A stretch of 63,654 nucleotides of DNA, the filler included, from Octopus bimaculoides (lineage: Eukaryota), in assembly GCF_001194135.2 (NCBI RefSeq). It is 6 parts of 4 records of this genome, joined end to end, with 100 filler letters (N's around TTAATTAATTAA, not from the genome) between each part and the next. Parts side by side here need not be neighbours in the genome. Positions count along the whole stretch, not along the records: positions 1 to 29,541 come from NC_068988.1; 5 more parts are not named here. The stretch is one strand, 5' to 3'. The position numbers were made by a program, and so were the translations under genes. This document shows positions 1 through 63,654 of this stretch, in pieces; positions within the stretch are counted from its first letter, which is position 1; each line of letters opens with the position of its first letter. The notes under the pieces are model-generated. The model ran no database searches, was not told the DNA's origin, and saw only the letters and a program-made list of their open reading frames with translations.

Positions 1-272
1 ATTTTATTTAACAAACTGTGACGCTAAAGACCGAGGTTACCGTGGTCTTTTCGTAGGTTTTTCTTTCCACGGATAACCTCCCCATTTATTGGGAATTTTT
101 GTATTATTTCGTATTTTTTGTAAATACCCCAAACGTTTTGCGATGTTTTTTTTCATCGTTGTCCCCACTTTTGTTTTTTTTTCTGCTTTGTTTTCGCCCC
201 CCTCGAAAAGAAAAACTCTACATTTGTATTTTGTCCCCTCTGTGTTGAGCCCTGTGTGGCTAATAAAGAAAC

Positions 273-305
<33 letters not shown>

Positions 306-395
306 AGTTTGTGTGTGTGTATGTGTGTGTGTGTGTGTGTGTGTGTATATAAAAAATAATCCTTTATATAATACCCTCACACACATACATTTACA

Positions 396-437
<42 letters not shown>

Positions 438-462
438 TCTATCTATATATTGCACACACATG

Positions 463-528
<66 letters not shown>

Positions 529-1075
529 CATCTTTGTATATATGTCTTCCTGGGGCTATAAACGTCATTAGCATTGTCCTGTATTTGTCCAGTTATATGT
601 TACGGTTCCATACTGCTACTGTTTATATCTCGCTCAGAGATTTAATATGGAATACACACACACACACATACACATTTCACATGTAAACATATAAAGAGAG
701 TGATAGATAGATAGACAGACAGACAGACAGATAGATAGATAGAGAGACAGACAGACATATAGATAGACAACTAGATAGATGGATAAAGAGATAAACGGAT
801 TGGCATGCATAAAATTAGATATGCAAATAAGTCAAATGACGGAAAGAAGTGTGACTGTTGCTCGTAACATTTTTGGCAAATACCTAGAAGTGACTTCCCC
901 ATTCAGTGGAATGAACATGCGGAGACCCAACATGCACGTGATTAAACGACAACAACCAATGGGAACTTGTCGACCAGTTTCCGCCTGTCATCCTGCAGAA
1001 AGACATTTCTGGGTCTTTTTACACACAGGAGTTTGTCTATCAAATATATGTAAGTCAGCTTATTCGCATTATAGG

Positions 1076-1135
<60 letters not shown>

Positions 1136-1145
1136 NNNNNNNNNN

Positions 1146-1208
<63 letters not shown>

Positions 1209-1243
1209 CTACGTGTGTCTGTGTGCCCGTGTGTTTTTCTTGC

Positions 1244-1500
1244 CAATAGATGGATCCGATTTCTAACCGAGATCCAAGTCTCCTTCATTGAAATTCCAAC
1301 AACATCAACAGGGCGCTCGTGCATGCTTGTGTGCGTATGTGCAGTATTTGGGGTCAATGCATGTGCAGATGTGTATGTTTTGTTTTAGGCATGCATTCCC
1401 ATGCATATAGCTGCATGTCCAGACATGCACATATATACTTAAGTACTAAACTTCTGGAAAGTTTTACAAAATTTTACTGTTCCATTGATTACTTGTACCT
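1244..1500 (-). mobile_element. Degenerate 3' end of the same RLE-type non-LTR family as 2340-2745
   Basis: Shares blocks with 2340-2570 (tttctaacc.agat.caag, catgcatatag.tgcat.tc.agacatgc, aaacttctggaaagttttaca). It is interrupted at its edge by the MITE at 1536. Confidence 0.5.
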
Positions 1501-1535
1501 ATGTGTACAGGTATGTATATATGCATGTATATATG

Positions 1536-1692
1536 CAGAGCCGGCTCAAGGCACCGGCAACTTGGGCAGTCGCCCGGGACGCCATGTGCTAGAGGGCTCC
1601 AAGGAGGGCGTGACAAAGACAAGGAAATTTCCACGACCGCCAGCTTGTACACGCCGAAGTTCAGCTTGCCAGCAACCGTAGGGCCGGCCCTG
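1536..1692. mobile_element. hAT-type MITE (157 bp)
   Basis: TIRs CAGAGCCGGCTC / GGGCCGGCCCTG. 8-bp TSD tatatatg / tatgtatg (7/8 match). Inserted in a TATG microsatellite. Confidence 0.75.
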
Positions 1693-1854
1693 TATGTATG
1701 TATGTATGTATGTATGTATGTATGTATGTATGTATGTATGTATGTATGTATGCATGCATGTATGGTATATGTCTGTGCATATATGTGTGTCTGAATGTCT
1801 GTGTAGATGCGAGTGTATAGATATGTGTATANNNNNNNNNNTGTTTGTATATAT

Positions 1855-1905
<51 letters not shown>

Positions 1906-2339
1906 TACATATATGCCTGTATGTTCGTGTGTTTGTATGTATGCATGCATATATATGTGAGGTGTGTGTGTGTGCGTGCGCGTGTATATAAATGCTACGT
2001 TCATACACGTACGGCCGCCCTTCCTCAGAATAGAACGCTCATCGATTACATTAAAATAGTTGTGTAGTTAGTCAATAGGCGTGTATACCGTAAAGGAAGC
2101 TTCGTCATAATATTGTCATTTATGAGATAGTAATCAATTTTAAAGTCATTAATCAGAGATGCAGCAATGTGCTGTAGCAAACGAGATAATAATAATAAAT
2201 AGAAAACAGCGATATACCTGTGCATTGGTAGATGTCTATCTGAACAAATTTTAGTGTGTGTGGGGGCATGTTGGAGACAGACACAGAATGCCCTCACCAC
2301 ACACATATGTATGTATGCCATTATTTAGTTTATTTGAAG

Positions 2340-2745
2340 ATTTCCAACCAATAGAGAAAGAATCGGTTTCTAACCTAGATTCAAGGCTCCCACATTGCAA
2401 TTTCAACATCAGCAACAGGGTGTTTTTGTTTGTTTGTATGTATGTATGTATAGATTTGTATGTTCAGATTTGTATGGTTTGCTTTATGTATGTATTCTCA
2501 TGCATATAGTTGCATATCTAGACATGCTCATATGATAAACTTCTGGAAAGTTTTACAGATTTTTACAGTTCCAGTGATGGATTGGATCTGTAGTCTTCGA
2601 ATTAGCTTTCTCCTTTCTGGTTTTGAGAAGCCTAATTTCTCAAGATTGGTATTTAGGCAGTGTGTTACATATCCCAGGGTTCCAATAATTACAGGTATAA
2701 ACCTGAACTTGTAATCTGGATAGAGTAACTGCAGATTTCTCAATA
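2340..2745 (-). mobile_element. 3' end of an RLE-type (R4/Hero/NeSL-like) non-LTR retrotransposon
   Basis: ORF 2528-2812 contains YPDYKFRFIPVIIGTLGYV...LEKLG, the P(V/I)(V/I)IGxLG C-terminus of restriction-like endonuclease LINEs. It is 5'-truncated at a (TATG)n run. Confidence 0.75.
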
Positions 2746-3535
2746 GATGTATGTATGTATGTATGTATGTATGTATGTATGTATAAATGAGACGAATTTT
2801 ATGAACAAACATTGAAGCGTCGAGATTGGTATTTTAGAAATGAAGCAAATGTCGATCGCTGGGGAATAGTTGTGAAGACAGCTAAGAGGATTGGGTAGAA
2901 TCCCCTAATAGCCGGGGAAAAGGCCCACCAAGCCGCTACAGAGAATTAAACTCTGGGCCGCCACTCAATATACACACCGACACACATACACACACGTACG
3001 TATATATATATATATGCATACAAACATACATATGCATACAACAAACATACATATGCATACAAACATACATAATCAAAATTAATTAAGATGCTTTTTAATG
3101 TTTCACAATTAAAACTTACACAAAAATTACACATACAGACAAATCCTTACGCGCGCGCACACACACACGGACGTATGCATGCATGCATGCATGCATGCAT
3201 GTATGTATGTATGTATGTATGTATGTATGTATGTATGTATGTATGTATGTATGTACGACTGTTTAACAATAGCAACAGGGTAAGCTGGAGATTTCTTCAA
3301 TAAACAATGGAAGCAGTGTAACTTGGAACATTCCTCTCTTAGATTTCTTTACATTTGATTCTTTAGACACCAACTGTTTACATTGGTTCTCCGAAACAAC
3401 ACGTGTTTGTTGATCGACGATTTTCACACTCTCAGACTCTCAGCTAAAACTTAATGTGCCCCGGTATGTATAATGTTTCTCAACTGAAAGCGAAATATAA
3501 TACGAACGAAGATGAATATTGTACCAACCAACCTC

Positions 3536-3572
<37 letters not shown>

Positions 3573-3970
3573 GCCACGCTATGAAAAACATGAAATTTAT
3601 CACTTCATGTAGACGGCTGCTACATTTTTAACCCTCGGTCGACGAAACGAGGTTGTGGAAAGTAAGTGTTGTATTCTTAGGTACAACGACGTTTTTTTTT
3701 ACTTCGTGGGAACGAAATTGCTTAAGTAGATCGATTGGGTATTCTTTCGGTTTGTGATCACAAATTGAAAGTGGAAATATCTATTCGATAATATCTAAGG
3801 GGCACGTGCCAAATAGGCGACCTAAACTACTTTCACCCCGCAAAGTCAGCTTTTTAATTTAATTTAATTTAATTTAATTTAATTTTATTTTATTTTCAAA
3901 AATCACTTCTGATTCCTGTTTTTAACAACGGAGATGTGGTTGGGAAGCAAGCTTCTTACTACACAGCCAC

Positions 3971-4022
<52 letters not shown>

Positions 4023-4399
4023 GTTGTTGTTGTTCTTCTTATTATTATTATTTCATGTACGGAGGTAACAATTCTGATTGAAAGAAAAAATTCTATTTTT
4101 TCAAATTTCAATTTTTCTTTTCAGTATTTCAACGCCAAACGCCTATCATAATTTTCCACTTTCATTTTATAGTCATATACCGAAAGAATACCGTCCATAA
4201 AGCAAACTTATATTAACCGGTTCTTAGAGAACAATGTCAAATACCATCAAATCTGACAATATTCCATCATATCACTACTTAATATAATACTTTTTTCTTT
4301 TTCTTTCTCTCTTTTTTCTCCTCACATTTTCACCATTCTGACAAGTAATAAAATAAATTGTAAAAAAACAAAAAAAAACAACAAAAAACAAACTAAATC

Positions 4400-4557
4400 T
4401 AGATTTCTGACGGTGACCACCACTGCACCCTGCAACGTCTGCAACAGGATCTGCAAATCCTGGGTAGGTCTGTATTCTTACATGAGACGACACGACAGAT
4501 CATCAAACAGACAAACGCTGGACAGCCGTATCCTGTTGAACTCGCATTCATTCATTC

Positions 4558-4588
<31 letters not shown>

Positions 4589-4600
4589 CATGTATGTATA
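4400..4600 (+). mobile_element. RTE (BovB-like) LINE 3' end
   Basis: CNVCNRICKSWVGLYSYMRRH is a C2H2-like C-terminal finger typical of RTE ORF ends, followed by a (CATT/CATA)n tail. Confidence 0.7.
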
Positions 4601-5157
4601 GACGTCTACGAATCCACAAGTCAGTAAAAAATATGCACTCGTATATTTGTCGGCGATCGAGAAGGGGTATATAAAGGGTATATCAATCAAAGTATGATCG
4701 ATCCATTACAGCTGATTTTAACAATCGGTTTCGCAGTCGGTAAGAACGGGTGGCTGTAATGGATTCATGACACCGAATATTTTGATTAGCTGGCACAATC
4801 GTTAGAACGGCGGTGCCCCAACATGGCCAAAACCTTTCGGCTGAAACGTAGAATAAAATAATATGTATGTATGTATGTATGTATGAATGCATATATGTAT
4901 GCATGCATGTATGTATATATGTATGTATGTATGTCTGTATGTATGTATGTATGTATGTATGTGTGTATGTATGTATGCATGTGTGTATGTATGTATGTAT
5001 GTGTATATATATATATATATGTACATATAGGTAGTGCGCGCCGTGTGTGTATGAATGTAGATAGATAGATAGACAGACGGATGGATCTAATTCACATTCA
5101 GACACATATTCATTTATAAATACGATGAAATAAAATGAAATGAAAATCTAAACTTAC

Positions 5158-5220
5158 CGGCTTGCCATCTTTGCCAGGTGGTCCGACGGGGCCAGTTGGT
5201 CCGCGCTCACCAGGATCACC
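5158..5220 (-). CDS. Collagen alpha chain, 63-bp Gly-X-Y segment GDPGERGPTGPVGPPGKDGKP
   Basis: Seven perfect Gly-X-Y triplets with phase-0 donor CCG|gtaagt. Preceded in frame by a possible acceptor tttatctgcag|G. Confidence 0.92.
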
Positions 5221-5331
5221 CTGCAGATAAACAGGTTCGAAATCTTGACTTAAAATTGGAGCAGGTGAGAAAATTAAAACAAATAAAACAACGAGTCGAA
5301 TTAATTCTCCATTTGGCATAGTCACAGACAT
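5221..5331 (-). CDS. Possible signal peptide / N-terminal extension MSVTMPNGELIRLVVLFVLIFSPAPILS-QDFEPVYLQ (would make 5158-5331 a first coding exon)
   Basis: In-frame ATGs at 5331 and 5319, a basic residue, hydrophobic core LVVLFVLIF and plausible cleavage ILS|Q, directly followed by Gly-X-Y. It could instead be a T-rich intron 3' end. Confidence 0.55.
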
Positions 5332-5539
5332 AATGTTGGTGTGTCGTCCTAAACTGTACAATTTTGACTTATGTCGAGAAATGTGATTTGGTAATTCAAC
5401 GTTTGCTCGCCGTTGTTGTTGTTGTTGTTAGCAGCACGTCTGCTGTTCGTTGGTTGCAGGGTGGCATACACCAACGGAGCCTGGTCGCCAGAGAGCGCTC
5501 GCTCGCATAAGTCCTCCTAGAAATGGCTTTCTTCTTCTT

Positions 5540-6243
5540 TCTCTTCTTTCTTTTCTCTTCTACTACGAAGAGTTAGAGAAAGAATGTGGGGGAGGGAGAA
5601 GACAGTGGAAGTGTGGAGGGAGGGGGAACGACGGGTGCTGGGAGGGTGAGGGTTTGTTTTGGTAATCTGGCAGTGAAAGAGCGAGAGAGAGCAAAAGAAA
5701 GGAAGAAGAAAAATGAGGAGGAGGAGAAGTTGTAACGATAACGAGAGAGAGAGAGAGAAGAAGGGGGGAGAGGAGGAAGGGAGATGTAAGGATAATGAGA
5801 GAAAGAAAGAAGTAAAGAAAGAAAAAGAAAAAGAACGGAGATGTAAAGATGAGAGAGAGAAAGAAGAAAGGGAGCGGGGATGTGAGGTTAATGAGAGAGA
5901 AAGAGGGAGAGAGATAAAGAGAGAGAGGACGAAAGAGGAGTGGGGTGGTAGTGTGGGAGGGAAGCAGTCACAGAATAAAACGCGAAATTGGTGTAAAAGA
6001 ATTAGCAGCGAAGATTACAGAAAGACAAAATTTGTTTTTTTATATGAAAGGGGGAAAAAAATAAAAGATTCAAGGAAAAAAAGTGAGTATTTTGAATTTA
6101 AACGAATGTAATTTTTTTTTCTTTTTGCTTATAATTTTGATTTTCAATTTAACTTGTAAAATAGAAAAATCTGTAGAAACAAACGACCCCCACCCCAAAC
6201 CTGTTTCTCCCCGCCTTTATTCATTTTGTGAACCTCTCCTACC

Positions 6244-6283
<40 letters not shown>

Positions 6284-6290
6284 CACTCCC
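5540..6290 (-). promoter_or_regulatory. Candidate promoter / CT-rich 5'UTR upstream of the putative collagen first exon
   Basis: SINE-free GA/CT-rich tract, TATAAAA on the minus strand at 6038-6044, and a G-quadruplex motif on the plus strand at 5618-5652. There is no direct TSS evidence. Confidence 0.3.
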
Positions 6291-6464
6291 CCCTCTCTTT
6301 TTTAATATATAATAACAACAGTATTTTGGTCAAAATGTTTGTTGCTGAGATAGCGAAGTGGTTGCTTCTTAAGTTGTCTAAAAATATAAAACAATAATAG
6401 CGTATTGTTTCGTTTCGCTGAATGATCATTTTTTTTCTCGCAAAGTTGTCATATTAATAATAAA

Positions 6465-6675
6465 AATAATCCTTTCTACTATAGGCACAAGACCAGCAAA
6501 TTCAAGGGAGGGGGGATAAGATTACATCTACCCCAGTGCTCGACTGGTACTCATTTTATCGACTCCAAAACGATAAAATCGACCCCAGCGGAATTTGAAC
6601 ATAGAACGTAAAGACGGACGAAATACCGCTAAGCATTTTTCCCGGCGTTCAAATGCTTCTGCCGGTTCGCTGCCT
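6465..6675 (-). mobile_element. tRNA-derived SINE, family A
   Basis: Matches the near-consensus copy at 14181-14408 (A-box TGGCAGAATCG-like, B-box GAGTTCAAATTCC, gtcgataaa..aagtaccag body). Confidence 0.85.
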
Positions 6676-7254
6676 AAACAGGAAAAAGAATAACAAATAA
6701 AGTAAGCGAAGCTTCTTTATGATTTTAATGTTTGGCAGGAACAACGATCGCTGTTATCTGTAGACTTTACCGAAATTCTTCATTTTCTTCTCCCCACCCA
6801 AACGAATTCCTCGCCTTTCCTGGTTCATGCTAAGCATGCGTTCACATGAAACTCTGTGCGTGCGTGCGTTGATGCGCGTGTGAGTAGAATGCGCCGGAAC
6901 GAACACACAAACACAGGCATTCTTTACAGAGCGAACTCGGGTTTAGCCGTGAGGGTATTACAGCAGACGACATATGAAGAGGACTCGATAAGTTCGTCTC
7001 CCCTTCGTGACGCTTCAATGTTCTTTTGTTCACCTTGGAGTATAAACCGGAATATAATCTCCATGGAACTCGTTGCAATGTTGTGAAAGAAACGTGGTGA
7101 AGACAACAATTTGTTTTCGTTACTCAATACGAAGCCGGAGGCGTATAAGTACACATTAGGGCCCCACCACTCTTGTTTCTGTATAATTTTTAAAAGTGAA
7201 ACCTATTTTCTTAACGAAATTTTACAGGGATGCGTTTTCGAAGGTGTACATTAC

Positions 7255-7470
7255 GGTTATGTCTCTATTTTTTTTTACTTCTTTCAGTCATTAGACTGTG
7301 GCCATGCTTGGACAATGCTTTGAAGGGCTTCAGACAAACCGGTCGACCTTGGTGCCATGTTTTAAAAGTTGCATACTTATTCTATCAGTCTGTTTTGTCG
7401 AACCGCTAATATTATGGGAACGTAAACAAGCCAACACCAGTTGTCAAGCATTGGTGTGTGTGTGTGTGTG
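7255..7470 (-). mobile_element. SINE family B, 3' half
   Basis: Contains cagtcatt.gactg.ggccatgct...gaaccgctaa...aacaccag blocks shared with about 15 other copies. Confidence 0.8.
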
Positions 7471-7659
7471 GAGGGTCAAGCACAGGCACAAAGACACGTA
7501 TGCATAAACACACACACAGATAGACAGATAGACAGACAGACAGACAGACAGATAGATGGATAGATAGATGGACAAATAGACAAACAGACAGACAGATAGA
7601 TAGATGGATAGATAGACAAATAGATGGATTGATGAAAGTAAAGATTGATGCACAAGTAA

Positions 7660-7825
7660 AGACGACAGCTTTCCCCACAACGTTTTTGTCTATCAAATTC
7701 ACTTGTAAGTGATTAGTCGGCCCAGGGCTATAAGAGAAGACACTTGCCTAAGATGCCACACAGTGGGACTGAACCCAGAACCATGTGGTTGGGAAGTAAA
7801 TTTTTTACCACACAGTCACGCCTAC
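7660..7825 (-). mobile_element. SINE family B, 5' half
   Basis: cagtgggactgaaccc.gaaccatgtggttgg (reverse complement of tRNA-like head with B-box GGTTCAGTCC). Confidence 0.8.
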
Positions 7826-7861
7826 ATCCATCCATCCATCCATACATACATCTTTCATATC

Positions 7862-8110
7862 TTTCACTTGTTTCAGTCAAGCGGTGATGGGGGTACAACA
7901 CAGACAAAAAAACACATAGATACACACACACACACACACACATACACAAATATACGTATACGACGGGCTTCTTTCAGTTTCCGTCTACCAAATTCACTCA
8001 CAAGGCTTTGGTCGGCCAGAGGCTATAGTAGACGACACTTGCCCAAGGTGCCACGCAGTGAGACTGAACCCGGAATCATGTGGTTGGGAAGCAAGCTTCG
8101 TACCACACAG
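7862..8110 (-). mobile_element. SINE family B
   Basis: Head, central microsatellite and part of the 3' body, as in the copy at 61385-61755. Confidence 0.8.
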
Positions 8111-8149
8111 CAAAATGTTCTTTAAAAATATGAATTTTATAGAGAATTA

Positions 8150-8410
8150 TAATAAGTACTGTCTCGAGTTGTTCGCTACATAACACCGGTTACTCGGTGT
8201 CCATGGTGTCTTGACCGCGACAGGATCACAACGCCCTCCCTCAGAATGGGCTGCCAGTGGTCGCAGAGTTACTCATTCATAGCTGAGGGGACCGGAGGAT
8301 TATAAATTGAAGTAGTTTGCATAATAAGATAACGCATAGCCAGGTTCGGGAATCGAACCCACGATCTAGCGATCGTGAATGCAACTCCCTAGCCACTAAG
8401 CCACACGCCT
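8150..8410 (-). mobile_element. tRNA-derived SINE, family D (CORE-like body)
   Basis: The reverse complement has A-box TGGCTTAGTGG, B-box GGTTCGATTCC, then ctcagctatgaatgagtaac..ctgcgac. A related copy is at 13985-14150. Confidence 0.7.
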
Positions 8411-8927
8411 TAGCAAACAGAATTAAGAGGAAACAAAATCGAGAGCGGGAAGTTGCGAATGATCAGATACTTCTTAAAGAAAAAAGACAGAAACAAAGGC
8501 ATAAAGCCCATTCGTAATCTTCAGTTGCGAAAACGAATCTCTTTAAAATTTCATTTATGAAAATGCATGTATTAGAAAGTTATGACAAAGCGAGACGAGG
8601 TGGGGCACCAAACTGCAGTTATGCCACTAAGGAGCTCCTACCTATTAATGTTATTCAAACAACTCGGAGTATATTGAAAGGAGTGGAGGGGGGAGGTGAG
8701 AGAAATAATCATCAATCAATGATCTGATTAGTCTTATATCTCATCGCGTCGATGAGATTGGAGATGGAAATCCTTTCTTAGTTGTCCTGTGGCTACCTTC
8801 GCTCGACCCTCGACACATTATCAAGGGAGAGTCGTTTCCAGGTGTTTTCCTCTCTTAATCCAACGCTACCAGCCGTTAAATCCCCTCCAGCTAATTTATC
8901 TATCTCATTATCAATGCAATAAGCACC

Positions 8928-9011
<84 letters not shown>

Positions 9012-9083
9012 AAATAGAAGCAATTAAATAACGATGTAGCTTTGTGTGTGTGTGTATAATTACTTACTGTCTGTCTGTCTGTG

Positions 9084-9119
<36 letters not shown>

Positions 9120-9139
9120 ATACATATATGTATGTATAT

Positions 9140-9345
9140 ATTCTTTTATCCTTTTATTTGTTTCAGCCATTTGACTACGGCCATGCTGGAGCACCGCCTT
9201 TTAGTCGAGCCAATCGACCTCAGAACTTACTCTTTGTAAGCCTAGTACATCTATCGGTCTCTTTTTGCCGAACCGCTAGGTTACGGAGACGTAAATACAC
9301 CAGCATCGGTTGTCAAGCAATGTTGGCGAGTGGGGGAGACAATCA
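9140..9345 (-). mobile_element. SINE family B, 3' half
   Basis: Same diagnostic blocks as the other family B copies. Confidence 0.85.
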
Positions 9346-9370
9346 CAGATACACAATCATCCACACACAA

Positions 9371-9432
<62 letters not shown>

Positions 9433-9480
9433 AAGAAGAACGAAAATGCTACTTTTTTAAAATTAGGTACATTTAAATTT

Positions 9481-9737
9481 ACATTATTTACATTATCTAC
9501 ATTTGACGGATATTCGTCCTCATCTTGTTTGTTGTTAATAATAATAATATAATAATAATAATAATAGTAACATCGATAGGAATGAGAACCCAGGTTCGAA
9601 ATTTCCCCAAGACACCTGACGAAGGCTGGAGGGTATATCAGCCGAAACGTTGTGTTAACAACAAACAAGATGAGGACGAATATCCGTCAAATGTAGATAA
9701 TGTAAATAATTCCTCATCTCTTAAATATAGAACTGTA
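9481..9737 (+). mobile_element. Small Penelope-like non-autonomous insertion with inverted arms and a hammerhead motif
   Basis: 12-bp TSD ACATTTAAATTT (9469-9480 and 9738-9749). 9481-9538 is the reverse complement of about 9655-9712. The hammerhead lies between the arms. Confidence 0.65.
9611..9656 (+). ncRNA. Minimal type I hammerhead ribozyme motif
   Basis: GACAC-CTGACGA-A-GGCTG(10-nt loop)CAGCC-GAAAC-GTT-GTGTT: stem I 5 bp, stem II 5 bp, intact core, and palindromic AACGTT in place of stem III. Confidence 0.65.
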
Positions 9738-10259
9738 ACATTTAAATTTCTTTATATAAATACATTTAAAAAATGTTTTTGTTTTACATGTTTCGGTTGT
9801 TTATAAACCTTATCAAAAATATTTACTTAAATGAAATATGTGGAGAAAAAAAATAATAAAATTAGTAATAAAATAAACGTTCATAGTGTAATTTTCTTTT
9901 TCCTGTAAATGAACGCATTAACAAGGAAATGCATTTCCTAAAGTATCGAATCTAAATTCTTTAAGCTGGAAACACTGAAACTATTTGTATATTATTCATA
10001 AGAAATAAAGATGAGACGTTGAATAGATGCATTTCTGTGAAGACTTCAGGGGAGATAACTTTACGACGACTATTAGTGCTGCTGCTGCTTATTTGACTGC
10101 TGCGGCCGCCCCTCCTTTTGAAAATAGTTTTGACCACACTACTTGATTTAGCATCACAGATAGCAACTGAAGTTGCTACTAGCAACGCCACGCAAAATAA
10201 TGGAAATTACCACGTGCTCTTGCAGGGAAAAGAAGAGTACACTATGAACGTTTTTTGAC

Positions 10260-10414
10260 CTTATTTACATCATTTACATTTGACGGATATTTGTCCTCAT
10301 CTTGTTTCAGCTGATATACCCTCCAGCCTTCATCAAGCAAGATGACAAATATCCGTCAAATGTAAATAATGTAAATAATATACATAATTCCTTACCTCTT
10401 AAATACTGAACTGT
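10260..10414 (-). mobile_element. Second, inverted copy of the 9481-9737 element with a damaged hammerhead
   Basis: The reverse complement reads TTGATGAAGGCTGGAGGGTATATCAGCTGAAAC (C3>U, stem III/I 3' strand deleted), between the same arms. Confidence 0.6.
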
Positions 10415-10952
10415 ACTATCAACGCTTATTTCATTAATGATTTTTTCTCTGCATATTTCATTTTTGATAAGGTTTATAAACAACCGAAACATGTAAAACA
10501 AAAACATTTTTTGAATGTATTTTTATATAAAGAAACTGAAATGAACCTAATTTAAAAAAAGCCGCATTTTCGTTCTTCTTTTTCATAAACATCTGCTTAC
10601 TTGTGTGTTACCTCTGCATTTATATATATATATATATATATATATNNNNNNNNNNNNNNNNNNNNNNNNNNNNNNNNNNNNNNNNNNNNNNNNNNNNNNN
10701 NNNNNNNNNNNNNNNNNNNNNNNNNNNNNNNNNNNNNNNNNNNNNNNNNNNNNNNNNNNNNNNNNNNNNNNNNNNNNNNNNNNNNNNNNNNNNNNNNNNN
10801 NNNNNNNNNNNNNNNNNNNNNNNNNNNNNNNNNNNNNNNNNNNNNNNNNNNNNNNNNNNNNNNNNNNNNNNNNNNNNNNNNNNNNNNNNNNNNNNNNNNN
10901 NNNNNNNNNNNNNNNNNNNNNNNNNNNNNNNNNNNNNNNNNNNNNNNNNNNN

Positions 10953-11011
<59 letters not shown>

Positions 11012-11013
11012 AT

Positions 11014-11281
11014 TGTCATGGCAAGGGTCGCGACACCCCCTGCTAGAATAGACTTGACCGAACGACTGTAAATAGTAGCGGTCTGAGTGAGAGACAGACA
11101 GAGAGTAGGTGTTAATTGCAGGAAATCGTAAGGTGTCGTTTTAGTAGTTTGTCGGAATATCGTGTGTTCGTTCGTGTTTAGCTCGGGAGAGTTTGTTGGA
11201 TTGTTACGTTGTTGTTACCCTGCTTCGTTATATGTTTATTGTGACTACACGGTTACAGTGTAAATAAGTATCGTCATAACT
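11014..11281 (+). mobile_element. Probable solo LTR
   Basis: Starts TGTCATG and ends CATAAC(T), an imperfect TG..CA inverted end. TAAATAA lies near the 3' end. The TSD is uncertain (gtat/gttt). Confidence 0.4.
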
Positions 11282-11284
11282 GTT

Positions 11285-11535
11285 TTTTTTTAAGTCGGCA
11301 CTTATTCCATCGATATCTTTTGCCAAATTTCTAAGTTACGGGATCGTGAAGAAACACACACTAGTTTCCAAGCAGTGATGGTGGGACAAACACAGGCACA
11401 CAAATTCGACGGGCTTGCTCACAATCTCCGCCTACCAAACTCACTGACAAGGCATTGGTTGGCCCAGGGCTGGCTATAGTACAAGACGCTTTCTCGAGGT
11501 TTTTCGCAATAAGATTTAATCCGAAACCATGCTGT
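11285..11535 (-). mobile_element. SINE family B, degenerate
   Basis: gacgggcttgctc...ctaccaaactcactgacaaggc.ttggttggcc blocks. Confidence 0.65.
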
Positions 11536-11957
11536 TTTAGAATTTATTTCGTATCTAAAGTCTGTGGATTCACAATCTACAGACGGCATTTAAAATTTGG
11601 ATGGAATTATTAACCAAGAATCGAACATGAACAACATCTTACAATGAGAAGCATTTATTTCTAAGTTACAAGAAATTAAACTAAGAAACTATTATAAACA
11701 TCTGGGCATCTTTGTTAACGCAATTACATCAAGAGAAGCCATATTAACTGCAGTTTTCGTCCAGAGACCTGTTAGCAAAATCCTCACAGAACGAAGATTG
11801 AAACTTGTAGATTAAATACTATGTTGAAAAGTAGGGATGTGATCTACAAAGGACCAGCTTCATTTTGATGTATGATACATGTTCCTGTGTTGGTAATTAT
11901 ACCTTGTCCGAAACAAAATGGCATTACTTTTTGACTCACCCTCGTATATCGTTGTGA

Positions 11958-11998
<41 letters not shown>

Positions 11999-11999
11999 T

Positions 12000-12200
12000 G
12001 TGCGTTGCTTTGTGTTTGTCCCCTACCACTACCTAATACGCGATGTTGGTTTGTTTACGTTCCCGTAACTTAGCGGTTCTGCAAAATAGACCAACAGAAT
12101 AAGTACGACACAAAAAATACAAGTCCTGCGGTCGACCTGTTCGACTAAATCCTTCAACATGGCCGAAGTCCAATGACTGAAACAAGTAACAGATAAAAGA
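12000..12200 (+). mobile_element. SINE family B, 3' half
   Basis: tttacgt.cccgtaacttagcggttc...agaataagtac...catggcc.aagtc.aatgactgaaacaagtaa. Confidence 0.8.
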
Positions 12201-12339
12201 AACTCTGAAGTAGTGAATTAAAAGAGGAGATGAAAGAAGACAATTGATTCCGGTTAACATGATTAATAAATAATTGTTCGGATTAGTCCCTTTCTTTGCA
12301 GAGACGGAGCCTTTCTTGTTTAATATTGATATTTACACT

Positions 12340-12558
12340 AAGGCGGCGAGGTGGCAGAGTCGTTAATGCACCGGGCAAAACACTTCCCGGCATTTCGTCC
12401 GACTTTATGTCTTGAGTTCAAATTCTGCGGAAGTCGACTTTGCTTTTCATCCTTTTGAGGTCGATAAAATAAGTACCAGTTATGCATTGGGGTGGATGAA
12501 ATCGACTTACTCGTTCTGCAGAAATTGCTGACCTTGTGTCAAAGTTAGAAACCAATAT
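12340..12558 (+). mobile_element. SINE family A
   Basis: ggcggcgaggtggcagagtcg...gagttcaaattc...gtcgataaaataagtaccag. Confidence 0.85.
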
Positions 12559-12574
12559 TTATATCTACACTTAA

Positions 12575-12790
12575 GACTGCGAGCTGGTTGAGTCCTTAGT
12601 ACGCCGGACAAAATTGCTTAGTGGCATTTCGTCCGGTTCTAAGTTCCGAGTTCAAATGTCGCCGAGGTCGTTTTTGCCTTTCATCCATTTCGGGGTTGAT
12701 AAAATAAGTACAAGGTATGCTCTGGGGTCGACTTACCCCACTCTTCCCCCCAAATTACTGGCTTTGTGCCAAAATCAGAAACCAGGATTT
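12575..12790 (+). mobile_element. SINE family A (tandem with the previous copy)
   Basis: gcgagctggttgagtcc...gagttcaaatg.cgccgaggtcg. Confidence 0.8.
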
Positions 12791-12960
12791 ACATTTCGAT
12801 CGGTTTCGATTTCGATCGTCGTCACGTGTCTTATTATTTATAGAATTGATTTTTTAGAATATTTCGATTCGGTATTTTTGCTTTTTCTGAATTATTACTG
12901 TGATCTCTGCGACAAGAAAATATATCTGTGCAGTGTTGAGCTAGCCATTCAGACGACTGT

Positions 12961-12993
<33 letters not shown>

Positions 12994-13156
12994 CCATTAC
13001 TCTTTCTTTTCCTCCTCCTCCTCCTCCTCCTCCTCCCAGGTGTCGGCGATCATGGACCTCTGCCCTTTCCTGTCCCCCACAAAAATTATTGGGTGAATCT
13101 TTCTGTAGCCGACTGCTAAAACCATCAATTATCTTCTCTGCCTCTCTCTTTCTCTT

Positions 13157-13197
<41 letters not shown>

Positions 13198-13289
13198 ATC
13201 TATCTATCTATCTATCTCTTTGCCTCTCTTTCTCTCCGCCCCTCTGTATCTCCCCCCTTTCTCTCTCGTCCCCTATTCTCTCTCTTCCC

Positions 13290-13530
13290 TAGCATTTACT
13301 CTCTTTCAGTTTTCCACTTGCCGCCAAATGCTCAACATGTTATCTCCTATGCTTTCCAGTGAATTTAGCCATTTGCCTCCGTCTTCATATCTTGTTCAGC
13401 AGATTTCTGCTGGTTTCTGCTCGTCTAAGAACTTTACCGTTCATCTCTCTATCTACGTCACGTATCAAAAGCGACATCTCAAAGAACACCATCCTTCCAC
13501 ATAGTCAAGCTCACTTCATTTTTGCTTTCT
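13290..13530 (+). mobile_element. Possible CR1-like LINE 3' remnant
   Basis: Broken frames give CSSELA-like (SEFSHLPP/NLAICL) and PFTVHLSTSRI-like text resembling CR1 RT C-termini. Confidence 0.35.
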
Positions 13531-13629
13531 TTATCAATAATTAAACGTGGAGGGAAGGGACCAGGTTTATGGTCTCCGAAGCTTCTTCGAGACAACTGGG
13601 ATCGCTCGCTTTTTGGTGTTGCACTTGTT

Positions 13630-13900
13630 ACAGCTATAAGTTGTTGGTTAAAGGGGAGAAATCCTGGACAGAAAGGGAATTCAAGCGGATTGACGTTCTA
13701 GAAAGAAAGAACTGTGTATATTGGTCATTGCGGTGCCTGGGTTGAGGTATTGTTGGTGGGGGTTTGATATAAGAGACGGATGGAAGAGATGTGAATAGAT
13801 CGGCGGTGTATGAGTAGAGGCGGTTGATTATTAAGCAGATGTGAGGAACAAAGATCATTGTATGAGGAATAGACAAAGCAAAGTGAGATAGACAACATGT
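13630..13900 (-). mobile_element. Possible CR1-like LINE 3' remnant
   Basis: ORF 13634-13876 PRHRNDQYTQFFLSRTSIRLNSL resembles the conserved SF(F/L)PRT..LWNSLP terminus of CR1-type elements. Confidence 0.45.
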
Positions 13901-13984
13901 CTGAGGGTCAGGAATTGAAGTGGATTGGTGAGCGAATTCATGACAATTATTTGAGAAGTTTATTTTATTTATGTATTTTGACGC

Positions 13985-14150
13985 AGTCTAGGGTTGCGTG
14001 ACCAAGCGGTTAGGTTCTTGCACTCACGATCACAGTTTCAATTCCTGGAGCTAGCAGTGAGTTGTGTTCTTGAGCAAAACACTTCATTTCATGTTGTTCC
14101 AATCTGCAAATAAGTAACCCTGCGTTGCACTGCGTCTCGTTCAGGGGTAA
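13985..14150 (+). mobile_element. tRNA-derived SINE, family D
   Basis: gcgtgaccaagcggttagg...tttcaattcc...ttcttgagcaaaacacttcatttc...taaccctgcg, homologous to 8150-8410. Confidence 0.65.
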
Positions 14151-14180
14151 TGTTGAGATCGGCCCTATGTGTCCAATGAG

Positions 14181-14408
14181 TCATGACAGTAATCTTTTCT
14201 GCTCTAGGCACAAGGCCCGAAATTTGGGGGGAGGTGGCCAGTCGATTAGATCGACCCCAGTACGCAACTGGTACTTAATTTATCGACCCCGAAAGGATGA
14301 AAGGCAAAGTCAACTTCGGCGGAATTTGAACTCAGAACGTAAAGACAGACGAAATACCGCTGAGCATTTCGCCCGGCGTGCTAGCGTTTCTGTCCGCTCA
14401 CCACCTTG
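14181..14408 (-). mobile_element. SINE family A, near-consensus (young) copy
   Basis: Full head-to-tail copy with few differences from the majority sequence of the other copies. Confidence 0.9.
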
Positions 14409-15847
14409 AGTCATGTCAATAACGTCTAAGGTTTGATAACAAATCTAGGATGTCTGCATGTAGCTGCAGTAGTATCGCACCAGATATGGAAGCAGGGGTC
14501 CATTTGCGTCTTTTTTTGTGTACTTAAAGGTTGAATTCGAGATTTCTCGCGCATGAGTTTGTGACTAGAATATTTCTTATTGTATTCTGTAGACAATTGT
14601 TAGATTGGACTATAAGAATCTGTTTATTACCATTTTTATTCATTTAGTCTACATGTCAGTTAAATCAAGATAGCGACAGTAACTGGCATGATCGATCCCC
14701 ATAGTAACAAAATTAGCACACAAGACTATTTACATATCCATGAACATAGAGTTTTCTCTGTGCTCGCACGACCTTTCGGTGTGACGAGTAAAAATATGTT
14801 TACAAGCTTCTTCGTATCTTTAACATTGGGACCAAATACGGAGTGTAATTTATCTGCCTAGGGTTATGTGATGCTGAGGATTTCAAAAGAGAATAAAATG
14901 GTGCTATACACGGTGATGTATGACTAGAAAATTTAAGATCTTCGTTATGAGTAAAGAAAAAGTATTAAATGTGTTGTTCTGTGCCTCTTTTTTCATTGCT
15001 CATCGATTTAAAATTTAAACTTCTAACCTCGCCACGATCAGTCTATAAAGTCCGGAAATGATTATTGCCTTCACAATAAGTGACGCCAAGGCAGACCAGC
15101 ATATCACGTGCTCAAATTAAAATAATATGCTTTCCAATAGAAAAGTGAATCTTACTAAATGCTGAGCAGACTGGGTGATGATATTTCTATCAATCAGCCC
15201 ATCCATTTTTGCTGCTCACAATTCCCGGGTGATTCCTGGGGTTAGATACTTCCAGAGGGAAGTAGCTGAAGACTCTTATTAGAAGCAACCGTCTTTATTC
15301 TTTCTTTTTTGGATATTTAGGTTTTCAAATTCCGTTTGCCACTGTAACGAAATTTCCTCCACATTGTTGCCCTGATTTCACAACTTGCAAAAGTCTATCG
15401 TTTGTTAAAGCATGGAATTCATCAGGTTAGCTCGCACACAGTCAATCAAAGTATGATGTCTGTGACATATTCAGACAAACGTGACAGCTCGGCGACCGTT
15501 TCTTAATTGTAGGGTTTCAACTTGCGATTTGTCAGGTCTCCTAAGTGAGTTAACTAATTAGCTGTCATACATCACTTTATGTGTTGTTTCTAGTGTACTA
15601 ATTAGAAGGCGTAATGTGGTTGATATGATATCTGTGCTTATACGAACCATAAAAGAAAATGATTTAAGGGACATGGAAGAAAATTAAAGATCATGAGAGA
15701 GAGAGAGGGGGGGAGAAGGAAAGAGAAAGAGAGAGAGGGGGAGGGAGAGAGAGGGAGACGGAAAGAGAGAGAGTGGGGGAGGGAGAGAGAGGGAGAAGGA
15801 AAGAGAGAGAGAGAGAGAGAGAGGAAGAGAGAGAGGGAGAAGGAAAG

Positions 15848-15944
<97 letters not shown>

Positions 15945-17937
15945 AATAGTAATTTTGACTGACAGATATTGGTAAATACTGAAGCAGAAACTCAGATAAC
16001 GAGAAATAGACGGAAAACTAGAACATTTTTTGGTAGTCACTTTTTAAAAAATTAATTTACGGTCACCGAATGTGGGTATAATTCATATACTTCCTGCAAA
16101 TGTTTTAACTTTCAAAGTCAAAAATACAAAATAAACAAACTCGTTTTTGTCAAATCTTAATCAATTATACACATGGAAGGAATCTGGTGTTTTTTTTTTC
16201 TTTCATTTAAATGAAAAATAGAGGAAACATGGCAGAGGTTTTTGGGTCTTGAAGTTTTGTTCTTTAAACGAAAATAAAATAGGGGAAGGTTATAAAATGT
16301 TTTGGAGTTATACCTTGTCTCTAAACTTTTGTTTGTTGAATCTAAGGTGTAATGCTTCAAAATGACCCCGTTTCAACAGAGCCAGATGTCTTCAGTCTAG
16401 AAAAGAGTTTAATATGTTTATCCGTGTTGACAATACCCAACAAGGAACCAGAACAATCCTTAAAGCCGTTAGCAAGAGATGGGCGTGGCCGGAAGAGCTC
16501 TCGTCTTTCATGGAGGGTGGAGTAAGAACGGTTCATAAAGTATCACATTTGAGGAAAAAAAAAAGAAGAAAGAAAGAAAGAAAAAGAAGGAAAGAAAGAG
16601 AAAGTAAATGGGTTTGGTATTACAAAGTATGTAGTATTTGATATTAAATCAAAAGACTGAAGATAATACCATGTCTGAGTTTCTTTGTAGGAAACATTTA
16701 CTGAATGTATATAAATATTTCTTTTTGTTGTTGTTGTTGTAGTGAAATTCGGTGCAACGTCTACAAAATGATGCCTAATTGATCCCAAATACTAATTGGT
16801 ATTAAGGTCAAAACATAGCGTTTGTGTTCTTTTGAATGTTCTGTTTTGTAGTTAAGAGTTTCCTTGATGGATATCTATTCTATGAAAATGTTTAATTTTA
16901 ACAACTTCACAACAGTTAAATGATACAGAATCTCTAGTTTACAGAATCCAGTTCAACATCACAGGCTTTGTAAAGACTATGTATTTTTATTTCAGAGTAA
17001 CATCTCTGGCATTAAGCAAAATTTAGAAATTGTGTTTACACCAAACGTTTCCAGCACTTTTGTTGCCCAGCGCCTTCTTTCTCTGGGCAATGTTTTTCAG
17101 TCTCTAAACTTCCTGCTTTTTGCAAACTACCACGTCACCAAAATCCGGCATACCATTATAATCTAACAGAAGATAATCTTGACCAGTAGTTTATCATTTC
17201 ATCCAATATGTATTTATTACATATTTGCATGGACTGGTGCCACTCAATGTTAAAATTTTATTGAAATTACCAAAGAAGGCGAGGAATTAAAAATGAAATT
17301 ATGTCACGGACTTCATTAGGTTACAGCTGTTTCTCCGATGAGATACAATGCACTCATAGTCGAATGCTTAAAAATGTAATACAATTTTATTTGGGATTTA
17401 TATGTACGCATATATCTATATAAATATGTATATTGTATAAAGGATCGTGGGTAAGGCCAAAACAATGCTTCATAGTAACTATTCCATTATAAGTATGTAT
17501 ATATATTTCGTTTTTGGATTTGGTTTGCAAGATTTTTTATGTGAGTTCGTGTGTTGGAGCATATTCTGTTGTGTCTGGGGAGAGTCATTTTCTTTTGGTG
17601 CCTTATAATTTAACAAACTCACTGGTAAAATTTCCACTTATTTCTTTTTTATTTTTCTAAAATTTTCATTGTATCTTGCAACCTTTTCAATNNNNNNNNN
17701 NNNNNNNNNNNNNNNNNNNNNNNNNNNNNNNNNNNNNNNNNNNNNNNNNNNNNNNNNNNNNNNNNNNNNNNNNNNNNNNNNNNNNNNNNNNNNNNNNNNN
17801 NNNNNNNNNNNNNNNNNNNNNNNNNNNNNNNNNNNNNNNNNNNNNNNNNNNNNNNNNNNNNNNNNNNNNNNNNNNNNNNNNNNNNNNNNNNNNNNNNNNN
17901 NNNNNNNNNNNNNNNNNNNNNNNNNNNNNNNNNNNNN

Positions 17938-17974
<37 letters not shown>

Positions 17975-18018
17975 ATATATATATATATGTATATATATAT
18001 ACATATATATATACACAC

Positions 18019-18071
<53 letters not shown>

Positions 18072-18821
18072 CTATTCGCTGATAACACAATGCCTTTTTC
18101 CAATTCTAATCCCGAGAAAGAACGTTTTTTGAAACGTTTTTTAAACTCTAGTTATTGTACCCGGTCTAAATATTTAATTTTTAAAGAAAAATGCCATCCA
18201 CTCTAAACACCCAGAGTCACCCCTAACGCCGCCCCCGTGACATATTACGACCCCTAGTGAGCTCACAAGGCTCTTCCCAAGAGCATGTTACAGCCCAAAT
18301 TAAAAACTGCTGGTTTGAACTCTCAAAATTATAAATAAATCACAGGGATAAAACCTAATAACATTTGTGCCTTAACTAGATGCGATTTCGTCTGGATTTT
18401 CACTAATTACTTTTATGTCTTCTTATTTATGTCCCCTCTCACTAAGTACACACGCATGCGCACACGTACACACAGACACAAATGGCAATAACGTTATCTG
18501 AAACTTGCAGTACATATAAAACGTACAAGCATATTTTACCCGACTTCGACCTAGCATTAAATATCTCTTCATCAGTGACAAAATCTTGGGCTTTGAATAA
18601 CTTCTGGTTCCAAGACCTACATTTGTAAATGATTATTTTTTAATTTTAATTTAATTCACAGCATGAAGCTACAAACTAGTTTAGTTTTACAAATTAATAA
18701 ATTCACGTAGACTCTACAAACAAACATCCAAACTATTTAAAACTGACGTGGTTTTAAAATGGTGCTTTCTCGAAGAATTCCGCCAGAATTCAAGTGAAGT
18801 TCTAAAACTATTTTGGGATTT

Positions 18822-18990
18822 GGCGCAGGCATGGCTGCTTTGTGTTAAGCAGCTTCCTTCCCAGCCACATGGTTCCGGGTTCAGTCCCACTGCGTGGCAC
18901 ATTCGGCAATAGCCTTCTGCTATATCCTCGGGCCGACCAAAGCATTGTAAGTGGATTTGATAGACATTGAAAGAAGCTCGTTGTATATAT
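18822..18990 (+). mobile_element. SINE family B, 5' half
   Basis: ggcgcaggcatggc...ccacatggttccgggttcagtcccactgcgtggcac. Confidence 0.85.
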
Positions 18991-19597
18991 CAGTATATCA
19001 ATATATATATGTGTGTGTGTGTGTATGTATGTGCGCAAGCCATGAAAGTATAACAGTGGAGGGAATATGTCTATTCTAAACAAGTGAAGTCATTATTTTG
19101 TTTTTTTTTCTACGACCAGTTTGTTTTGTGTGTGAAGGAGATATCTTCGTAAAATCATAAGCGAATACCAGAATCTGATTCCACATGTAATGTCATAGCA
19201 AATAATTGGATGAAAGTTTTCTGATTACATTGTACTGTGATGTGATTGAAAAAAAAAAGAATGACTAATAATTGAACGGTGGCCATGCTGGGGCACAGCT
19301 TGAAAGACGGAAACATGCTTTGAGTTGTAATAATACTTGACAGAGATCGAACTCACTTCCCACTATATACCTTCATCATTCAGTTTTTAATCAATATTAA
19401 CTAACTTTAATTTCAGAGTTATCTCCCTTCCCTTTCTTCATCAAAATCAGTCAATTAAACCAACGATAATGTTCCCTACTCCTCATTAAGAGTATATCTG
19501 TAATTACTTGAATTGCTTTGGTTCATTACATTAAGTATATTAATATTCACTTAATTAAATTATAGCGAGAACTGCACCGTTCATAACATTTTCATTT

Positions 19598-19628
<31 letters not shown>

Positions 19629-19698
19629 TACATACACGTGTGTATGTATTATGTATATATGTATGTGTATATATTTATATATATACATATACATGTGA

Positions 19699-19742
<44 letters not shown>

Positions 19743-20264
19743 NNNNNNNNNNNNNNNNNNNNNNNNNNNNNNNNNTGTGTGTGTGTGTGTGTGTGTGTGT
19801 GTATGCGTGTATGTGTGGGTGTATGTGCATATGTGTGTGCGTGTGTGTGTGTGCGTGCGTGTGTGTGCGTGTGGATATTAGATAGAAACATGCACTCAAA
19901 AACAACAATCAAAATAGCTTGTTTGACGTGTAGGAAAATTTGGAGACACTTTATTGGACGAAACCTTTCAAATCTGGAACATCAGCCGTCAATGGAACTG
20001 AAGTGACGTCTTTTTACATGAATGACTTCCCTTTCCCGCTAAAAAAGCATTAATACCATCCCCACTGATTAAGTTACTGTCTCGAAGACTTCTCGCATAT
20101 CATAGGGTACTTCAGTAGGTTTTAGCCTTTTTGCAATCAATCCACATGAGACCACCCTTGCATCTGTGATAAAAACTTCCTGTTTTAAAATGGTCTAAAT
20201 TAAAACGTCCCGATAAAATTTCACGCTAATTTGTATTCCAACCACAAGGTTAATAATAGTTTCA

Positions 20265-20472
20265 AATTTTGACACAAGGGCAATGACTTTGGGAGAGGGG
20301 AAGAGTCGATTATATCGACCCCAGTGTTCCACTTGTACTTATTTTATCGATCTTGTAAGGATTAAAGGTAAAGTCGACCTCAGCAGAATTTGAACTCAGA
20401 ACATAGCAACGGGCGAAATATCGGTAAGCATTTCGTCCCGCGTGCTAACGATTCTGCCAACTCGCCACCTTA
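20265..20472 (-). mobile_element. SINE family A
   Basis: Same diagnostic blocks as the other family A copies. Confidence 0.85.
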
Positions 20473-20687
20473 ACCACGAGCTTAATAATGACAGTTATTT
20501 AACTAAATTCTTTATTTGCTTCGAAATAAATAAAACGAAGGAATAGTTAACAAAAGGGATACCGTTTTTGGTACCAACTTGTCCCAGATGCCCCTGGGTC
20601 GATTATATTCTATTCAAAAGTAGTACAAATTGAAATGATCCATTGAAATTTCTTTAGCTTACGTCCCAAACACCGGCTTAATAATGA

Positions 20688-21065
20688 GAAAGTTCTGTGG
20701 TAAGGAGCTTGCTTTCCAGCCACATGATTCCGGGTTCAGTCCCACTGCGTGGTACTTTGAGCAAGTGTCTTCTACTATAGCCTCGGACTCATCAAAGCCT
20801 TGTGAATGGATATGGTAGACTGGAACTGAAAGAAGCCCGTCGTATATATATGTATATATATCTATGTATGTGTCTGTGTGTCCCCCATCACCACTTGACA
20901 ACCGGTGTTGGTGTGTTTACGTCCTCGTAACTTAACGGTTCGGCAAAAGTGGCCGATAGAATAAATACCAGACCTAAAATATAAGTAATGGGATCGATTC
21001 ATTCGACTAAAAATTCAAGGCGGTGCCCCAGCATGGTCGCAGTCTAATGACTGGAACAAGTAAAA
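20688..21065 (+). mobile_element. SINE family B, near full length
   Basis: Head, central microsatellite and 3' body ending aatgactggaacaagtaaaa. Confidence 0.85.
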
Positions 21066-21175
21066 TATATTTTTCAAAATTAATTGAAACAAAGGCAACG
21101 CATTTCAGTAAAAATAAGTTACCAAAAGTGTTAAAGTGATCTAAATTGTTTATGAGTAAAAGAAATAGACATTAC

Positions 21176-21229
21176 CTTTCTACCATCGAGTCCGGATAAT
21201 CCGATAGGGCCTGCTGGTCCTTGCTGTCC
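21176..21229 (-). CDS. Collagen exon, 54 bp, GQQGPAGPIGLSGLDGRK
   Basis: ttattttctag|GGA...AAG|gtaatg; six Gly-X-Y triplets, phase 0-0. Confidence 0.95.
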
Positions 21230-21402
21230 CTAGAAAATAAAAAATTATAAAGATAACAACACATAATCCAGTTTAGCATCGTCTTAATAGCATGAAAGCG
21301 ACATTAGCAAGTTCATCTCTCCCCACTCTCTCTCTCTCCATACACACAGACACACACACATATATTCATACAGCTATAATATGAATTATAGTATAACGTA
21401 AT

Positions 21403-21434
<32 letters not shown>

Positions 21435-22589
21435 GAAGGACCCCACCTCTTCGGTCATGAATGACCATGGCATTGCACCTAGAAAGTTACCCTCCCAGGC
21501 ACAAACCCGGACTAGATTGTTTTATGGAAGACCAGCACAGTCGCCCATGTATGTATGTATGACTGTGTGTTTCCACTTTATAATCCAGTTATAATGCCTT
21601 CTCTCAGAAAATAACAAATGCAATTCTTTTCTTCTTAGCAATTTGAACTGCAGTTACATCTTAGGTTTTCTTCCGTGTTTGGAAGGTTTTCTTCCATTTC
21701 TATCTCTCCCTCTCTGCACCTCTCTCTCTCTTTCTCTCACTTTTACGACGTAAATGGGATATGAACGACAATGACTTCATTATATATCTTCCCTTTACTT
21801 CTTTTATTCTTCACTAACGTTAATATTTTAATATTCCTGACGACGTATTACTGATGAGATTCAACTAGATGAAAACAGCAGCTATATACGAATGTTATGA
21901 ACTCTGATTAAAGGAAAAATTAAAAGCAAATTTCATCAAATAAATGTAAAGAGGTAATATATTTTATAAATAAATAAAGATAATATAGTTTATTACAAGC
22001 GAAAAAATATGAACAATTTCCCCTCTTGTACTCAATTGAGAATATAGGAGTTATCTCCAGTTTGCAGACTACAGTAATTCATTGACTGATAATCTGGGTG
22101 AACCCTACCTCTTTTTAGATCAACATTTAACGTTTCCGAATAAAACAAACACGGAAGACAGTAAGAGTGTGAGGTTCAAATCCCGGGTCCGTTTCCCCAT
22201 ATCTGTCCACACTTTGGTTGGCATAACTATGCATAAAAAATGAAACTATTTAAACAGAATTGCTTTGCACCAAGGATTCACTGAGCAATAACAGATGCCA
22301 TTATCCGAGATGTTATGTTTTAACTGATCGGTTGTGCTTTTATTTTTAAATTTAGGTGGTGGATGTAATTGCTGATATAACTCTAAAAAAAATTCTGCAT
22401 TGGACTGAACGTGACTTTATAATTCAAATTAATTACATTCGTTTTATTTTATTTTATCCAGAGAGAGATCGTGTATATATATGTGTGGGTGTTTAAATGC
22501 TTGCTTATGTGGATGAGTGACAGCAATGTACTCTACACGGCTGGACGGGGATTTGGGCTCTTTTGTACCATGCATCACATTTTGTATGT

Positions 22590-22750
22590 CGACACAGATT
22601 AACAGTCGATTAAATCAACTCAGTATTTGACTGGTATACTTTATCGACTTTCAAAGGCGAAGTTGACCTCAGCGGAATCTGAGCTCAGAACATAAAGAGC
22701 CGAAATAAATACCAAAAAATATTTTATCCGAAATTCTAATAATTCGATCT
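22590..22750 (-). mobile_element. SINE family A, partial
   Basis: tttatcgact...gacctcagcggaatctgagctcagaac blocks. Confidence 0.7.
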
Positions 22751-22980
22751 ATCCAATGGCCTTCATTTTGGATTAGTTGTTTCAGATTTCGTACAACATA
22801 TGGAACCCATGGTTTTCTGTGTACTGGAGGTGACAAGGACTTTTAGCCCACGCTGAGTTGCAGGTGAAAAGGAAAGAAGGTGTACAGGATACTCGTTTGT
22901 TGTTTTCCAAAAATATAAATTACTGATATCAGGTCACTCTCACACATAACCTCACATCCAACGGATGCTGAAAAACTTAC

Positions 22981-23034
22981 AATTTGTCCTTGTGGTCCTC
23001 TGATTCCAGGAATACCAGGGTCTCCTTTAGAACC
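22981..23034 (-). CDS. Collagen exon, 54 bp, GSKGDPGIPGIRGPQGQI
   Basis: tatattttag|GGT...ATT|gtaagt; six Gly-X-Y triplets, phase 0-0. Confidence 0.95.
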
Positions 23035-23263
23035 CTAAAATATAATAAAAATTATTAAGAATGGTATTTTTGAAATGTGTTTAAATACATTTCTTCATCA
23101 TTTATTATGATTTTTATGAAGATATGTATGAATCACATCATAAAATACTNNNNNNNNNNNNNNNNNNNNNNNNNNNNNNNNNNNNNNNNNNNNNNNNNNN
23201 NNNNNNNNNNNNNNNNNNNNNNNNNNNNNNNNNNNNNNNNNNNNNNNNNNNNNNNNTATATAT

Positions 23264-23520
23264 AGTATTCATCACCACTTCAACGTTGGTGCTGTCTAAG
23301 AGATGACGATATTGCTGTTTTAACCGCAGGAAGACATCTCCTCCAAGTGGTTTATTCAGTGCGCTTTCGCACTCGATATCTATTGCAAGCGGGAGAGAAC
23401 CCCTGCCACCCTAACTCCGAGACCACCAGACCACGTGATTTCGAATCTTATTGGATCTCTTCAGCGGTGGGCACTCATTTTCCGGGCATAGCAGTAGTCT
23501 AACCTAGCTTGCAATATATA
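23264..23520 (-). mobile_element. Hammerhead-bearing non-autonomous element (homologous to 60973-61283)
   Basis: Colinear similarity with 60964-61215. A 10-bp inverted repeat TATTGCAAGC (23381-23390 / 23507-23516) encloses the ribozyme. Hairpin AGTGCG-AAAG-CGCACT and AATAAA lie downstream on the minus strand. Confidence 0.7.
23423..23470 (-). ncRNA. Type I hammerhead ribozyme, core intact
   Basis: CCACCG-CTGAAGA-GATC(CAATAA)GAT[T]C-GAAA-TC(ACGT)GG-TC-TGGTGG: stem I 6 bp, stem II 4 bp with one bulge, short stem III with palindromic loop, GUC cleavage triplet. Confidence 0.75.
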
Positions 23521-23934
23521 GAAAATAGGAAACTAGTCCGTTAGAAAATGTCTGCACGAGATAGAAGCAGTGTATTTTTGTATGTATCTTTCAAATGAAT
23601 TTCGGTAAAAATGTCGGGGACGATTGTTTTCAACATAGCAACCAATGTATTTTGCCGACAATTGACGAAAGTTAGAAATATTTTAGGGGACACTAAAATG
23701 GCTCAATTCTATTTTAGAAAAGGAATAGTACATCCGGAGTTCAATGATTTATTTTATTTAGCCGAAAGTGGGTAACCTTTCCTGAATGGGGTAGGTAGCA
23801 CCTCGCTTACTTTCAGATACAGAACAAATCAATTGCAGTGAATGATAGCAAAAAAAGAATCTTCTTACATTTAACACGACCATTGGTGTGGAACTAAGGA
23901 AGCTAGGCAAGTGATAAACGCGTCTTCATATGGG

Positions 23935-24133
23935 TTTTAAATGTTGGCACAAGGCTAGCAGTTGCCAGTCAAACACTGGTGTCAGTGTTTTACTGGTACT
24001 TAATTTTATCGACCCCTAAAGGATGAACGGCAAAGTCGACCTCGGCGGAATTTGAACTCAGAATGTAAAGACGGGTGAAATACCGCTAAGCACTTTAACC
24101 CGTGTGCTAACAACTCTGTCAGCTCGCCGCCTT
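23935..24133 (-). mobile_element. SINE family A
   Basis: Same diagnostic blocks as the other family A copies. Confidence 0.85.
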
Positions 24134-24709
24134 CGTCTTCCTTCTGTTGTTAAGAACTGCCTTAGAATGTGTCTTTACATAGCCAATTGTTTTATACTTC
24201 TTTTTTATTTTTTCTCAGTTACCACCAAAGCTTGAATCTGTGCACCTTGTGTCTTTGCTTTGTAAACCTTTATGCAGAACGGTGAATCTGAGGCCTTTTG
24301 CCGCACTCTGTATAAGCAGCTGATTATAGTCTGTGTGCACTGGGACACGGATAATCAACAAGAACAGGGATCTGAATACAACCATAAACATTAATACAAT
24401 TGTATGCATACACACGTGAGCACCCACCGTGCTCCTTCCTATGCGCACGCAAATGTAAAGTTATATTCATGCAGATGTGTGCGCGCACTGGTATACAAAA
24501 TATACACAAAGATGCAAGTGGCATATATGTATACCACAGTCCAGTCTCCCTTTCGGTAACATACACACGCACCTCCCCTGCCCCCACACAGTGAGCATTA
24601 AAGCGAAACATGGGAAAAGGCAATACACATAGGACACCTCTTAAATCGCTTATCAGCCCTGGAGACTAGGATCAGCGTAGTTTTGGTGCGTTTAAAATTT
24701 GATTACGCA

Positions 24710-24742
<33 letters not shown>

Positions 24743-24747
24743 TATAT

Positions 24748-24799
<52 letters not shown>

Positions 24800-24957
24800 A
24801 TATATATATTATATGACACATATATATGCAATGATAAATGTACGTGTTTTATCGAAGCAATGAACTTTCTCTAATAAAACTCGAGCTCTTTGCAAGGAAG
24901 GTTACGGTTATTCATAATGACTACATTGCAAATTGAGAGATTATAAATGATACATAC

Positions 24958-25002
24958 GTCTTTACCGTCATTTCCTGGCTGGCCGGTTGGTCCCATAAAT
25001 CC
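24958..25002 (-). CDS. Collagen exon, 45 bp, GFMGPTGQPGNDGKD
   Basis: cttttataaag|GGA...GAC|gtatgt; five Gly-X-Y triplets, phase 0-0. Confidence 0.93.
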
Positions 25003-25228
25003 CTTTATAAAAGACGACCAATTTGTAAATGTTAGATTTAATGGCTATGAAATATGAAATGCAATTTTTGTATATACGATATATATATAGGTGGATAGGT
25101 AGAGCGAAAGATAGATGGACATACAAACTGACAGACAGACAGATAGATAGATAAATAGAGAGAAAGATGGACAGACAGATGGATAGACAGACAGACAGGC
25201 AGATAGAGAGAGAGAGAGAGAGAGACAG

Positions 25229-25329
<101 letters not shown>

Positions 25330-63654: not shown

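Follow-up and report, generated by a model that had tools for sequence, protein, structure and literature searches.

A hammerhead motif in a collagen intron of Octopus bimaculoides lies within an old, solo copy of a dispersed repeat, probably a non-LTR retrozyme

The whole stretch of Octopus bimaculoides DNA that was analysed here, 63,654 bases in length and referred to as the window, carries on its minus strand six phase-0 collagen exons of 45, 54 or 63 nt (28355-28302, 26709-26656, 25002-24958, 23034-22981, 21229-21176 and 5220-5158), with unbroken Gly-X-Y coding and AG/GT ends. Fibrillar collagens typically have exons of 45 and 54 nt that open with a complete glycine codon. It should be added that the 63-nt exon at 5158-5220 sits 16 kb beyond the other five, and that a frame at 9964-10206 (minus strand), with a signal-peptide-like hydrophobic start and without ATG, lies between collagen exons; the exon and the frame may be due to chance or part of a second gene. 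The third and fourth exons enclose an intron of 1,923 nt (24957-23035), inside which a hammerhead ribozyme motif is present in the sense orientation to collagen, as the initial annotation had proposed. The surroundings of the motif are as follows.

24958-25002, minus strand: phase-0 collagen exon of 45 nt, upstream of the host intron (sequence reading)
22981-23034, minus strand: phase-0 collagen exon of 54 nt, downstream of the host intron (sequence reading)
23150-23265, no strand: N gap (23150-23256) and TA run beside the 3' end of the repeat unit that bears the motif; one insertion border is hidden here (sequence)
6534, 12337, 12573, 14267, 20322, 26951, 30503, 32222 and 37887: other sites of the approximately 150-bp repeat family found at 23982-24136

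The distance from the predicted cut site to the 3' splice site is 394 nt, in agreement with the approximately 390 nt given initially, and includes a 107-N gap, so that the true distance may differ. The same gap, together with the TA tract that one unit border enters, makes a target-site duplication unreadable. The host intron also holds, at 23982-24136, a dispersed repeat of about 150 bp, which is 75-84% alike in nine other places of the window and which is a candidate octopus SINE-type element. There are 29 N runs in the window, several of them pairs of 44 bases 12 bases apart (29542-29641 and 60811-60910), and these paired 44-base runs look more like masking than assembly gaps. Stop-broken frames at 57406-58432 (minus strand) resemble, by eye, the cysteine-motif-bearing tail of a protein from a non-LTR retrotransposon; a Pfam search of seven window frames returned weak matches only, with a single weak and unrelated match for the 57406-58432 frames.

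The hammerhead and the helices around it were delineated as listed below, all on the minus strand.

23423-23470, minus strand: type I hammerhead motif with complete core (sequence, descriptor scan with shuffles, match to Rfam HH9)
23443-23457, minus strand: stem II and loop CAAUAA, with an extra bulged U at 23444/23445 that is absent from many copies of the repeat family (sequence, contig alignments)
23430-23439, minus strand: stem III (A-U, U-G, C-G) and palindromic loop ACGU (folding)
23381-23516, minus strand: extended stem I rod enclosing the hammerhead, closed by a 10-bp helix of 23516-23507 with 23390-23381 (predicted fold, family letters)

Stem I is formed by 23470-23465 with 23428-23423 (6 bp), a G-U pair adjoining the core; the core segments CUGAAGA and GAAA occupy 23464-23458 and 23442-23439, and stem II pairs 23457-23454 with 23447-23443, leaving one U bulged. 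Cleavage is predicted between 23429 and 23428, after the GUC triplet. All 13 conserved positions (CUGANGA, G10.1-C11.1, GAAA and the NUH triplet, here GUC) are present, and thus every part of the type I hammerhead that the initial annotation had placed on the minus strand, i.e. core nucleotides, GUC triplet and 6-bp stem I, was found where it had been located.

A type I descriptor returned this site as its one match in the window. In block-wise dinucleotide shuffles the strict descriptor matched in none of 300 and the loose one in a single shuffle out of 300, and a chance motif was rejected on these counts; the hammerhead motif at 23423-23470 is confirmed as real, beyond chance. Compared with Rfam, the motif scores 23.8 bits (E 0.0056) for Hammerhead_HH9, less than the 52 required for gathering, and its loop II is similar to that of the HH9 consensus; the Rfam scan of the whole window gave zero families at gathering score.

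All three helices of the hammerhead can pair, yet prediction does not give the hammerhead fold as the minimum, placing it 7.6 kcal/mol above the ensemble. Predicted pair probabilities in context were 0.0 for stem III as a monomer and 0.07-0.30 for stem I, values to be read with the fact that folding programs leave out tertiary contacts and under-rate folds with a short stem III. The 7-bp and 10-bp helices that had been proposed to extend stem I do form in the predicted fold, and the long rod surpasses shuffled sequence to a mild degree only (z -1.62; 18 of 200 shuffles as good). Stem III with its palindromic loop is predicted at 0.0 kcal/mol alone and at -11.7 kcal/mol as an intermolecular duplex, consistent with the earlier suggestion of a weak stem III with a loop able to dimerise.

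What the initial annotation had overlooked is that the motif is a member of a dispersed, tandem repeat, two copies of which lie in the window.

23271-23571, minus strand: solo, near-complete unit (301 bp) of an approximately 355-bp, retrozyme-type repeat (contig alignments, GC)
60964-61359, minus strand: second family copy (similarity search, 73% over 216 nt, E 1e-28)

A search of public sequencing runs with 23270-23560 listed 20 runs, 13 of organism A, which is the source species, and seven of organisms B-E (shares 0.19-0.23); RNA runs did not figure among them, which carries no information on expression. Contigs from four of 24 listed DNA runs, one each from A and from the related organisms B, C and D, were aligned on 23270-23900 at 80% likeness, giving 269 (A), 221 (B), 195 (C) and 285 (D) contigs, most of them less than 90% alike. 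The pile-up of contigs spans 23270-23571 only and ends sharply, and the flank at 23578-23900 was covered by one contig each in A, C and D and by none in B, where the run is of low depth, so that the zero is uninformative. Summed depth over the hammerhead bin, which is not a copy number, was 48 (A), 40 (C) and 50 (D) times that of the flank; depth peaked at 169 (A), 77 (C) and 147 (D), with dozens of distinct contigs per site. It should also be added that B, C and D share contigs with identical coordinates and difference counts and that two runs are from one study, so the comparison covers approximately one or two independent lineages.

Head-to-tail arrangement of the family is seen from the joint of 23571 to 23271, which was present in all four runs (2, 1, 1 and 1 contigs, five in total), with 23-25 letters between the unit ends. 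Many family records have 29-35 extra letters at about 23525. The collagen-intron copy lacks these (about 30 bp, at 23525-23527) as well as the 23-25-bp linker, and the full unit thus amounts to 301 + 23-25 + about 30, i.e. approximately 355 bp. GC content of the unit is 46%, against 34% in the flank, and the unit folds as a rod (z -1.69, matched by five of 100 shuffles). A full tandem array was not encountered in the window. In the second copy, the main arm (60976-61218) has the CUGANGA half of the core deleted, while the inverted arm (61358-61242) runs from unit end over a 28-nt linker to unit start, a junction identical in order to that of the reads. The collagen-intron locus does not hold two units in succession that both have complete hammerheads; one border lies behind the N gap there, and the nearest relative is the core-deleted copy 37 kb away. 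The longest listed stop-to-stop frame over the unit has 78 codons and is on the opposite strand, and among frames of at least 70 codons no reverse transcriptase-endonuclease frame was recognisable by eye beside either copy.

Some further observations concern the family and the unit. At window position 23463, family copies carry C for U at core position 4 in 29-43% of depth, and loose contig ends link this U4C core to a seven-base loop II, indicating a sizeable U4C subfamily; a viroid hammerhead with U4C is slower and still works in vivo, as reported in PMC3088659. A 6-bp hairpin followed by AAUAAA lies inside the unit (23347-23373, minus strand), where family copies differ at 23346-23347, and this AAUAAA signal, which might act as a cryptic polyadenylation site in the intron, may be private to the collagen-intron copy. 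Matches of a 21-letter family motif in metagenome contigs (two loci, each matching 24 nt only, without the second half of the hammerhead) were dropped as chance.

Comparison of the collagen-intron copy with its family points to erosion. Of the 24 unit sites listed, 16 have a different majority letter in three or all four of the runs, ten of these 16 differences being transitions; the family majority mixes subfamilies (C at U4 in 29-43%, C in stem III in 34-38%), so some of the differences, drawn from 40 of 182 rows, may be subfamily letters. Placing the family letters at the 16 sites changed the predicted folding energy from -90.6 to -103.3 kcal/mol, a gain of 12.7 kcal/mol, whereas random placement of the same 16 changes gave a mean of +4.2 kcal/mol and reached -12.7 in none of 500 trials. 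The family therefore appears to carry a selected structure that the collagen-intron copy has been losing. Preference was given to this energy test with random controls because the pair classes of single sites vary with the sequence that is folded: in the copy's own model, six of ten paired sites favour the copy and four the family. Four rod sites keep their partner whichever model is used, and at each of them the family has a Watson-Crick pair where this copy has a wobble pair; a wobble pair is kept in the collagen-intron copy at five of the ten helix differences.

Within the hammerhead, the core-adjacent G-U pair is A-U in 82-94% of family depth and the U-G of stem III is C-G in 34-38%. The extra U of stem II (23442-23445) is absent in 19, 12, 10 and 18 contigs of the four runs, as summed by hand, and a further 9-16 records break off at 23444. 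The predicted cost of the hammerhead fold, 7.6 kcal/mol in the copy, is 1.7 kcal/mol with these three family-type letters. Completeness of the core is compatible with neutrality: with 16 changes over 301 nt, an untouched 13-nt core has a probability of 0.49 under neutral decay, and the 48-nt motif carries one of the 16 differences against about 2.6 expected (P 0.27; Fisher 0.48), neither an excess nor a deficit of conservation. The copy is, on these predicted folds, eroding, its helices weakened relative to the family and its core intact; accordingly, the earlier wording "apparently intact" holds for the 13 core positions and fails for the helices that surround them.

The insertion is old. Contigs of C and D bridge the unique flank and the unit, running from 23705 to 23445 and to 23451, and the insertion therefore predates the split of these organisms from A. 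Over unit and flank together, the orthologous contigs show 16 differences in 261 nt (94% identity), and over flank alone 14 in 193 nt (93%); among the 40 of 182 rows listed, seven of the 16 differences fall in the flank, hence at most nine in the unit, and the split between the two is uncertain. The word share of 0.23 (six of 26 words) is that expected at 4-5% divergence, and the shared words could cluster in one conserved stretch. Two or three records at least 99% identical, without a listed place, occur in each of organisms B, C and D. Altogether, the aligned sequences indicate an insertion common to C and D and about 6-7% diverged, like its flank. For organism C, the alignment of the orthologous contig ends at 23445, at the extra U, eight further letters remaining unaligned, which suggests a difference of organism C at this U and of stem II between species. 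The initial annotation had named decay of the core in the manner of neutral repeat sequence, or absence from related species, as findings that would speak against its ribozyme. The unit as a whole was found to decay largely like a neutral repeat, and the insertion is not absent from relatives, being common to C and D. For the proposed tuning of collagen output no support emerged from the DNA comparisons; the earlier interpretation is, overall, partly supported.

On the tested features, the locus would belong with metazoan non-LTR retrozymes, as a solo unit of inactive type. As in the retrozymes described by Cervera and de la Pena 2020 (PMC7229834; Mytilus galloprovincialis) and by Li, Clavereau and Pollet 2026 (10.64898/2026.07.22.740005), there is one canonical type I hammerhead per unit. 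The unit of about 355 bp with GC below 50%, the rod-like fold, the head-to-tail joints and the dispersed solo, often degenerate copies likewise resemble what is described for the approximately 350-390-bp retrozymes of the mussel. Size and GC (about 355 bp, 0.46) are within the retrozyme range of 150-450 bp and less than 50% GC, and the size, GC and helix lengths reported for metazoan retrozymes (PMC7229834, PMC4209133) fit the unit. Unlike the mussel retrozymes, the octopus repeat is of a different sequence family, and the collagen-intron locus is a solo, deleted and eroded unit, characterised here at the DNA level. By the rule of two consecutive units given by Li et al. (10.64898/2026.07.22.740005), a source that also argues for a Penelope origin of retrozymes and describes dispersed monomers, this locus does not count as "active".

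The amniote hammerheads HH9 (RECK) and HH10 (C10orf118; Rfam RF02275) are similar in being type I, intronic and sense, with a 6-bp stem I and a similar six-base loop II. For these, a low copy number and strong conservation in mammals and birds are reported, and they are regarded as descendants of repeats of this kind (PMC3088659, PMC6155905, PMC7761336). The octopus motif, in contrast, belongs to a many-copy repeat, reaches 23.8 where the gathering score is 52, and lies in a unit that diverges about as fast as the flanking intron. The possibility of an orthologue of amniote HH9 was rejected, the likeness being that of the shared type I pattern. With regard to cephalopods, 235 hammerhead_1 loci were counted in the giant squid genome (PMC6962438), and type I hammerheads are thus already known there in hundreds; the passage that gives this count describes no unit, family or gene context. 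A literature search on hammerheads and retrozymes in octopus and cephalopods found no report of this locus or of an octopus retrozyme; subscription papers were mostly outside the search, and supplements of PMC7229834 and PMC4209133 may list cephalopod motifs.

In our opinion, the observations are quite probably explained by a hammerhead residing in a single old copy of a dispersed, head-to-tail repeat of about 355 bp, likely a non-LTR retrozyme, this copy probably decaying as a passenger that affects collagen little or not at all. By analogy with mussel, coral and axolotl retrozymes (PMC7229834), tandem units would be transcribed and cut once per unit by the hammerhead, the monomer would be closed into a circle, mainly by the host tRNA ligase, and the enzyme of a Penelope-like element would copy the circle back into DNA. 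The present copy landed beside the TA run of the intron, in the sense direction, before the source species split from C and D, and has since lost about 30 bp, its helices becoming weaker than those of the family majority. The transcribed intron would rarely adopt the active shape, and cutting would be slow or absent, since stem III is predicted to be unstable alone, dimers are reported to rescue hammerheads with a weak stem III (PMC4209133), and there is no second hammerhead nearby to provide a dimer. Slow intronic ribozymes are stated to leave splicing unaffected (PMC10919898, citing Fong et al. 2009). For comparison, the mussel retrozyme, with units of 350-390 bp, is reported to cut at about 0.1 per minute and that of coral at about 0.8 per minute (PMC7229834). 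At an assumed 2 kb/min, these intact-retrozyme rates (0.1-0.8/min) would give 2-15% of transcripts cut before the splice site is made, and 0.01/min would give 0.2%; with an intron assumed to last 5 minutes, the corresponding values are 39-98% and 5%. Since the calculated cut fraction spans 0.2% to 98%, the real cleavage rate matters.

These calculations bear on a rather unlikely alternative of the same retrozyme origin, according to which the monomer still cuts usefully and some of the collagen pre-mRNA is cleaved, a side effect that is not under selection and is tolerated because splicing or exon tethering outruns it. The complete core and triplet, the ability of all stems to form and the wobble pairs kept at half of the helix differences would allow for this, as would the report that most invertebrate retrozyme hammerheads cut as monomers (PMC7229834), but the stem II bulge, the U-G pair of stem III, the 7.6 kcal/mol penalty and the low fraction cut before the splice site is made, under the assumed speed and intact-retrozyme rates, all weigh against it. 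We consider it very improbable that the host keeps the hammerhead, as in amniote RECK, as a domesticated intronic ribozyme that competes with splicing and sets collagen output, and we see just as little probability in a retrozyme copy under domestication, in which the flanks of the unit decay, the 48-nt hammerhead is invariant across octopus species and cutting competes with splicing of the collagen intron. The sense orientation near the 3' splice site, HH9 as best Rfam match with its similar six-base loop II, and retention of the insertion in organisms C and D would be in line with domestication; repeats of this kind are regarded as the probable source of the intronic hammerheads of amniotes (PMC3088659, PMC6155905), and the CPEB3 intronic ribozyme is described as able to tune its mRNA (PMC10919898). 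Against this, the unit diverges about as fast as its flank and its structure is eroded, the contig of organism C with its eight left-over letters at 23445 hints at a difference in stem II, and the 394 nt to the splice site mismatch CPEB3 timing unless cutting is very fast; location in an intron says little, 42-44% of Xenopus retrozyme copies being reported as intronic anyway (10.64898/2026.07.22.740005).

The origin of the unit itself could be seen otherwise, namely as all that remains of a protein-coding Penelope-like element, its terminal pseudo-LTR with the ribozyme, rather than as a member of an independent retrozyme family, and to this we assign hardly any probability. Similarity to the pseudo-LTR hammerheads of Penelope-like elements (Cervera and de la Pena 2014, PMC4209133; Craig et al. 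2021, PMC8557442) consists in the type I fold, the inverted arm of the second copy and the insertion at a TA run beside the collagen-intron copy, inverted arms and TA targets being described as footprints of Penelope-type insertions (PMC8557442); the same footprints are, though, expected if Penelope enzymes move retrozymes in trans. The minimal Penelope hammerhead is reported to have a helix II of 7-8 bp, a helix I of 4-5 bp and no stable helix III (PMC4209133), whereas the helices here are canonical (helix I of 6 bp, helix II of 4 bp, helix III present). Moreover, the tandem unit is short, its copies join head to tail directly with a linker of 23-25 letters, and beside neither copy was a reverse-transcriptase frame seen by eye among frames of at least 70 codons.

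Understood as a decaying retrozyme copy, the locus adds one more animal retrozyme family and, as it stands, matters little. It illustrates how what looks like an "intact intronic ribozyme" can turn out to be a repeat in which mutations have so far missed the core. As an old, sense and species-shared insertion with a complete core, it is furthermore a test case for the way hosts deal with such copies, be it by purging, tolerating or keeping them. Were the motif conserved and active, it would represent an invertebrate retrozyme turned gene regulator, a step that has so far been only inferred for the amniote intronic hammerheads.
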